Below, piece by piece: positions 1-64,000 of a DNA stretch of 64,000 bases (position 1 is the first letter of the stretch; each line of letters opens with the position of its first letter). The stretch is taken from positions 719 to 64,718 of the IMG/VR virus record IMGVR_UViG_3300036796_000061; one strand, written 5' to 3'. A program made the translations under genes and the position numbers. This stretch comes from a virus. Taxonomy: Duplodnaviria; Caudoviricetes. The notes below the pieces were generated by a model. It saw only the letters and a program-made list of their open reading frames with translations, had not been told where the DNA came from and searched no databases.

Positions 1-1090
1 AAGCAGTTGCGATATAGCCCGTCGTATACGGGATGCCTTTGATTTTCTTGCCGTCGATTGTATAAACGGCTTCCTTAGGTTTCGCAGGCTCTTCCGGTGG
101 CTCATATTCTAGTTCGTTCAGCTCTAGCGTTTTCGAAACGGTAAGGCTCATCGAATGAAGTCCGTTAGGCTCAAACGTATGTGAATCGGTAATAACGTAA
201 AAGCCTCCGCTGATGCCCGTCATCTTTTCGCTGACCTGCACCATTTTGCCGGAAGTAATCGAAGCATCTCCGAGTGCGTCAACGCTGGACTCCTTCGCCA
301 TTTTGTTGAGTTCCTTCAGCAAGGCGCTAGCAATCGGCTTAAGCTGCGAATCCGACTTCTCGCTTTCGTGGTCCTTCTCGCGCATCAGTCCGTATTTCTT
401 AATAGAGGGGGTATCATTTAAAGTGACCCCCTTCGATTCCTCGCCGCTTTTGCCTGTGATTCGGACCGAGTTGCGTAGGTCTTCAATGGACTCCGAGTAA
501 TTGGCGCTAAGTAAATTCGTGCCGTCCTTGATGACCAGCCGCTTGACTTGCGATTTCTTTTCGCGAAGTACGAGCTTGCCGGCTTCATTTCCAAGCAGAA
601 AAACCCTGCCGGTCTTCTTTCGAGTCTCCGTCAAGGCTATCGTTATCATGTCGTATATGGATTTATTACGCAGGATTAGCTTCGGGATCACGTAGCCTGT
701 ATCGTCAATGTTTCCGTAAGGAATATCGAACTTCTTACATATCGCGCGAATGACCTGCGAAGCCTTCTGCTTAACGAACTTAATTGAGTCCGAGTTTTTC
801 GTAAGGTAATGGTTGTAGTCGTACGCGGTAAAACTGAAACTTCCATCGCTGGCTATCTCCGTACTAAAGATAACGCCTCGAAAGATTTCGGATCCATCTA
901 CGTAAAGCCGGATATCCTTGCCGACCTCTACGTTAACCGCCTTGGACGTACCGTTTAGCGTATTATTCAGCGATACCTCGCAAGACCGGCTGGCCTGCGT
1001 AGTTTCGCCCGACCACTCAATCGACGTAACTAAGTCCGTCAATTTTACGTAGCTGGTCGAACTAGAGTAATAGCGAAGTGAAACGCTCAT
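1..1090 (-). CDS. XkdQ/YqbQ-like baseplate hub protein, 3' end runs off the window
   Basis: Hand translation from ATG 1090: MSVSLRYYSSSTSYVKLTDLVTSIEWSGETTQASRSCEV...TAYDYNHYLTKNSDS...IPYTTGYIATA, open to base 1. Follows the LysM gene as in PBSX xkdP-xkdQ. Missing from the ORF track because it has no stop in the window. Confidence 0.8.
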   Translation of the reverse strand, partial: MSVSLRYYSSSTSYVKLTDLVTSIEWSGETTQASRSCEVSLNNTLNGTSKAVNVEVGKDIRLYVDGSEIFRGVIFSTEIASDGSFSFTAYDYNHYLTKNSDSIKFVKQKASQVIRAICKKFDIPYGNIDDTGYVIPKLILRNKSIYDMITIALTETRKKTGRVFLLGNEAGKLVLREKKSQVKRLVIKDGTNLLSANYSESIEDLRNSVRITGKSGEESKGVTLNDTPSIKKYGLMREKDHESEKSDSQLKPIASALLKELNKMAKESSVDALGDASITSGKMVQVSEKMTGISGGFYVITDSHTFEPNGLHSMSLTVSKTLELNELEYEPPEEPAKPKEAVYTIDGKKIKGIPYTTGYIATA

Positions 1091-1743
1091 TTCGGAATCA
1101 CCAACTTCTGCTTCGGATAGATAAGATTCGGGTTCTTGCCGATAAGCTTCCTATTCGCCGGATGGTTATAAATCTTGCGCCATTTCATTGCATCGCCGTA
1201 AATGGACCGCTTCTTCGCGATATTCCACAGGCAATCGCCTTTCTTCACGATGTAAGTCTTTTGCGGCTTAGGCTTCGGTTTCGGCGGACGTGGTTTAGGC
1301 TTCGGTTTCTTAATCGTAACCTTTTCCACTTTAACCTCGCGCCATTCCTTCAGAGACAGCGTAAAGTAAACGTCTCCGGGGTTTCCGGCCCTCTCCGGCT
1401 CAACTTCAAAATCGCGAATAGTAACCGACACGTTAACTCCAGCTGCGCCCGTCACAACATAACGAATAGGCTGCCGTTTGTTCCGCCAGCTTTCGATTTT
1501 ACTTACGAATGACGACGGCGAGATGAAGCTCTTATAACCGCAGTACGTCGGATTGTATAGCGCTGGCCAGAACGTTGTGATTTCGAATTCCTTAAGGCCG
1601 CGCTTCTTAATAATAGTTACTTCGCCCAGTCCTTCGACCTCAACGTCGTCGTAGTTAAAAGGCGAGCTATATGCGTTTGACTCCGGGTTGACGGGCAGAC
1701 GCAATTTTTCTTTACCGCTGATTAACCAATATTCGATCGCCAT
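1087..1743 (-). CDS. LysM-domain tail tube initiator (XkdP-like)
   Basis: C-terminal LysM (TYIVKKGDCLWNIAK...NPNLIYPKQKLVIP) after a Pro/Lys linker; directly after the tape measure gene. Confidence 0.85.
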   Translation of the reverse strand: MAIEYWLISGKEKLRLPVNPESNAYSSPFNYDDVEVEGLGEVTIIKKRGLKEFEITTFWPALYNPTYCGYKSFISPSSFVSKIESWRNKRQPIRYVVTGAAGVNVSVTIRDFEVEPERAGNPGDVYFTLSLKEWREVKVEKVTIKKPKPKPRPPKPKPKPQKTYIVKKGDCLWNIAKKRSIYGDAMKWRKIYNHPANRKLIGKNPNLIYPKQKLVIPK

Positions 1744-3587
1744 TATGCGCCTGCACCTCCCGCAGCTTCGACTTCTTTAACGAATAATTCCATTAAACGT
1801 TTAGCATCTTGCTTAGTGGATCCCGAACCTTTCATCGTTATATTCATGTTGTACGTATTTCCTCCGCCACCTTTTCCTGACGAATACTCCTTATTTTCTT
1901 GCTTAGTAAGTACGCGTTCGCCTCGGTGAGCGTTGATTATCGTGCCGTCTCGCGGTACGTATGATAGTCCGCCTGCTGCCGAAGTCTGGCGACCTTGGCC
2001 TATCGACTTGCTATACTGAGGAGCACTCGTGACGTTGCCCCAGCTTACCTTCGGAACAATTGGAATATTTACGCCTGGAATCTTATTCAGGACGCCGATC
2101 ATCTTATTAACTCCGGAAACAACACTGTTAACCATATCGCCGGCTTTGCTCTTTATTGTGTCGAAGTTTTTGTAAATAGCTACGCCTGCCGCAACAATCT
2201 GACCAAATGGCCCAAGCATTGCGAGTACTGCAAATTTAAGGACGCCCAGCTTATTCCACAATTCGATTGTTTTTGATTTGACCGTATCCCAATTGCGATA
2301 CAGGAAAACACCTGCCGCGACTAGCAATCCGATTGCGGCGATAACCAAGCCGATAGGATTCGCTAAAAGTACGCCGTTTAATATTGCCTGCGCTGTTGTA
2401 GCACCGACCGTAGCGACTTTATAAGCGTTCATCAGTGTCGTAATTGTCGAAACGATTGTAAGTGCAACCATCGCTATCCTCATAGCTACGAAACCTGCAC
2501 CTAACGCTACCACCGTTTCGATGATTGTCGGCCAGTTCTGCACCATGTAATCGCCGATCTTTTTAGCGAAATCGTAGGCAACAGATAGTGCGGCACCTAT
2601 TGGAGCGAGAGCGTCCTTTGTAGCTATTACGTTTGTCTGAATCGCAGGCCAATTCGCTTTAATGTAATCTCCGAACTTAGCCGCTTCCGTACCTAGAAAA
2701 GCAAAAGCTGTGCCTATAGATTTAAAGAATCCATCAAGCTTGCCACCACTTACTGCCTTTTCGATATCTTCGAGTATAGGTTTCAATTTAGCGAGAGCTT
2801 CGAAACCGAGGTTGCGGAGTTTTACTTGAAGAGCTTCTTTAATTCGATTAATTATTCCTAATGACGCTTCTCCCATTTCGTTGACTAGATGTTTAGTCAT
2901 GTTCATTTTATTGAATAGCTTATCTAATTCCGCCAACTGCTCGCTTAGTGGAAGGTTTTTAATATCGTTCAACGCTCCACGGGGAAGCTCGAATCGTTCA
3001 ACTAGCGACTGCGTATCTCCTGAGAACAATTCACGTAAAGCTAGTACCGCACCCTCTACGCCTTGAACCGGATCCACCGCAACCAAACGTTCGGATAAGT
3101 CCCACATTTTTTCTAGTTCTTTTAAGTCGGTGCTTGCCGCTAAGAACGATTTACTGTTCGAGTACATATCCTGCATGTCTAGGACCGGCGAATCAATCGC
3201 AAACTTATCGATCATCTTCATGTACTGCTTCGATAGACTCTTATCGTCAATCATCGCCTCAATAACGATTTGCGACTGCTCCATTTTCATAGCCGCGCCT
3301 ACCGTTGAGTTGAGCGTTTTTTGAACGCCGATAACCGCTCCGATTCCCGCAGCCACTTTCACCAAACTTGCCGTATAGTTGCGTGAGCTCGAAGTCATCG
3401 TGCCAAATGAATTCGATACTTTATTACCTGAGCTCGCAAACTTTCCATTCTCACTCCGAAGTTTACCGCTCGCGTCCCGAGTTGAATTCGTAGCTCTACG
3501 GAATGCCTCCATCTTTCTCGAAATATTATGCAAAGGCTTCGTCATTTTATCCACTAGCGACAACCTGGCTGTTAAGTCGAAAGCCAT
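1743..3587 (-). CDS. Tail tape measure protein
   Basis: 614 aa, Ala/Gly-rich helical composition, LANPIGLVIAAI motif, position after the chaperone. Confidence 0.85.
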   Translation of the reverse strand: MAFDLTARLSLVDKMTKPLHNISRKMEAFRRATNSTRDASGKLRSENGKFASSGNKVSNSFGTMTSSSRNYTASLVKVAAGIGAVIGVQKTLNSTVGAAMKMEQSQIVIEAMIDDKSLSKQYMKMIDKFAIDSPVLDMQDMYSNSKSFLAASTDLKELEKMWDLSERLVAVDPVQGVEGAVLALRELFSGDTQSLVERFELPRGALNDIKNLPLSEQLAELDKLFNKMNMTKHLVNEMGEASLGIINRIKEALQVKLRNLGFEALAKLKPILEDIEKAVSGGKLDGFFKSIGTAFAFLGTEAAKFGDYIKANWPAIQTNVIATKDALAPIGAALSVAYDFAKKIGDYMVQNWPTIIETVVALGAGFVAMRIAMVALTIVSTITTLMNAYKVATVGATTAQAILNGVLLANPIGLVIAAIGLLVAAGVFLYRNWDTVKSKTIELWNKLGVLKFAVLAMLGPFGQIVAAGVAIYKNFDTIKSKAGDMVNSVVSGVNKMIGVLNKIPGVNIPIVPKVSWGNVTSAPQYSKSIGQGRQTSAAGGLSYVPRDGTIINAHRGERVLTKQENKEYSSGKGGGGNTYNMNITMKGSGSTKQDAKRLMELFVKEVEAAGGAGA

Positions 3588-3590
3588 AAG

Positions 3591-4165
3591 TTACCTCCTC
3601 TCCTGTTCCTTCCGACGCTTCTCTTCTTCCTCGAATGCGAGGTCCATAGACGCGAACATAAACAGCTGATGGCGCCTATCTTTCTGATACACTTCGTCAG
3701 GCGGAATATGGTGCCGTTGGAATATAGCGTGCAGTAAGAACGCCTCCCCACCGGCATTAATTAGTTTTTTATTTCTTCGATTTGCTCCTCGGGATCACCA
3801 AATCCGGAAATGTCCAGGATAGCTTCCGTAATCTTAGCGATTTCACCGGCAAGCAAGGCCTTTTGTACACAATCCCCTGCGTCTGATGCTCCGTACTTTT
3901 CAAGCAACGCTGGGTCGCCGAATGGTAGGTTGACCGAGGCTGATGCGATAATATTTCCGCCATACTTTTGCTCGTCGATATGTGCTACTCGTTTTGCGCC
4001 TTTGCCAGAATAATGCGTAGCCTGTTCGCTAAGTCTGCCGATTGTTTTTCCATCGAGTGCCTTAACAATTAAATCAACGCCCAATCGTTTTAAAGGTACC
4101 GCCTTTTCCACTTTCACATCTGCGCCAAGTAGTGCTGCTAATGGATCTTTTTCTTTTTTCGCCAT
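3591..4165 (-). CDS. Tail assembly chaperone G-T fusion via -1 programmed frameshift
   Basis: Slippery A AAA AAC at 3770-3764. The -1 frame reads KKLINAGGEAFLLHAIFQRHHIPPDEVYQKDRRHQLFMFASMDLAFEEEEKRRKEQERR and stops at 3591, just before the tape measure start. Confidence 0.75.
3761..4165 (-). CDS. Tail assembly chaperone G (XkdN-like)
   Basis: 134 aa between tail tube and tape measure genes; ends EEIKN on the slippery sequence A-AAA-AAC. Confidence 0.8.
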   Translation of the reverse strand: MAKKEKDPLAALLGADVKVEKAVPLKRLGVDLIVKALDGKTIGRLSEQATHYSGKGAKRVAHIDEQKYGGNIIASASVNLPFGDPALLEKYGASDAGDCVQKALLAGEIAKITEAILDISGFGDPEEQIEEIKN

Positions 4166-4229
4166 CTATAAAAACCTCCTAGGTAATTTTCGAATTTAAA
4201 GCGAGCTACCCGAAGGCGCCCGCAGCTTG

Positions 4230-4667
4230 TTACGGTTTTTTGATTTCGTCTAGTAATTCGTAGCCGCTAAATGTGAACGGCAGTTCTTCTTCCACGATCG
4301 TTTTAACTTCGAATGTGCTTAAAGGAATCCGGTCGAACTGTACGCCTTTCAAGCGAATTCGTTCGGCTCCATAAGATGCAGGGTCAGCTAGTTTGTAAAT
4401 TAACTCTGTTACATGAGGCTTTCCACGGTCTTTTGCGACTGAGCCAATTCGTTTAATAAACTCCGATGTCATTTTATATCCTTTAATGTTTCCAGTCCCA
4501 GTCAGCCCCGTAACCTTATGCCCCGTCCAAAGCGAACCGGATACGTTGATTTCTTCTTTGTTGATTTCGACGAGCGCTTCTGCGGATGTAACGTTTGTTA
4601 GCCATACACCTTCGCTCCACACCTCGCCGTACGATCCGTTAATTACGCGAGTTGTATCTAATGCCAT
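4230..4667 (-). CDS. Tail tube protein (XkdM-like)
   Basis: RVINGSYGEVW...EEELPFTFSGYELLD typical of the XkdM family; follows the sheath gene. Confidence 0.85.
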   Translation of the reverse strand: MALDTTRVINGSYGEVWSEGVWLTNVTSAEALVEINKEEINVSGSLWTGHKVTGLTGTGNIKGYKMTSEFIKRIGSVAKDRGKPHVTELIYKLADPASYGAERIRLKGVQFDRIPLSTFEVKTIVEEELPFTFSGYELLDEIKKP

Positions 4668-4692
4668 ATGTTTATCGTCCCTTCTTCGTCAG

Positions 4693-5742
4693 TTAGACGT
4701 TAATTGTTAAGAAAATGCGTTCCATCGAATCAATCTCGCGGTATGAAATCTGCATGAAGACCGTATCGCCAACGCTAGGATTCTGCGTATCTAGTCCGAC
4801 GGCGATATCCGTTAGCACGTTGTCGCTTTCGAGTGTTTCAAGGTACGCTTTTATTGCGCTAATAAGAGCCGCCTGCCCATCCGCACTATTATCGAGTTTG
4901 CCGATGTAGCTATCGCGAGCCGTCTTCTCGACGTCCGTTGCAACCGCTTGGCGCGCACGTACTGAGCGAATCTTCGTTCCGGCCGTCGTGATGCCTTGCT
5001 CGATCTTCACCTTTTCGCCATCATTAACGAATACAAGCGAACCCGCCTGAAGCGCCGTAATGATTTCGCTATTGCGTAGACGTTTCGTTACATCGTCGAC
5101 CGCTACTTCTGTAAACGTAATGGACCTGTTGATTGCCGTACCTGCGATTAAGCCTGCGATATGAGCCGCATACTTTCCACTTGAATACGAAACGTCGCCG
5201 ATTGTTACGCCGGTGATAAGGTTAACTACGTAGTCATCAAGTAGCGCCGCTGAGCGAGTGTTTCCTGTCGTTGGATTTGCATCTTCCGCAGCTGTGCCGC
5301 CCGTAACGAACATAAAATGCTTACGCTCTTTTCGGTTAGCGATTACCCACGCTAGCGTGTTAGTACGTTCGGTAGCGCTAGGCTCTCCGTCGAATACGAA
5401 CACGTTGAACGGCCGCGCTTCGAAGGCATTACGCATGTCTACGAAATCCGCTGTAGCAGGCGTTGCAGGCATCGTATAAACAAGCACCTCTTTTGCTCCG
5501 CCTTGTAGTGCGAATTTAATCGACTGAATGTTCTCTGCTCCGAAAAGCTCCACCGCGCCCGTCTCGTCTGTAACTGTGTAAAACGATTTAGCCGTAGCAC
5601 TTCCGCCCGTATATGTGTTTAACGGAATAGCTACGATCCCTCTTGCGCCTCCCTTGATTTGCCCCTCTGCCGCATTTACGAAATTCGTATACAAGCCGGG
5701 TCTAATCGGAAGGTTCATCGGGTCCCACTGAGTAATTGACAT
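4693..5742 (-). CDS. Tail sheath protein (XkdK-like)
   Basis: RPGLYTNF, RGIVAIP and IDSMERIFLTINV motifs; 349 aa; indicates a contractile tail. Confidence 0.85.
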   Translation of the reverse strand: MSITQWDPMNLPIRPGLYTNFVNAAEGQIKGGARGIVAIPLNTYTGGSATAKSFYTVTDETGAVELFGAENIQSIKFALQGGAKEVLVYTMPATPATADFVDMRNAFEARPFNVFVFDGEPSATERTNTLAWVIANRKERKHFMFVTGGTAAEDANPTTGNTRSAALLDDYVVNLITGVTIGDVSYSSGKYAAHIAGLIAGTAINRSITFTEVAVDDVTKRLRNSEIITALQAGSLVFVNDGEKVKIEQGITTAGTKIRSVRARQAVATDVEKTARDSYIGKLDNSADGQAALISAIKAYLETLESDNVLTDIAVGLDTQNPSVGDTVFMQISYREIDSMERIFLTINV

Positions 5743-6372
5743 CTATTCGTCCTCCTCCGTAAATACTGTCTTGCCGCTTTCTATGTCGGACCAAGTAAAG
5801 CCGTCCGGCGAAGCTACCTTGCCCTGAACCGTTGTCCCCGCCTCTACGTCAGTCCATTGATAACCGTCGTTCGGGTTGGGCGTTTCGGTTCCGTCTAAAG
5901 TGCTCCATGCTCCGGCGGTCTTGTCTGTATAAGCGCTGACCTCCATGTTATTGACCGGCTCATACGTTACTTGCGTCCGTGCTTCGCGAGTCTCCGCTTC
6001 TAACATGCCGATGACTGCGTACACGCCCGTCGTGTCCGTTTTGAACGATGGCGACAACGAAAAAGACCCGATACGTAAGTACCGAGCCGAGTCGCCTAAT
6101 GGAATTAGTTGTTTATCGTTCATCTTGTGTTCAACCGCCTGCATCTTCGTCATACAATCGAGCTTGCTTGCTCCGAAGTATACGAGCTGGTACGTCCGGT
6201 CGAGCCGATAATGAAACGCCGTCTCCGTTTCCGAACTGCTCGGTCCTAACTCAATCGCCAGCTCATCCGCCTTGTATGCGTCCGGCATATACTGCAAATG
6301 AAACCTAACGCCGGGCAGCTCGGTCGCAACAAAATCGCGAATACTCTGAATCTCCGTTTTGATGTCCGCCAC
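5743..6372 (-). CDS. Tail terminator/completion protein with acidic C-terminal extension
   Basis: Probable GTG start at 6372 (MADIKTEIQSIRDFV) after GGAGCGGGG, rather than 6504; lies between neck and sheath genes. Confidence 0.6.
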   Translation of the reverse strand: MADIKTEIQSIRDFVATELPGVRFHLQYMPDAYKADELAIELGPSSSETETAFHYRLDRTYQLVYFGASKLDCMTKMQAVEHKMNDKQLIPLGDSARYLRIGSFSLSPSFKTDTTGVYAVIGMLEAETREARTQVTYEPVNNMEVSAYTDKTAGAWSTLDGTETPNPNDGYQWTDVEAGTTVQGKVASPDGFTWSDIESGKTVFTEEDE

Positions 6373-6373
6373 C

Positions 6374-6775
6374 TTACCACCCCGCTCCTCTAAGTTCGTT
6401 TTTGATCTCTTCTTCGAGCCAGCGTTTCCACTTTTCTTCTTCCGCAGATTGGTCGAGGAATTTCTTGACGGTGCCTGACTTCCGAAGCGATTTACCGCCG
6501 GCATTTTCTTCGTGGATATAATAACCGTAGTTGAATCCTTTTTGCGCCGCGTTGGCCGTGACGATAACCTTCTGATTTAGGTCGTGCCCTTCGACCTCGC
6601 CCGCTATTTGTCTGCGTAAGTTGCCGGTGTCTAACGGAGCAATGTCGCGTGCCCCGCGAACCCAATCGTCTTTAATATCGTCCATCGCCTGTTTGGCTCC
6701 GCGCCCTGCCGCTTCCGGTGACCTTTCGATTAACTTGCGCAGTGGTCCGAGGTCTAGTTCGAAATCCTTCGCCAT
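6374..6775 (-). CDS. Neck/tail-completion protein (HK97 gp10-like)
   Basis: APLDTGNLRRQI motif; position in the head-tail block. Confidence 0.75.
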   Translation of the reverse strand: MAKDFELDLGPLRKLIERSPEAAGRGAKQAMDDIKDDWVRGARDIAPLDTGNLRRQIAGEVEGHDLNQKVIVTANAAQKGFNYGYYIHEENAGGKSLRKSGTVKKFLDQSAEEEKWKRWLEEEIKNELRGAGW

Positions 6776-7092
6776 TATGCATACACCGCCGTTAGCGCAG
6801 GCTTTCCGTTAATCATGCGGATGGGCTCAATCTTTATCGGAGTACGTCGGATCGTCACGCCTAATTCGTTCGTGTATTCGATTACGTCGTCGTAACGTAC
6901 GTCCGGTAATTTATCGAGCGTTATTTCCATTCCGCTGACCACTTCGGTGCCTAGCTGATTTTGTACGACTTGGGTGCGCTCATCTACGCGGCATTTCAAC
7001 GTGAAGCTAGTCGACACTCCGCCTTCGCCCCACTCGTCCGGCTCGCCTTTACGCTGAATAGTTACGGATTGCTTTAACGGGATTATCGCCAT
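6775..7092 (-). CDS. Head closure protein (SPP1 gp16-like)
   Basis: MAIIPLKQSVTIQR...DEWG...LKCRVDE; the start overlaps the upstream stop (TAATG). Confidence 0.65.
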   Translation of the reverse strand: MAIIPLKQSVTIQRKGEPDEWGEGGVSTSFTLKCRVDERTQVVQNQLGTEVVSGMEITLDKLPDVRYDDVIEYTNELGVTIRRTPIKIEPIRMINGKPALTAVYA

Positions 7093-7478
7093 TACAACGT
7101 CGTCCATTTCAGCGTGCGACCTGTCGAGATTTCCACGCCGTTCTCTTCGTTAATAAGGTCGATGACTTCATCCGGGATGTACGCGTCGATTCCCTTCTTC
7201 GCCCAATCCTTGAAGGTAAACGCGATTCCTTTAATCGAAAAGCTTGCGATTCCTTGCTGCTGCAGTTTATTCGTATCGTTATATGCGCTAGCCAACACCG
7301 CGCCGAAAAGGTATACGGCTTCGTTCGGTATCGTTAATCCGCTGAATTTCCGGGTAAGTGTTCGGCTTGCTACGTTTAATAACGCCGTCTTGCGTGTGTC
7401 GTCCCCGTCGATAAAATCTTCGTTGTCCAACGTGTTAAGCGTGATGTATTCTTCCGCCGAGATTAAATCCCACTCCAT
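7092..7478 (-). CDS. Head-tail adaptor (SPP1 gp15-like)
   Basis: 128 aa; GIASFSIKGIAFTF motif; gene order after the capsid genes. Confidence 0.6.
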   Translation of the reverse strand: MEWDLISAEEYITLNTLDNEDFIDGDDTRKTALLNVASRTLTRKFSGLTIPNEAVYLFGAVLASAYNDTNKLQQQGIASFSIKGIAFTFKDWAKKGIDAYIPDEVIDLINEENGVEISTGRTLKWTTL

Positions 7479-7490
7479 AAAATCGCCTCC

Positions 7491-7721
7491 TTATTTTCCG
7501 GAGGTTTTCTTCGCAGGAGCTTTCGGTTTTGCAACCGGTTTTACAGGCTTCGGCGTTTCCTCCGCTTTTGGTTCGTCGACGCGCTGTGCGTCTGAAATAT
7601 TCGTTAAAACTTCAATCGTGGCTTCGTCCTCAGTAGCGTAGCGACCGTCATTAAACTTTTTAAATTCGCCATCTACGTAAAAACCGAGCTCTTTATATTG
7701 CGATTTAAATTCTGCCATCAT
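7491..7721 (-). CDS. Small head-associated protein
   Basis: 76 aa directly after the major capsid terminator; Lys/Pro-rich tail. Confidence 0.5.
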   Translation of the reverse strand: MMAEFKSQYKELGFYVDGEFKKFNDGRYATEDEATIEVLTNISDAQRVDEPKAEETPKPVKPVAKPKAPAKKTSGK

Positions 7722-7734
7722 ATCACCGCCTAGA

Positions 7735-7762
7735 AAGAAAGCCCGCAGAAACCTGCGAGCCG
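7735..7762 (-). terminator. Intrinsic terminator after the major capsid gene
   Basis: GGCTCGCAG-GTTT-CTGCGGGCT followed by TTCTTT on the minus strand. Confidence 0.7.
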
Positions 7763-7772
7763 TTAGTTTATA

Positions 7773-8861
7773 TTAGTTAAGACCTTTCAAACGTCCGTGA
7801 GCTTTCTCTTGTTGGAATTCAAGAGTGTATTCGCCAACTAGCATACCAACAGTGTAGTCACCTTTTTCGCCCATGTATTTGTGGAAGAATTCGCGACCTA
7901 CTAACGGACGGATAGCCATACGGTTGGCATCGACGAAAAGTAACTCGTCTGCAGCCAAGTTGTTGTTCAACGCGATTTCGAATTGACCGAAGTCGTTCAC
8001 AAGCGTATCAACTACTTCACCACGAGAATTTTCAGAACGGCTGATTTGTACTTTGTTAGTATCAAGCGCAGATAATTTACGTTTTTGTTTCGCGCCTACG
8101 ATTACTTTGTAGTTTCCGCCAGTAGCGAATCCGCCAGCTTCGTAGATTGATTGGCCTAAGTTCGTGATAGCGTCAAGTGAAATCGCACCAGCTACGTTAG
8201 TTACGTTAGTTTGGATAAATTGGCGAACACCTTTCATTTGGCGGATTTGACCGTTTTCATATTGAACGCCGTTGATTAGCGCTTTTTCTAATGACAACGC
8301 AAGCTCAACTTGTTTCTTTTGTTTTTCGTATTCGTAAAGATCACCGATTCCGTATTGTTGAACAGCTGCGGCAGTACCGGAGATTTCAACAGAGTCGTCG
8401 AAGATTTGCGTTTTGTTAGACTTAGCGACACGCGCTTTGTAACGAGCTGAACGAACATCTGACCCTTCTGCGCCTTCTACGAATTGTACTTCGATTTTAG
8501 CTAGGTCAGCGATTGCGGCTGCAGTTGTGCTTGCGTACCCACGCGTGACAGTTAAAGTTTTAGTTCCGACGTTAATAGCTGTAATTAATAGTAATTCTTC
8601 CCCGATTTTAACAACGTGGCCTACGCGGAATGGCTCTACTTCTGCAACTACGACAGTTGTATCAGATACAAGCTTAGCGCCTGCTACTGTAGATTCATCA
8701 GCATACATTTCATCTTCGAACCATTGGTGCGTAGTTTGCGTTACTGGCGCCGCGAATCCAAGCATGTTAAGTAGTGGAGTTTGGTGTTGGTTAAGCAATA
8801 AGATTTCATCTACTACTGATTGTTTTAATCCGATTAAATTAGAGTTGTAAATTTTAGACAT
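7773..8861 (-). CDS. Major capsid protein (DUF5309-like, with beta-rich insertion)
   Basis: 362 aa after the scaffold gene; TPLLNMLG, HQWFEDE, NKTQIF and GEYTLE motifs; highly biased codon use. Confidence 0.85.
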   Translation of the reverse strand: MSKIYNSNLIGLKQSVVDEILLLNQHQTPLLNMLGFAAPVTQTTHQWFEDEMYADESTVAGAKLVSDTTVVVAEVEPFRVGHVVKIGEELLLITAINVGTKTLTVTRGYASTTAAAIADLAKIEVQFVEGAEGSDVRSARYKARVAKSNKTQIFDDSVEISGTAAAVQQYGIGDLYEYEKQKKQVELALSLEKALINGVQYENGQIRQMKGVRQFIQTNVTNVAGAISLDAITNLGQSIYEAGGFATGGNYKVIVGAKQKRKLSALDTNKVQISRSENSRGEVVDTLVNDFGQFEIALNNNLAADELLFVDANRMAIRPLVGREFFHKYMGEKGDYTVGMLVGEYTLEFQQEKAHGRLKGLN

Positions 8862-8933
8862 TTTATTATTTCCCCCTGAGTGTTTAGTTTTTTGGTATTA
8901 AAAAAGACGCGTCTATTATTTGACCCGCCATTC

Positions 8934-9614
8934 CTACTTATTTAATTCGGCCTTCAACGCTGCGTAGGCCATTCTGTCCTCGTTACGTCCGCTTGCCTTC
9001 GCTTTTGCAGCCGCTTCTTTAAGTAGTTGCTCGGCTGTTTTGTCGGCGCGCTCCGTATTTCCATTCGTGCTTTCACCGATCGGAGTCGGTTGCTTTTTCG
9101 CAAGCAAGAACGGTTTATTGTCAACGAGCGCCTTAATTGCGTCTTCCATTCCGACCACTTTTCCGTCTTCGACTGTCACGGCCGATAAGTCCGCAAGAAC
9201 GAATGCGTCGTCAAGATGGTTAACGTTTTGGCTCGTAGCAATCTGATTAAATGCGTTGCGGATTTTTTCCGCATTAACGCTTTCGCGCATGCTTTCGAGT
9301 TCCTGCGCTAAGGATTGCTTTTCTTCTTCGTGCTTCCTGGCGATTTCCTCTAGGCGTTCTTTTTCGGATAACTCCGACAAGCGCTTTTCTTCAAGTAACT
9401 GCTCATATTCGGAAGCTTTCGTTTTTAAATCGTCATAGTCCGCAAATTTATCGAGTTTTTTACGCTCACGTGAGATACGGTCTGTTAAGATTTTGTCGAG
9501 TTCTTCCTGTGAAAATACTTTCGGAGTTTCTTCGGTTTGTACCGATTGCGTATCTTCCGTTACTTCCGCTTGAGTTTCGTTAATTTCCGCATTTTGCGTG
9601 TTTTCTTGAGTCAT
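8934..9614 (-). CDS. Capsid scaffold protein
   Basis: Acidic coiled coil, FSQEELDKILTDRISRERKK...YDDLK; SD GGAGG before ATG 9614. Confidence 0.85.
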   Translation of the reverse strand: MTQENTQNAEINETQAEVTEDTQSVQTEETPKVFSQEELDKILTDRISRERKKLDKFADYDDLKTKASEYEQLLEEKRLSELSEKERLEEIARKHEEEKQSLAQELESMRESVNAEKIRNAFNQIATSQNVNHLDDAFVLADLSAVTVEDGKVVGMEDAIKALVDNKPFLLAKKQPTPIGESTNGNTERADKTAEQLLKEAAAKAKASGRNEDRMAYAALKAELNK

Positions 9615-9693
9615 ACTAACCTCCACCGCTTACCCGCCGTCGCGCATTAATTTGATGCAACCGAAAGTTTTAAGCCATTCCGTAAGGCGGTTT

Positions 9694-10509
9694 TTATATT
9701 CTTTCCGGCTTTCTGACCGGTGTTATTGTATGTCTGCAGTTGGGGTGGAAAATTTCACGCTTCGGCAACTCGTCAATTAATGGATACTTACCTGGGGCCT
9801 TTGCTAAAAAACGAACAACTTTACCCTCCCACTTTGCACAATCATCAGTAGCGTTGTGGCGAGATATAACCCCGTAATATACGTCTCTATCTATAGCGTC
9901 ATTGATAGCTGTTTTTCGTTGGGTTTCTGCCATCTTAGTCCTGACTACCATTTCGGCGTATACTTCAGGTTTTTGCACAGTTCCATCGGCATAAATAATT
10001 CCTGACTTTGTTGCCTCGTCTAATCGATTTAGTAAATCGCGTTTTAACGTTTGTGTTCCGTTAACACCGCGTGTTAAATTAGAGCGAACCATCTCAGCAG
10101 CAGCACTACGAATGCCTCCGACCAGATTTGGCTCCATATGTTTTGTAACTTGCAACAAGTCCTCTTGCGTGTCAGCAACTGCAGTTTTAATAAAGTCGGT
10201 GTTTAACTTATTAAAGCTAACTATAGCGCGTGCTTCCTGCATGGACTGCGCTAAACCTAAAGAAACAAGTGATAAAGCAACGCCGTCTGTAGCAGCTACC
10301 GGGATATTACTTGTTACCCACTCCATTGCCTTATCATCAAGTTCAGATATGATCCGTTTAATCTCTAACTCTGTCGCTTTTGCTTGGGAGCGTTCAAAGT
10401 TGCTAAGGTCAAGACGTAGTAATTCGTTAGAGATATCGTTCAAAGCTTCCTCGTAATAACCCCGTAAAACTGCGACATTATACTCGTATGTCGGTGTCGG
10501 AATTGCCAA
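9694..10509 (-). CDS. Minor capsid protein (head morphogenesis)
   Basis: YAEMVVRT, C..WEG and IFHPNCRH motifs; TTG start after GGAGGTG. Confidence 0.8.
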   Translation of the reverse strand: MAIPTPTYEYNVAVLRGYYEEALNDISNELLRLDLSNFERSQAKATELEIKRIISELDDKAMEWVTSNIPVAATDGVALSLVSLGLAQSMQEARAIVSFNKLNTDFIKTAVADTQEDLLQVTKHMEPNLVGGIRSAAAEMVRSNLTRGVNGTQTLKRDLLNRLDEATKSGIIYADGTVQKPEVYAEMVVRTKMAETQRKTAINDAIDRDVYYGVISRHNATDDCAKWEGKVVRFLAKAPGKYPLIDELPKREIFHPNCRHTITPVRKPERI

Positions 10510-12058
10510 CTTTAGCACCTCCGCTAATCGCTTTCTCGTCTTCCGAAATACGTGTTATAATTTCGCCAGCCTTGTCGTCGTCAACCGCATCCATACGTTT
10601 AATGGACGTTTTGACGTCGATAGTCGCTTTGCCGCCGGTTCTAATCTGCATGATTTCCGCAAGCTCTTTCTCATTCGTCGGGATTCCGTCTTGCCATGTT
10701 ATGGTCGGATATGTTGGTTTAAATTTCGCCTCTCCGTGCGCTATATCGAGTAGTTGGCACGAATATAAAGCGTCACGAATCGCTCTATCGTAATGCGTCC
10801 GTATGCGATTTACTTTCGAAAGGATAGGCAAGAATCGCGCTTTAATCGAACCACTGTCTGTGTGCGACGTTCCTGTTCCGCCTGAGTTATCGCCAAGCAC
10901 CGTTCCAAATAACCATTGCGGAGTTTCCGCGATTTGGAATGCCAGCGCAAGCAATACTTCGAGCTCTTTAAACGCTGAGTTAAGTTGTCCGTCCCACGTC
11001 ATATATCCTGGCGTTGGGTCTTCCGGACCGATTGGAAAGAACTTACCGCCGAATCGCATGGAAGGTCCGCCTTCTCCGGGATCAGGTCCGTATGCTGTCG
11101 GGTCGCTATGTTTCCAAAGGATATAATCGATTTGTACTAAACGATCGTTTATCGCAGCTAGTATCGAGTCGAGCTTTTCAAGTCCGCCAATACCTTCCCA
11201 GTCGTCGTCAACCGATTTATACGGGATATGATGGACTAACATTTGCGGAACGCCTGTCGCTACGATGTCTTCTTGGCGTCCTGTTGGCACTCTTTCGCCG
11301 ATAATATAATATTGCAACGGATATCCATACGAGTTGTCCACGTTACCTTCGCCTTCGTTAAGGATATAGCGCTCGTACTTAATGTATCCGGGAATATGTC
11401 GCTCCACGTTTAAGAAAGGAACCTCGCTGTTACGGCTAACCACGTATTCAACTGTCGCTATGTTGACGGCCTTAAACGTTTTAATATTGCCGCGCGATGT
11501 TTCCGGGAAAACGCAATCAGCGCTGACGTGCTCAATGATCGGCTCCATTTTCGTATCTTCAGGTATGCTTCCGCCCATCTTAAGGACTTCCGAAAAGTCT
11601 TGGCGGTAGTCGTAGCGTACTTTCAGCCATGAGTCGCCGCGATACCCATTACCTACGCAGCTTTCGTGAATCTGCTTAACCAGGTCGTTCTCTTCGACGT
11701 AACTAGTTAGCGCCTTCTGTTCCGGACTACTATCAGGCAGGCCCGATTCGAATCCCGGAGGCTCTCCGACAAGTAAATCAGCCGGCTTGGTTACGATGAT
11801 ATCCGGAATATTTGCCGCGATGTAAAGCTTCTTAAGTTGCTCGGCGTGCGGCGTATCCTTTAAGATTTCCGTAGCCCGCTCGTATACTTCCGCTTGACGA
11901 CCTTCGAATATGCGCTTCATTCGTTTATATTTCGAAATACGTTCACGCGAATTGGCCGGCGGGAATTGTTCGCCTGGCTGAAACGTGCTATACGTATACT
12001 GTGCATTTGTTTCGTTCAGCTTCTCGATTTCTTTTTTATCTCGTCCGAATATCGACAT
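10478..12058 (-). CDS. Portal protein (SPP1-type)
   Basis: 526 aa after the terminase; LYIAANIP, YMTWDGQL and ITWQDGIP motifs. Confidence 0.85.
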   Translation of the reverse strand: MSIFGRDKKEIEKLNETNAQYTYSTFQPGEQFPPANSRERISKYKRMKRIFEGRQAEVYERATEILKDTPHAEQLKKLYIAANIPDIIVTKPADLLVGEPPGFESGLPDSSPEQKALTSYVEENDLVKQIHESCVGNGYRGDSWLKVRYDYRQDFSEVLKMGGSIPEDTKMEPIIEHVSADCVFPETSRGNIKTFKAVNIATVEYVVSRNSEVPFLNVERHIPGYIKYERYILNEGEGNVDNSYGYPLQYYIIGERVPTGRQEDIVATGVPQMLVHHIPYKSVDDDWEGIGGLEKLDSILAAINDRLVQIDYILWKHSDPTAYGPDPGEGGPSMRFGGKFFPIGPEDPTPGYMTWDGQLNSAFKELEVLLALAFQIAETPQWLFGTVLGDNSGGTGTSHTDSGSIKARFLPILSKVNRIRTHYDRAIRDALYSCQLLDIAHGEAKFKPTYPTITWQDGIPTNEKELAEIMQIRTGGKATIDVKTSIKRMDAVDDDKAGEIITRISEDEKAISGGAKVGNSDTDIRV

Positions 12059-12078
12059 CTAGCGTCCTCCTTTCGTTT

Positions 12079-13842
12079 TTATAGCCACGAAGGCTTATCT
12101 ATGATCTGACGCCTCGCTTGCTGAGAGACGCGAATGGAAATTTCGGTAGCATCTGGACCATCGTCGTGCGATCCGCTGCCGTAGCGTTCAAATTGTTCGA
12201 GCAACATCGAGTGCTTGCGGCTGAATTGAATTTTCTTCGTTTCAATATCCGGCAGCATCGACTCAATACGTAATTCCTTGCGCGAACGCTGATATATTTT
12301 CTTGACGCGATTATGTGCGGGATAGCCCGAGTGATATAGCGCCTCTTTTAGCTTATCGACGAAGAATTCCTGCGCCATCTGAGCTTCCGCTCCAATTACG
12401 TCAGGCTGCCACTTCAACGATTTCTCGACGATAACCTTCATGTAAGCGTCCGGGTGAAGCCGCTCGATAAACGAATCGACAACGTAATGAACACCCGTCT
12501 CTTTATGCTTTGCGGATATTGTAATCGCAGAAAAGTCGCCACGGGCCGTCTTGCCCATTGCGAAATCGACACCCATCGAAATAACATACTGACTATGCGG
12601 AAATTCTCGGTTAGGATCCACGTCATCCCAATACGTAAAGTTAGCCGGGTTGAAAATCATCGACTCTTCATCGACCGGATTGTTTTGATACTCAGTGTTG
12701 AAGGCTTTGCTTCCGTTGTCCCACTTCCACGTCATTAACTTCCATAACGGCTGTACTTCGGGCCATAATACGACTGAGCCTTCGTGCATGGCGACTTTAT
12801 TTTCTTCGTAAAACGCCTTGGCTTCGTCTAGTCTCTTCGGATTCTCGCGGTCTGTATATATCTCACGACAACGTTCCCATAGCTCGCCATTTACCGGCGA
12901 CTCAACGATAGCGCGATAAATTTTCGTAGTGAAATCCGACCGCTTATAGAGAATGTGCATAAGTAGCGATTCCCAGTGAACCGTAGTCCCCATGTATATC
13001 GTAGCTGTTCGCTCGCCTTTCGGATCCCCTAACGGCATGACAACGGATTGGAACCATTCGCGAAGCTTTGTCCGCTGTTCCTCAGTTGCCGCGTTCGTCT
13101 TGGCGTCTTCCAAGTCATCGCAAACGACAAGATCCGGCCGCGAGCCGTTCCAGTTACGCCCACGAAGTGCTTGCCCTGTCGATGCCGCTTCTATTTTCGT
13201 AAGCTGACGTTTGTTACCGTCTGGCTTCGGTTCCCATGCGATAAACTCGGCGTTATTGTCTTTCGGATTCTCCTGCTGCTTAACGCTGAGAATTGGCCCG
13301 AAGTCCGCGCGAAGCTTATCGTTATGTTTTAACTGTGTCGCCAGCCATTCCAAGTTGGGTCCGGATACTGACGGCGTTTCCGAGATAATGATGATGTATT
13401 TCCGCTTACGAAAAACGACCTCATGTAACGGAAAGGATTTCGTTAAGTACGAACTTTTTGCGTGGGACCTCGGGGCTGCGACCGCCGTCTTTGCGTTAGG
13501 CTTCGTCGTTGAAACCTCGTTCATGATGTCGCATATCTCCTTGTGGAACTGCGCCGCATCTTCACGCCTGCTTATGTCGAAGCCTTCCCAGTTGCCCGCG
13601 TTGCCAGGATTCTTAGCCTCCGAAAAGTATTCGATGCTGAATTCGAGCAAATCGCGCTCGCACCGGTGTATCCGCTCTAAACGGGCCAGCTCGCGACAAG
13701 CCGCTAGGTAGTCCGCCATTAAGTCGGCATCCATCGTTGAGGCATCCGGGTACTTCTCGTCGAGCGCATCTTTATATTCGCGATAGGTGGCGATCATTTC
13801 CGCACGCTCAGCCGTATCAATCCATCGTCCATTCCATGCGAT
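12079..13842 (-). CDS. terL: Terminase large subunit (probable non-AUG start)
   Basis: APRSHAKS Walker A, LRGRNWNGSRPDLVVCDDLE Walker B, GVDFAMG and HDDGPDA nuclease motifs. The SD AAGGAGG lies 8 nt before ATC 13842; ATG 13797 lacks an SD. Confidence 0.9.
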   Translation of the reverse strand: MAWNGRWIDTAERAEMIATYREYKDALDEKYPDASTMDADLMADYLAACRELARLERIHRCERDLLEFSIEYFSEAKNPGNAGNWEGFDISRREDAAQFHKEICDIMNEVSTTKPNAKTAVAAPRSHAKSSYLTKSFPLHEVVFRKRKYIIIISETPSVSGPNLEWLATQLKHNDKLRADFGPILSVKQQENPKDNNAEFIAWEPKPDGNKRQLTKIEAASTGQALRGRNWNGSRPDLVVCDDLEDAKTNAATEEQRTKLREWFQSVVMPLGDPKGERTATIYMGTTVHWESLLMHILYKRSDFTTKIYRAIVESPVNGELWERCREIYTDRENPKRLDEAKAFYEENKVAMHEGSVVLWPEVQPLWKLMTWKWDNGSKAFNTEYQNNPVDEESMIFNPANFTYWDDVDPNREFPHSQYVISMGVDFAMGKTARGDFSAITISAKHKETGVHYVVDSFIERLHPDAYMKVIVEKSLKWQPDVIGAEAQMAQEFFVDKLKEALYHSGYPAHNRVKKIYQRSRKELRIESMLPDIETKKIQFSRKHSMLLEQFERYGSGSHDDGPDATEISIRVSQQARRQIIDKPSWL

Positions 13843-13963
13843 AATAATCGCCTCCTTTTTCGCAGTGATTTAGCCGTTCTAGCCGCGAAAGGTACGAATA
13901 CCCTCGCAAAGCTTTAAAACGTCCATATGCGTTTAATTTCGTGTGATTATCGTTATGATATCG

Positions 13964-13992
13964 TTGACACATCCGAATATTTATCGTAAGAT
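13964..13992 (+). promoter_or_regulatory. SigA-type promoter of the tyrosine recombinase
   Basis: TTGACA-17 nt-TAAGAT. Confidence 0.65.
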
Positions 13993-14037
13993 GAATGTAA
14001 CATAAAAGAAACGGCGTACATTTGGCGCCAGAAGGAG

Positions 14038-14574
14038 TTGTTTTCGCCCATGAACGAAGTCCAACCGTTAAAATCCATCCGCGACATTAACCGTATGAGG
14101 AAAGCTATGCACGGCCGCGATCTTTTGCTATTCAACCTCGGCATTAATACCGCGCTGAGGATTAGCGATTTACTTACGTTAACAGCCTCCGACGTGGCTG
14201 GCGATTATATAACCCTTCGTGAAGGTAAGACGAAGAAATCCAAACGCATCAAGATTAACGCCGCCGCCCGCGAAGCTATTCGCCAACTAGCTCCGGATGA
14301 GGGTCCGCTGTTCCCTTCGCGTAAAGGCGGAAATGCTATCTCCCGCGTGCAAGCTTACCGTCTGCTCAACGCTGCTGCCGAAAGGGCTGGCGTAACTGTA
14401 GAAATCGGCTGCCATTCGCTTAGGAAGACCGCCGGCTATCATACGTATAAGAAGACGGGCGACATTGCGCAGGTCATGCGTATGTTAAACCACTCGACCG
14501 AAGCCGATACGCTTAGATATATCGGAATTACACAAGATACGATCGACGAAACGTATGAAGCGTTATGTTTATAG
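14038..14574 (+). CDS. Small catalytic-domain-only tyrosine recombinase
   Basis: Complete R (LRISD), K, HxLR (HSLRK), H (LNHS), Y (RYIG) set; 174-178 aa; antisense within the packaging module. Confidence 0.9.
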   Translation: MFSPMNEVQPLKSIRDINRMRKAMHGRDLLLFNLGINTALRISDLLTLTASDVAGDYITLREGKTKKSKRIKINAAAREAIRQLAPDEGPLFPSRKGGNAISRVQAYRLLNAAAERAGVTVEIGCHSLRKTAGYHTYKKTGDIAQVMRMLNHSTEADTLRYIGITQDTIDETYEALCL

Positions 14575-15122
14575 AAATCCGAAAGGCCCTCACTGGAATG
14601 GCGGGGGTTCTTTTCGTATGTAACCACCTAAGGCGGTTTTATTGCCACGAAAGTCCCACCGTTAGGCATTCGGTAGGAAGTCCGCAAAAGCCAAAGTGAA
14701 AATTTTGTGCGCCGATTGGTTCCGGACCAGAAGACGCGATTCTGTCGGGCGGGCTTGGGGGATCACGGCGGTGCATACGCCACTCACTCCGCTGCATACC
14801 CGATGTAACAAAGAGGTTTTGTGTTACGTTAAGAATCGCTTTAAATCAACGTTTCAAGCGCTGAATGAACGCTACTAAGTTTATACATCGTAAGAACAGC
14901 GATACAACAACGTTTATCATGACGTCCAACTCCGGCCCTTCTGCATACAATCGTGCATATAAACAGCGCAGGTCAAAGTGTTTGAGGCGCGTGTCCATCA
15001 GGAGCTTCGTGCAGGTAATCTGGCGTATCTACTCGCCCTGCTCCCCGTACTATCCCTCGCCCCGTACCGACTGCTACCGCCACACTCACCGTCTTCCTTC
15101 TATTATATGTCCCTACGCGAAC

Positions 15123-15509
15123 CTACTCGGTAGCCCCGCTATTACGAATCCGCTCTATCTCGGCCCGCATACCATCTATATCCGCAGTAGCACCGCCCTT
15201 AGCTTCGACTTCCACCCGCTCAGTAAGTAAGCCCTGCGCCTGCAATAGCGTCCTGAACATCGCTGCGTTACCGTCATTAATAATATGATCCGGCACTGAC
15301 GCCATTACTTCCGGCAGCCTGTCGATCGTATCACGCATAATCTGGCGCTTAAGCTCATCGTTAAAGGCGTCGTCTTTCCGCCATTCCTGTAGAGTAGAGC
15401 GAGCGATGCCGACCTCTTCCGCCACTTGCTCGTAGGTAAGGCCTGCGCGCTTAGGTTGCGATAGTATAGCGATGGCTGCGTACTGCTTTTCGTTTAATCG
15501 TTTCGCCAT
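15123..15509 (-). CDS. Terminase small subunit (phBC6A51-type HTH)
   Basis: KRLNEKQYAAIAILSQPKRAGLTYEQVAEEVGIARSTLQEWRKDDAF; upstream of terL. Confidence 0.7.
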   Translation of the reverse strand: MAKRLNEKQYAAIAILSQPKRAGLTYEQVAEEVGIARSTLQEWRKDDAFNDELKRQIMRDTIDRLPEVMASVPDHIINDGNAAMFRTLLQAQGLLTERVEVEAKGGATADIDGMRAEIERIRNSGATE

Positions 15510-15858
15510 GTTACGTCCTCCTTTCCGGACTGATGTCCGATAATTACCGATTTGCTTCTATACTATAGTGCGTGAGAATGCATATAAGTCAAGGTAATAA
15601 CGGTAGGTATCCGCAGTTATTACCGTTAAGTCTTACGACTTAAAAACATAGCAAGCCGCCACTGACGTGACGACCTTGCCTACTATATCCCCTTTTCGCT
15701 AGCCCTTTAACTAAAACGAATAGTTGGCGCCGAATGAACCACGCTCTTAGGTGAATGGAGGCGCAGGTACTTAGAATACGTTTGTCTGATTAAGAAGGAT
15801 AGAAACGCGAAAAACCCCCACAAACCGCGTCATATCAACGTTTGTAGAGGTTTTCGTA

Positions 15859-15912
15859 TGCACCGTAAAAGCAGGGTATTTCGCCAATATTGCACCGTAA
15901 AAGCAGGGTATT
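15859..15912. repeat. Two exact 22-bp direct repeats (iteron-like)
   Basis: TGCACCGTAAAAGCAGGGTATT at 15859-15880 and 15891-15912, 32-bp period, abutting the stop of the Rep-like gene. Confidence 0.9.
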
Positions 15913-15914
15913 AT

Positions 15915-16844
15915 TTACGCGAACAGTACTTTGATAGCGCCAAGCGACTCCGCAGGTCCTGCGAACACCACTCTCGGATTAACGACGATACGCTTTTGCC
16001 TCCGATCGTGCACGTTATGCGGCAACCAGAACACCGGCTGGCCATCGATACTGATCCCTTCGAGAACCCTTCGTAGCTTATTCGTATCCCTATATCCGAG
16101 CAACGCCGCCAGGTTTTCGATATTCATAGGGCGTAGTTCGTCCGTATCTTGGTCCTGCGGATTAAAGCAGACGACGTTCGTGCGGAAGTTGAGGAACGGT
16201 AGCACCGCGTATATTATCGCCAGCTGCGCCGTCTTCTTCCCCTTATATATTGCGTAAAGGTCCCGCACAGTCTTCCGGAACATTCGCGTGTGATTATACT
16301 CGTCTAACTTGTAGCCGGCGTCCTTCAATCGTCCGCGGAAGAATACGCTAGGATTAATATGGATTTCGCCGTTTTGCTCCTGTACGATATCCGCGTCGAT
16401 TAACTTGCGATAGAACTCCGCGAACCTGTTACGACTGATTCCGATTAACGTTTCCAGCGCCCGACGGTCGATTACCCTTCCGTTGTCATGCTGCAGACGT
16501 CCGGTCTGATACCCGGTATATGTGCCGATAAACATTAGGCGCGCGAGATCCGGCTGTGTGAACGTAGGATAACGATCGGCCATCGTCTGGCAGCTCTCGA
16601 AGAACGCGAATACGAAGTGCCCGTTCTCCAATTCGTGCGTGCTTAATTCGTCTACAGCGCGTAAAGCTTCGTGCTGAGCTGGCGTTGTTTTAACGGATAT
16701 CTCCGCTAAGTGCGACTTATCTACGCCATACTGATCGTATACTCTTCCGTCCTGTACTACAGCGTTCTCCTTTAGCGCAAGGACCCCGCGTTTAATATTC
16801 GGCGCTAAGTTGCTCCACTGGCGTTGTTCTTCGATTCTACTCAT
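15915..16844 (-). CDS. Tandem winged-helix, plasmid-replication (RepL-like) protein
   Basis: Two repeats of wHTH-like segments ending HINPSVFFRG and VVNPRVVFAG; followed by iteron-like repeats. Confidence 0.5.
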   Translation of the reverse strand: MSRIEEQRQWSNLAPNIKRGVLALKENAVVQDGRVYDQYGVDKSHLAEISVKTTPAQHEALRAVDELSTHELENGHFVFAFFESCQTMADRYPTFTQPDLARLMFIGTYTGYQTGRLQHDNGRVIDRRALETLIGISRNRFAEFYRKLIDADIVQEQNGEIHINPSVFFRGRLKDAGYKLDEYNHTRMFRKTVRDLYAIYKGKKTAQLAIIYAVLPFLNFRTNVVCFNPQDQDTDELRPMNIENLAALLGYRDTNKLRRVLEGISIDGQPVFWLPHNVHDRRQKRIVVNPRVVFAGPAESLGAIKVLFA

Positions 16845-16905
16845 AATATCGTCCCCTTTTCGATATAATCAGGCAAAAGAAAAGCCCGCGCGAGGCGAGC
16901 GTATT

Positions 16906-17970
16906 TCATTCCGTTAGTTTTCGTTCAGCAATCTCGTCCTCGACAGCTTCTAAGCGTTGATTAGATATCTGTATATATTCTGATTCGCGTTCAAATCCGA
17001 TAAAGTTTCGGTTAGTGAGGACGGATGCTACCGCTGTCGTTCCGCTACCCATGAAACAGTCAAGAACGACATCGCCGGTATTAGAAGAGTGTAGAATGAC
17101 ATTCTCGATAAGCTCGACCGGCTTAGGTGTTATATGCCCTTGTTTTTGAGCAATTTCGTAATTCCATACGGAGTGATGCGTACGCTGGTTGTTGTATGTG
17201 TAGCGCTCGCCCTCATATTGATCCACCAATTCGACGTAGGAAGCTCGTAGTCTTTCGAACTCATCCGTTAGGCTTTCAAAACTACGTGTTTCAAAGGAAG
17301 CAACGTCTACATACTTTACTAGTTCTGAGTACGTATCCTTTGTCGGAAGGCCCCACTGAGACGATTTATAACGAAGGCAATGATCCACTCGTTGGCCCAC
17401 TAATTCGATTAGCTTTTTCTTCGTCAAACCAGTCGACTTGTGTAGTTCGCAAAAATAATCGCGAAGTTTTTTAAAGTTAGTAACGTCTAACCTAACCCGC
17501 TCCCATCCCGTATCCCCGTACTCAACTCCGCTGGGTTTCACGTAATATAAGAGATACTCCGTCATTTGTTGGTAGTTACGCAACCCTTCTGGCTCAATAA
17601 AGCCGTCTAGGAATCCTTTATTTCTAGCACCATCAAACCGCTTATTCCATACGATAAACTGCTTAAACTCAAAAGATGTCTCGTCCACAGCACTCATCAG
17701 CTTCCGAATCTGCATCATATCGTTATGAAAAAAGTAAAACGATCCATTTGGTTTTAGTACGCGTTCACACTCCGTAAACACTTCGCTCATAAATTCTACG
17801 TACTCATCGACTGTTTTCCATTTATCCCAACGCTTATCTTTTCCGATATTATAAGGCGGATCAATAACGATTAAATCCACACTATCGTCCATAATTAGCC
17901 GCATCCCCTCCAAGCAATCGCGTTGATAAATCCGGTTTAACTCCAAACTCCCTAGTAATTGTTTCGCCAT
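16906..17970 (-). CDS. DNA amino-methyltransferase (N6-A/N4-C, beta class)
   Basis: DPPY near the N terminus, HITPKP and VLDCFMGSGTT near the C terminus; no cognate endonuclease nearby. Confidence 0.9.
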   Translation of the reverse strand: MAKQLLGSLELNRIYQRDCLEGMRLIMDDSVDLIVIDPPYNIGKDKRWDKWKTVDEYVEFMSEVFTECERVLKPNGSFYFFHNDMMQIRKLMSAVDETSFEFKQFIVWNKRFDGARNKGFLDGFIEPEGLRNYQQMTEYLLYYVKPSGVEYGDTGWERVRLDVTNFKKLRDYFCELHKSTGLTKKKLIELVGQRVDHCLRYKSSQWGLPTKDTYSELVKYVDVASFETRSFESLTDEFERLRASYVELVDQYEGERYTYNNQRTHHSVWNYEIAQKQGHITPKPVELIENVILHSSNTGDVVLDCFMGSGTTAVASVLTNRNFIGFERESEYIQISNQRLEAVEDEIAERKLTE

Positions 17971-18067
17971 TCCTTCGTTCCCCTTTCGTTTATCCGACGC
18001 CGAAACGCCGGAATATATCTCCTCGTATATAAAGGCGGCTGAGCACCTAAAAAGTGGATGCGACTAA

Positions 18068-18550
18068 TTACTCATTTTCTCGCAAATTCCACGTAATCAC
18101 CGGCTGCACCTTAGTAAATTCCTTGTACTTCTGCCTACGCTCTTTATTTCGCGACCTAGCCTTCTTATCAATCAGCAGGTTTTCGTACCCATTACGCACT
18201 CTACGGTCAGGCTTCTCGTGCTTTCCTCCGTCCGCAGCGTTCATACTCATCCGATCTCCGCCGATCGCTATTTCCTTACTTTCGCGGCGATCAAACTGGG
18301 ACTCGCTAAGAAACGGATACTCGGTCTGCGAAACTTTGTGCTCGTTCATATCCGTCAACTCCTCGTGCAAAATCAGGTCGGCCAAGCGCTCTAACGCCAC
18401 GCTATCCGGCATCTCGCCAGCCAAACGATAATAGTCTTCCGTCAGCTGCTCAATCTTTTCAATCCGGAGCTCGCGAGGGAATTCGCCTCGCTTGGTAGCC
18501 GCCTGTAACTTCGTTATATCTTCGTGTAATTGCGTTTTATAATCCGTCAT
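18068..18550 (-). CDS. Hypothetical protein, coupled to the sigma region-4 gene
   Basis: 160 aa; ATGA overlap with the upstream gene. Confidence 0.6.
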   Translation of the reverse strand: MTDYKTQLHEDITKLQAATKRGEFPRELRIEKIEQLTEDYYRLAGEMPDSVALERLADLILHEELTDMNEHKVSQTEYPFLSESQFDRRESKEIAIGGDRMSMNAADGGKHEKPDRRVRNGYENLLIDKKARSRNKERRQKYKEFTKVQPVITWNLRENE

Positions 18551-18918
18551 ATTACTTCCCCCTCATATCCTTCGTTATGGCCGCTCCAATAGTAGTAAAT
18601 TTCCGCGATAGCTTCTACCGCATTATCGACGTGCTGATCTACGGCCTGCTTCGTCGTTCCGCCCATTAATTTACCGGCGCTCTCTAGCGTCAAATCCTCC
18701 ACGTAGACCAGCCGTAATGCCTCCGCCTGCCGCACCGTTAGCCCAGCCTTAGAGATTGCCGATTTTAAATCGAGTAAGATTACTGAGGCGTCTACATCTC
18801 CGGTGAATCTGCGCTCGCTCAGCGCGTGGTAGTCGGCGAGCAACCGTTTGACGCCCGCCGCCGTATTCAATGCGATATAGCGTGGATTTTCCGGCTTGAC
18901 CGTTGCTCCTGCGCCCAT
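18547..18918 (-). CDS. Sigma-70 region-4 HTH protein, probable late-gene regulator
   Basis: GLTVRQAEALRLVYVEDLTLESAGKLMGGTTKQAVDQHV HTH; upstream of the packaging genes. Confidence 0.65.
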   Translation of the reverse strand: MGAGATVKPENPRYIALNTAAGVKRLLADYHALSERRFTGDVDASVILLDLKSAISKAGLTVRQAEALRLVYVEDLTLESAGKLMGGTTKQAVDQHVDNAVEAIAEIYYYWSGHNEGYEGEVI

Positions 18919-19572
18919 TTAGTTCGCCTCGCTTTCACAAATCTCTACGATATGCCTGCATAGTTCATCCGGAATCCTACTACGTTCCATCGCGTTTTTC
19001 CGTCCTTGTGTGCCTGTCTTCGAGCCCCGCGGAGCTGCTTCGTGGCAAGGTGCGCCATTCTTACACATCGGCCGGAAGTTAGGCGCTGGGTGATTCGTCC
19101 AGAGGTCGGTCGGTTTCATGCGATCATCACCGTATTGGCAATACGTTACCGTGTACCGCGGCAGGTCCGCCATAAACCACATCTTCCGCATGCCTCCGCG
19201 CGGGTTTTCGATGAAGTAGTAAGTCGGATCCAGCTCGCGGATTAACGCCAACATGTTCGCGTTCACCTTATCGCAAAACTTCGCGTAATCGCTTTTAGGC
19301 GCCAGATTACCGTCCGGCTCCCGAGTTCGATGATGCGAAATGGCTGCGATGGAATACGACGTACAGTCCGGGCTTGCCCAAATTACGTCAGGCCGGCCGA
19401 AGCGCTCGAGTATGTCCTGCGCCGTAATCGTGCCGATGTCCGCGAACCAATCGATGTTGCCGTGCTTTTCGTCCCATTCGACGCTATATACTTCGTGGCC
19501 CGCCGCTTCGAAAGCCTTGCCGATACTGCGCGTGCCGGCGAACAATTCGAGACATTTTAATTTCTTCGTCAT
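18919..19572 (-). CDS. Compact C5-cytosine DNA methyltransferase-like protein
   Basis: LELFAG (motif I), WASPDC (motif IV), FIENP (motif VI); true start ATG 19572 after GGAGGCGGAGG; 217 aa. Confidence 0.75.
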   Translation of the reverse strand: MTKKLKCLELFAGTRSIGKAFEAAGHEVYSVEWDEKHGNIDWFADIGTITAQDILERFGRPDVIWASPDCTSYSIAAISHHRTREPDGNLAPKSDYAKFCDKVNANMLALIRELDPTYYFIENPRGGMRKMWFMADLPRYTVTYCQYGDDRMKPTDLWTNHPAPNFRPMCKNGAPCHEAAPRGSKTGTQGRKNAMERSRIPDELCRHIVEICESEAN

Positions 19573-19650
19573 TCCTCCGCCTCCTTGATAATTTCGTTTT
19601 ATTTGCGTATACTTAACGTATAAATGAAGTTGTGAAAAGGACGTGCTACT

Positions 19651-20052
19651 ATGTCGAAAAAGAAAAACGAGGGTTTCGCCTGGATTTCGTATGAAACCGA
19701 ATCTGACCAACCGTACATCACCGTTGATTCTCAGCAGCGCCTTTACCTATCGTCCGGCGTCTGCAAGCTGATCGGCGCCGAGTGTCCGCTCCGCCTGTAC
19801 GTCGGCTATGACCACGCTAACATGCGCCTGGTTGTCGCTAAGCCTGACGTAGTTAAAGCAACGGACACCCGCCCATTTAAATTTGACAAAAGACGATATG
19901 GTAATGCCAAGCCGTTCATCAAGACGCTGGGCCTCGACGTAAGTAAGCTGCCGATGCGCTTTACGTATACCGGCAAGGACTTCTCGGACGCCGGGCTGCC
20001 AGCCGGATCATTCGCGTTTCAGCTTGAAGGATTTACGGGTGCCGACGATTAA
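19651..20052 (+). CDS. Hypothetical protein, antisense to its flanking operon
   Basis: 133 aa; SD AAAAGGA; AT-rich upstream region. Confidence 0.7.
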   Translation: MSKKKNEGFAWISYETESDQPYITVDSQQRLYLSSGVCKLIGAECPLRLYVGYDHANMRLVVAKPDVVKATDTRPFKFDKRRYGNAKPFIKTLGLDVSKLPMRFTYTGKDFSDAGLPAGSFAFQLEGFTGADD

Positions 20053-20120
20053 TTCCTCGGAAGGACTGCGGGATAATTGCCTACTTTATCCCGTCGGTTG
20101 CCTCCGCTTCCTTGACTCCT

Positions 20121-20246
20121 TTACCAAAAAATATCTTCTTCATTTCCGCACCCGGAGCAAACAATTGTCACTCCATATCCGGATTTGCCCTCGACGCTGT
20201 ACTCCTCGCAGTCACAATTAGCGCACGAAATATTAAATCCGTCCAT
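20121..20246 (-). CDS. Small CxxC...CxxC zinc-ribbon peptide (41 aa, not in the ORF track)
   Basis: MDGFNISCANCDCEEYSVEGKSGYGVTIVCSGCGNEEDIFW; SD GGAGGCGGAG. Confidence 0.5.
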   Translation of the reverse strand: MDGFNISCANCDCEEYSVEGKSGYGVTIVCSGCGNEEDIFW

Positions 20247-20840
20247 TTACTCCGCCTCCCTTATTTTCGCAACCACTTCGTCAACTTTTTCGTGTAATTC
20301 CGCCAAACTTCCGTCATTCACAATATCGAAATCTACGCCGAAGCCCGCCACATGCGATTCGGTGTCATGCGCCAAGTCCTCCAGCTCAAACGCATCGCCT
20401 GCCGCCTTTGCCCGCGCCAACCTGACGTCCTCCGACGCCGTAATCCTTACGATGCTGTAACCGTTCGCCCGGGCCCACTCGTACTCCGCCGGCTTCCGCA
20501 GGTCCGTAATGATGACGCGAATATCCTCGTCGCCCAGGCTGATTGAGCCGTCGATGTGAAAGCCGATTTGCCGCTCGGTCAGTCGTACCCAAACTAACGG
20601 ATCAATCTCGCAAGCCTTTTCGCCAATCTGCTGATAGAGGCGGCGTGGCTTCGGATCGGCCGGGATGTGCGGGAACAGCGTGTGCGCCGTCTTCTTTACG
20701 TAGTCAGCGAAGGCGAACGCCCGGAATCGATGGTGTAGGCGGAAACGGTCGCCGGCTGCGTCCTTGCCCGATCGAAGCTGGCCGCAAATGGCGATCTTCG
20801 TGACGGTTACTTCGCGATTAACGTTGATTATCGATTTCAC
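20247..20840 (-). CDS. Deoxynucleoside monophosphate kinase
   Basis: AICGQLRSGKD P-loop, FAFAD, IITDLRKPAEY and HDTES motifs. Confidence 0.8.
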   Translation of the reverse strand: MKSIINVNREVTVTKIAICGQLRSGKDAAGDRFRLHHRFRAFAFADYVKKTAHTLFPHIPADPKPRRLYQQIGEKACEIDPLVWVRLTERQIGFHIDGSISLGDEDIRVIITDLRKPAEYEWARANGYSIVRITASEDVRLARAKAAGDAFELEDLAHDTESHVAGFGVDFDIVNDGSLAELHEKVDEVVAKIREAE

Positions 20841-21796
20841 GCGCCAGCACCTCCGGATTCAGCGAGTATCTTCGAAATCTCGTGCAGGATCTCCTCGGCT
20901 GACTTCGTTGGCTTTACAGGTGTATAAGTCCGTTCGTCTAGGAATGCGATATCCTTCGTGTTAGCTTCCGTTAGCTCCTTAGCCGTTTCTGCTAGCTCCG
21001 CGAAAGTCTGTACGTTGTTCTGCGTGTCGCGAAGCTGGCCCTCGAGCGAGTTTCTACTGCGGACCAGTTCGCCTACCTTACGCCTCATTTCGTCAGCAAA
21101 TTCGTCCGACTCGTGCTTATCTTGTTCGAAGCTTTCTCCCAACGTCTGAATCGAATGCTTCAAGTCGCTGACGGAATTACGAAGATTCGCGATTCTGCCC
21201 GGACCCATTTCGTACCACCCTAAGTCTTGCTTGATACGTTTGTTTTCCGTTTCTAAAGCCGCGACACGAGTAACTAAGTTCGCCATTAAATCGTAGATGT
21301 CCGGAGTTGGTTCGGAGTCGACTGGAATGAGTACCGAATATTCACCATCGCCTACACACGTACCACCCCTAACATAGACAGTCTCATTCATGGCTGATTG
21401 AACCGTCATAATGTCGCCATTATCATAATTGTCGAACGTACGGTCCGCACTAACGATCATGATTTGATCACCGACCTCCGCTTTGCGTTCGACTAGTTGG
21501 TAGCGCGTGACATCGATGTGAACGATGTCGGTCGGTTCAAGAACTGCGAAACTATCGTCATTGCCTACGTAGAGTAAAAGGTCTTCATGGTTAATTTCGA
21601 CGTCTAATTGAATCGCCTCACGGCTGTTATCTCCGTCATAATCTTCGTTAATAACCTTAGCAATTTCGTTAACAGGTGCTCCGTCCATCTTCGATACCCA
21701 AACGTAATCCCCAACTTCCGCCTTGCGATCTACTTCGATAAATTCCCGTTGAATTCCGCCGATACTTTCGTCTTTAACTAAGTGTACATTCTCCAT
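20837..21796 (-). CDS. Hypothetical protein with repeated RKAEVGD modules and coiled coil
   Basis: RKAEVGD occurs twice; coiled-coil C terminus. Confidence 0.6.
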   Translation of the reverse strand: MENVHLVKDESIGGIQREFIEVDRKAEVGDYVWVSKMDGAPVNEIAKVINEDYDGDNSREAIQLDVEINHEDLLLYVGNDDSFAVLEPTDIVHIDVTRYQLVERKAEVGDQIMIVSADRTFDNYDNGDIMTVQSAMNETVYVRGGTCVGDGEYSVLIPVDSEPTPDIYDLMANLVTRVAALETENKRIKQDLGWYEMGPGRIANLRNSVSDLKHSIQTLGESFEQDKHESDEFADEMRRKVGELVRSRNSLEGQLRDTQNNVQTFAELAETAKELTEANTKDIAFLDERTYTPVKPTKSAEEILHEISKILAESGGAGA

Positions 21797-22375
21797 TTAT
21801 TCCGCCCCCATTACTTTTATTTTCACCGACTGCCTTCCGAACTCCCTCTCCTGCCCTTCGCTGCTCATTAGCACGTCAATTCTTTTTCCACGGATAGCTC
21901 CGCCTGTATCCTGTGCCGTCCCAGCGATAACCCTGCCGTCTGCCAGCCGAATCTCGACCGCCGAGCCTAACGGAATGACCGCCGGATCGACTGCGATTAT
22001 CGTCCGTCCTCCGTGAGTTGTCGTATTGCTGACGTCAAGACCGGTCTTCGTGACACCCGTGCAGCCCGTATCGCAGAACGCTGTGTATGCGGTGGCTTCG
22101 AACGTTATCCATTCATTGTTATGGTTACGGCCATTACTAGTAAGATTATCATCGTGGTTATTACGGCTACTGCGGATACTATTGCGATTGTTAATTCGAG
22201 CTTCCTTTTCACGTTTCGCCTCCTCCTCTCGCTGCCGCCGCAGCCTTTCGGCTTTATCCCGCTCCGACTCCCCGACCTCGATGACGCGGGGCTCGGGCGC
22301 AGCTGTTTCGTCTGCCTTCGCCTGTAATTCCGTTAGTAGTAAGAAATGCGTTAGTGCCAACGTTGCGATTACGAT
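21797..22375 (-). CDS. Secreted 3D-domain (MltA-like) cell-wall enzyme
   Basis: FEATAYTAFC...TKTG, IAVDPAVIPLGS, AQDTGGAIRGKRIDV; hydrophobic N terminus; probable ATC start. Confidence 0.85.
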   Translation of the reverse strand: MVIATLALTHFLLLTELQAKADETAAPEPRVIEVGESERDKAERLRRQREEEAKREKEARINNRNSIRSSRNNHDDNLTSNGRNHNNEWITFEATAYTAFCDTGCTGVTKTGLDVSNTTTHGGRTIIAVDPAVIPLGSAVEIRLADGRVIAGTAQDTGGAIRGKRIDVLMSSEGQEREFGRQSVKIKVMGAE

Positions 22376-22379
22376 AGAA

Positions 22380-23147
22380 TCACGCTCCTTCGAAGAATTG
22401 CGAAGTCCAAGGTTCAACTTCGATGACGGCCGATTTAAGTGCTTCCGCTAGTTGGGCGATTTCACCTTGCGCTCCTTTGCCGGGTTGGCGTTTCGCGTAA
22501 AAGTCGAGCAGGGCGCGAAGGTTGGCGGTTAGGACGAGGTTACATGCGGCTGCGTTCGGTAGGACTGCGCGTGCATCTTCGGCCGGGATTCCGATTTCCC
22601 TCAACGCGTCATAAGCTCTTTGTGCGTAATTCATTGCGTTACTGTATACGTGCCCCTTCTTTGGATCACTTTGCACTGTATCCGGCACTACGTAATCAAA
22701 TCCACCACTTCTATCGCCCGATCCGAATCTGACATAACGTTGCGACTGAACGCTGAAACTGAATCCAGCGCGATGACGTGTGAGTTGCGCTAACAATGCG
22801 CGGGAAACGCCTTCAATCGCAAAGGTGAACGATAGGTGCTCCAGCGTCGAAGTGTGTTTGGATGCGACTATCTGCCGGAACAATCGGTCGGCTTCCGTGC
22901 CTCCTGCGCCGTCGGTCGCTTGGTTTCCGAAATACTTGGCGCCTTCCTTTGCGACGATTTCCGAAGGCTTGCCTGGTGAGTAGCACGTTCGGATTGCGGA
23001 TAGTGCGACCGCTTGACCGTCGGTAGCGCTGAATGCTCCCATAGCCGTTGTATATCCGTCAAAACTTAACTCGTCATCAAACCGATTGAATGCTTTACTT
23101 AACTGCGTATGTGCCAGCAAGGTTACGTTCATTTTAGTTTCTGCCAT
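22380..23147 (-). CDS. thyX: FAD-dependent thymidylate synthase
   Basis: HTSTLEH and RHRAGFSFSVQSQRY ThyX signature. Confidence 0.95.
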   Translation of the reverse strand: MAETKMNVTLLAHTQLSKAFNRFDDELSFDGYTTAMGAFSATDGQAVALSAIRTCYSPGKPSEIVAKEGAKYFGNQATDGAGGTEADRLFRQIVASKHTSTLEHLSFTFAIEGVSRALLAQLTRHRAGFSFSVQSQRYVRFGSGDRSGGFDYVVPDTVQSDPKKGHVYSNAMNYAQRAYDALREIGIPAEDARAVLPNAAACNLVLTANLRALLDFYAKRQPGKGAQGEIAQLAEALKSAVIEVEPWTSQFFEGA

Positions 23148-23597
23148 CTAATTGACCTCCTTAGCTATTCTTTCGATTTCATTCGCCAATCTTTCAAGCG
23201 CCCCGCCATTCTGATTGAGGGCTTTATCGTAGGACTCCTTAGCACGATATCCATCTTTCACACTCGTTCCGTCCTGCCTGGCGTGATTCTCCGCGTTCTT
23301 CTCCATATATAATCGGTGAATATCGTCAGCTTCTAAGCCCGCCACGCGTGACATTGAAAGTAAGAAATGCCACATATCAATTACTTCGCCTTGTAGCGCA
23401 TCCTTATCGATCAGCTTCGGATTCTTCCACCACTTCCAGTTAACCTCGCGCCGTATCTCGTCGATTTCCGATTCCATGGCGATAGTCAGTCCGACCACCC
23501 ATTCGTCAGTCGTTTTATCTATACCGCGTTCCTCAATAATTCGTGAATCAAGTTGCGTCTGCATTTCGTACATTTGCGTTAATTTATCGTTAGTCAA
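23148..23597 (-). CDS. Dimeric all-alpha dUTPase
   Basis: ESEIDEIRREVNWKWWK, EVIDMWHFLLS and KNAENHARQD motifs. Confidence 0.85.
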   Translation of the reverse strand: MTNDKLTQMYEMQTQLDSRIIEERGIDKTTDEWVVGLTIAMESEIDEIRREVNWKWWKNPKLIDKDALQGEVIDMWHFLLSMSRVAGLEADDIHRLYMEKNAENHARQDGTSVKDGYRAKESYDKALNQNGGALERLANEIERIAKEVN

Positions 23598-23610
23598 TTT
23601 AAATTCCTCC

Positions 23611-23991
23611 TTATCTTACGTTTACTCCCTGGATGCTGACGCCGAGTAGGTTTAATGTTTTAACGAGTACGAACTCCTTCTTATCAAATTGATTCTCACC
23701 GAAAAGGCTTTCGTAATACTCCGCCACTTTTTCCTCCGGAGACATTTCGACTTGGTAGCCTTTTACTAGTGCCTCCATATATGTCGGTAAGTTATTTTCG
23801 AAATGCTCCATGAGATATACTGCAATCGGGTATGCAGCTTGGTCTGAATCTGGCGCAACATATCCACTTTCGTTGATAAAGTTCGAGCTGTCCATTAAAT
23901 CCGACATAGGCCAACGCTCGGTTTCTTTTAGTTTTCCTATCGCTTCCGCAACCTCTTTCGGCAGTGTGACAAGCTTAGTTTCGTTTGTCAT
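23611..23991 (-). CDS. DUF1642-like hypothetical protein
   Basis: VTLPKEVAEAI...ALVKGYQVE; paralogous with 24425-24670. Confidence 0.6.
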   Translation of the reverse strand: MTNETKLVTLPKEVAEAIGKLKETERWPMSDLMDSSNFINESGYVAPDSDQAAYPIAVYLMEHFENNLPTYMEALVKGYQVEMSPEEKVAEYYESLFGENQFDKKEFVLVKTLNLLGVSIQGVNVR

Positions 23992-24105
23992 CGTTATCCT
24001 CCTCGTCTTCATCTTTTTCTTCCTTAGCGTTCAACTCCGCCAGCGTACATAAAATCGAAAACTTGTCGCACATTAGACGACGTGCTGCGTGAATCATGCG
24101 GTAGC

Positions 24106-24297
24106 TCATAGCATCAAGTAGAATATCGCGATTGCTATTAAAGCGTAAGTTATAGAGCAGCCACCGATTCGCAAGTAGAACTTCTGCTCAGTCTCCGCCT
24201 CATGCCCGTCAAGACCGGAAACCAGCGCGACCCCTATCAAGCTCGTAACCGCAACCACAAACGCCGCATACGCGCTTAATACTAGTAATGTGCTCAC
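24106..24297 (-). CDS. Small two-TM membrane protein
   Basis: Two hydrophobic stretches; SD GGAGGAC. Confidence 0.55.
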   Translation of the reverse strand: MSTLLVLSAYAAFVVAVTSLIGVALVSGLDGHEAETEQKFYLRIGGCSITYALIAIAIFYLML

Positions 24298-24424
24298 TAT
24301 TCGTCCTCCTTCCGATTACTGATGAATACTTCCAGCGTCCGGATACAGTCGCGCCAGCCTACCGCATGAGCGATCTTCCCCGTCAGGATTAGCGACACTG
24401 TCCAAGTGATCGCGATTATCCAGT

Positions 24425-24670
24425 TCATTCGACTTGGTATCCGTTCACCAGTGCGACCATCAATGCGTTGGGATGGCGATTTGAATGGACGACACTTACG
24501 TTGAAATAATCGTATAACGTTATTAATTGCGGATATTCATCTTGAAAAGCTTCATCATCAATTGACGTAATAATTGCGTAGTTATTCCACGGCTCTATTC
24601 CACCTCTTAGTATTTCGATAGCCTCCGCCACTTCTTTCGGTAAAGTGATACGCTCAGTCTCGACTGTCAT
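24425..24670 (-). CDS. DUF1642-like hypothetical protein
   Basis: ITLPKEVAEAI...ALVNGYQVE. Confidence 0.6.
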   Translation of the reverse strand: MTVETERITLPKEVAEAIEILRGGIEPWNNYAIITSIDDEAFQDEYPQLITLYDYFNVSVVHSNRHPNALMVALVNGYQVE

Positions 24671-24681
24671 CGCTATTCCTC

Positions 24682-25272
24682 CTATTCGAATTGTATGGAA
24701 TCCACTCCGTTTATTTTCAGCAATAACCCGCTAACCGCGTCCTCCATTTGGCGTTCGGCCTTCGCCTGCACTTCGTTATCGTTAGCGATGTCCTTCCGCA
24801 TATTCTGCTTCGCCTCTTTGTATAGCGCCTGCTTCTGTTCGTCGGGGATATCGATGGCGAACAATTTTTGAATAACCGACGTCTCCTCGTAGATACTTAC
24901 TTTGTCGTACGGAAGATCCAGCGATACAATTTCCGGCTGAGGCATGCGAACTTTAATCGAATTATCAACTACGCTGATATCGATATCTTGCGTATCTATT
25001 CCGAGCACCACTTCGCCTTTAACCGACATTGTCATTCCGCGGTGACCGTGCCATTTATCTTCGTCCCAATGAGAGCTCACGGCCACCTTGCCGGTCGGCG
25101 CTACGATGCGGGCCTTCGATTGCAGGGCGCTGATGACGGTTGCTTCGTGCAGTACGATTGGCGCTGGCGCCGCGGGCGGGGCGGATGGCTTCGCGGAATT
25201 GAAGCCCGTCGTGGTGAGTACGATGCCGGCCGTGATGATGGCGACGGCGGCCGTTTTCTTCGCTGAGTTCAT
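24682..25272 (-). CDS. Membrane-anchored DUF4230-like protein
   Basis: N-terminal signal anchor; GEVVLGID and IKVRMPQPEIVS motifs. Confidence 0.6.
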   Translation of the reverse strand: MNSAKKTAAVAIITAGIVLTTTGFNSAKPSAPPAAPAPIVLHEATVISALQSKARIVAPTGKVAVSSHWDEDKWHGHRGMTMSVKGEVVLGIDTQDIDISVVDNSIKVRMPQPEIVSLDLPYDKVSIYEETSVIQKLFAIDIPDEQKQALYKEAKQNMRKDIANDNEVQAKAERQMEDAVSGLLLKINGVDSIQFE

Positions 25273-25458
25273 CGGGATTGCCTCCTTTTTAGTTGCGTGG
25301 TTTATATAAATTTAATCGGTTCATTCATACGTTCACGAAAAGAAATTTCGCATTTTAGCGAACAAAACGCTGAACTCTGGCTAGAATCGGAATCCTCACG
25401 TGTATAAACACCTTCGCACTTAACACACTTTTCCATAAATCATCGGCCTCCCATTCCT

Positions 25459-26109
25459 TTACCATTCTAATTCGTCCGCCTTCTGCGCCAGTCTTCCGCG
25501 GAAGTTCTTCGTCAGCTCCAGGACATTAACGTAAGGCTCATCGCGAAAATGTTCAATGTACGGAACGAATCCGGACTTCTTCGGGTCCTTCAGGTCAATC
25601 TGCTTATCGTGACCGATCATGATTACGGTTGTCGTTGAATGCACTCGCGTTAGTAACTTCTTAAGCTCGCCGCGCGTCATGTTCTGGCTTTCGTCGATGA
25701 TTAGCGTTGAATCTTTGATATTAGTTCCGCGCACGAACGTGTGTGACTTCGCCGTTATCCAGGCGCCCTCGTTTATCATATCCGGATTCTTTTCGGACTT
25801 AATGGCGAAGCGCGGATCCTCGCGAATCTCAACTAACGCGTCCAGCAACGGTTGGAAATACTTCGATTCCTTTTCTTCGACGCTGCCTGGCGTAAAGCCC
25901 ATCGTACCCTCTTCGACTGGCGAAAACGTGTAGATTAACGGCTTGCCAAGCAGTCTTGCGCAGGCCACCGCTAGCGTCGTCTTGCCTGTTCCGCTTCTTG
26001 CGTTGACAATCGTGAGCTGGTTATCGAAAATTGAGTCGACATATTCGCGCTGTTCATCGGTTAACTTCGGTTCGAATCCGAAAAGCATATTGTTCTCCGG
26101 TAATCCCAT
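25459..26109 (-). CDS. phoH: PhoH-family ATPase
   Basis: ARSGTGKT, GFTPGS, FVRGTNI, IIDESQN and GHDKQID motifs. Confidence 0.9.
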   Translation of the reverse strand: MGLPENNMLFGFEPKLTDEQREYVDSIFDNQLTIVNARSGTGKTTLAVACARLLGKPLIYTFSPVEEGTMGFTPGSVEEKESKYFQPLLDALVEIREDPRFAIKSEKNPDMINEGAWITAKSHTFVRGTNIKDSTLIIDESQNMTRGELKKLLTRVHSTTTVIMIGHDKQIDLKDPKKSGFVPYIEHFRDEPYVNVLELTKNFRGRLAQKADELEW

Positions 26110-26148
26110 CCGTGTAGCCTCCTTATTATTGGGCGCCTACTGCGACGT

Positions 26149-26236
26149 CCTTATTAATAATGCCGATTAAGAAGTGAAAGTCGCGCAGTTTCTGGCGCCT
26201 TACTTAATAATAAGAACGAGAATCGAAAGTCGCGCA
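26149..26236 (-). promoter_or_regulatory. Two tandem copies of the putative phage-sigma promoter
   Basis: TGCGCGACTT-TCGATTCTCG-TTCTTATTATTAAGTAAGG and the variant TGCGCGACTT-TCACTTCTTA-ATCGGCATTATTAATAAGG, upstream of phoH. Confidence 0.7.
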
Positions 26237-26285
26237 CTTCTAACAAAAAAAGCACGACCGGTTAGGGCCGCGCACTTTTTCGTAA

Positions 26286-28568
26286 TTATCTTACCGGGCA
26301 AACTCCGCCTTCGCATCCGTCAGCTCCGTCAAGATCGCTGTCCTCTCCCGTTTCATATTTGCGTAGCGTATCTGGCTTAAACTCCGCCATTTTCGCGGCC
26401 ATCTCCTCGTACTGCTCCTTCGTAATTGCTTCGTACGGCGCCAGCTGATAAGACCCTCCGTCGTGAGCAAGGAATGACACCGCAGTAAATTCGTCCCAGC
26501 CGTCCCACACAATTTGCTCAGCCTGCGCCCATTCGTCCGGCCTTACGTGGATAGTGTTCGACGAGTTGTGCTCCGTGTAGTTACGCTGGAAACTGAAGTA
26601 CGTTTCGAATTGCTCGGCCGCTGACACGTCGTCCTTCGTTCTTTCGGCGCCACTTGCGACAGGAAAGTCGATGACTAGCGTGCGAGCATTCGCCAATCGT
26701 TCCTCGTGCGTTTCGCCAGGCGTCCCAACCTCCGGATTAACCGACCAGCCTAAGTCAAGCACTGCTTTTGCTAACGGATCAGCTGCGTTAATACGGATAC
26801 GGCGAATGTAGTACGGCGAGTGCGACCAGTGTAATCCGCTCGATACTCCGCCAGCTACCTGTGAAATCGTACCTTCCGGCTTGACCGTCGTTACTAATAG
26901 AGACGAGCTAACGCGCATAGTTTTCGCATACTCATCGGCCTCGTCGCGGGCAATCTGTCCGAGCATGGCGAGTAGCTGCGATTCTTCTTGCTCCGTATAG
27001 TCGATTAGGGCTAGTGCGTCCTTAACGCCTGTCAACGAAGTCCCAAGCAATCTATCACGCTGCTGAACGGCATTCCAATGTGGAATTTCTAGCTCGGCGA
27101 GGGTCATACGTAGGCCGGCGCGGGCTGAGCGACGTTGTGCGTCGAGCAATCCGTTCACATCTATAAAATACTCGCCGTTGATTTCCTTGACGAATTCGAC
27201 CATATTGACCGTAGTTAAGTTACATACGCCATAGCTATCGAGTAAAATCTCAGCGCATGGATTTAAGCCTTCCGCATTCGGCCGTCTTCTGCGCGCTTCT
27301 TCGAGGTTAATAAAGCCCGGCTCGCCTTCCGCCTGCATCATCGTAAATACTAAGTTTAATAATTCGCGGCTCGGCTTTTCCGTGAATGCAATCGAGTTGT
27401 TTGACATACGTCGGTGATGCAACGGACGGGCATTCGGATCGTTTAACGGCAAGCTTTCAAGCCATTCGGCGACCTCCGTAAGTCCGGCAGCCTTCGTTTG
27501 CTCAATAACCGCACGGTGTTTTGCTTCGTCCCACAGTCCGTTTATTCCATACTTGGCGAAAATAGATTCGTAGTCGTCCGCATCCATTAAGAAGATTTCT
27601 GCAGTCCGACGCACTCCTCCGACCACGACATTGTTCCCGATTAGATTTCCGATATCGAGAATGTGGACCGGACGAACCCTTTTGTACGATGAATCAATCT
27701 CGAACCTTTCCTCGGATGTTGTTTCGTAGGCATACTCTAATTTCGCCAAGCTTGGATCAATTTCGTTCTTCAATACGCGTTGAATTCCTTCGAACATCTC
27801 CATTAGTGGCTCCGGACCTGACGCTGTGCCTCCGAATGTATTCAACCGTGCGCCTTTCGGACGAATATAGTCGTAAAAAATGCCGATTGATTTGATGTTT
27901 TCGTATTTCTCTTCGGTCAGCAAACGGAAGTACATACGTAAGGATTCGACCCAGCCTTCCTTCGAATCGCCGACGTGGATGACCGCCTTCTGTTTTTCTT
28001 CGATAATGAATAGTTGCGAGTCAGGCTGCTTAACGATCGGATATCTCAGCGTATATGGTTCGTGAATTACTTCGACGTTTGTACGAATAGGCGCCAAGTT
28101 AGCCGCGAATTCCTTCGTTGCTTTGAAGCCTACGCCTGTGCCAACGAGTAGCAAGTAAAACAAATCGCCCAAATCGTCCCAGCTCCGAATATTTACGAAA
28201 CTGCAGTTAAAGTTAGCTAACGGGTATTTCTCAGCGACGCCTTGCTCGCTTCCGCCCACCCATAACGTTCGGCCTGACAGGAATTGGCGAAGGTTAAACA
28301 TACTATCGAAGAATGCCTCGGCCTCTTGGCGGTGTTCTTCTAGGTCGACCGGGTAGCCGATTTTTTCGAGGTGCTTAACGCCAAGGCTGACGTTGTACTC
28401 CGTAGCCCTGCGGCAAGTCTCGCGCCAAACCTCCCGACGCCCTTCGCTTTGTAAGAATCGGGAATATGTGCGGTAAAAAACGAACTTTCCTAACTCGTTC
28501 ATATGTGCCGGAAAATCCGGATAGCCTGCGATAAATTCATCAGTAAGTAATTGCGTAGTATTCGTCAA
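26286..28568 (-). CDS. nrdJ: Class II (adenosylcobalamin-dependent) ribonucleotide reductase
   Basis: NPCAEI, TVKPEGT and C-terminal CEGGVCPVR; monomeric RTPR-type layout; no beta subunit nearby. Confidence 0.9.
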   Translation of the reverse strand: MTNTTQLLTDEFIAGYPDFPAHMNELGKFVFYRTYSRFLQSEGRREVWRETCRRATEYNVSLGVKHLEKIGYPVDLEEHRQEAEAFFDSMFNLRQFLSGRTLWVGGSEQGVAEKYPLANFNCSFVNIRSWDDLGDLFYLLLVGTGVGFKATKEFAANLAPIRTNVEVIHEPYTLRYPIVKQPDSQLFIIEEKQKAVIHVGDSKEGWVESLRMYFRLLTEEKYENIKSIGIFYDYIRPKGARLNTFGGTASGPEPLMEMFEGIQRVLKNEIDPSLAKLEYAYETTSEERFEIDSSYKRVRPVHILDIGNLIGNNVVVGGVRRTAEIFLMDADDYESIFAKYGINGLWDEAKHRAVIEQTKAAGLTEVAEWLESLPLNDPNARPLHHRRMSNNSIAFTEKPSRELLNLVFTMMQAEGEPGFINLEEARRRRPNAEGLNPCAEILLDSYGVCNLTTVNMVEFVKEINGEYFIDVNGLLDAQRRSARAGLRMTLAELEIPHWNAVQQRDRLLGTSLTGVKDALALIDYTEQEESQLLAMLGQIARDEADEYAKTMRVSSSLLVTTVKPEGTISQVAGGVSSGLHWSHSPYYIRRIRINAADPLAKAVLDLGWSVNPEVGTPGETHEERLANARTLVIDFPVASGAERTKDDVSAAEQFETYFSFQRNYTEHNSSNTIHVRPDEWAQAEQIVWDGWDEFTAVSFLAHDGGSYQLAPYEAITKEQYEEMAAKMAEFKPDTLRKYETGEDSDLDGADGCEGGVCPVR

Positions 28569-28595
28569 AGTTTCGTTCCCCTTTCGCCCTTCGGC

Positions 28596-28781
28596 TCAGT
28601 AATATATTTGCGTTTCGTTTTCTTCGATCCGTAATTTCAATCCGTCGATATCCTCTTTAATCGTCGCCCGCTCCGCCTTCAGCGCGGCCAGCTTGGCGGA
28701 AACCTTCTCAATGTCTAGCTCATTGTCGGCCAGGTCGCGCTGGCGGGCGGTCAGTAGTTGGCGGAAAAGTCGGAGGTTCAT
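28596..28781 (-). CDS. Small coiled-coil hypothetical protein
   Basis: 61 aa; ATGA overlap with the upstream gene. Confidence 0.55.
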   Translation of the reverse strand: MNLRLFRQLLTARQRDLADNELDIEKVSAKLAALKAERATIKEDIDGLKLRIEENETQIYY

Positions 28782-29107
28782 TTCAACTTCGCCTCGTTAT
28801 ATTTAGCGAATGTTATAACCGCAGGACAGTGTTGCATTTTCCCATTCTTAAAATACTTCTTCCATACGTCTCCGGACTCCTCGCCTTCACCGGAAAGTAG
28901 GAATGTTATTTCAGGGTAACGGAGAGAAAGAAAGTGCATATCGGCTTCGTGTTCGTACCACTTGCATTCTTGCTCATATTCCCCGTTCGTGTCTATTGCG
29001 TAATCTAATCCGTCAAACGTACCTTCTTCGCTCTCTTTCGATAGTATCTCGCTGATACTCAATTCCCCTTCAAATACTTCTAGTTCATAGCGCGTACAAT
29101 ATCCCAT
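28778..29107 (-). CDS. Hypothetical protein
   Basis: MGYCTRYEL...KWYEHEADM...LSGEGEESGDVWKKYFKNGK, which resembles a recurrent phage family. Confidence 0.65.
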   Translation of the reverse strand: MGYCTRYELEVFEGELSISEILSKESEEGTFDGLDYAIDTNGEYEQECKWYEHEADMHFLSLRYPEITFLLSGEGEESGDVWKKYFKNGKMQHCPAVITFAKYNEAKLK

Positions 29108-29109
29108 CG

Positions 29110-29658
29110 TTATCCCTCCGATTTTTTAATAATTCCTTCGTTTATCAAATATGCCAGGCCAATCGCCGCAGCATCGCTCATATCGTCCACCGCAAACTCT
29201 CCGTCATATCCCGTCCATTCGCGGACTGCCTGCGCAACTTCTGATTTATCCGCCTTTCCGATTCCGACGACCAACAACTTAACCTGCGACTGTCCGATTC
29301 CTAGTGCCGTCTTCTTCCGGCCGTTCTTTAGCGTATACGTAAACTTATCGAACTTAAATCCGAATTTCTCAACCGCACGCTCGCATCCGCTCCAAGCCGC
29401 CATGACCGGATAGTTTTGCGTACTAGACTGGCCTTGAAAATCTTCGCGAGTCACAAAATCGAAACCCTTTTTCGCATGCTTGGCGATAAACAGCGTCGCC
29501 CAGGATTCGATCAAGTCGGCGCGTAATCCGTGAGTCTGCGTTTTGGCGTCCGTAGTTATATAGGACATGTCGACGATGGACGGCTTGCCGCGCTTAACTT
29601 CGAGGATTGCAACTCCCGGCTGAGTCATACTTGTGTCGAACGCTAGGACCCGGGTCAT
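29110..29658 (-). CDS. RuvC-like Holliday junction resolvase
   Basis: VLAFDTSMTQPG, VTRED, G.GKADKSEV and DDMSDAAAIG catalytic motifs. Confidence 0.85.
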   Translation of the reverse strand: MTRVLAFDTSMTQPGVAILEVKRGKPSIVDMSYITTDAKTQTHGLRADLIESWATLFIAKHAKKGFDFVTREDFQGQSSTQNYPVMAAWSGCERAVEKFGFKFDKFTYTLKNGRKKTALGIGQSQVKLLVVGIGKADKSEVAQAVREWTGYDGEFAVDDMSDAAAIGLAYLINEGIIKKSEG

Positions 29659-29812
29659 TCCTCGTCCTTCTTACCAACCGTCAAAGCCACTGCACTTCCG
29701 ATTAGAAAGTAAATTGCCGTATGATCAAACGTTGAGCCCGTAGCCCACGCTAGTATGTTTATAGCTACGATGTAGACAACCACTAGAACTAACGATAGAA
29801 AGAATTCCTTCA

Positions 29813-30799
29813 TCATCCCGCCTCCCCTTTCGATTTATCGCGCACTTCTTTAATAAAGTCGAACGCTTCGACATAGCTGCGTTTTTTCCATTCCGGAAGC
29901 CCTGACCGCATCGCCTGCGAAGCTGTGCGTTTCACTTGCGCAAACTCTTCGTCTGTCAGCGATAACGAGCACGCCGTCTTGAAGTTGTTAAACGTAAACC
30001 TCGATAAGTCCATCGCTGGCGGTGTTTCTGCGTTAATCGCCGCCGTGATTTCCGCAAAGTTACCGAGTAGCTCTGCGCGATCCGCGTCAGTAATCTCGAA
30101 GCCAAACGCTCGAATATCCGGAGTAGCTTCGTAGTCTGCATCCTCCATGACCCACGCTTTCTTCGCAGCATTTACGTAAAGAATGATGTAGTAGTCGACA
30201 TTGTACATGACCGAATATGCGACGCATTGCTTCCGGTGGCCTTCTTCCGCCTCACGCATCGAGTGGACTGACGTCTTGGCCGGCGTGCTTTGCTTCGACT
30301 TAACTTCGAGGCCCACGCGGAGGATTTCGCCGTCGTCCGTTACGTACTGCATGATGCCGTCGCAGGTGCCATAGAGGTAAAACGTTTGGCCGCCGTGCTC
30401 AACCTTGACGTTCTTCTTGGCGAAGTCTTCAAATACTGGCGTGCCGTCCGGATTACGTTCGAACTTGAATCGGTTGCCAGGCAGATTACGCTCCATTGCG
30501 AGGACCGTACGCTGAACGACGTCGCCGATCGCAGTCCCTATTTCTTGCCATCTGCCCTGATGCGGCTGCTTTGGGAACGTGTCTTTCTTCGCGCGCTTCG
30601 CCTTCATATACAATTCGCGCGGACATGCCTTCGAACTACTTGGCGAAAAGTACGGACGCTTCGGCCATACTTGCGGCGGGTTAGCGTACCACTGATGAAT
30701 CTGTTTATCTAGGTCATTGTCGTAAGTCTCAGGCCTCGAATACCATCGGTCAAGTTCCTGCGTGAAGTGCGTTGCAATTTCGTTTATATTAATTGTCAA
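29813..30799 (-). CDS. PD-(D/E)XK Cas4/RecB-like exonuclease
   Basis: YFSPSSSKACPRELY, GTCDG, LEVKS and Q..AY motifs; in the replication/recombination block. Confidence 0.75.
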   Translation of the reverse strand: MTININEIATHFTQELDRWYSRPETYDNDLDKQIHQWYANPPQVWPKRPYFSPSSSKACPRELYMKAKRAKKDTFPKQPHQGRWQEIGTAIGDVVQRTVLAMERNLPGNRFKFERNPDGTPVFEDFAKKNVKVEHGGQTFYLYGTCDGIMQYVTDDGEILRVGLEVKSKQSTPAKTSVHSMREAEEGHRKQCVAYSVMYNVDYYIILYVNAAKKAWVMEDADYEATPDIRAFGFEITDADRAELLGNFAEITAAINAETPPAMDLSRFTFNNFKTACSLSLTDEEFAQVKRTASQAMRSGLPEWKKRSYVEAFDFIKEVRDKSKGEAG

Positions 30800-31186
30800 T
30801 TACTTCGCCACCTTTCCGTCTGGCTTCGTAGTCTTATAAATGGTTGTTTCGACTTTATGCGGATACACTTGCGAGATATCCGGTTCACCAAAATCTCCGC
30901 CTTCTTGCGACTCTGACGCAGGAACTTCTTCCGTAACTTTGAAGTAAACATGTTCGCTTTTGAAATAGTATCTAAAAACTCGTGTACGGTAATTCGACCA
31001 ACGGCCGCCTTCAGAGAACGTCTCATCTACTTCTTTACCGCCGGATACAAGAAGTTCTACTTTCTCACCCGCGGATAATCCTTCGATCTCCTTCTGAAAT
31101 TCTTCACGAGATTTCCCAAAAATAGCGTCCGTATTATATTCCGCTTCGCCCATTACATATAACTTCAATAAAAGATCATTTATCAT
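30800..31186 (-). CDS. Hypothetical protein
   Basis: 128 aa; coupled to polA. Confidence 0.6.
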   Translation of the reverse strand: MINDLLLKLYVMGEAEYNTDAIFGKSREEFQKEIEGLSAGEKVELLVSGGKEVDETFSEGGRWSNYRTRVFRYYFKSEHVYFKVTEEVPASESQEGGDFGEPDISQVYPHKVETTIYKTTKPDGKVAK

Positions 31187-33343
31187 CTATTCGTCCTCCT
31201 CCGTAATAAACCAATCGTCATTCTTAACTTTTTCGAGCCATCTTTCCGGATTCAATTCAACGTCGCATCGTACGGGACACACCAGTTTAACCGCGTTCTC
31301 CATCGTCTCCCTTATCTCGTTAAGCCCTTCTTCCGTAACATTTCGCGGACAGTCTATAACGAGCTCATCGTGCACCTGGAGTAATATTTCCGAATCATAC
31401 TTTACAAGGACCGGCTGTAGGTCGACGATAGCCTTCTTTAAAATCGATCCTGCGCTTGCCTGTATCGGAAAGTTCCCCGCCTGCCTTTGCGCTCCAAATT
31501 TGCGGAACATATCCTTCGATTTAACTTCCTTATGCAATCGGCGCTTTCGTCCGAATATATCCGTTACGAATCCTTGCTTCATTACAAGGCGATGCTGTTC
31601 GTCCATGTAGCGCTTAATTCCGGGATAACCCAGGAAGTAGTCGTCGATGATTTTCTGCGCCTCTTTTTTGCTGATTTCTAGGTTGTCAGCGAGTGAGCCG
31701 GAGCCCATCCCGTATACAATTCCGAAGTTTACTATCTTCGCCTGCTTACGAAACTTCTGCTCGGCTGATCCGTCGTTGTCCTTGCCGACCTCTATATCTT
31801 CGTAGCTGAATCGCCCTGCGCTTATTAACGCTGCAGTCGTCGAGTGAATGTCGTGGCCGTTTTCGAACGCCTTTATCAATACCTTTTCGTTCGCCATATG
31901 CGCCAAAACGCGAAGCTCAATTTGGCTGTAATCGATGGAAACTAGGATTCGGTCGCTGGACGTCGCTAAGAAAAGATGGCGTACTTCCGGACGTTTCGCC
32001 GGTATCTGCTGAGTATTCGGCGACTTACAAGTAAACCGTCCTGTCGCAGCACCCCACGAATTATGCCACGGGTGAATCTTGCCGTCCGACTTAACTTCCT
32101 TCGGCAACTTCTGCGTAAATGCCTGGCGAAGCTTACCAACGCCGCGGTACTCCATAATTAACGGAATGACCGGATGCTCACGCTTAATTTTCTTCAGTAT
32201 CTTGACGCCGGTCGATCCGTTAGCAATATCCGTAAGCCCTAGCTCTACGAATAACTTCTGCTTAAGTTGGGCCGGCGAGTTAAGGTTAATTTCCCCGCCG
32301 AATATTTCCGATATCTTAGCGAATAGCTCCTTCTCCTCGATTTCAAACTTCGCGTCTAGCTCCGCCGCCTTTTTCAAATCAAAACGGATACCGCGCAAGT
32401 CTGAACGGATAAACTGTCGGCATACTGGCATTTCTACTTCGAAAAGTAATCGCTTGATGTCCGCCAGGTTCGGCGTATTTAAATGACGCATGATCCAGTA
32501 ATACAGTTTTAGCGTCTTCTCCGTATCTCCAGCACCATATACAAGTGCAACGCGAAGGGATATTTCGTTGAACGGAGTGTTTCCGAATAGCTCGTCGAAA
32601 TTATCACTCTGCTGCTTCAACCAGTCCGTCAGCAAGTTTTTCAACCGGTGGTCGCGGTTCTCGTCGAGTGCCATCGCCATTATCCGGGTGTCTGCGTGAA
32701 GGTTAGTCGCCAAGTCGATTCCGTATTTCACAGCGAACCATTTGCAATCGAAAGGTGCGTTGTGCATGACTGTTTTCGCCTGTTCTAACGGTTCTTTAAT
32801 TGCTGCGATTATTTGTTCCTCGGTCAAATCCGTAGTTTCAACGTGATTTAACGGAACGTAATAGTTCATGTCATTTGCGGTTACTGAGAACCCCGCAACG
32901 TTGCCGCGCCACGGGTCCAGTGCTCCGCCTTCCTTGCCATATGTCTCCGAGTCAAAGCCGATTATTTCGCTGGCCTTTATATCGGAAATCATCCGCTCTA
33001 AATTTTCGTAGTTATCGACCAATACGTAATTCGCCGGAGTCTTCGCCACAAGCTCCGCCAATTTTCCCTCGCGCTGACTCTCCGCCAATCCTTTATATAA
33101 CCGAAGCGCCTCCGCTTTGCTGAATCGTTTGCCGGCAGCTGCGGGGTCCCTGCCTATTAGCCCCGCCTCCATGCCCGCCTTTACTTCGACCAGCCTCGCT
33201 TGATCCGGCGTACTGTTATTCATCGCCAGAATCCGCTGCCACGCTTCCTCCAACGTTTCGCTCGCCGCCTTTTTCTTCGTAGCCGCCGCCTTCAAGCGCT
33301 CAGTTGCGCCGGGTGCTGCGTTTAAATTAAGCCGTATTTCCAA
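31187..33343 (-). CDS. polA: Family A DNA polymerase with 3'-5' exonuclease
   Basis: FDSET, HNAPFD, DYSQIELRVLAH, KIVNFGIVYG and QVHDEL motifs; TTG start after GGAGGTG; no intein or intron seen. Confidence 0.95.
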   Translation of the reverse strand: MEIRLNLNAAPGATERLKAAATKKKAASETLEEAWQRILAMNNSTPDQARLVEVKAGMEAGLIGRDPAAAGKRFSKAEALRLYKGLAESQREGKLAELVAKTPANYVLVDNYENLERMISDIKASEIIGFDSETYGKEGGALDPWRGNVAGFSVTANDMNYYVPLNHVETTDLTEEQIIAAIKEPLEQAKTVMHNAPFDCKWFAVKYGIDLATNLHADTRIMAMALDENRDHRLKNLLTDWLKQQSDNFDELFGNTPFNEISLRVALVYGAGDTEKTLKLYYWIMRHLNTPNLADIKRLLFEVEMPVCRQFIRSDLRGIRFDLKKAAELDAKFEIEEKELFAKISEIFGGEINLNSPAQLKQKLFVELGLTDIANGSTGVKILKKIKREHPVIPLIMEYRGVGKLRQAFTQKLPKEVKSDGKIHPWHNSWGAATGRFTCKSPNTQQIPAKRPEVRHLFLATSSDRILVSIDYSQIELRVLAHMANEKVLIKAFENGHDIHSTTAALISAGRFSYEDIEVGKDNDGSAEQKFRKQAKIVNFGIVYGMGSGSLADNLEISKKEAQKIIDDYFLGYPGIKRYMDEQHRLVMKQGFVTDIFGRKRRLHKEVKSKDMFRKFGAQRQAGNFPIQASAGSILKKAIVDLQPVLVKYDSEILLQVHDELVIDCPRNVTEEGLNEIRETMENAVKLVCPVRCDVELNPERWLEKVKNDDWFITEEDE

Positions 33344-33362
33344 GGCCCTCACCTCCGTCCTC

Positions 33363-33566
33363 CTAGAGCTCGCACCGCTCAACGTTCAACTTCCGATAAT
33401 CCTCCGCCAGCACCTCGGCGTTCGACGCCCACCATTCGGAAAAGCAACTCCGTCCGCAGAAGTGGTGATCGCCATGGTCGTCGTACAGGGCGGACCGGCC
33501 TTCGTGTAGCTCGGCGTTGCAGGCGGGATTGGCGCAGAGGGCTGCGACCGGATTACGCACGGTCAA
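33363..33566 (-). CDS. Small zinc-finger protein
   Basis: CANPAC...HHFCGRSC. Confidence 0.55.
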   Translation of the reverse strand: MTVRNPVAALCANPACNAELHEGRSALYDDHGDHHFCGRSCFSEWWASNAEVLAEDYRKLNVERCEL

Positions 33567-34125
33567 ACCTCGCTTCTACTGGCGTGATTAGTTCGACTGT
33601 ACTAGGGACATTACCGATATAAACTCCGTAACTACTACCTCCGTGCGTTTTGAAATATATGTGAGTATCGCTAATACTTTCGATTAAGAAAGCGTGTGTA
33701 ACGAACTTAACAATGTCGCCCTCCTTGAATTCGTTCGGCTTGCGTCCAATCTTCGCCCATCTACGCAAAACTTCAAATCGCTCCGATTCTTTCTTCGCTT
33801 TAGCTTCAATTTCGGCTACTTCTTCTGCGGAAACCTTTTCGAGTTGGTCTGGTTTTGCAAAACCGCTAAAGCCTCCGCCTTTTATTTGTATCGTTCCTAC
33901 GTGGTATTTTGGCTTAGGTTCGAATACTTCGTAAATTTTACCAGTAACTAAGCCTAGTAACGGGTGCTTATTTCCTCCACTGGTTAATCGCACTTTATCG
34001 CCGACCTTAAACGGCTCCTCTTTCGCTTTCCCTGCCGGAAACTCAACGCCCATCATTGCGAATATCTCCTTCAATTCCTCCGCCGTTCCCTCGTATACTG
34101 TTCCATCAACTGTAATTTTCGCCAT
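33553..34125 (-). CDS. Hypothetical protein (KOW/SH3-like repeats)
   Basis: FKVGDKVRL and FKEGDIVKF repeats. Confidence 0.6.
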   Translation of the reverse strand: MAKITVDGTVYEGTAEELKEIFAMMGVEFPAGKAKEEPFKVGDKVRLTSGGNKHPLLGLVTGKIYEVFEPKPKYHVGTIQIKGGGFSGFAKPDQLEKVSAEEVAEIEAKAKKESERFEVLRRWAKIGRKPNEFKEGDIVKFVTHAFLIESISDTHIYFKTHGGSSYGVYIGNVPSTVELITPVEARFDRA

Positions 34126-34126
34126 C

Positions 34127-34543
34127 CTAAACCGCCTCCGATTCGTATAATTTTAGTCCGCCTAGATTTCCGATACTCGCGTCCAACTTCGTCCATTTTA
34201 CGCTAAGCTCAGCCGGCTTTGCCCAGTACTCGCAGATTTCGCGATTCTCGAACATATACGCCACGCCCTCGTGCACCCCGACGAAATAGTCCGCCTCATC
34301 CTTCGAATATACCGAGCCGTTATTCTTGGAGCCGGGGACGACGATCCAATCTGTGCCGTCCTTATTGCGAGCCCTCGCCGATTTTACCTGTACGCGTTTG
34401 AGTTCCGTCCAACCCGGGCGTGTAATCCCCAGGTCGAACGCGTCGGGCACCGTCGGCTCCATTACCGTCCAGCCGTTCGCCAGCAAGGCGGTGACTGCGA
34501 TGAGCTCGGCGTGCCGGCCTTTTGTTGCGGTATCGTGTGCCAT
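34127..34543 (-). CDS. Freestanding PD-(D/E)XK endonuclease (homing-type, PDDEXK_5-like)
   Basis: KGRHAELIAVTALLANGW...FDL...RVQVKS; ATG 34543 after GGAGGAC. Confidence 0.7.
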   Translation of the reverse strand: MAHDTATKGRHAELIAVTALLANGWTVMEPTVPDAFDLGITRPGWTELKRVQVKSARARNKDGTDWIVVPGSKNNGSVYSKDEADYFVGVHEGVAYMFENREICEYWAKPAELSVKWTKLDASIGNLGGLKLYESEAV

Positions 34544-34685
34544 TATTCGTCCTCCAATCCAGCTATAAATTGTAATAATCCTGCGCATATAAGATACGGG
34601 GTAGTTTCAACACTAAATCCAATCGCCATATATACCGGAATGGCTAATAACATTGCGAAAATAACCTTCATACGCCATCTCCTCC

Positions 34686-35474
34686 TTAAAATTCCTCCGT
34701 CGGATCGAGTTTTTCTTCTTCACCCACGTTTTCATCCGCCTGCCCTGCGCCAATACTCAAGCCAATCAACGTTATATCAAACCCGGCCGCCACTAAGTTT
34801 TCCGTCTGCTGCTTCTCGTCAGCTTCGTACAGCAATCCGTTGAACAACGCCATGTCGAATTCCTTGCCGTCATACTTGGCGAAGTTAGCACGTTGCTTGT
34901 TATCTACTTCCTCGTCTTCCGGATCCATCGATAAAGTAGATAACATGACGATGGTGCTCGTGTCTTTGCCCGTCTTCTCTATCTCGAACGCCACCTTGCC
35001 GAGTTTCTTTTCGTTCTTCTTAATTACAGCGTGCACCCCTTGCGCTTGTTTGCGGGAAAGGTCGATGATAATCGGTTCACCCGTTTCTAAATTAATGAAG
35101 CCAAGTGCAAAACGCTCTTTAACTCGATATTTCGCCGCTTCTTTCTTGTACTCTTCAGCTTTCGTGAAGTCTCCGGCATCCTCAGCTTTTCGCTTTAAGT
35201 CGGCATAGTAGTTGCACGCTTGATCCCAAGGCGTGAAGTTTGATTCTGCGAATCCTCTAGCGTTCTTGATGGAGGGATTCTTCGCTACGAACGAGTTAAC
35301 TTTCTTAAAAATTCCGTAGCTATAAAACTTGATGAGGTCAGCCGTTCCTAGAATACGCACTTTGTATGAAGTTCCAGAGGAAAACTTTGCGAATTCTGCC
35401 CCGCTACCGCCACCTTCGTTTGTTGCGTTCAATGCGTTCAATGCGTCTGCTCCTGCCGAATATTGTTGCGCCAT
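34686..35474 (-). CDS. Single-stranded DNA-binding protein (gp32-like OB fold)
   Basis: KFSSGTSYKVRI, acidic C-terminal tail DPTEEF; lies between polA and the sigma gene. Confidence 0.65.
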   Translation of the reverse strand: MAQQYSAGADALNALNATNEGGGSGAEFAKFSSGTSYKVRILGTADLIKFYSYGIFKKVNSFVAKNPSIKNARGFAESNFTPWDQACNYYADLKRKAEDAGDFTKAEEYKKEAAKYRVKERFALGFINLETGEPIIIDLSRKQAQGVHAVIKKNEKKLGKVAFEIEKTGKDTSTIVMLSTLSMDPEDEEVDNKQRANFAKYDGKEFDMALFNGLLYEADEKQQTENLVAAGFDITLIGLSIGAGQADENVGEEEKLDPTEEF

Positions 35475-35523
35475 TATATCGTCCCCTTTTCGTTTTTAAT
35501 GTTCGAGCTCCGGATTTAATCCC

Positions 35524-35634
35524 GCGCCCGTCGCAAAATGCAGATATCTGCGCTCAAGAATACACCAGCGTTATTTGCGTAGCGTATCGACACCTTTACT
35601 TAATGAGGTCGCCTCTGCACTCTCCGACGGACGC
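35524..35634 (-). ncRNA. Candidate structured 5' leader of the ssb gene
   Basis: Closing stem GCGUCCGUCG/CGACGGGCGC enclosing UGCAGA/UCUGCA and two further hairpins; 170 nt with no ORF. Confidence 0.4.
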
Positions 35635-36159
35635 CGGCACTTATTCATCCGCGCATCCACCGTACTAACTCCGCCAATTCTTCGCGGATTGTGATGCCTA
35701 GAAATCCTAACGCCAGGACTGCGCTGAACCATACAAATATGTTCACTTGTCTGCTCTCCTTCCGTAAAACTTTGCGTATTGAATAATGATTTGCTGGCGC
35801 TTGACGTCTGCCAGGCTTACGACTTTTGCGCTCATCCTAATCGCACTCCTTTGATGCTTCGGATTTTTACGTTCTCAGCCACGTAGCCCGTTTCGTAGCG
35901 AATCGGATCCTGCTCATAGCGTGCGATTTTGCGGTCCAGCGACGTTTGCTTTCCAGTTTTGCGGGTATACTGTGAATATGACGGTTTCATTACATAACCT
36001 CCGTTAGATTGATTTATTGGCGAAAGTATCGTAGTATAGCGTTAGTGAAATAATGTCGCTAATTGGCGATATATTCTGTATGGCATTAACTGGGCATCTG
36101 CCCTATAATAAGAAAGAAGGCGAGTGCGACGTAGTGCCTAAATGCCGCACCCCTTATTT

Positions 36160-36771
36160 TTAAAGCGCAACTAGATAGTCGCGGAAATCTCCGTGCTGTT
36201 TAGTACTAAATTTGCCCGCCAGGCGATTTAAAGCGCGTATTACTTTTGAATGGTGAACCCCTAATTCCTTCGCGATTGCCGTCGCTGTTGGTTTCGGGTG
36301 GTTAAGGAACGTTCTAACGACGCCAATCGTTATTTCGTCCGCACCTTCTAGGAGAGAGTCGATCAGCGCCAACTGATCGGCTTTTTTCTTTGCGATTACC
36401 GCGTTTTCTAAGTTGAACTCATCGGCGATTTCGAATCGGGAGGTTGCCGCCTCGTCATCATCGTTTGCCGCTTCGTAAACTTCGAATTCCCTTCTCCTTT
36501 TCGTCATTCCGTAAATATCTTGCCGTTTCCTATAAATGCTCCGATTAAGGAAGTTAATAAAGTCGCCTCGTCCGTCGTATGCCGCCAAGCATCTCATCAA
36601 GACATCTTCGTAAGCTGCGGTGATTTCTGATTCGTTCGATCTGACCGACTGTGCTACCGTTCCAAGACTTCGCCACCCCTTCGCTATAACTTCGTAAATT
36701 TCAGCGAAACTTTCGTCACTTCGTTCTGACTTGTATCGAATCACCATGTTATTTAATTGGTTGTTTTCCAT
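36160..36771 (-). CDS. Phage-encoded RNA polymerase sigma factor (sigma70/ECF-like)
   Basis: Region 2-like (ITAAYEDVLMRCLAAYDGRGDFINFLNRSIYRKRQD) and region 4 HTH (TATAIAKELGVHHSKVIRALNRL); 203 aa. Confidence 0.8.
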   Translation of the reverse strand: MENNQLNNMVIRYKSERSDESFAEIYEVIAKGWRSLGTVAQSVRSNESEITAAYEDVLMRCLAAYDGRGDFINFLNRSIYRKRQDIYGMTKRRREFEVYEAANDDDEAATSRFEIADEFNLENAVIAKKKADQLALIDSLLEGADEITIGVVRTFLNHPKPTATAIAKELGVHHSKVIRALNRLAGKFSTKQHGDFRDYLVAL

Positions 36772-36793
36772 CGTAACACTCCTTATTTTGCGT

Positions 36794-36832
36794 CCTTACT
36801 ATATAATAAGAATGAGTTGGGTAAGTCGCGCA
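36794..36832 (-). promoter_or_regulatory. Putative phage-sigma promoter upstream of the sigma gene
   Basis: TGCGCGACTT-ACCCAACTCA-TTCTTATTATATAGTAAG. Confidence 0.7.
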
Positions 36833-36883
36833 GTTTTTATAAATCTTTTTTTATTTACGTAAATTCACGTAACTTATAAACTT

Positions 36884-36948
36884 ATAATAGCACCCACTTT
36901 AGCCAACTATTGGAAAGTTTAGAGTTTTATATTTTTTTAAAAACTTTC
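36884..36948 (-). promoter_or_regulatory. Extended -10 promoter with an abutting palindromic operator (candidate AimR box)
   Basis: GAAAGTTT-N20-AAACTTTC at 36913-36948; TGcTATTAT at 36892-36884; no usable -35. Confidence 0.55.
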
Positions 36949-36967
36949 AACAATTTTCCATTTAAAC

Positions 36968-36997
36968 AAAAAAAAAAAAGAAGAGCCTAAGCCCTCC
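36968..36997 (-). terminator. Intrinsic terminator after aimP
   Basis: GGAGGGC-TTAG-GCTCTTC followed by T12. Confidence 0.85.
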
Positions 36998-37029
36998 TTT
37001 TGTGACTGCTTTATTATTTTATACCTTGA

Positions 37030-37218
37030 TTATAGTCCGCCTGTTCCTGGGTCTTTCTTAGCCACTACTGTTCCTGTTCCTACACTTAATCCCCCTGTCC
37101 CCGGATCTTTTTTTGCTAATTCTACAAGCCCCTTAGCTTCCTCAATTTTATTGAATCCTGCAATCCCACCTAAAACCAATACACCAACAAATACCATACT
37201 TAAAACGATTTTCTTCAT
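37030..37218 (-). CDS. aimP: Arbitrium-like pro-peptide with two AKKDPGTGGL copies
   Basis: MKK plus hydrophobic signal peptide; C-terminal DPGxGG-type peptide; directly downstream of the RRNPP receptor gene. Confidence 0.85.
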   Translation of the reverse strand: MKKIVLSMVFVGVLVLGGIAGFNKIEEAKGLVELAKKDPGTGGLSVGTGTVVAKKDPGTGGL

Positions 37219-37241
37219 CGAATTCCCATCCCCTTTTTATA

Positions 37242-38378
37242 TTATTCGAAAAATAACAGGTCAGCCATCGGCTTAAACATTGGGTCATCCTTTAATTGAC
37301 TATATGGTAGATTCGCGTAAAATCTGTCTCCTTTCTTATTTATAAAGTAAATCAACGATTGCATGAAGAGAGTTTTATCACCAGTCGCTAATCCTTTGTA
37401 ATAAAGGTTGAAACCGTTGACTCCTCTCTCATCTACCACCTTGTCAAGAAGTGAAATCGAAACTCGTTTATCCCCGTTTAAAGCCAGATAGTGAGCCTGT
37501 TCAGAGATGTCGACTATTTCAGGTTTTTGCTCATGTTTACACCAAAAGTTCTTGATAAATGGAATATCGTGATTATCCACTATATCAGCTTCTTCGTTTC
37601 GGTTGTTACGTATAAGCATTTCCCTGAACTTCATGATGTTACTCACGCACTTATCATAGTTGTTAAACAAGTACGACATCCCTACTATATAATAAGAATT
37701 AGTTGTGGAAGTCGCGCAAAAATCCATAGAAATAATTTGTTCTGCGTGGTTTCTTGCTTCCTCATTGTTGTTGTGGTTGTAAAGATGGATATAAGAATAA
37801 AGCTCTTTTATTCGAACTTGGTAAGAATCCTTGATGAAGTCTGCTTTTAAACTCGCTAAGGAAGATTCTAGACCATTGAAAATATTCGCCATTGAACTGT
37901 ACTCGCGGTTCCTGTTTCGGCAGGTTATCTCCAGGATCCTCATAAGTACAATAATTTCAGGACTTCTTCTTTTGAAAAGTCGTATCCTTTCTAAAATTAC
38001 CGACAAATCCCCTCCTTCTAGGTACATTAATACTAAGCTATATCCTTCGTACCATTCTTCCAATCCACTCTTACTTCTTACCTTCTCTAACAATGCCCTT
38101 AATTCCTTTATGTGCTTATTAGATGAAAGAAATTCCAAAGAGTATTTAAGGTTTATAGGTTGATTAAATTCTAAACACAAATCCTTGAAGATTCGGGCGT
38201 GTTGTTCTTTAAATATGTACTTAGTTATTTTCAATTGAGTTTGGAATTTAATCTCTGTACCTTTCTTCGCATGAGAAAGTGTACTTTTATCAACTTCAGC
38301 AGCTATTGCAATATCCGTCCAACTTACTTTTGTAGGAAGCTCATCTAAGGCATTTTCAATTGTTTTTACTAACAACAT
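37242..38378 (-). CDS. aimR: Arbitrium-like RRNPP peptide receptor/transcription factor
   Basis: 378 aa from ATG 38378; N-terminal HTH; TPR-like helices (NSYYIVGMSYLF); C-terminal GDRFYANLP; followed by the pro-peptide. Confidence 0.85.
   Translation of the reverse strand: MLLVKTIENALDELPTKVSWTDIAIAAEVDKSTLSHAKKGTEIKFQTQLKITKYIFKEQHARIFKDLCLEFNQPINLKYSLEFLSSNKHIKELRALLEKVRSKSGLEEWYEGYSLVLMYLEGGDLSVILERIRLFKRRSPEIIVLMRILEITCRNRNREYSSMANIFNGLESSLASLKADFIKDSYQVRIKELYSYIHLYNHNNNEEARNHAEQIISMDFCATSTTNSYYIVGMSYLFNNYDKCVSNIMKFREMLIRNNRNEEADIVDNHDIPFIKNFWCKHEQKPEIVDISEQAHYLALNGDKRVSISLLDKVVDERGVNGFNLYYKGLATGDKTLFMQSLIYFINKKGDRFYANLPYSQLKDDPMFKPMADLLFFE
37682..37718 (-). promoter_or_regulatory. Putative phage-sigma promoter embedded in aimR
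   Basis: TGCGCGACTT-CCACAACTAA-TTCTTATTATATAGTAG, nearly identical to the copy at 36794-36832. Confidence 0.65.
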
Positions 38379-38399
38379 ACTATCCACTCCCATTCGTAT

Positions 38400-38495
38400 A
38401 TTGACTCGTTTAACGTGTCACCTTGTCCTTAGCATATCACGGCTCACTTAAGGAGTCAATAACTTATTGACACTTTTTATGAGTCAATATATAAT
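38400..38495. promoter_or_regulatory. Back-to-back SigA promoters with repeated operators
   Basis: Plus strand: TTGACA(38467)-17-TATAAT(38490). Minus strand: TTGACT(38459)-17-TG.TATGCT(38436). Four TATTGAC(T/A)C half-sites. Confidence 0.8.
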
Positions 38496-38519
38496 AAAAA
38501 TATAAGGAGATGGTGATGA

Positions 38520-38720
38520 ATGTTAACATCAAATTTAAAACTAATATTGGATTCTAGAGATATTAAAATCCGTCAAGCTGCCCGTGATATCGATTATAGA
38601 TTTGAATCAGTGAGATCTCTATACAATGATGAGTTAGAGCGTTATCCTCGGGAGCTTCTTTATAAAATTTGTATATACTTAGATATTACTTTAGATGATT
38701 TATTTTCCTTAGATAGGTAA
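38520..38720 (+). CDS. XRE/Cro-CI HTH regulator, probable prophage repressor
   Basis: SNLKLILDSRDIKIRQAARDIDYRFESVRSLYND...LDITLDDLF; divergent from aimR. Confidence 0.8.
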   Translation: MLTSNLKLILDSRDIKIRQAARDIDYRFESVRSLYNDELERYPRELLYKICIYLDITLDDLFSLDR

Positions 38721-38780
38721 TTATTGCTATACATCTATATGTTGCTGTAGAATAGAAAACGCATCACGCTCGGAGGTGGT

Positions 38781-39020
38781 ATTACGGTACGCATCGGAAA
38801 ATGCCGTATACAGGAACTTCTGGATGAAAAAGGCTGGACGCAGCAAGATCTAGCAGACCGAACCAGCATGAGCAGTTCATTTATCAACGATAAAATACGC
38901 AATCGAGGTAAGAACGGAATGTGGCTAACTAGCGCCAAGAAAATTTCCGTTGCCCTCAATTGCGAGATCGATGATTTATACGAATGGATTCCTGAACGCG
39001 AAGTTCCTGGCGGTAAATAG
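38781..39020 (+). CDS. XRE HTH regulator with non-AUG start (not in the ORF track)
   Basis: (I)TVRIGKCRIQELLDEKGWTQQDLADRTSMSSSFIND...ALNCEIDDLYEW; SD GGAGGTG before ATT/ACG; in-frame TAG just upstream. Confidence 0.7.
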   Translation: MTVRIGKCRIQELLDEKGWTQQDLADRTSMSSSFINDKIRNRGKNGMWLTSAKKISVALNCEIDDLYEWIPEREVPGGK

Positions 39021-39043
39021 AAACGAAGTAGTATGGTCGACCC

Positions 39044-40042
39044 TCACTGTGTGGCGGCCGTACCGCGCAGCCCGATACGTAAATTAACGGATATCACGCC
39101 ACAAGATTCCGACTTTTCCGCCGATTCCCTCAGCGATTCCACTCCGTACTTTACCAACGCCTCATTTGCGTCCTTACAATCTCCGCCTACATACGCCTGC
39201 CTACAGCGCACATATCCGCGAAGCTCTTCCGCAACTTCCTGCCGTAACTTTTCGCCAGCCTTATCGTTATCCGTCGCAATTATCAATTCTTCGATCGGAC
39301 TCCGGATAATTAAATCGCGTTTCTTCCTATTAAAAGCGACGCCGCCAACCGCAATTGCCGGATAGCCTGCCGTCATCCAACTGAGCGCATCGATTTCCGC
39401 CTCGCACAGCACGGTCGTCCGCCCCGCCAGGCCAATTCCGTAGACTAAATTGCGAATCGGCTCGGCCCCTTTCGCGTAGTAAAACGTCTTGCCGTACGTT
39501 TTCCTATACTTAATATTCGCTAGCTTACCAGTCATGCCCCGCCAAGGCAATACAACTGCTCGCTGTTTCTCGTCATATAGAACGCCCGCCGACCGCTGCA
39601 CCTCGTCGGCTATTCCACGCCCACGCAAGTAATCGCAAGGCCCTGCGGTGAATCCCGCCAGCACGTCTTCCTTGATCGCTTGCCTCTTGCGTTCAAGTTT
39701 CAGTTGGACCGGCCGAAGCACGAGTTCATTCGATGTTTCCGCAAAGCTGTACGTTGCTAATAAATACTCCTCGGCCTCCTCGTACGTTTCGTTGCGAAGG
39801 AATGCGAGTAGCTTAACGAAATTGCCAGACGCCCATTCTGCGTCATACGCCCCACTGTCAGCCCATACGCCCGCCATTTCGCCGGTTAGGTTAACGAAGA
39901 AGCTCGGTGTGCGATCGTAGCGAAACGGTGATGCTGCGATTAGCTTATCGGTGGACCAGCGCGGCCTTACCCAGTCGAACGGTTGCAGCTCCGCCTCGAC
40001 GTCTATGTCGACGTCCTGGCCGCGAATCTTTACGTTTGCCAT
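39044..40042 (-). CDS. DNA primase (Toprim)
   Basis: SPFRYDRTPSF, LCEAEIDALS, IATDNDKAG and KDANEAL motifs. Confidence 0.9.
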   Translation of the reverse strand: MANVKIRGQDVDIDVEAELQPFDWVRPRWSTDKLIAASPFRYDRTPSFFVNLTGEMAGVWADSGAYDAEWASGNFVKLLAFLRNETYEEAEEYLLATYSFAETSNELVLRPVQLKLERKRQAIKEDVLAGFTAGPCDYLRGRGIADEVQRSAGVLYDEKQRAVVLPWRGMTGKLANIKYRKTYGKTFYYAKGAEPIRNLVYGIGLAGRTTVLCEAEIDALSWMTAGYPAIAVGGVAFNRKKRDLIIRSPIEELIIATDNDKAGEKLRQEVAEELRGYVRCRQAYVGGDCKDANEALVKYGVESLRESAEKSESCGVISVNLRIGLRGTAATQ

Positions 40043-40332
40043 ACGAAAACTCCTCTCGACTTAAAGGTATATTTATAATACTGTATTTCACGTAAGTTTT
40101 GTTAAATTATTTCATTTTTCTTACAATATATTACGAATTAGCGACAAAGAAGGAGTTTCTGCTCCTTTGGCTATATTACAATAGTCCCGTCTGAATATTT
40201 TGTCGGTTTTTGCCGAGGAATAAATTACCATGAAATTTCGTAATATTCCGACAGGCTTATTTTGCGAAGTAAATCAAAGGTTATCTCGATATATCTATGT
40301 TATCTGCGGAAAATATTCGTTTAGGCATATTT

Positions 40333-41673
40333 TCAGAACGAGAACTGGTTTGCCGCCGCAGCTCCCGTTTCCATTTCGCGGACGATTCCGTAATTCGGCA
40401 AGTATAGAAGCTCCACCTGCGTTCCCTCACCGCCAGACCTGCCTTTTCCAATCTCGATAATCCCGCGCCCATCTACCGTATCGATCCCGAAGGTGTTTGC
40501 CGCGTCTTCAAGAACTGCCTTCGTTTTTTTGATTTCTGCGCGAGTAGGCGGTCGTAGCTCTCTCACGCCATCCTCGTCTTTATCATCGCGAACTTCCTCC
40601 GCTTGGGTAATTACGTGAACCACTGCCCCGGAATAGCCCGCCAGCCTGCGAATCTTCTTCGAGGTATTAGCGACGTCGCCGCCCGCCACTTTCGACGTAT
40701 TCGACTCGTAGTCCATCAGATAAATCGGATCCACCAGCACGACGTCCGCCTTCGTTTGCAAGATATCCGCCTCTAGCTGCTTTAGTCCGCGATTGTGGAA
40801 GTCCTCATCGTCAGCCGCACGAATCACGATGTTGCCCGGAACAATATCGTTAATCGTGGCGAGGAACTTCTCGAAGCCAACCTCGAAATCCTCCGAAAGT
40901 TTACCCATTAACAGCGCCTTATTTTCGAAACCGGCTTCATAGTCAATACCCTCGATAGTCGCCGTCAAAACGCCAGCTCTTGCCGATATCGTCGAGTAGG
41001 CGCGCGCCATCCATTCGAACTTCGACATCTCCATAATCCAGCATAATACGTTCGCCCCTTGAAACGCGGACTCTATGATTTCCTCGGCGGTGATGACGGA
41101 TTTACCTCGGCCGGATCGCGCATACCATGTGTACATATTGCCGCTGATATAGCCGCCGGTCGCTTCGTTTATTGCCGAAAACTTGCTGCGCCAGATTTTG
41201 AAAGACTCGCCGGACTTACGTTTGCGATATTCGTCTAGGAAAGAAGTCGCGTCCGACTTAAGGTCCGTTCCCACCTTATTGCGAACGCTTGTTCTTAGTT
41301 TAATCCGTTCTACCTCAGAAATCAAGTCGTCTAAGATTTTATTTCCATCTCGCTCCGAGTTAAATTCTGCTGTGAACCGGCCCTGCACGTATTCCATTAA
41401 CTCCTGCTTTGCGCTATATGCCTTGATCTGCTTCGTCATATACTCGTAGCTGCCTCCAACCAAAGGCGTATATTCGAATGTAGGACATTCGGCTGTAACT
41501 ACGGCGTAACTCGGCGCTTGCCCGCGGTTAGCCTCAGCATAGTCGGTGATGAAACGGAAGGTCTGCCTATCGCCCTCCGTCGGTAGATCCTTCGCCGTAA
41601 TTCCGAATTTAGTTAGCGCCTGCACGTTATTTTCGTCGATTATCTTCGAGAGTAAGAGATTCCCGTATTCCAT
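40333..41673 (-). CDS. DnaB-like replicative helicase
   Basis: YARSGRGKS Walker A, VLVDPIYLM and KGRSGG motifs; ATG 41673 after AAAGGAG. Confidence 0.9.
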   Translation of the reverse strand: MEYGNLLLSKIIDENNVQALTKFGITAKDLPTEGDRQTFRFITDYAEANRGQAPSYAVVTAECPTFEYTPLVGGSYEYMTKQIKAYSAKQELMEYVQGRFTAEFNSERDGNKILDDLISEVERIKLRTSVRNKVGTDLKSDATSFLDEYRKRKSGESFKIWRSKFSAINEATGGYISGNMYTWYARSGRGKSVITAEEIIESAFQGANVLCWIMEMSKFEWMARAYSTISARAGVLTATIEGIDYEAGFENKALLMGKLSEDFEVGFEKFLATINDIVPGNIVIRAADDEDFHNRGLKQLEADILQTKADVVLVDPIYLMDYESNTSKVAGGDVANTSKKIRRLAGYSGAVVHVITQAEEVRDDKDEDGVRELRPPTRAEIKKTKAVLEDAANTFGIDTVDGRGIIEIGKGRSGGEGTQVELLYLPNYGIVREMETGAAAANQFSF

Positions 41674-42258
41674 TGCGTCAGCTCCTTTCATTTTTTCGTG
41701 TACATTATCGTAAGCCGTCTACCTCGGTTATTCAACTTATTACTTTATTCCTAACGGTTTATTCGAACTGTGATGCTATTCAGAAATTATTCTGATTCTC
41801 CAATTCTTCAACAAACCTTGACAAATCCTCACTTTGTTTCAACGCTTCTATTTTCTCCATGGCTTTTATTTTAATTTCCTCTTTTATGTCCTCAGACTTC
41901 TCGCACATTCATTTTCACCCTTCCGTTACAGTGTAATATGTGTCCACAATTTATTCGTACTGCGTGGTTAATATTTCATATCGATTTCATACAATTTATT
42001 GATTAATTTCTTTTCAATCCTTTTACTTTTCGTTCGTCCAAAGAGATACATGTACCTCGACCATTTCTTTTCCCGGTCTTTCAACTTCTCTTCCTCCTCA
42101 GCCTTTAATAGCTTTTATTCGTTCTTTAACAGGTATTTTTCTATAACACAGCCAACACAATCCCTTGTCTTTGTATGCAACTTTGAACCTTGCTTCAGTA
42201 ATGTCTTTTTTGCATTTTTCGCACCTCACAGGTATTCCTCCTTCACTGTTTGTGTCTA

Positions 42259-42783
42259 CTATTCGCTAGCCAACTCCGCCAACTTAACCATCGCATCGTC
42301 CGCATTTTCCTTGTAAACAGCCTCGCCCGTCTCGTCAAACATCGCCATGTACCCGTTATACAAGTCGAGCAAATCATCCACCTTCGCCGCCTTATCCTTG
42401 CGATCCTGCTTACGTTTTGCCGCTTCCTGTGAACTTAACTCCCTTGCCGATGGTTTGCGCTCATTGTTTTTCGCCATCTTCTTCTCCTCCATTTCGTAGT
42501 ATGATTCGCCTAATCCGCTTAGGCCGCCCATAAAGTCGAAAATGTCGATGCCTGTTCCGTCTAACGCATCACCGCAATCCTCACCGTCTGCCAGTCGCAT
42601 ATCCTCCTCGTCACACTCAACGTAAGACCCCGTTTGCGTATCGATTAAGTCGTATACAATATCCGTCCATTCTTCGCTGGGCGAGTAACAATGCTCGACG
42701 CGGAACGATTCGATTTTAAATATACGCGGTCCGTAGCCTGCGATGTGTACGAGGTCCGAGAATCCGTATTCTGGCTTATTCAT
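42259..42783 (-). CDS. Hypothetical protein
   Basis: 174 aa in the replication operon. Confidence 0.6.
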   Translation of the reverse strand: MNKPEYGFSDLVHIAGYGPRIFKIESFRVEHCYSPSEEWTDIVYDLIDTQTGSYVECDEEDMRLADGEDCGDALDGTGIDIFDFMGGLSGLGESYYEMEEKKMAKNNERKPSARELSSQEAAKRKQDRKDKAAKVDDLLDLYNGYMAMFDETGEAVYKENADDAMVKLAELASE

Positions 42784-42994
42784 CGTCGGCCTCCTCGCTG
42801 ATTAGTCCGATTTTCTTCATATCACTATATCCAATCTCGTCAACTGTCCGCTTTGTTCCGCACTTAACGCACCCAATTTCGTAGTAATTCTCAATAGCCA
42901 TACTACTATCCACGAATGAATGAAAATCAACGAGGCTATATCTGTGAAAGCAAATCGCGGCTTCTTCTCGTATCTCCCGTTTAAAGAACATCAA
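42776..42994 (-). CDS. Small hypothetical protein (possible Zn ribbon)
   Basis: CFH...CVKCG. Confidence 0.5.
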   Translation of the reverse strand: MMFFKREIREEAAICFHRYSLVDFHSFVDSSMAIENYYEIGCVKCGTKRTVDEIGYSDMKKIGLISEEADDE

Positions 42995-43023
42995 CGTCTC
43001 CCCCTAGTCATTTCGTTTTCAAC

Positions 43024-43827
43024 TCAACGCCTTCCACGCTTCGATTCCCCAACGAAACTCTGCACGCTGCACTGGTCGCCAATCCGATCCACCAAGCGCT
43101 CTTCTCCAAAAACATCTACGAGGTCATGCGGCATAAGCGCCATATCCTTCGTCCCTTTGTACCGCATCGGTAGATTACTCGTATAGCAAGTCGGCATTTG
43201 ATTCGTGACGCGGTAGTTAATAATCGCATGCAAATCGCCGCGAAATCCGTCCGACACGTTGGACCTGACGCCAATGTCGTCCAGCACTGCGTAGGGCGCC
43301 TTCTTCGCCTTTTCCATCGCACGATAATACTTAGCTGCGGCCGGCTGGGCGATTGAGTCCGGAACCCTCGGCCGGTTAAATTCGTTGTACAGCGTTTGCC
43401 ACTCGTTCACATCGAGGAAAAATGCCGGCATCTGCTTCGGTGGATCTCCGATAACCAAACTGCCATGATAATGGCGCATAATCCATTCGTTCAGCACGGC
43501 GGCCGCAGTCGTAGTCTTGCCGGTGCCTGGCGATTGGGAGTACAAGTAAAGCGACTTTATTTGCCGGCTGTCTTCCGGATCAAATTGCCTTTCGAACGTC
43601 TTGACGTAGTTTTCGAGATTTGCGTACACCGCCGCCTGACTTGCGCGGGCCGGCGAATTGCTGAGCGTGACTAGGCGATAATCGCGGGGCAGACCGGCCG
43701 AGCCGACGCGACCTCCTTCGCCACTTGCGCCGTGAAGCTTGATGAAGTGCTCGCACTGGCGATTGCATTGCGGAGTGGCCGCGAGCTTACAGCGACCCGC
43801 GAGTATGCAAGATTTTTCGTTTGTCAT
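43024..43827 (-). CDS. DnaC/IstB-like helicase loader
   Basis: N-terminal Cys cluster; SPGTGKTT; VLDDIG; IINYRVTNQMPTCYTSN. Confidence 0.85.
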   Translation of the reverse strand: MTNEKSCILAGRCKLAATPQCNRQCEHFIKLHGASGEGGRVGSAGLPRDYRLVTLSNSPARASQAAVYANLENYVKTFERQFDPEDSRQIKSLYLYSQSPGTGKTTTAAAVLNEWIMRHYHGSLVIGDPPKQMPAFFLDVNEWQTLYNEFNRPRVPDSIAQPAAAKYYRAMEKAKKAPYAVLDDIGVRSNVSDGFRGDLHAIINYRVTNQMPTCYTSNLPMRYKGTKDMALMPHDLVDVFGEERLVDRIGDQCSVQSFVGESKRGRR

Positions 43828-43874
43828 CCGATAACCTCCGTTCTTATTCCGTGTATACAAATTGTATACAACGC

Positions 43875-44708
43875 TTATTCTTCGCAGCTGTCGTCGATGA
43901 TTCTAAAGCTCTTCCGGTATTTATTTACGTGACTAATCGATAGCTTATCGTCATCCCACACAAAATTTTCGACTACGCTATAAATATCGTTTTGCCTGCT
44001 CTTAACAACGTCACCCACTCGCACCTCAGTCGGAGCCGGCGCATTGTAGTATACCGCAGGCACTTCGAGGCCCAGCGCTCGGCGTAACGCAATAGCCTTT
44101 CCGATTGATGAGTTAAAGCAGTCGGACGGGTCGGCCTTGGCGATTCCTTTCGCGCGGAGTTTACCGCTATGCACGCCTTTTATCAATACGACCACCGTCC
44201 GCTTCTCCGCATTCACTATAAAATCCGCAACACATGACCACGGGGCATACGATGCCGGGTCAGTTACTTCGTAGTCACCCCGCTTATTTCTCAACGCCTC
44301 CACATCCGCCTTGGCCTTCGCTATAATTTCGTCACGGACTTGCTGGGGCGATTTCGGAATTAAATATTCCGCGATACTCGGACCCTTCGCTACTGATTCG
44401 TAAACCTCCTCCGCGATCTGCTTCAGGGATTTCCTACCTTCTAACGCAGCCACCTTCGTTTTCAGCTCCGCGATTTCCGCCTGCATTTGCTCGATTACTC
44501 CGTTTGGCATTTCGTTAGCCTCCTCGGTTTCGATAATGACTTCGTATTCTTCCGTAAATACCAGCATCCCGTTAGCATAAACACGGAAGTCCTTGCCGTC
44601 TCCAGTTACTGTAAGGATGTCTCCGTTTTTATAACGATCCTCGGTACGGTACGTATCCGTAATCAAAATGCGCTCCCCTACGTTCGCCTTCCGTTTAACT
44701 GTCTTCAT
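43875..44708 (-). CDS. Hypothetical protein
   Basis: True start MKTVKRKANVGER after GGAGGAATTGGG; GIAKADPSDCFNSSIGKAIALRRALG motif. Confidence 0.65.
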   Translation of the reverse strand: MKTVKRKANVGERILITDTYRTEDRYKNGDILTVTGDGKDFRVYANGMLVFTEEYEVIIETEEANEMPNGVIEQMQAEIAELKTKVAALEGRKSLKQIAEEVYESVAKGPSIAEYLIPKSPQQVRDEIIAKAKADVEALRNKRGDYEVTDPASYAPWSCVADFIVNAEKRTVVVLIKGVHSGKLRAKGIAKADPSDCFNSSIGKAIALRRALGLEVPAVYYNAPAPTEVRVGDVVKSRQNDIYSVVENFVWDDDKLSISHVNKYRKSFRIIDDSCEE

Positions 44709-44727
44709 CCCAATTCCTCCTTCGTAT

Positions 44728-45156
44728 TTACCACCAATCCGCCCGCTCTTCCTTCGTAGTCGCTTCCGCCGCTTCGCTTTGCGCTTCTCGTCTAGCCTCT
44801 CGGGCGACCTGCGATTGTGCCTCAGTAAAATGGCGATCCATCCATCCGCACATAAAGGATACGGAAGGGTACGGATACAGCTCCGGCTTACTCGTGCGGT
44901 ACTCGCGCCAGCATATCTCGATGAACGCCCGCAGCACCTTATTGCCGTATTTGCCCTGCGCATTCTTTAACATTCCTTTTTCGCGCATCCAACGTTGGGA
45001 CTTCGCTCCTCCTCCGCCCGGCGTGTATGGCTGTCCGTAGAGTTCGGCGGTGCGGTCAACGATGTACTGCGTGAAGCTCGAAATGTTCCAATCGGCGATG
45101 TCGCGCGCCTGCCAGTCGGAGCTGGGCGGTAGTTTCGGTTTCTTTGCGTTGGTCAT
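44728..45156 (-). CDS. Hypothetical replication protein (possible initiator C-terminal module)
   Basis: Upstream of the helicase loader; 142 aa. Confidence 0.55.
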   Translation of the reverse strand: MTNAKKPKLPPSSDWQARDIADWNISSFTQYIVDRTAELYGQPYTPGGGGAKSQRWMREKGMLKNAQGKYGNKVLRAFIEICWREYRTSKPELYPYPSVSFMCGWMDRHFTEAQSQVAREARREAQSEAAEATTKEERADWW

Positions 45157-45461
45157 CTCGGCTCACCTACTACTTGTCGAGCAATCGAACGTGCCTGCCT
45201 TGCGATCAGTGAACCTTCATGTGGGTTATACGGATTCCCGTCGATAGCTGCGATTCTACCTAACACACCCCTCAAGCGTTCGACCTCACCTTGTAAACTA
45301 TCTACTTCGCATAGTAACTTCTGCGCATCTTGACGTGATTCCGAATTTAATTCGTCGACTGCTTCCGTTTTGATCGTGTAAAACGACGAATTTGTCTCCT
45401 TTACTCTCGCTCGAATCTCCTGCAAATCGTCCGCTGATATCGCTCTCTTATTCGTCCACAT
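45153..45461 (-). CDS. Hypothetical protein
   Basis: 102 aa, coiled coil. Confidence 0.5.
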   Translation of the reverse strand: MWTNKRAISADDLQEIRARVKETNSSFYTIKTEAVDELNSESRQDAQKLLCEVDSLQGEVERLRGVLGRIAAIDGNPYNPHEGSLIARQARSIARQVVGEPR

Positions 45462-45506
45462 AATTCTCGCCCCGTTTCCTTTGTTTTAGCCGTCCTAACC
45501 TCGCCC

Positions 45507-45839
45507 CTACCGAATACCCTCGCTCATCCTTAGCGCGTCTATTTCGCCGTGAATCCGCTTGATTTCCGCTATTATTTCGTCCAGTGCCGAGGCACCTGTG
45601 CCCTGCGCATCTGACTCCCGAATCCTCTGATTGACCGTCCACTTTAGCGCCTTCTCTAGCGTTGAGAAGTACGCAGCCTCGCGCCAGTCCTCCCGGATTG
45701 CCATCGACTTGCCGGCCGCTTCGAGTGCCGCGCGGTTCGGGGACTTCGAAGGGTCGACGAGGTGGCGGCGTTCTACGATGAAATTCAGTGGGTCCGAGGT
45801 GATGCGGTAGTCTGCGGATACTTGGATTTTTAACGTCAT
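45507..45839 (-). CDS. Hypothetical protein (DUF5405-like)
   Basis: YRITSDPLNFIV...YFSTLEKAL. Confidence 0.55.
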   Translation of the reverse strand: MTLKIQVSADYRITSDPLNFIVERRHLVDPSKSPNRAALEAAGKSMAIREDWREAAYFSTLEKALKWTVNQRIRESDAQGTGASALDEIIAEIKRIHGEIDALRMSEGIR

Positions 45840-45928
45840 GTTATTTCCTCCCTTTTTCGCTGTCTCTTATAAAAGAGCTTTGCGAATTTGTAATATATAG
45901 TTGGCAGTGCGTTAGCGCTGCAATCTTT

Positions 45929-46008
45929 ATGGTTCTAGTTATAATGGCTCTAGTTATTATGGTTATAGTTTATGTGACGTCCGCCGTGTGACATGTACCG
46001 TGTGACGT
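45929..46008. repeat. Two sets of tandem repeats, candidate replication origin
   Basis: Three 15-bp units ATGG(T/C)T(C/A)TAGTT.. at 45929, 45944, 45959; three (A/G)TGTGAC(G/A)T at 45972, 45986, 46000 (14-bp period). Confidence 0.8.
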
Positions 46009-46013
46009 TGGCG

Positions 46014-46415
46014 TTAGAATATCTCTAGACCGCTGATCGGCAGTATCGTGTACCTTACGTTATCCCACGTCTGTTTATCGAAGTCCCTCGCCTGTACCTT
46101 CTGGACCACCGCCCGCCCCTGCCAGCGATAATCGCACAGCGCCTTGATGCGCCGGTTTGCCGTTTCCCTTCGAATATTCAACCGCTGAGCTATTGCGAAC
46201 TGGGTCGGATAGCACTCGCCATTTGCGTCCATGAACGCTGCGATTACGCAAAGAGTCTGCCAGCGCTCCGGCCCAAGGTCGGCAATTAGTCCGCTGTGAA
46301 CGGCGTCGACGTACATTTTAACGAAGATTCGCGTCTCGGACTTGCCGGAGGTCATATTGTATTCCGATTGGGTTTCTACGCTGATTAGGCGGTTGCCTGC
46401 GTTTGTTTCGGTCAT
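46014..46415 (-). CDS. Short HTH replication initiator-like protein
   Basis: GECYPTQFAIAQRLNIRRETANRRIKAL (HTH_36-like); iteron-like repeats right after the stop. Confidence 0.7.
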   Translation of the reverse strand: MTETNAGNRLISVETQSEYNMTSGKSETRIFVKMYVDAVHSGLIADLGPERWQTLCVIAAFMDANGECYPTQFAIAQRLNIRRETANRRIKALCDYRWQGRAVVQKVQARDFDKQTWDNVRYTILPISGLEIF

Positions 46416-46801
46416 TCCTCTAACTCACCTGCCCCAATCGCATCCTTAGCCACTCTGGACATTTTATCGACGAAATGTGCTGCGACATCTTCTGATGGAT
46501 GTGGGTGGTCCGCGTAACACTCTCCGAATTCAATGATTGACCGTATAGCACTCCGGTAAATTACTGCCCTTCTTGCCTCTGCAAACGTTTCAGTTAGTAA
46601 CTCGTCGATTTCCGCTTTAACTTCTTCGTATTCTGTATTCGCTATTGTGTCGATCCTACCCACCTGCTCCGTGACGATGAATATAACGTATCCTTTCTTC
46701 TTTAAGTCTGAAACCGTGTAGTCGACGTTGTCTGTTCGTGTTATATGCGCGTCTTTATAATCGAAGCCCTCAGTTTTTCCTGCGATAATAAACTTTTCCA
46801 T
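46412..46801 (-). CDS. Hypothetical protein
   Basis: 129 aa; translationally coupled. Confidence 0.55.
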   Translation of the reverse strand: MEKFIIAGKTEGFDYKDAHITRTDNVDYTVSDLKKKGYVIFIVTEQVGRIDTIANTEYEEVKAEIDELLTETFAEARRAVIYRSAIRSIIEFGECYADHPHPSEDVAAHFVDKMSRVAKDAIGAGELEE

Positions 46802-46802
46802 A

Positions 46803-47738
46803 TTAATTTGCCTCCTTTAGTTTCATATTAGTTACGTCAATATTGCGTGGATATGCGTGACATTCGTACACATAAGCCCTATACTCCTCGATTGTCATAG
46901 CGTTTGCCGACGCTAGCCATTCGATTAGTTTATCGAAACGTTCCTGCGATAGTTCAAAGCGTTGCCTATTCGCTCCGAACCATTCGAAGATGTTGCTGTC
47001 ATTTTTAGAAAAATTCAAGTCAGCGCGTAATGGAACTATATTGCCGTATATTGTTCCACCGTGACCTACCGCTAAAGGAATCACGTGGTCCAAGTGTATG
47101 TTACTATCGCCAGTTAGCACACACCCTTTAAACACCCCTAGAATATCGTCAATATCTTCGTCAGTTAAGTCGTGCGGTAGGCTCATTAACCTCGCTCTTC
47201 TTCTATGGGTAGCCCCTGCTGTTTTTTCTTTATTATTCTTTTGCCAGTCTTGTTTGAATTTCTTTACACAACTTTTGCACCTACCATCTATACCTAAAAA
47301 GTTTCCTGGATTTGGCGAGTAGTTTTCTAAGCTTTTCTCTCTCCCACAATTGCAGCAAGTCATAAAAATAGAGTCTGTAATGTAATTAAAACCCTTTTCC
47401 CTGAGGTAGTTGAACAAATCACCGTAACTTTTTTTGCAATAATTCGATACTCTAAAATCATCTTCATTTCTTATATGAGGGAGTGTGTACTCCCCGTTAA
47501 CCACAACGCCTCGAAGTATACTATCTAACTGATCCTCCTCCCATAACCACTCGAAGTTTTGGTACAAATGTTTTTTATCTTCACATTCATCAAACGGTGT
47601 GTATATCTCTAGGTTGTATTTCGATACCAGCCTCCCAACTGATTTATGATGTAACCCTAGAATGTCAGCTACTTTATTTTTAGAATACCCCTCATCCAGT
47701 AGCTCCTGGATTTTTTCAATCTGTTCTTCACCTTGCAT
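46803..47738 (-). CDS. HNH endonuclease with HTH and CxxC modules
   Basis: CCNCG...CKSC; HLDHVIPLAVGHGGTIYGNIVPL...NFSK. Confidence 0.8.
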   Translation of the reverse strand: MQGEEQIEKIQELLDEGYSKNKVADILGLHHKSVGRLVSKYNLEIYTPFDECEDKKHLYQNFEWLWEEDQLDSILRGVVVNGEYTLPHIRNEDDFRVSNYCKKSYGDLFNYLREKGFNYITDSIFMTCCNCGREKSLENYSPNPGNFLGIDGRCKSCVKKFKQDWQKNNKEKTAGATHRRRARLMSLPHDLTDEDIDDILGVFKGCVLTGDSNIHLDHVIPLAVGHGGTIYGNIVPLRADLNFSKNDSNIFEWFGANRQRFELSQERFDKLIEWLASANAMTIEEYRAYVYECHAYPRNIDVTNMKLKEAN

Positions 47739-47769
47739 ACTAACCGTCTCCTTCCGTGTGACTTTGCGT

Positions 47770-47808
47770 CCTTACTTAATAATAAGAACGAGAATCGAAA
47801 GTCGCGCA
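47770..47808 (-). promoter_or_regulatory. Putative phage-sigma promoter at the head of the replication operon
   Basis: TGCGCGACTT-TCGATTCTCG-TTCTTATTATTAAGTAAGG, identical to the copy near 26198-26236. Confidence 0.75.
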
Positions 47809-47856
47809 CTTTTCGAGCAAAAAAAAAATAACGACGCCAGTTTCGGCAATCGTCAT

Positions 47857-48024
47857 TCAGTCGTATTTTCGGTAGCAATCGTTTACAGCTTTAGCTATTT
47901 CTTTTAATACAGGATTCCCTGCCTTCTGCTGAGACCTGTACCACTCCCTACGCTCTTCTTCGGTCATATCCATTAATGGTGAATGTATTATTATCGTTGT
48001 ATTACCAATCATAAACTCTCGCAA
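47857..48024 (-). CDS. Candidate recombination directionality factor (55 aa, not in the ORF track)
   Basis: SD GGAGGGG then TTG: MREFMIGNTTIIIHSPLMDMTEEERREWYRSQQKAGNPVLKEIAKAVNDCYRKYD; divergent from the serine integrase. Confidence 0.6.
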   Translation of the reverse strand: MREFMIGNTTIIIHSPLMDMTEEERREWYRSQQKAGNPVLKEIAKAVNDCYRKYD

Positions 48025-48050
48025 ACTAACCCCTCCGCATTTCGTATTCG

Positions 48051-48087
48051 TTACTATACAATAAGAACCAAAACGGAAAGTCGCGCA
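48051..48087 (-). promoter_or_regulatory. Putative phage-sigma promoter driving the candidate RDF
   Basis: TGCGCGACTT-TCCGTTTTGG-TTCTTATTGTATAGTAA. Confidence 0.7.
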
Positions 48088-48147
48088 GGATTAAGGAATA
48101 TTGCTAAGATGAGTAGTGTCGATTATAATATGGATAGAGGTGGTTAT

Positions 48148-49722
48148 ATGAGTCGTCCTACGGAACTCGATATTTATATATATTTGCGTAAATCTCGAAA
48201 AGACATAGAAGAAGAGAAAAAGGTGCAAGGTTCCGGAGAATCTTATGATACGCTCCAACGGCACCGCCAGACGCTTTTCGCAATCGCTAAAAAGGAACGC
48301 CATAATATCGTAGCTATATATGAAGAAGTTGTATCCGGCGAATCCGTTACGGAGCGCCCGCGCATCCAGGAAATGTTGCGCTCGGTCGAATCCGGACATG
48401 TTGACGCCGTGCTCGTAATGGACCTCGACCGACTTGGACGCGGAGACATGCTCGACCAAGGCTTACTCGACCGCGCCTTCCGCTATTCAGCTACGAAAAT
48501 CTTAACGCCAACCGAAGCGTACGACCCGTCGTCAGAAACGTGGGAGCTTGTTTTCGGGATTAAATCGCTAGTCGCCCGCGAAGAATTAAAAGCGATTACC
48601 CGTCGGATGCAGCGCGGTCGTGTGGCGTCGGCTAGTGAAGGTAAATCGATTTCTAAAATCCCGCCGTACGGATATTTACGTGATGAAAACCTGCGATTGT
48701 ATCCTGACGTTGAAACCGCATGGGTTGTTAAGAAGATGTTCGAAATGATGCGCGACGGGCACGGACGGCAAGCTATTGCGCAAGAATTGGACAGGCTCGG
48801 CATCAAACCTCCGAATACGAAACGGGAAACATGGTCACCGAGCAGTATTACCGCCATCATAAAGAACGAAGTATATCTCGGCACAATAATATGGGGCCAG
48901 GTAAAATACGTTAAGCAAAACGGTAAGTATCAGAAGAAAATGGTGCCACGCGAAAACTGGACGATAAAAGAGAACGCGCATGATCCGTTAGTTTCGCCGG
49001 AGCTCTTCGAAGCCGCTAACCGTGCACACTCCGGCAGATGGCGCCCTTCAACAAACGTGAGCAAGGGTTTGAAGAATCCCCTCGCTGGTATACTTATGTG
49101 TGCTGTCTGCGGATTTTCTATGCTGTATCAACCCCGCCCTAATCGACCTAATGATGCTATTAGGTGTGTTCAACCTGGGTGTAAAGGTATCCAAAAGGGG
49201 TCATCGATAAGTCTCGTCGAAGCTAGGGTAATTAAAGCCTTAGAAGGAATGATTAAAGATTTAGAGATCGAAGCCGAAGATGCTACCCCTAATGATGCGG
49301 AAGAAATTTCATATAAAAGATTGCTCATTGATAAAAAAACTGAAGAGATTTCTGAGTTAAACGCGCAAAAAAGTAACCTTCATGATTTTCTTGAACGGGG
49401 TATATATGATACTGATACCTTTTTAGAGCGTCAGAAAAATCTAAATAAACGTCTTGATGTAATGCAGTCTGAGGTTCGTAATTTAGAAAGCGAAATACAC
49501 AAGGATAATATACGGAATCAAAGCGTCGAAGATTTTCTTCCTAAGCTACGAAACGTCGTAGAGGCATATGGTAATACGTCTGATATCAGAGTCAAGAACG
49601 CATTGTTAAAATCAGTATTAGATAAGGCTACTTACCTCCGGAAGAAGGAGTGGACTAAGCAGGATCAGTTCGTAATTCAATTTTATCCGAGGGTGTATCC
49701 AGACAAAGTGGGACCGTCCTAA
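48148..49722 (+). CDS. Large serine recombinase (phage integrase)
   Basis: IYIYLRKSR catalytic Ser, VMDLDRLGRG, G....PPYGY recombinase domain, CAVCG...CVQPGC zinc ribbon, coiled coil; ATG 48148 after GAGGTGG. Confidence 0.95.
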   Translation: MSRPTELDIYIYLRKSRKDIEEEKKVQGSGESYDTLQRHRQTLFAIAKKERHNIVAIYEEVVSGESVTERPRIQEMLRSVESGHVDAVLVMDLDRLGRGDMLDQGLLDRAFRYSATKILTPTEAYDPSSETWELVFGIKSLVAREELKAITRRMQRGRVASASEGKSISKIPPYGYLRDENLRLYPDVETAWVVKKMFEMMRDGHGRQAIAQELDRLGIKPPNTKRETWSPSSITAIIKNEVYLGTIIWGQVKYVKQNGKYQKKMVPRENWTIKENAHDPLVSPELFEAANRAHSGRWRPSTNVSKGLKNPLAGILMCAVCGFSMLYQPRPNRPNDAIRCVQPGCKGIQKGSSISLVEARVIKALEGMIKDLEIEAEDATPNDAEEISYKRLLIDKKTEEISELNAQKSNLHDFLERGIYDTDTFLERQKNLNKRLDVMQSEVRNLESEIHKDNIRNQSVEDFLPKLRNVVEAYGNTSDIRVKNALLKSVLDKATYLRKKEWTKQDQFVIQFYPRVYPDKVGPS

Positions 49723-49738
49723 CTGGCGGTCTTTTTCT

Positions 49739-49786
49739 GTGTATAGAGATTATAGTTGTATTGATTGAACTGTTTACTCTATACAC
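49739..49786. other. Candidate attP site
   Basis: GTGTATAGAG...CTCTATACAC arms with inner AGTT..AT-TG-AT..AACT symmetry, 48 bp centred on TG 49762-49763, just downstream of the integrase. Confidence 0.7.
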
Positions 49787-49790
49787 GCAA

Positions 49791-50120
49791 TCAATCGATA
49801 ACCTCGACGCCTACCAACGCCTCGAACCGCAGCCTTTCAACGCTCCCATCCGCCAGTTTAACCCGCAACTCCTTCGTAATCTCATCGATAAAATGGAGCT
49901 CGCCCGCCACCTCCGAAGTAAATCCGTCATCCCATACCGCCAGTCTGACGGTCAGATTGTAAGCCATCGCGTATCGGACCCGCGCATCAAACTCCGCCAG
50001 CTCATATTCGTCGGCAATCCGCTTAGGCTGGCGCTGATCGTCCCGCAGCATCTCGTTGAATAGCGCCTTTTGTTCCGGAAATATCATGCCTTGCCACTTT
50101 TGCAGTCCTCGTTCGTTCAT
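49791..50120 (-). CDS. YolD-like protein
   Basis: ERGLQKWQGMIFPEQ N-terminal motif of the YolD family. Confidence 0.85.
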   Translation of the reverse strand: MNERGLQKWQGMIFPEQKALFNEMLRDDQRQPKRIADEYELAEFDARVRYAMAYNLTVRLAVWDDGFTSEVAGELHFIDEITKELRVKLADGSVERLRFEALVGVEVID

Positions 50121-50177
50121 CGTATGTACCTCCGCTCATCTTTATGCTCTAAGTATATACGAATATACGTTCGATAG

Positions 50178-50984
50178 TCAATCGCCTATCCAATCGTAAA
50201 TATGGTTTTCCTTTGCGTAGATTTCACGGCTAGCTTTCGATGTTGCCTCCTGCCAAGCGCCGAACAAGTAGTTGTCCAAGTTGCGGATTTTACCTTGCTT
50301 CGCTTTGAGTATCGCGTTGTGCCACGTCGTTACGAATGGCTCCGGATTATCCTCGATCATCAAGTCGCGATGGATGGAGCGTTTTGCCCGAAGCAATATC
50401 CCGTAATACTTATAAATATCTTCGGCGTTAAAGTAAATTGACATTGCGTCGAACATTTCGCTTGGCAACGCTTTTTTCAGTGCGCTGGCCGGAATTGACG
50501 TGTCTTTTAAGTTCTTGTTTTTTAATAGATTTATAGAATCCGATGGTTCGTTTACGATTTTCGTAGGCTCAGCGTTACTCTCCGTAGGCGTTTCGCCAAC
50601 CTGCCGACTGGACAAGCTCGACTGGTCATTCGAAGGTAAAACGTTACCCGCCGGCTTTTCTTCGACGGGCTGAATCACGATTATGTTCGCGCCTTTTCCT
50701 CCGTTAACTTTCCGTGCCGTGGCGATTTTCTTAACGATGCCCAGCTCGGCCAGTTTCGCCAGGGCCCTCCGTGCCGTCTTCTCGCTCTTTTCGATGAGTC
50801 CTGCGAGCGTGGCCGCCTTTAGGTGCGCAGCTCCCGCAAACTTAACGGCGTAGCGTGCGATAGTTTTCAGCGTCAGCCGATCCGTGTCATTTAATTCGTA
50901 TGTATTTCGTTTGATGTGCGTATAAATTGCGCTGTTTAATTCCTGCGTTGAGGAGAACGATTGGTGCTCCGCTAGATAGTGCAT
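50178..50984 (-). CDS. HTH_36 winged-helix protein, replication-initiator-like
   Basis: FSSTQELN...YAVKFAGAAHLKAATLAGLIEKSEKTARRALAKL...GGKGANI. Confidence 0.7.
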   Translation of the reverse strand: MHYLAEHQSFSSTQELNSAIYTHIKRNTYELNDTDRLTLKTIARYAVKFAGAAHLKAATLAGLIEKSEKTARRALAKLAELGIVKKIATARKVNGGKGANIIVIQPVEEKPAGNVLPSNDQSSLSSRQVGETPTESNAEPTKIVNEPSDSINLLKNKNLKDTSIPASALKKALPSEMFDAMSIYFNAEDIYKYYGILLRAKRSIHRDLMIEDNPEPFVTTWHNAILKAKQGKIRNLDNYLFGAWQEATSKASREIYAKENHIYDWIGD

Positions 50985-51022
50985 GTATATTTCGCTCCTT
51001 TCCGTTATATAAATATAAGTAT

Positions 51023-51081
51023 ATATCGTTATATCGATATGTCAACGGCTATTTACAAAATATCGATATTTCGTTATACTG
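51023..51081. promoter_or_regulatory. Divergent promoters with ATATCGATAT palindromes
   Basis: ATATCGATAT at 51031-51040 and 51060-51069 overlap TTGACA (minus) and TTTACA..TATACT (plus). Confidence 0.6.
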
Positions 51082-51108
51082 ATAAAAACGGAATAAGGAG
51101 GAGTTTCG

Positions 51109-51309
51109 ATGTTATATGTTAAACTTGCGGAGATATTAGAAGAACGCGGAATCACTCGCAATGCTCTTGCAGAAATGACTGGCCTTCGTCCGAATGTCGT
51201 TAGCGAAATATGCAACAACCAACGCACCACAGTAAATCGTGAGCACTTGGCTCGTATTGCAAATGCGCTAGAGATTACTGATGTCGAATCACTTTTTGAA
51301 TTTAAGTAA
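51109..51309 (+). CDS. XRE HTH regulator
   Basis: LAEILEERGITRNALAEMTGLRPNVVSEICNN. Confidence 0.85.
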   Translation: MLYVKLAEILEERGITRNALAEMTGLRPNVVSEICNNQRTTVNREHLARIANALEITDVESLFEFK

Positions 51310-51344
51310 CGAAAATAACCCCGCTGTTAAGCGAGGTTTTCTTT

Positions 51345-51989
51345 TTACCCGATGACTACTTTTACGCTGGAACTACTCGGAGCAACTGGCGCAGGTTTCT
51401 TCGGAGTCAGCGACCGGACAAACTCCGTAAATGATTCCGCCTGGAATATCTTAAACGGATAGTCTCCGTCGATTGCGTAGCGTTGGTCGGACAAAATAAG
51501 TATATGCGGAAAGGGCTTCGGCATCGCCCCGCTGTTGTACAAGTCGACGTAACGGTCCAGTTTTTCCGCCATTAACTTTTCGCTGTAAATCGTCCGCTGT
51601 ACCTCGATGAAGAACGGCGTCCTGCGATATTTACAGAATATGTCCGGCTCAGCCCCGGAACCTTTGCACCCATACTTCGGCTCGACCAAGAACGATTCAA
51701 TTTCGCCAAGCTTGCGGATTTCTTTATATACGTTGAGGATGGCGAGGAAATGGCCGATCTTAGCGCTGTTCTTTTTCATGCTGACCTCGGGCCCGAAGTA
51801 GCAATACGGAATGAAGGCCGTCGACCGCTGAATCTCGCCATCCCGTAGCAACCGCAGCAGCACGTTATTTGCAGAGTATCGCGGATTCTTCAGCTTGCCG
51901 AAATGTAGCTCCGCAATCGAATCACGGTCCATTACGCGAAACCTCGCCAGGTCTTTGATTATCGCTTTATCTCTCTTCGTTACCGGCAT
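51345..51989 (-). CDS. Replication-relaxation (Replic_Relax) family protein
   Basis: TKRDKAIIKDLARFRVM N-terminal HTH; H.L...; EPDIF...FFIEVQRT PD-(D/E)XK-like core. Confidence 0.8.
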   Translation of the reverse strand: MPVTKRDKAIIKDLARFRVMDRDSIAELHFGKLKNPRYSANNVLLRLLRDGEIQRSTAFIPYCYFGPEVSMKKNSAKIGHFLAILNVYKEIRKLGEIESFLVEPKYGCKGSGAEPDIFCKYRRTPFFIEVQRTIYSEKLMAEKLDRYVDLYNSGAMPKPFPHILILSDQRYAIDGDYPFKIFQAESFTEFVRSLTPKKPAPVAPSSSSVKVVIG

Positions 51990-53127
51990 CGAAAAACACG
52001 TCCTTTTCGGTTATCTGTGGCGCAGGCTCCTGCTCCGGCGTTACTTCTTTGACGGGGCCCTTCGCAATGATGTGCGGGGCGAGTAGAGCTTTCGCCTTGT
52101 CAGTCGTCAGGTATGGCGCCTGCACTTCGCGTACCTTATCGCTGTTCATTATAAACCGGCCGCTGACTTCGAGCATCTCCGCTCCTGGCGTATTTACGAT
52201 GCGAGCCTCCATTTTATCACGCAGCTTAAAGCCCATGCTCACAGTTAAGTTAGCTCGGATTGTCGTATCTAAAACCTTCGCATTTGGGCGTTGCATGGAC
52301 AGCATGGCGAATACCCCTAGCGTTCGACCTATCGCCACCACCTCCGTTAATATCTCCATGATTTCCTCGTTCTTCCGCAGCATTACGAATTCATCGATGC
52401 AAACTACGATGTACGGGCGGCGCTGCTCTGCCGGCAAATCGTCGACATGGCTGACTTCAAATACCTCCGTTAAATTGCTTCGCTCGTCGAGTTCCTTCTT
52501 TATATGAACGAGCATCTTCGCGATGTCTTTCGCGCTACTCAGCACGCACTGAACGTGTTCAACATTTCGGAATAGGTGAAACTCCGACTTCTTGCAGTCA
52601 CCGAGGTAAAGCTGTAGCTCGGAGGGCTTTTTCGTACGGATTAGCGTAGTCAGAATCGACCGGAGCTGCGTCGACTTCCCGCTCCCAGTTTCGCCGGCAA
52701 TAAGGATGTGCGGCTGTTTACGTAAGTCGAACGAGACGAATCGCCCTAGCCGATCTTTTCCGCAGATAATACCTAACCCGTGCTTCCGTACTACCTCCGC
52801 TATCTCTTGCGCATCGTACGTTAATTGCTCCGTCATGGCTTCGGAATATATCGTGAGTACATAGCGCTTCAAATCGCCTTTAAGCTCTAAATGCCTGCCG
52901 AAATGCTGGCGGAAAACATACTCCTTCTTAGCGACTTCCTTCGGATCCATTCCGTTCAGTAGCGTAAATACAAAACGCAGGGATTCGTCGGTTTCGTTAA
53001 TACTGACGTCATGGATAATCGGATATAGTGGCCGGTCCTTGGCGTTCTTATAGAATAAGCCTGCGCTTCGAAACGCTTGGATAAGTCCGCGCCTCGCCTT
53101 CGCCTTATACATCATTTTTCGTAACAT
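51967..53127 (-). CDS. FtsK/SpoIIIE-family ATPase
   Basis: PHILIAGETGSGKST, VVCIDEF, GRTLGV...QRP motifs; start MLRKMM after GGAGGCGG. Confidence 0.9.
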   Translation of the reverse strand: MLRKMMYKAKARRGLIQAFRSAGLFYKNAKDRPLYPIIHDVSINETDESLRFVFTLLNGMDPKEVAKKEYVFRQHFGRHLELKGDLKRYVLTIYSEAMTEQLTYDAQEIAEVVRKHGLGIICGKDRLGRFVSFDLRKQPHILIAGETGSGKSTQLRSILTTLIRTKKPSELQLYLGDCKKSEFHLFRNVEHVQCVLSSAKDIAKMLVHIKKELDERSNLTEVFEVSHVDDLPAEQRRPYIVVCIDEFVMLRKNEEIMEILTEVVAIGRTLGVFAMLSMQRPNAKVLDTTIRANLTVSMGFKLRDKMEARIVNTPGAEMLEVSGRFIMNSDKVREVQAPYLTTDKAKALLAPHIIAKGPVKEVTPEQEPAPQITEKDVFFDAGNEER

Positions 53128-53146
53128 ACGTCCGCCTCCTTCTATT

Positions 53147-53476
53147 TTATAGCGTAAATAAGAACCATCCGATAAAGCTGTACGCTGCGACCGGAAATAT
53201 AAGGTGCGTCGCCGTTTCGATAAAGGAAGCCAGCGCTTCGTATCCGTAGGCTGCCGCCGTGGTTTCCGCAAGGTGAGACAGCATAGCGAACGCTCCTACT
53301 CCGATGACTACTGCGTACAGGCCGGCGATTTCCGGCGACATGTGCAAGAAACTGCTTAGCGTGACTGAAGGAATGAATCCGTAGATGGGCGTCCTTAGCT
53401 TTGGCTTTGGCGCCTGTTTCCGATGATTTCCCGCCATAAACGTCTTGAAGTCGATTACCTCTATTTTACTTCGCAT
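53147..53476 (-). CDS. Two-TM membrane protein
   Basis: Start MRSKIEV after AAGGAGG; hydrophobic C-terminal helices. Confidence 0.65.
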   Translation of the reverse strand: MRSKIEVIDFKTFMAGNHRKQAPKPKLRTPIYGFIPSVTLSSFLHMSPEIAGLYAVVIGVGAFAMLSHLAETTAAAYGYEALASFIETATHLIFPVAAYSFIGWFLFTL

Positions 53477-53776
53477 AATGAATTCCTCCTTTTTAATTGC
53501 CGAACCCCTCTCGTCACTCCCCTCGCTCCTCTCCCTCCGTTCCTTTAACAAATTTTCCTTTCCTTATTACTTTGCTATGTCCTTCCTGTACAATCGCACC
53601 TACCCGTCATTTCCGAAACTGTTACGTAGGTGTTTTTCAACAGTTACGACTTTCTTCCGCTTTCATGTTAATAGCCTATGCGGATCCGCCTGTCCGTTGT
53701 GTCTGTTTTTTGCGCGAAGTATAAAAACGGACTTTTTGGACGAGGATGTATGTAAAAATGCAAAGGTGGCGTAAAG

Positions 53777-53998
53777 ATGTTCGGATTGGGCAAGAGGAGA
53801 ACGAAGTTTGGTCGGTGGCTGGATCGCGAGGGAATTACGCAGCTGGAAATCGAAAAGAAGGCGAAGCTCGGCCGGGCGACCGTTTCACGTTTATGTAATG
53901 ACGCAGACTATTCGCCTAAGTATTCTACCGAGGTAAAATTACGCAGAGCTCTCGAAAAGTTAGGGCGCAGGCTGCCGGACGACTATTTCGACGCGTGA
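53777..53998 (+). CDS. XRE HTH regulator
   Basis: RTKFGRWLDREGITQLEIEKKAKLGRATVSRLCND; divergent from the FtsK operon. Confidence 0.8.
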   Translation: MFGLGKRRTKFGRWLDREGITQLEIEKKAKLGRATVSRLCNDADYSPKYSTEVKLRRALEKLGRRLPDDYFDA

Positions 53999-54041
53999 AC
54001 GTAGTTATAACGAAAAAAAGCCCCAGCCGCAATGGCCGGGG

Positions 54042-54461
54042 TTAGTACGCGATTCGCGATATTTGCATGTATTGATCCTTCGTGCATTCGACATGAACCT
54101 CGTGCTCCACGCCTTCATCATCGATTAGATATACGTAGGCTGTCGAGTTGTCTTTCTTCTTCGCGCCAATCGCTGCGCCCGCAATTGTACCGAGTGGGCC
54201 AGCGACAACCGTTCCGATTATTGCGCCAGTGGCCGTCTTCCCTACGCTACGGCTTCCGCTAGGCTCCCAGGAGATGCGGGCGAAGCTGAAGTATTTCTGT
54301 CCGAACAGCGTGGCGATCTCAACTTCGCCTGACGTGCGCCCTTTCATGATTGACATGCGATTGACGAGTCCTTTACCCTCGACATTATCCGTTAATGCGT
54401 GGCCGCCCGCTAATACTTGCACCGGTACACGCGGTCTGAACAGCTGTTTCCAAAATCCCAT
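54042..54461 (-). CDS. Glycine-zipper membrane protein
   Basis: GKTATGAIIGTVVAGPLGTIAGAAIGA. Confidence 0.7.
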   Translation of the reverse strand: MGFWKQLFRPRVPVQVLAGGHALTDNVEGKGLVNRMSIMKGRTSGEVEIATLFGQKYFSFARISWEPSGSRSVGKTATGAIIGTVVAGPLGTIAGAAIGAKKKDNSTAYVYLIDDEGVEHEVHVECTKDQYMQISRIAY

Positions 54462-54623
54462 ACTAACGCCTCCGCTCGTTTTAGTTAGCTAATTTTACCT
54501 CATATTACATATATACGCAATACTTCGCGAAATGATTCGTATTCTTTGCGTAAATGTATCGTTTAACTATTCCGATTGTACTCCGCATAGAAATAAACTA
54601 AACTATTACTCAGGGGTGATTTC

Positions 54624-54854
54624 GTGGAAAAGAAAATCGTTCGCATCGGAAACTCGCTGGGAGTCGTCATTCCGTCGATATACTTAGAGGAGCTGAAGGT
54701 TGCGCAAGGGGACTTCGTAGAGGTCGATTTTAATGCGGATTTAAAAACGATAAGTATTAAAAACAAAAATACGGCACCCTCCGCCGATCACCTGGACCGG
54801 TTAGTAAGGAATGCCGTAGATAATTATTTAAAGGAATTAAATATAGGTAAGTAA
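54624..54854 (+). CDS. Solo AbrB/MazE-type DNA-binding protein
   Basis: KIVRIGNSLGVVIPS...LKVAQGDFVEV. Confidence 0.85.
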   Translation: MEKKIVRIGNSLGVVIPSIYLEELKVAQGDFVEVDFNADLKTISIKNKNTAPSADHLDRLVRNAVDNYLKELNIGK

Positions 54855-54878
54855 GGAGCTGACGCCATCAGCTCTTTT

Positions 54879-55608
54879 TTATTTCGCGCCGCCATCTTCA
54901 ACGGACGGGACTTCGGTTTCGACCGCATCTGTTTCTTCCTGCGTTAACGGTGCTTTATCCGCAACTGCTGCGTCAGCTTTCTCTGCTTCCGCTTTCAACT
55001 CTTCTACTTTACTATTTGCCGCATTTACTTCGCCTTCTAAACGATTATTTTCCGCTTCAAGTCCAGAGTTAGCATCCTTAAGATTGGCGATCGTAGCTTT
55101 TGCGTCGGCCAATTCCGTTTTAGTTTTCGCTAACTCAGCGTTAGTATTTGCAAGTTCCGCTTTAGTCGCCGATAGGTCAGATTTAGCCTTAGCCAATTCG
55201 GTTTTAGTCGCTTCCAGTTCCGCTGTTTTAGCCGCTAAATTATCTTGCGAAATTTTCAAATCTGCGCTCAATTTATCCACTTTAGCGCCTAGCTTCGCCA
55301 AGCATTCATTTAAGTACTTAATTTGATCCTGTAATTCCGCCTTGCTTTTATTTAATTCCGTTATTTTTCCGTTCTTATCCGCTATTTTATCGTTGGCTTG
55401 CGCAATAGCAGCCGAAGCGTTCCCTTTGATGTCCGTGATTTTGGAGAGTAAGCTACCTTCGCTCTTTTCGTAATTCGCAATCATATCGCTGTACTTACCT
55501 AGTTGACCCTTAACGTTATCGATTGTTTCAGCTCCTGTAAATACTAAAGTTCCTGCCGCCACTGATCCAGCCAATACTATACCTGCGATAAACTTTCCTG
55601 CTACCATA
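54879..55608 (-). CDS. Membrane-anchored or secreted long coiled-coil protein
   Basis: Signal anchor, then heptad repeats (ELEATKT/ELAKAKS/DLSATKA/ELANTNA/ELAKTKT); ATG 55608 after GGAGG; own promoter and terminator. Confidence 0.75.
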
Positions 55609-55739
55609 CTATCATCCTCCAATTTGTTTTTCGTGGTAATCTCTTCCACAAATGCTATGTTATAACATAGTTATTACTTTGTAAATACTTTTATCGAAAA
55701 TTTAAAATTATTTACTTTATTCTTTTTTGGACGTGTGGA

Positions 55740-55826
55740 TGATATAATTTAGTAGCTTTACGATTGCTACCCGTAGAGCCCAATTTGTTGCTGACGCGGG
55801 CGCTATACGAGGCCTGCGTCTTTTTT
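55740..55826 (+). ncRNA. Candidate small RNA of about 70 nt
   Basis: TGaTATAAT at 55740-55748, GTAGC/GCTAC hairpin, then terminator GACGCGGGC...GCCTGCGTC-T6; no ORF. Confidence 0.4.
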
Positions 55827-55865
55827 ATGTACGCAAGGGCCCGCAAGCCCTCGCTATGTTACCGT

Positions 55866-56069
55866 CTATTCTTCGTGCCTCTTCGGAAAGAACGATCCCG
55901 TTATCTGACCGAAGTTCATCACCAACGCGCCGATAATAAGGTTCCGCGTCTGCTCATCGCCGTAAAACACGAATAAGGCCGCCGACAAAACGATCAGCAG
56001 TCCGAAGGAAAAAAGGTATTGAAACTTAATCCGCTTGATAATCGTCATCATCAGAACATCACCGCCCAT
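55866..56069 (-). CDS. Holin-like small membrane protein
   Basis: Two hydrophobic helices immediately after the endolysin. Confidence 0.55.
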   Translation of the reverse strand: MGGDVLMMTIIKRIKFQYLFSFGLLIVLSAALFVFYGDEQTRNLIIGALVMNFGQITGSFFPKRHEE

Positions 56070-56734
56070 GTTTTCGGACCAACCATTCCGTCAGCCGGAA
56101 GCTTCTTGCGCTTCTGATACGCCGTAACCGCAGCTGCCGTATTCTTACCGTAGTATCCATCGACTTGCTTTTCCGGAAGGCCAACTGCGCGCTGAATCCG
56201 CTCGACGTCCCTGCTTCTCGGTGATCCGACTTTAAGCACCTTCCCCGGATATTTGACGATAGAGGCTTGCGGTTGAGCTGCCGGCTTAGCTGGCGTAGGC
56301 TTGACGACCGTCTCCTTTTTCGGACCTTCTGCCGGACGCTTGCCCGCTTGCAAGTCTTTAATCGATAAGCCGAACGTCATTTGCAAATGCGGATAGTCGA
56401 CGAAGTCTTTCCACTCGCCGCCCCACTCGAAGCCGAGCTTCTTAGCTTCCGCAGCAACCGTGCGCCAGTCCTTGTTAACCTCCCATACCGCCTTGCCGTC
56501 GACTAGCAAGCAATAATCGACCGCCAGTCCGTAGTTGTGATACGATGTGCCGCCCGGCGCGTTTGTTACCTTCGGCCCTGGCGCCGTCCTACCTTGCGCG
56601 TATAATGCGTTTTGCTCCGCAATCGACCGGTAAGCCTGCGCGATAATAATGTCGATACCCTTCTCCTTACATACTGCGACTAATTTCTCCGTGGCTTCGC
56701 GAACAATCGGATGTAACCCGTCTAATTTTGCCAT
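56051..56734 (-). CDS. Endolysin: M15 L-Ala-D-Glu peptidase plus PG-binding domain
   Basis: YRSIAEQNALYAQGRT, SYHNYGLAVD, WGGEW...DYPHLQ; C-terminal DG.YG..T..AV..YQ...L.ADGMVGPKTW. Confidence 0.95.
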   Translation of the reverse strand: MAKLDGLHPIVREATEKLVAVCKEKGIDIIIAQAYRSIAEQNALYAQGRTAPGPKVTNAPGGTSYHNYGLAVDYCLLVDGKAVWEVNKDWRTVAAEAKKLGFEWGGEWKDFVDYPHLQMTFGLSIKDLQAGKRPAEGPKKETVVKPTPAKPAAQPQASIVKYPGKVLKVGSPRSRDVERIQRAVGLPEKQVDGYYGKNTAAAVTAYQKRKKLPADGMVGPKTWAVMF

Positions 56735-56829
56735 TTCGCATTCCCCTTTCGAATTGTACGTGCTATAATTTATCTTAGGTCGGCGCCGTGTTTTCCGTTC
56801 TTCAGGCGTTAGCGCGGCTAGCCGACTCC

Positions 56830-57096
56830 CTATCTGAAAACCGCAATGGCTACCGTAATAACTAAGCTAATCACCGTTAGCATTACGCCCCAAACCCACT
56901 TCGTATTCGCCTTCATGTCGCGTATATCTTCCTTATTGTCCATTGATAACTGTTTCGCCTCGTCTGCCGTAGATTTCGCCTGTTCCGCTAAATGCCTAAC
57001 TTCGTTCAAATAATCGACTTTCGTATTGATAACGCCTAGCTCTACTTTGATTTCCGTGACCACATCGTAAAATTCCTTGCTGGATGGTTCCGTCAT
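56830..57096 (-). CDS. XhlA-like holin/lysis accessory protein
   Basis: Coiled coil plus one C-terminal TM helix (TKWVWGVMLTVISLV); start MTEPS after GGGAGGTG. Confidence 0.75.
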   Translation of the reverse strand: MTEPSSKEFYDVVTEIKVELGVINTKVDYLNEVRHLAEQAKSTADEAKQLSMDNKEDIRDMKANTKWVWGVMLTVISLVITVAIAVFR

Positions 57097-57205
57097 GTGC
57101 CGCACCTCCCTTCGATGAAATTTGGGCAACGCAAAAAAGCCGCTCCGGGAGGGCGACTAGTGTTTTACGTATTACCGCTTAATTTGTTCCAACTGTAACT
57201 GTAAT

Positions 57206-58396
57206 TTAGTGACTCCAAACAATTCTTTTTCTTTTGCGAATAAATTTGGAACCTTTTTTTAATTGAGTTTCATCCAGTGATCGAATTGAATTTATATACA
57301 CTAAAATAAACGGAATTATAAACAAACTTCTGAAATAGATGAACGTTGTATAGCCTATCTCCATCATCATAAAAATCAGGAATAAAAAAATTGCATCTCT
57401 TTTTAAAATTAAATTACTTTTGTAAAAAAGGAAAACTCCTGCATAGATTAGTATAAACAATAACAAAGAACCTCTTAATAGAACTTCAACCATGCCAGAA
57501 TCTCCAAAGAATAAATCGTCGGAATAACCAAACCCGACAGGCCTATAAAAATTCTCTGAAATGTAGTCTAAATTCTGCGCTTGATAACCTGTCGATTTAA
57601 AACGTCCAATCAACCCATTACTTTCTGATAAAAAAGCATTTTGTGTGCTTTGATATAAATCTGTAATTCTATATCTAAATATCAAGCAACTTAATACTAG
57701 AGTCATTACTGTAACTACTGGCTTCTTTGGTAAAAAGCATTTAATTATTTGGATTGTGGCTATAATTAAAAATACATGAGTTGTAAATGAATTTAGGTAC
57801 AACATTAACACAACGTAAGAAATCGATATAAACAAAAATGATAATTGTTTAGTCTTTTTATAGGATTCAAGACACAGATAGAAAAATATATAAAAGTAAA
57901 AAGCAGCAATAGAGTGGGAAGCAAACATAATAACCGGTTTTTTTGTATAAGAAGCAAACCTCACCAAATCTTCATAATAATAAGAATAATTTTGGATAAA
58001 AAAATCAATAATGATCTGATTTTGATTAATTACTAAAAATCCTAAGATAATAATTATTATGTTTATCCATTTAAATATCCTGATGTGACTTTCAGTAAAC
58101 CGATTATTTTTTAACCCCAGTAAAAACAAAATACTTAATGATAGATATGCTAAATAAGATCCTACAGCATATTCATTAAACGGCGTTATCCATGTGGCAA
58201 GCAATAATACAAAGTTAATGCCTAGAAAAATTAAGAGTGGTATTTTCGGCAAATACTTTCTTCTTATAAGAGACCACAATAAAACAAGAATTAAAATTAC
58301 CGAATAAACAGACTGGAAATTTTTTATCTCAGCACTTAAAGATGTTGGAAAAAACAAACCAATAATTAATAAGAAAAGAATAATATTATTATTCAT
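57206..58396 (-). CDS. Polytopic membrane protein, Wzy/O-antigen polymerase-like moron
   Basis: About 11 hydrophobic segments, large late extracytoplasmic loop (GR...RPVGFGY...DSGMVE.LLRG); markedly AT-rich. Confidence 0.6.
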   Translation of the reverse strand: MNNNIILFLLIIGLFFPTSLSAEIKNFQSVYSVILILVLLWSLIRRKYLPKIPLLIFLGINFVLLLATWITPFNEYAVGSYLAYLSLSILFLLGLKNNRFTESHIRIFKWINIIIIILGFLVINQNQIIIDFFIQNYSYYYEDLVRFASYTKKPVIMFASHSIAAFYFYIFFYLCLESYKKTKQLSFLFISISYVVLMLYLNSFTTHVFLIIATIQIIKCFLPKKPVVTVMTLVLSCLIFRYRITDLYQSTQNAFLSESNGLIGRFKSTGYQAQNLDYISENFYRPVGFGYSDDLFFGDSGMVEVLLRGSLLLFILIYAGVFLFYKSNLILKRDAIFLFLIFMMMEIGYTTFIYFRSLFIIPFILVYINSIRSLDETQLKKGSKFIRKRKRIVWSH

Positions 58397-58419
58397 AAAA
58401 GCCCTCCATATTCCAACTA

Positions 58420-58448
58420 ATAATATACTGTTAAAATATGCTTTTCAA
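58420..58448 (-). promoter_or_regulatory. SigA promoter of the Wzy-like gene
   Basis: TTGAAA-17 nt-TATTAT. Confidence 0.7.
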
Positions 58449-58534
58449 GTTAATTATTGATATGTTAAGATTTTTTCTATTAATATTTTCCCTTAAGACC
58501 TACTACCAAATCTTCATATCCAAAAGTGAATTAA

Positions 58535-60094
58535 TCAATAAACGATATTTTCAATGGTGAACCCGTCTTTTCTATTTGACGGTACAAATTGCACTCTCAT
58601 ACGATAGCGATAAACGGTAGTTGCACCAACGGTTGTTTTTGCCGATAGTCCAACCGTAACATTACCATACCCTACTGTATCAGATGTTGCCAAAACAGGT
58701 ATTTCAGCACTAAACGGTAAAGTTAATCGCTTCATTCCCTCGCCATAAACTTCTTCCGCCACATTCATTCTTACGGGTGTCCTTTCCAAACTTCTTTCTT
58801 GTCCCCCGTAAACAGATACAAAATGCTGTGCTGAATCATCCGTTCCTCTTATTGTTATTTCTCCATTTATTAATACAATACCTTTTGTCGGTACTTGAAA
58901 GCTCTTTGTAAATGGAGCCAATTCTGCATAGTTTGTGCCTACCGGAAAAACAATCGAGTTACCAGTACCTGAATAGGTGTAATAGTAACGATTTACAAAA
59001 CCGTCAAAAAGTGTGATCCCATTCGTTCTCTTTTCTAACTTTGTATGTTGTAGAATAATATTTCCAAACCATTCAACTGCCTTACTCACTTCTATGGAAT
59101 CGTATTTTTGCACCCCAAATCGAGTATCCGGATATTCCGGGTTGGAAGCATACATTCCTAGCTTTTCTCCTGCATAAATATAGCTTGATGGGTTTGTCAC
59201 TTCCCCCCATTGCATAACATACGAATCAGGCTTCATTGTGTTCATAACTCTTCTGTAAATCTCGCGGTTAACCTCTGCTTTTTTAGGAACATATACCACA
59301 AAATCAGCATCGGGCGTCCCTAAATTATGGAGGTCTAAATAAGCAATGGCATTCGGAGTAGTATCTAAAACGCTTTTTATATATTGGGTTTCCACTTCGC
59401 TAAATGCGGAAGGCCCCTTGTAGTCATGGTCACCTGGATTTTTCAATGGATACGTTGCCCAATTGCCGTTAGAATCAAAATTCCGATTTAAATCAACGCC
59501 ATTTGCATTTTGCCTCACTCTTGGAAGTTGAGACATCCCCCAAGGGTTTTGAATCGGTAATATAGTTAACTTCACTTTATTCCTTACGTACGACAAAGGG
59601 GAGTATTTTTTCCAGTCATTAACCACATGATAAAGGAACCTATACAAAGCAAGCATCCCTGTGGTTTCCCCACCGTGAAGCCCTGCCCCTATAATTAGCT
59701 CTTTCTCATATTGAGGTGGGGTAAACTCGTACTTCCACACGTCATAGGTACCTGAGGCATCTTTTCCAAAACTACTTCTTTTTACATACTGTGGGTCTGT
59801 TAACCTAAGAGGTTCCCAAAGGGTGCTAATGTATTTGTCAGCATTCCAGTTAAAGCCATCTGCAAAATACCCTGTTATGTCTGCCCTTGCAGGTGGCTGT
59901 GCAGGCGGAATCCAATGCGATGATACAACTGATGGTGCTACTTGAATTTCTCGCGCAGTATCCTCCAACTGTGTGGTAACCTCTGTAACCTTCTCATCAA
60001 TCTTCCCGAAATTGTCGTTAAACTCCGTCCTCAGTACGCCATCCGTCGGCGCCCATTTATGCAATCCTAAATTTCCAGTCTTTTCGCTACTCAT
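58535..60094 (-). CDS. Tail fibre/spike with an M14 zinc carboxypeptidase domain
   Basis: Fibre-anchor N terminus (KTGNLGLHKW...FNDNFGKID); HGGE, PIQNPWG, RQNANGVDLNRNF and LDLHN motifs. Confidence 0.8.
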   Translation of the reverse strand: MSSEKTGNLGLHKWAPTDGVLRTEFNDNFGKIDEKVTEVTTQLEDTAREIQVAPSVVSSHWIPPAQPPARADITGYFADGFNWNADKYISTLWEPLRLTDPQYVKRSSFGKDASGTYDVWKYEFTPPQYEKELIIGAGLHGGETTGMLALYRFLYHVVNDWKKYSPLSYVRNKVKLTILPIQNPWGMSQLPRVRQNANGVDLNRNFDSNGNWATYPLKNPGDHDYKGPSAFSEVETQYIKSVLDTTPNAIAYLDLHNLGTPDADFVVYVPKKAEVNREIYRRVMNTMKPDSYVMQWGEVTNPSSYIYAGEKLGMYASNPEYPDTRFGVQKYDSIEVSKAVEWFGNIILQHTKLEKRTNGITLFDGFVNRYYYTYSGTGNSIVFPVGTNYAELAPFTKSFQVPTKGIVLINGEITIRGTDDSAQHFVSVYGGQERSLERTPVRMNVAEEVYGEGMKRLTLPFSAEIPVLATSDTVGYGNVTVGLSAKTTVGATTVYRYRMRVQFVPSNRKDGFTIENIVY

Positions 60095-60153
60095 TTAATC
60101 CGCCCCTTTTCCGTAATTTCCCGCACAAAAAAGACGACCGCATTTGGCCGCCC

Positions 60154-60288
60154 TTAATTCGCTTCGTTCTGCGGAGTATCGAGTATTGATTCCGCCTCTT
60201 CAGCCGTAATAAATTTAGGCACGTAACTTCGTATCTGCGTTTCGGTAACTTTACGCCTGGTCCACATTCCGATTAAAAATGCGTACAT
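60154..60288 (-). CDS. XkdX-like tail fibre chaperone (44 aa, not in the ORF track)
   Basis: MYAFLIGMWTRRKVTETQIRSYVPKFITAEEAESILDTPQNEAN; SD AAGGAGG. Confidence 0.75.
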   Translation of the reverse strand: MYAFLIGMWTRRKVTETQIRSYVPKFITAEEAESILDTPQNEAN

Positions 60289-60305
60289 ACTTCGTACCTC
60301 CTTCG

Positions 60306-60575
60306 TTACTTAGCGCTGTCCATAAGTATAATTAGCGCCTCTTCGATGACCTCTAGTCTCGACTTAAGCTCCCCGTTTTCTTGCTGAAGTTCTTCGATTG
60401 TTACCTCGACTTCCTCCGTTAGCTCTACACCAGTCCATGTCACTTTGAACGTAGTCCAGTCGATACCCCGCAAAGACAACTTTTCTTGCCCGTTCAAGTA
60501 TCCCGTCAAACTGTCCGCCGTTTTTACGAGTTTATCTACCGTAATTTGGTCGCCTGCTAAAAAGATTTTTCCCAT
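60306..60575 (-). CDS. XkdW-like tail fibre accessory protein
   Basis: C-terminal coiled coil EELQQENGELKSRLEVIEEAL; between the fibre and xkdX-like genes. Confidence 0.65.
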   Translation of the reverse strand: MGKIFLAGDQITVDKLVKTADSLTGYLNGQEKLSLRGIDWTTFKVTWTGVELTEEVEVTIEELQQENGELKSRLEVIEEALIILMDSAK

Positions 60576-61480
60576 CAGTGAATGACACCTCCGCTTACCG
60601 TCGTTTCGAGTGTCGTAGCGTTAAGGTTCAGTGGGCCGACTTTGTGAACAATCGAAGAAGATACGCTTAAACCGAAATCGCTCTTCGTTGTTGAATGCGA
60701 ATTACTTTCAGACCATACGACCTGTGAACCGCTCTGTGCGCGCATACATGTATATTGGTTCGTAAAGAAACTGTTATAGATATTTCCTTTTGAAGCATCG
60801 TAGAGAACGGAGATTTTTCCGTTAACTTTCACGTCACTGTCAAAACGGCAATTATTTATAGCCCCGTACATGCACCGAGTAAAGCGAATGACCGCATTAC
60901 GCGATATAGTTGAGGAGTTATAAACATCAACGTCGTTAATTTGGATATAGCACATGCAATCCTCAGCTAGAATCGAATATACGTTGAATCCTGTTGTTCC
61001 GTCTTTGGCCGGCGGAGCTATTCCGTCGAATGCGATTTTTAAGTTCCCACCAAGCAACCCTTTAATCAGAACTTCTTCCGGATAATTCCCCGGACCGCAG
61101 GCGATTGTATATGCGTTCATGTGTATATTCGGGACAGCATCGACCGCGCGTTGTATTGTTTTGTATGGCTTTGCTCGGGTACCGTCGCCCGTCGAGTCAT
61201 TCCCGGCGGTTGTACTAACGTAAATGAACTTCTCTATTGCACGTTTCGGCAGCACGTCGTCGGCTAAAACCGTTTGCCCGAGGCGTAATAATCCATCTAC
61301 ACCTGGCATCGGTACCGCCATGATTTGCTCCGGCGTTACTCCGTGCGGATTATTTTTATTTTCGATATGCGTGCCGACCTTCTCGTCAATCTTATCGACT
61401 AGTTCGTTATGTGCCGCCCTTGACACGGTTTCATTTCCTAAGGGTTTCGGCAATCCTAACTTCGGCGTATATTCAGGCAT
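60575..61480 (-). CDS. Tail fibre with beta-helix domain
   Basis: YTPKLGLPKP anchor; YVSTTAGNDSTGDGTRAKPYKTIQRAV; right-handed beta-helix-like repeats. Confidence 0.8.
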   Translation of the reverse strand: MPEYTPKLGLPKPLGNETVSRAAHNELVDKIDEKVGTHIENKNNPHGVTPEQIMAVPMPGVDGLLRLGQTVLADDVLPKRAIEKFIYVSTTAGNDSTGDGTRAKPYKTIQRAVDAVPNIHMNAYTIACGPGNYPEEVLIKGLLGGNLKIAFDGIAPPAKDGTTGFNVYSILAEDCMCYIQINDVDVYNSSTISRNAVIRFTRCMYGAINNCRFDSDVKVNGKISVLYDASKGNIYNSFFTNQYTCMRAQSGSQVVWSESNSHSTTKSDFGLSVSSSIVHKVGPLNLNATTLETTVSGGVIH

Positions 61481-61500
61481 ACTTCGCCACCTCCGTATTT

Positions 61501-62160
61501 TTAAGGTTTATAAACTTCGAGCTGATCGTGCGTAAAATTCTTGGCGTCCAGCGTATCCCACGTCCACGCAAAAGCATCGTACTCATCCCACGAAAGGTAA
61601 CGATACGTATATTCCACGACTAAATGGGCGGGCATAATTTCTGCCACCGCCTCTTTTAAATCGTTAATGTTCGAAGGGATTCCGCGCGCGTCCACGAATT
61701 TAATCAGGATTTTATGACTCGCAGGCGCCTCCGTAACCTCGACCTCTCCGCCTACATACGACTCGCAAACGCTCTTTAGTAGCGCAGCATTAACCGAGCC
61801 GAATCCGCGTATCCTCGACTTAATGGACGACTTTCGCTCAGAGCCATCGCCGACAAACGCATCTTCGAAACTGTCCCAACTCATCGTCTCAACGTCTTCA
61901 AATGCTTTGCGACTAGCTTCCAACGCATCCCACACGGAGTAGTCAGCGCCTATCTTTATGTCGAGCAACGCCTCCCAACGCGCCAGCCCCCACGTAGCTG
62001 TATCGACGTACATTTGCGCCAGTACATCGTCAATGTCACGCATCAATTGGAGCTGCGCTTTAGCCTCCGCACTAATAATCGCCTCGGACTCGCGAAGGTC
62101 TTCGTAGTATTTCGGCAGGTAGTCGAGCATGGCGCGCCTTATATCGCGTGTATTATTCAC
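61501..62160 (-). CDS. Baseplate wedge protein (XkdU/YmfQ-like)
   Basis: MLDYLPKYY, TATWGLARWE and IMPAHL motifs. Confidence 0.85.
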   Translation of the reverse strand: MNNTRDIRRAMLDYLPKYYEDLRESEAIISAEAKAQLQLMRDIDDVLAQMYVDTATWGLARWEALLDIKIGADYSVWDALEASRKAFEDVETMSWDSFEDAFVGDGSERKSSIKSRIRGFGSVNAALLKSVCESYVGGEVEVTEAPASHKILIKFVDARGIPSNINDLKEAVAEIMPAHLVVEYTYRYLSWDEYDAFAWTWDTLDAKNFTHDQLEVYKP

Positions 62161-63212
62161 GTAAAGTTCACCGTCCCTTTAATCGCAACCCTTCCGTCCG
62201 AGATTCGGGCATTACTCGTGCCTCCGTTTATCGTTAGCTGGCTGTAATCGAGTACGCCCGGAATATCGAGGATTAGATTGGCGACATGAGAATACCGAAC
62301 GACTGGATCCGTAAACGCTAGCCCATAGAGGTATTCCGTATACGTTTCCTCGAATGCCGCCTTAATCGCGAATAAGTCTCCGTCAGGCTGAAGCGTTAGT
62401 TTTGCGGAAATACTCAGTGGTATTTCCATCGCTCCTTCGACCGTAACTGTGGCGCCAAACGGGCGCGTCGATTCGATGTATGTTTTAGCTTCGTCAATGA
62501 CCGTCGGCGTCGGCGCCTTTTTGTCCTCGCTGAGCAAGACGACTTTCACCGTACCCGGACCGTTCCATAACGGATAAACTTTCGCATCACTTACTCCTAC
62601 GACTTCCTTCGCCCACTGCAAATAGTGATTCGCGTTCCCACTGGTAGCCGGCTTTTGTATGCGGTCCTTTAAGCGCCTCTGCAACGCTTCGTCCGACTCT
62701 TCGTCAGCCCCGCCACTAAAAGACTGCGTGTTGGTCGCTGTAACCACTCCGTATAAATCGCCCGGTGCTAGTGACGTTATTCGACCAGGCGAAATGTTTC
62801 CGTCCGCTCCGCCAATCTGCGCCTCTGCGCCAACTGTCGCCGTCCCATTCGTAAGAGTAACTTCGTCTTTCGTTACGAAATAAATTGGCTCCTCGTCGTC
62901 CGTCATGAGCAACGTATCAACCGGCACGACCGTATTAGCAGGGCCCGTCAGCACGACGTTTCCTTCCGCCTTTGCCGCGGCTTTCCTTGTCACGCCGAAT
63001 TCGCCCGCCCGCAAGTCCAGCCAGTAGCCTTCCGTTGTATCAGCGAATCCCAGCATCATAACAGCGTCCAACTCGACGTAAGCCAGCGATAGCTCAATGG
63101 CCGCCGGATATAGTAAATCGTAGGCGACCGAGCCTTCCCGCTTGTCAATCGAACCATCAACGTCCGCTAACATCGCCTCCATAATCGCTTCTGGCGTTTT
63201 ATATTCATACAT
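62157..63212 (-). CDS. Baseplate J-like protein (XkdT-like)
   Basis: DKREGS, GGADEESD and SGNANHY..WAKEVVGV..AKVYPLWNGPGTVKV motifs. Confidence 0.9.
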   Translation of the reverse strand: MYEYKTPEAIMEAMLADVDGSIDKREGSVAYDLLYPAAIELSLAYVELDAVMMLGFADTTEGYWLDLRAGEFGVTRKAAAKAEGNVVLTGPANTVVPVDTLLMTDDEEPIYFVTKDEVTLTNGTATVGAEAQIGGADGNISPGRITSLAPGDLYGVVTATNTQSFSGGADEESDEALQRRLKDRIQKPATSGNANHYLQWAKEVVGVSDAKVYPLWNGPGTVKVVLLSEDKKAPTPTVIDEAKTYIESTRPFGATVTVEGAMEIPLSISAKLTLQPDGDLFAIKAAFEETYTEYLYGLAFTDPVVRYSHVANLILDIPGVLDYSQLTINGGTSNARISDGRVAIKGTVNFT

Positions 63213-63633
63213 TCACTTCCACCTCCTCCGTAATTTCCACGTCGTTATCTGCCGGGACGACCGTGACGTTGATGAACAACTTGTCGCCCTCCCTCGTAAA
63301 CGTCGTCTGTACGTCCTCAATGCGTTCGTCGTACGCCAATGCTTCGTAAACCAGGCGAGGGATTTCGGCGTCCAGTAAATCCTCCGTTACGACATCATCA
63401 CCGATTAGCTCGTTTAATTCGCAACCGTAGTCGTCCGAGTAGATAGAAAACCGCGCCCGCTCTGTTAAAATAGCTTTCCGGATATACTGGCGCAGTGCCT
63501 CGCCCTCATCGATAAACTTTCCGATCGTTCCTGCTTCGAAGTTAATCGCCCATGTTTTCGACGGCTCGACGACTGCCTCCGCCGCTTCCTCCTCATCCAA
63601 AATGTCCGAGTAATTTTCGGGAACTAACGCCAT
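63205..63633 (-). CDS. Sheath initiator/baseplate wedge protein (XkdS, DUF2634-like)
   Basis: KAILTERARFSIYSDDYGCEL; EALAYDERI. Confidence 0.85.
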   Translation of the reverse strand: MALVPENYSDILDEEEAAEAVVEPSKTWAINFEAGTIGKFIDEGEALRQYIRKAILTERARFSIYSDDYGCELNELIGDDVVTEDLLDAEIPRLVYEALAYDERIEDVQTTFTREGDKLFINVTVVPADNDVEITEEVEVNV

Positions 63634-63635
63634 AC

Positions 63636-63917
63636 TTACACCGCCTTATCTATTACGAAATATAATTGCGAATCGTCGTCGCCAATGATGATTACGCGGT
63701 CGCCAGGCGAAAGACCCGCGTTGGCCGCCGTCTTGGAAACGATTAAGTCATCCATGTCGAGGTCAATCTCGTCGGTGCCAACGCGAATCTGTAAGTTAGG
63801 CATAGGCGTCAGCACTTCGCCAAGCTCGATTGTGACGTCTTTGTTGTGGCCGTGCCGACGCATTAGCTGGACGAGTTTAGATGCCGCAGTTCCTTCGAGT
63901 CCCATGCGTTTATCCAT
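63636..63917 (-). CDS. XkdR/DUF2577-like baseplate spike-associated protein
   Basis: LGEV....P.L.I, GDRVII, YFVIDKAV. Confidence 0.75.
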   Translation of the reverse strand: MDKRMGLEGTAASKLVQLMRRHGHNKDVTIELGEVLTPMPNLQIRVGTDEIDLDMDDLIVSKTAANAGLSPGDRVIIIGDDDSQLYFVIDKAV

Positions 63918-63919
63918 CG

Positions 63920-64000
63920 TTAAATCACCCTCCGTATTTCCATGTAATGACTGCCCCAGTAGCCCGTCGTATAACTGTGTTCCTTGCAGCCGGACGAAGC
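63920..64000 (-). CDS. C-terminal 26 aa of an NlpC/P60-like domain, probably the end of the XkdQ-like gene
   Basis: ASSGCKEHSYTTGYWGSHYMEIRRVI* resembles the NlpC/P60 terminus (SS.G...S....YW...Y...RRV); gene order xkdQ-xkdR. Confidence 0.55.
   Translation of the reverse strand, partial: ASSGCKEHSYTTGYWGSHYMEIRRVI

Follow-up and report, generated by a model that had tools for sequence, protein, structure and literature searches.

Background

Three outputs of phage arbitrium signalling are known, namely an RNA (SPbeta aimX), an antitoxin mimic (AimX of phi3T) and an AimX that acts as antirepressor of AimC. Transcription by phage-encoded factors has its own examples in the SPO1 cascade (gp28, gp33/34), and autoregulation is a property of ECF sigma factors. 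In the Rap-Phr systems of Bacillus subtilis a SigH-dependent phr promoter reportedly lies inside rap, an arrangement that McQuade and colleagues are said to have described in 2001. In phi3T and SPbeta, AimR is an antiterminator at the terminator that follows aimP rather than a classical activator (PMC10769878). An extended arbitrium, in which aimR-aimP-aimX is accompanied by convergent aimC and aimL, has been described more recently (Kabel et al. 2025, bioRxiv 10.1101/2025.11.23.689978); the text of that study does not mention sigma factors, and our literature search found no publication in which arbitrium is connected with a sigma factor. Here we describe an arbitrium locus followed by a gene for an apparent sigma factor, the layout of which points to a route from a phage-to-phage signal through a sigma factor to the lytic decision.

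Locus layout and distribution

The window, a stretch of 64,000 nucleotides, is part of a 64.7-kb record (IMG/VR IMGVR_UViG_3300036796_000061) from soil that represents a temperate siphophage with a large serine integrase. Of the sequencing runs listed for this DNA, only a soil metagenome, which may be its source, contains it in full, and none is an RNA run. On the minus strand aimR and aimP come first, then a strong terminator and, past some 190 bp of regulatory DNA, the gene for a 203-aa protein, here called SigL (Table 1). An AT-rich arbitrium cassette of three genes (XRE1, aimR and aimP) is flanked by XRE2, a regulator of the backbone, and by the SigL gene of the phage itself, and its composition departs from that of the backbone, as is expected of an inserted module.

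Table 1. Positions of the genes and regulatory elements in the window
Feature	Position	Strand	Basis or remark
SigL, 203 aa, apparent divergent ECF-like sigma factor (sigma2+sigma4)	36160-36771	-	predicted fold, family profile
P2, SigL-proximal copy of the six-copy motif (TGCGCGAC, 16 nt, TATTATATAGT)	36798-36832	-	motif
Palindrome TTACGTnAATTnACGTAA, operator-like	36855-36872	.	between P1 and P2
P1, extended -10 TGCTATTAT, without usable -35	36884-36892	-	20 nt downstream of dyad
Candidate AimR box, dyad GAAAGTTT-N20-AAACTTTC	36913-36948	.	starts 19 nt past terminator U-tract
Intrinsic terminator after aimP	36968-37001	-	11-bp stem, then 12 U
aimP precursor, 62 aa	37030-37218	-	signal-like N-terminus, two AKKDPGTGGL copies
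aimR-internal copy of the motif, codons FCATSTTNSYYIVG	37679-37718	-	about 460 nt upstream of aimP
aimR, arbitrium peptide receptor	37242-38393	-	PF22871, NF038310, solved AimR structures
Divergent aimR/XRE1 promoter region, operator-like	38394-38519	.	24-nt inverted repeat, three exact GAGTCAATA repeats
XRE1, small HTH gene divergent from aimR	38520-38720	+	Pfam HTH_26, E=1e-9
XRE2, backbone HTH regulator	38781-39020	+	Pfam HTH_26
Two tandem motif copies, between ribonucleotide reductase terminator and PhoH-like gene	26149-26236	-	motif
Motif copy past a terminator, heading the helicase loader-helicase-primase operon	47770-47808	-	motif
Motif copy upstream of a 55-aa ORF, pointing away from the large serine integrase gene	48045-48087	-	motif

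A nucleotide search with 35800-39100 against GenBank phages gave no match. The order primase, XRE, AimR, AimP, SigL was found in 18 of 23 viral relatives and in all 14 Bacillaceae relatives (14/14), and AimR also lies directly upstream of SigL in the cultured B. subtilis phage 268TH002. This family is common among soil Bacillaceae (Peribacillus, Neobacillus, Niallia, Cytobacillus, Mesobacillus and Bacillus), and its members include the cultured B. subtilis phages 268TH002, 268TH007 and phi18-2, which makes the idea developed here directly testable in a tractable host. The cassette is missing from all nine Paenibacillus/Salibacterium relatives. The comparison of Bacillaceae phages, which carry it, with Paenibacillus phages, which lack it, shows a signalling module grafted onto an existing, presumptive repressor/sigma switch.

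A sequence-only reading of this DNA had proposed that an arbitrium receptor and peptide are wired to a phage sigma factor instead of aimX. All the elements it listed (XRE gene, promoters, aimR, aimP, terminator, palindrome, extended -10 and the 203-aa gene) were found where it had placed them. The arrangement is not a matter of chance since it recurs in dozens of related phages, the aimR-aimP-sigma order being repeated in both viral and Bacillaceae relatives, and with no ORF in between the sigma-like gene appears to fill the slot of SPbeta/phi3T aimX.

Receptor, signal peptide and XRE genes

The receptor gene encodes 383 aa from its first ATG and 378 aa from its second, which has the better ribosome-binding site. 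Its assignment as aimR was borne out by both curated profiles, the cut-offs of which were clearly exceeded (Pfam PF22871, E=2e-56, 191.8 bits, cut-off 26.7; NCBIfam NF038310, E=5e-64, 216.6 bits, cut-off 70), and by the match to solved AimR structures (E=1.5e-16). The product is, as the family requires, a TPR receptor with an N-terminal HTH.

The aimP gene begins 24 nt past the aimR stop codon and encodes a precursor with a hydrophobic N-terminus and two AKKDPGTGGL repeats, which show seven synonymous differences within 30 nt. A short, apparently secreted precursor located downstream of aimR and carrying a peptide of the xxxxGG/GA type, here DPGTGG(L) in two copies, corresponds to AimP; its score against NF033802 is 17 bits, under the cut-off of 35. 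The peptides encoded at this position in relatives are DPGxGG, KVGG or PRGG.

XRE1 (66 aa) is situated in an island of 33-37% GC that is part of the AT-rich cassette, and a similar gene occupies the same position in relatives L026 and L028 and in phage 268TH002. The region that separates it from aimR holds a rightward promoter, TTGACA-17-TATAAT, with 12 of 12 consensus positions, as well as a leftward promoter, TTGACT-17-TATGCT, with TG. The three exact GAGTCAATA copies are absent from the rest of the window and are likely, by prediction, the XRE1 operator. XRE2 is likely a repressor; its frame is without canonical start codon, a possible start being an ATT after GGAGG, and its homologues are divergent from SigL in all relatives. 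The repression of AimR by XRE that had been proposed as the first step of the circuit was not supported.

Identity of the SigL protein

The 203-aa protein had been called a sigma factor, and this designation holds in part. Pfam, NCBIfam and PHROGs searches returned no sigma match for SigL or its 31 closer relatives; only weak, generic HTH matches were obtained (TrmB, IclR and MarR, E=0.002 to 0.03). The AlphaFold model (pLDDT 81) consists of two domains joined by a disordered linker, and the best 50 matches in a Foldseek comparison with the PDB are all sigma factors. Structural alignment by VIA-align relates residues 1-97 to sigma2 domains, at Z 8-9.3 and with an rmsd of 2.2-2.9 A for 80-92 aligned residues. 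The sigma4 match covers residues 124-198 at a Z of about 7.2, so that sigma2 precedes sigma4. Among all-helical proteins Z-scores of 7 to 10 can, however, arise by chance.

Searches of PDB sequences with the single SigL sequence or a first profile yielded noise only, and a broader family profile was required. The profile of distant family members identified RpoE (E=7e-4), SigE and SigW (E=4e-3) as top matches, and Pfam Sigma70_r2 matches 3 of 29 distant members (best E=1.5e-5). Based on the predicted fold and this family-profile match, and not on Pfam or NCBIfam, SigL seems to be a sigma factor.

We consider it very unlikely that SigL is instead a two-domain helix-turn-helix activator or antirepressor that resembles sigma2/sigma4. 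Such a protein would suit the lack of Pfam and NCBIfam sigma matches, the weak TrmB, IclR and MarR matches and the fact that the Z-scores are not decisive for helical folds. It does not suit the correct order of the two matching domains around a disordered linker or the uniform Foldseek result, and the profile matches together with Sigma70_r2 in distant members form a sequence link to sigma factors. The motif associated with SigL, described below, is moreover bipartite with a fixed spacer and -35/-10-like.

The interval between aimP and SigL

The terminator after aimP has a folding energy of -15.9 kcal/mol (z=-2.95). The dyad that starts beyond it occurs only once in the window and is matched in 0 of 100 shuffles, and its significance from the window alone is weak (shuffles p=0.03 to 0.125). 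Owing to the AT-richness of the DNA, most loci yielded no significant perfect inverted repeat when scanned one by one; a clear dyad pattern emerged only by anchoring on the extended -10 and comparing loci within the AimR clade of the window. This clade keeps the half-site CTAAACTTTCCA, the N20 spacing and the extended -10 of P1. The distance from dyad to the TG of the extended -10 is conserved at 19-25 nt, and other AimR clades have different dyads in the same place.

Judged from its sequence, this long-spacer dyad is a better candidate for the AimR site than the palindrome between P1 and P2, which is an unlikely one. Relative L012 carries AACGTGAATTCACGTT at the position of the palindrome. 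The palindrome was also considered as a terminator and rejected, as no U-tract follows it on either strand.

A separate small RNA or ORF in the interval had been envisaged as the real AimR target. The interval of the window lacks minus-strand ORFs of at least 20 aa with a start codon and no ORF is conserved in it among relatives, so that a small aimX peptide or RNA as output was not found in the window. Rfam searches over 36000-39200, with E up to 1, gave no match, and the leader from P1 to SigL folds no better than its shuffles (z=-1.07).

Arbitrium and SigL could be adjacent and not wired, SigL being governed by P2 and the XRE2 repressor only and the cassette, insulated by its terminator, having another target such as XRE1/XRE2 or an untranslated leader RNA from P1. 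All nine relatives without AimR have P2 as well as a divergent XRE2, which agrees with this explanation and means that SigL is not dependent on AimR alone. The aimP terminator is strong and could merely insulate the cassette from SigL, and the composition of the cassette is, as stated, that of an inserted module. The dyad is furthermore co-inherited with XRE1 as much as with AimR and, therefore, the comparison is compatible with either protein as its binder. We nonetheless regard this explanation as unlikely, given that the conserved adjacency of terminator and dyad and the spacing from dyad to extended -10 point at SigL, which is the first ORF past the candidate site in every cassette-bearing locus. 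With 28 bp from centre to centre, the dyad is better suited to an AimR dimer, for which the SPbeta distance is 31 bp (PMC9232636), than to an XRE protein of 66 aa, and the likely operator of XRE1 differs from the dyad and is located elsewhere.

A predicted six-copy promoter class

The window contains the motif TGCGCGAC-16 nt-TATTAT six times; each copy is on the coding strand, and several come right after terminators. It is bipartite with a fixed spacer, as are -35/-10 elements, and thus unlike a dyad operator. In five complete relatives 20/20 copies are on the coding strand with comparable spacings between copies along the genome, and a reversed control pattern had no matches.

The motif was considered as an XRE2 operator and this was rejected: relatives L001 and L014 have identical XRE2 proteins and the motif is found only in L014, the SigL of which is of the family type. 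By this comparison the motif appears to track SigL rather than XRE. The sigma4 helix residue that follows HH covaries with base 3 of the -35-like box: HHS goes with TGCGCG in 17/17 cases and other residues with TGTGCG in 8/9 (Fisher p=6e-6, which like all cross-locus statistics here is not corrected for shared ancestry). The bases proximal to the -10 are phage-specific and common to all copies within one phage. From these sequence relations SigL seems to read six phage-specific promoters, and the claim that the sigma factor acts on excision and replication genes is in line with the predicted class heading early operons, including the integrase-adjacent and replication ones.

It is possible in principle that AimR controls SigL and that a host sigma factor reads the motif, or that the motif is a repressor operator-plus-promoter, SigL driving other, late genes. 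Phage sigma factors such as SPO1 gp28 and gp33/34 do classically drive middle and late genes, and in relatives that lack AimR some polymerase has to transcribe a P2-type promoter before SigL is first made. There is also no copy of the motif upstream of structural genes in the window, and late promoters would therefore be of another kind. The box TGCGCGAC, however, bears little resemblance to TTGACA, and the -10 has no TG in front of it. With the dependence on SigL type rather than XRE2 identity, the covariation with a sigma4 residue and the phage-specific bases near the -10, this makes reading by a host sigma factor or control as an operator decidedly improbable to us.

Over 40 nt the copy inside aimR and the SigL-proximal copy are 90% identical, and the former recurs at the same codons in the diverged AimR genes of 15 relatives. 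Its Ala codon is GCG in 15/15 of these genes vs 20% elsewhere in them, and the aimR-internal copy is closer to the SigL-proximal copy of its own phage than to those of other phages (permutation p=0.0002). That this repeat is a remnant of a second aimR was rejected, as only a promoter-length stretch is shared and the same codons are used in the 15 genes. The embedded promoter would clearly exemplify a regulatory element that constrains a coding sequence at the DNA level.

Proposed mechanism

We infer the regulatory steps of the following model from gene identities, fold, synteny, and the conservation and covariation of cis-elements. Peptide-free AimR would bind the long-spacer dyad just beyond the aimP terminator and would allow RNA polymerase to reach SigL by antitermination of transcripts from upstream of aimP. 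Additionally or alternatively, AimR may activate the extended -10 promoter downstream of the dyad. The earlier proposal that AimR acts on the sigma gene retains its direction, as the candidate dyad and the conserved extended -10 face that gene, and is qualified in its mode, classical activation: compared with the published antitermination, the geometry of a terminator followed by a dyad would fit antitermination at least as well as activation.

SigL, with host core polymerase, would then read the TGCGCGAC-16 nt-TATTAT promoters. The P2 copy would provide self-reinforcement, the copy inside aimR would read into aimP and yield more signal once lysis is chosen, and the remaining copies would switch on the integrase-proximal, replication and nucleotide-metabolism operons. 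Accumulated AimP peptide, of the DPGTGG type and present twice per precursor, would inactivate AimR, upon which the trigger is lost and lysogeny favoured. The core of this model, free AimR letting transcription reach SigL and SigL then reading its own and other early promoters, we hold to be slightly more probable than its negation. The full form, a self-reinforcing sigma switch with a built-in broadcast, in which AimR antitermination leads to SigL lock-in and extra AimP without more full-length receptor, we put forward as tentative.

The transcript from the copy inside aimR would, by its position, start a few bases before an in-frame AUG. For this reason it may also give a C-terminal AimR fragment that lacks DNA binding and soaks up peptide or poisons dimers.

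Comparison with known systems

SigL is predicted to resemble the SPO1 and ECF sigma factors in being a small sigma2+sigma4 protein that redirects host core polymerase to phage promoters and has its own cognate promoter. Unlike in those cases, the sigma gene is here located at a temperate lysis-lysogeny switch behind a quorum-sensing receptor; an anti-sigma gene was not evident at this locus. As is said of Rap-Phr, a promoter for an alternative sigma factor appears to be embedded in the receptor gene and to drive the peptide gene alone. The difference is that the sigma factor here is phage-encoded and itself the proposed output of the receptor, which would close a feedback loop.

With SPbeta and phi3T (PMC10769878, PMC9232636) the locus has in common a receptor of the AimR family, immediately followed by the gene for a secreted AimP precursor, an aimP terminator with an AT-rich dyad of long spacer beyond it (here the candidate AimR box), and an output gene in the same orientation. 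The output is there a small AimX peptide or RNA and here, as proposed, a 203-aa sigma-like protein. The dyad has 8-bp arms and a 20-bp spacer compared with 6-bp arms and 25 bp in SPbeta/phi3T, and past the site there is a conserved extended -10, where no promoter was found in phi3T. The backbone is also unrelated, with a size of about 65 kb and its own DNA polymerase, and neither sroDEF nor yop genes were seen.

As in extended arbitrium, the signalling module appears to be plugged into a repressor/lytic-operon switch and replication genes are part of an early, presumably lytic operon. Unlike there, a small aimX ORF is not present and no convergent aimC or aimL follows aimP, the next gene being SigL in the same direction; two divergent XRE genes are located on the upstream side of aimR, and the apparent sigma gene opens the lytic operon. 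The layout would belong to the 'RP' or 'other' classes of Kabel et al. 2025. With a sigma factor as its output, arbitrium would have a fourth output mechanism. If this is true, the concentration of a peptide would directly reprogramme RNA polymerase, and the commitment step, which a reversible receptor does not supply, would come from positive autoregulation.

Gene layout and the arbitrium cassette

The window covers nearly the whole of the 64,718-bp virus record, obtained from a soil metagenome, and almost all of its genes lie on the minus strand. Each element of the locus listed in an earlier sequence-only reading was found in place. The AimR identity proposed there was borne out by HMM searches, with scores far exceeding the curated Pfam (PF22871) and NCBIfam (NF038310) cut-offs, and alignment to solved AimR structures gave E=1.5e-16; judged by AimR as well as by AimP, the locus belongs to arbitrium. 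Since GC content is 33-37% across 36780-38760 versus about 50% in the flanks, XRE1-aimR-aimP looks like an inserted cassette. The repression of AimR by an XRE protein, also proposed, found no support.

Features of the locus and copies of the promoter motif
Feature	Position	Strand	Remark
DnaB-like helicase	41691-40333	minus	
Toprim primase	40042-39044	minus	
XRE2, small HTH gene	about 38781-39020	plus	
XRE1, small HTH gene	38520-38720	plus	
aimR	38393-37242	minus	
aimP	37218-37030	minus	62 aa
Intrinsic terminator after aimP	37001-36968	minus	-15.9 kcal/mol, 12 U, z=-2.95
ORF-free stretch	between aimP terminator and SigL		190 bp
P1, extended -10 TGCTATTAT	36892-36884	minus	20 nt past dyad; no usable -35
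SigL	36771-36160	minus	203 aa
Small ORFs, then SSB-like protein	downstream of SigL	minus	SSB-like is the annotation of the 268TH002 homologue
DNA polymerase A	33382-31187	minus	
Ribonucleotide reductase	beyond DNA polymerase A	minus	
Motif copy	48087	minus	before 55-aa ORF divergent from large serine integrase
Motif copy	47808	minus	head of helicase-loader, helicase, primase operon
Motif copy	37718	minus	within aimR
Motif copy (P2)	36832	minus	directly before SigL
Motif copies, tandem	26236 and 26187	minus	past ribonucleotide reductase gene, ahead of PhoH-like gene

XRE2 (38751-39020) lacks an in-frame ATG, GTG or TTG ahead of residue 30 of the homologous region; its sole candidate start is an ATT at 38781, 4 nt past GGAGG, and it may use a rare start codon or be decaying. 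In relatives the homologues use TTG or GTG, and the position of the start varies. In 38394-38519 we observed three exact copies and one near copy of GAGTCAATA, absent from the rest of the window and placed within a 24-nt inverted repeat that embeds both divergent promoters; this region is a likely candidate for an autoregulatory operator of XRE1 (or AimR).

The AimP precursor (37030-37218) contains AKKDPGTGGL twice, identically, and the two 30-nt codings show 7 synonymous differences, therefore selection seems to maintain both copies. Doubling of the peptide is likewise seen in the relative loci L009, L015 and L020 (DKVGG/EKVGG) and in L013 and L016 (YDPGxGPIGG). Several precursors have the peptide located away from the extreme C-terminus.

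Synteny and hosts

The aimR-aimP-sigma arrangement proved to be recurrent. The order helicase, primase, XRE2 (opposite strand), AimR, AimP, SigL and SSB-like gene is found in 18 of 23 IMG/VR relatives, in two Peribacillus genomes, in all 14 Bacillaceae species genomes carrying SigL and in the cultured temperate B. subtilis phage 268TH002. GenBank labels the pair of the latter 'AimR transcriptional regulator' and 'RNA polymerase sigma factor', and its genome announcement passes over the pair without comment. AimR is missing in nine of nine Paenibacillus/Salibacterium relatives and in phage Mgbh1, and most AimR-less relatives have XRE2 directly divergent from SigL, which suggests that the cassette was grafted into a pre-existing, older XRE2/SigL switch. 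Among the genome contigs (L030-L052) the host split is clean: the cassette lies upstream of SigL in 14/14 Bacillaceae prophages and in 0/9 Paenibacillus/Salibacterium, a pattern that fits a restriction of arbitrium to hosts able to process and take up such peptides.

SigL as a probable divergent sigma factor

Pfam and NCBIfam gave no sigma match for SigL and 31 relatives, only weak hits to generic HTH models, as would be expected if SigL were not a sigma factor, a reading that we consider improbable. Whereas these sigma models are silent on the earlier claim that the 203-aa protein is a sigma factor, its predicted fold and family profile do match sigma. The AlphaFold model (32 homologues in the alignment, pLDDT 81) consists of two helical domains and a disordered linker, and its best 50 Foldseek matches in the PDB are all sigma factors, with weak E-values from 4e-3 upward. 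By VIA-align, residues 1-97 correspond to sigma2 of SigI6, SigW, SigK and SigC (Z 8-9.3, rmsd 2.2-2.9 A, 80-92 residues) and residues 124-198 to sigma4 domains (Z about 7.2). The family counts 396 representatives upon clustering at 50% identity; a profile of its distant members best matches RpoE (E=7e-4), M. tuberculosis SigE and B. subtilis SigW among PDB sequences, and 3 of 29 distant members match Pfam Sigma70_r2 (best E=1.5e-5). Based on the predicted structure and the family profile, SigL is probably a divergent ECF-like sigma factor.

A phage-specific promoter class and its probable reader

The 40-nt direct repeat 36793-36832 and 37679-37718 (90% identical) is part of a six-copy family with motif TGCGCGACTTnC, about 9 nt, TTCTTATTAT(A/T)(T/A)AGTAAGGAC. 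All six copies are on the minus strand and three are preceded by a terminator. Five complete relatives have 3-5 copies apiece, 20/20 on the coding strand with comparable spacing along the genome, and a reversed control pattern gave 0 matches. Upstream of SigL nearly all relatives, including most that lack AimR, show an A-tract and TG(C/T)GCGA, about 17 nt, TATnAT.

Near-invariant in the SigL family is sigma4, and invariant in the motif is the -35-like box. In the sigma4 recognition helix the residue after HH co-varies with base three of the box: 17/17 loci with HHS have TGCGCG, and TGTGCG occurs in 8/9 loci where E, Y, M or Q follows HH, among them three lineages of Bacillaceae in addition to the Paenibacillus clade (Fisher p=6e-6, uncorrected for phylogeny; shared ancestry is ignored in all cross-locus statistics). 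The bases adjacent to the -10 are specific to each phage and common to all its copies. Relatives L001 and L014 have identical XRE2 proteins, yet the motif is present in L014, which has a family-type SigL, and absent from L001, whose SigL is only 25% identical and has a different sigma4 helix. The motif as XRE2 operator is ruled out by this same pair. These four observations point to SigL as the reader. That a host sigma reads the motif, or that it is part of a repressor-linked unit while SigL drives other genes, appears unlikely; SigA is a poor candidate because the box bears little resemblance to TTGACA and the -10 lacks a preceding TG.

On the plus strand, the large serine integrase (48095-49722; PHROG integrase E=3e-101) points away from the 55-aa ORF (region 47857-49722), which matches no family. 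This ORF is a candidate recombination directionality factor behind a SigL-type promoter, so excision may fall under SigL control. Neighbours of the integrase are an FtsK/SpoIIIE-like ATPase (51967-53271) and an HTH/replication-initiator-like gene (50178-50984); a similar FtsK and replication-relaxation insert sets phages 268TH007 and 268TH002 apart (PMC9476937). Downstream of SigL, 36100-36135 shows degenerate resemblance to the -10 half (TTCTTATTATAGGG) without the TGCGCGAC box and may be a decayed seventh copy. Structural genes in the window have no SigL-type motif ahead. Two direct copies of AATACCCTGCTTTTACGGTGCA at 15855-15914, inside the 405-bp gap upstream of 15509, precede a promoter of SigA-like type (TTGACT/TATAGT), and this region may serve late-gene control or be a site linked to packaging.

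A predicted promoter inside aimR

The internal copy at 37679-37718 encodes FCATSTTNSYYIVG and is present at the same codons in 15 diverged AimR genes of the phage family (25-35% identical). Its Ala codon is GCG in 15/15, compared with 20% across the remaining Ala codons in these genes (about 5e-11 with genes treated as independent), and Cys-Ala is absent at this position in SPbeta and Katmira AimR. Internal copies are closer to the SigL-proximal copy of their own phage than to those of other phages (permutation p=0.0002), and in L015, L017 and L005 both copies share their rare -10 variants. Codon bias and within-phage likeness together argue for selection of this element at the DNA level. It faces aimP, 460 nt downstream. 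The phr promoters read by SigH lie inside rap genes, which is the same design: a promoter of an alternative sigma embedded in the receptor gene and facing the peptide gene. The predicted transcription start (37670-37690) would lie only a few bases ahead of the in-frame ATG of 'GMS' (Met237), kept in 11/15 relatives; speculatively, translation of such a near-leaderless mRNA might yield a C-terminal piece of AimR that lacks the DNA-binding domain.

DNA between aimP and SigL

A separate ORF downstream of aimP as the real AimR target was not found: the gap holds zero ORFs with a start codon in the window and no ORF conserved across the loci compared. Insulation of the cassette from SigL, with arbitrium acting on another target, is the most serious alternative, though we think it rather unlikely. 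Here lies a perfect dyad, GAAAGTTT-N20-AAACTTTC (36913-36948), 19 nt past the terminator U-tract, occurring once in the window and matched in 0/100 shuffles. Half-site CTAAACTTTCCA, N20 spacing and a TGnTAnnAT 19-21 nt downstream are all kept in L038, L039 and L042, with the AimR closest to that of the window (42-50% identity), and in L033 and L036, whose AimR best matches a related clade (33-35% to the L016 type); peptides of all five finish in DPGTGG or DPGGGG. Phages with KVGG-type peptides have another dyad, GTAAACA-N20-TGTTTAC, at unchanged place and distance to the extended -10 (combined p=0.007, loci not independent). The palindrome at 36855-36872, stressed in the sequence-only reading, sits past dyad and P1, ahead of P2, and has a counterpart in L012; it looks like a candidate operator of a small repressor rather than of AimR.

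In SPbeta-type systems the AimR site lies downstream of aimP and consists of 6-bp inverted repeats with 25 bp between them (PMC9232636). AimR of phi3T and SPbeta is an antiterminator at the terminator just upstream of this site, acting on transcripts that begin at the aimP promoter, and the effect is abolished when the terminator-to-site distance is altered (PMC10769878). The element order (aimP, terminator, dyad) is the same in the window. If AimR is an antiterminator here, aimR-internal transcripts would feed SigL too. Class II activation via the conserved extended -10 may be a second mechanism.

Model and known systems

AimR without peptide would permit SigL production; SigL would reinforce its own expression, turn on early lytic operons and boost AimP, and AimP binding to AimR would take the trigger away. 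For AimR-less phages we conjecture that the host reads P2 weakly to make the first SigL and that positive feedback then takes over.

A literature search found no paper tying arbitrium to a sigma factor. Tested for aimX, the window does not match SPbeta-like systems, nor, tested for aimC/aimL, extended arbitrium. The known architectures are SPbeta-like (aimX RNA or peptide), extended aimX/aimC/aimL and an unresolved 'RP' class (Kabel et al. 2025); none includes a sigma factor, whereas here a sigma-like gene is present.
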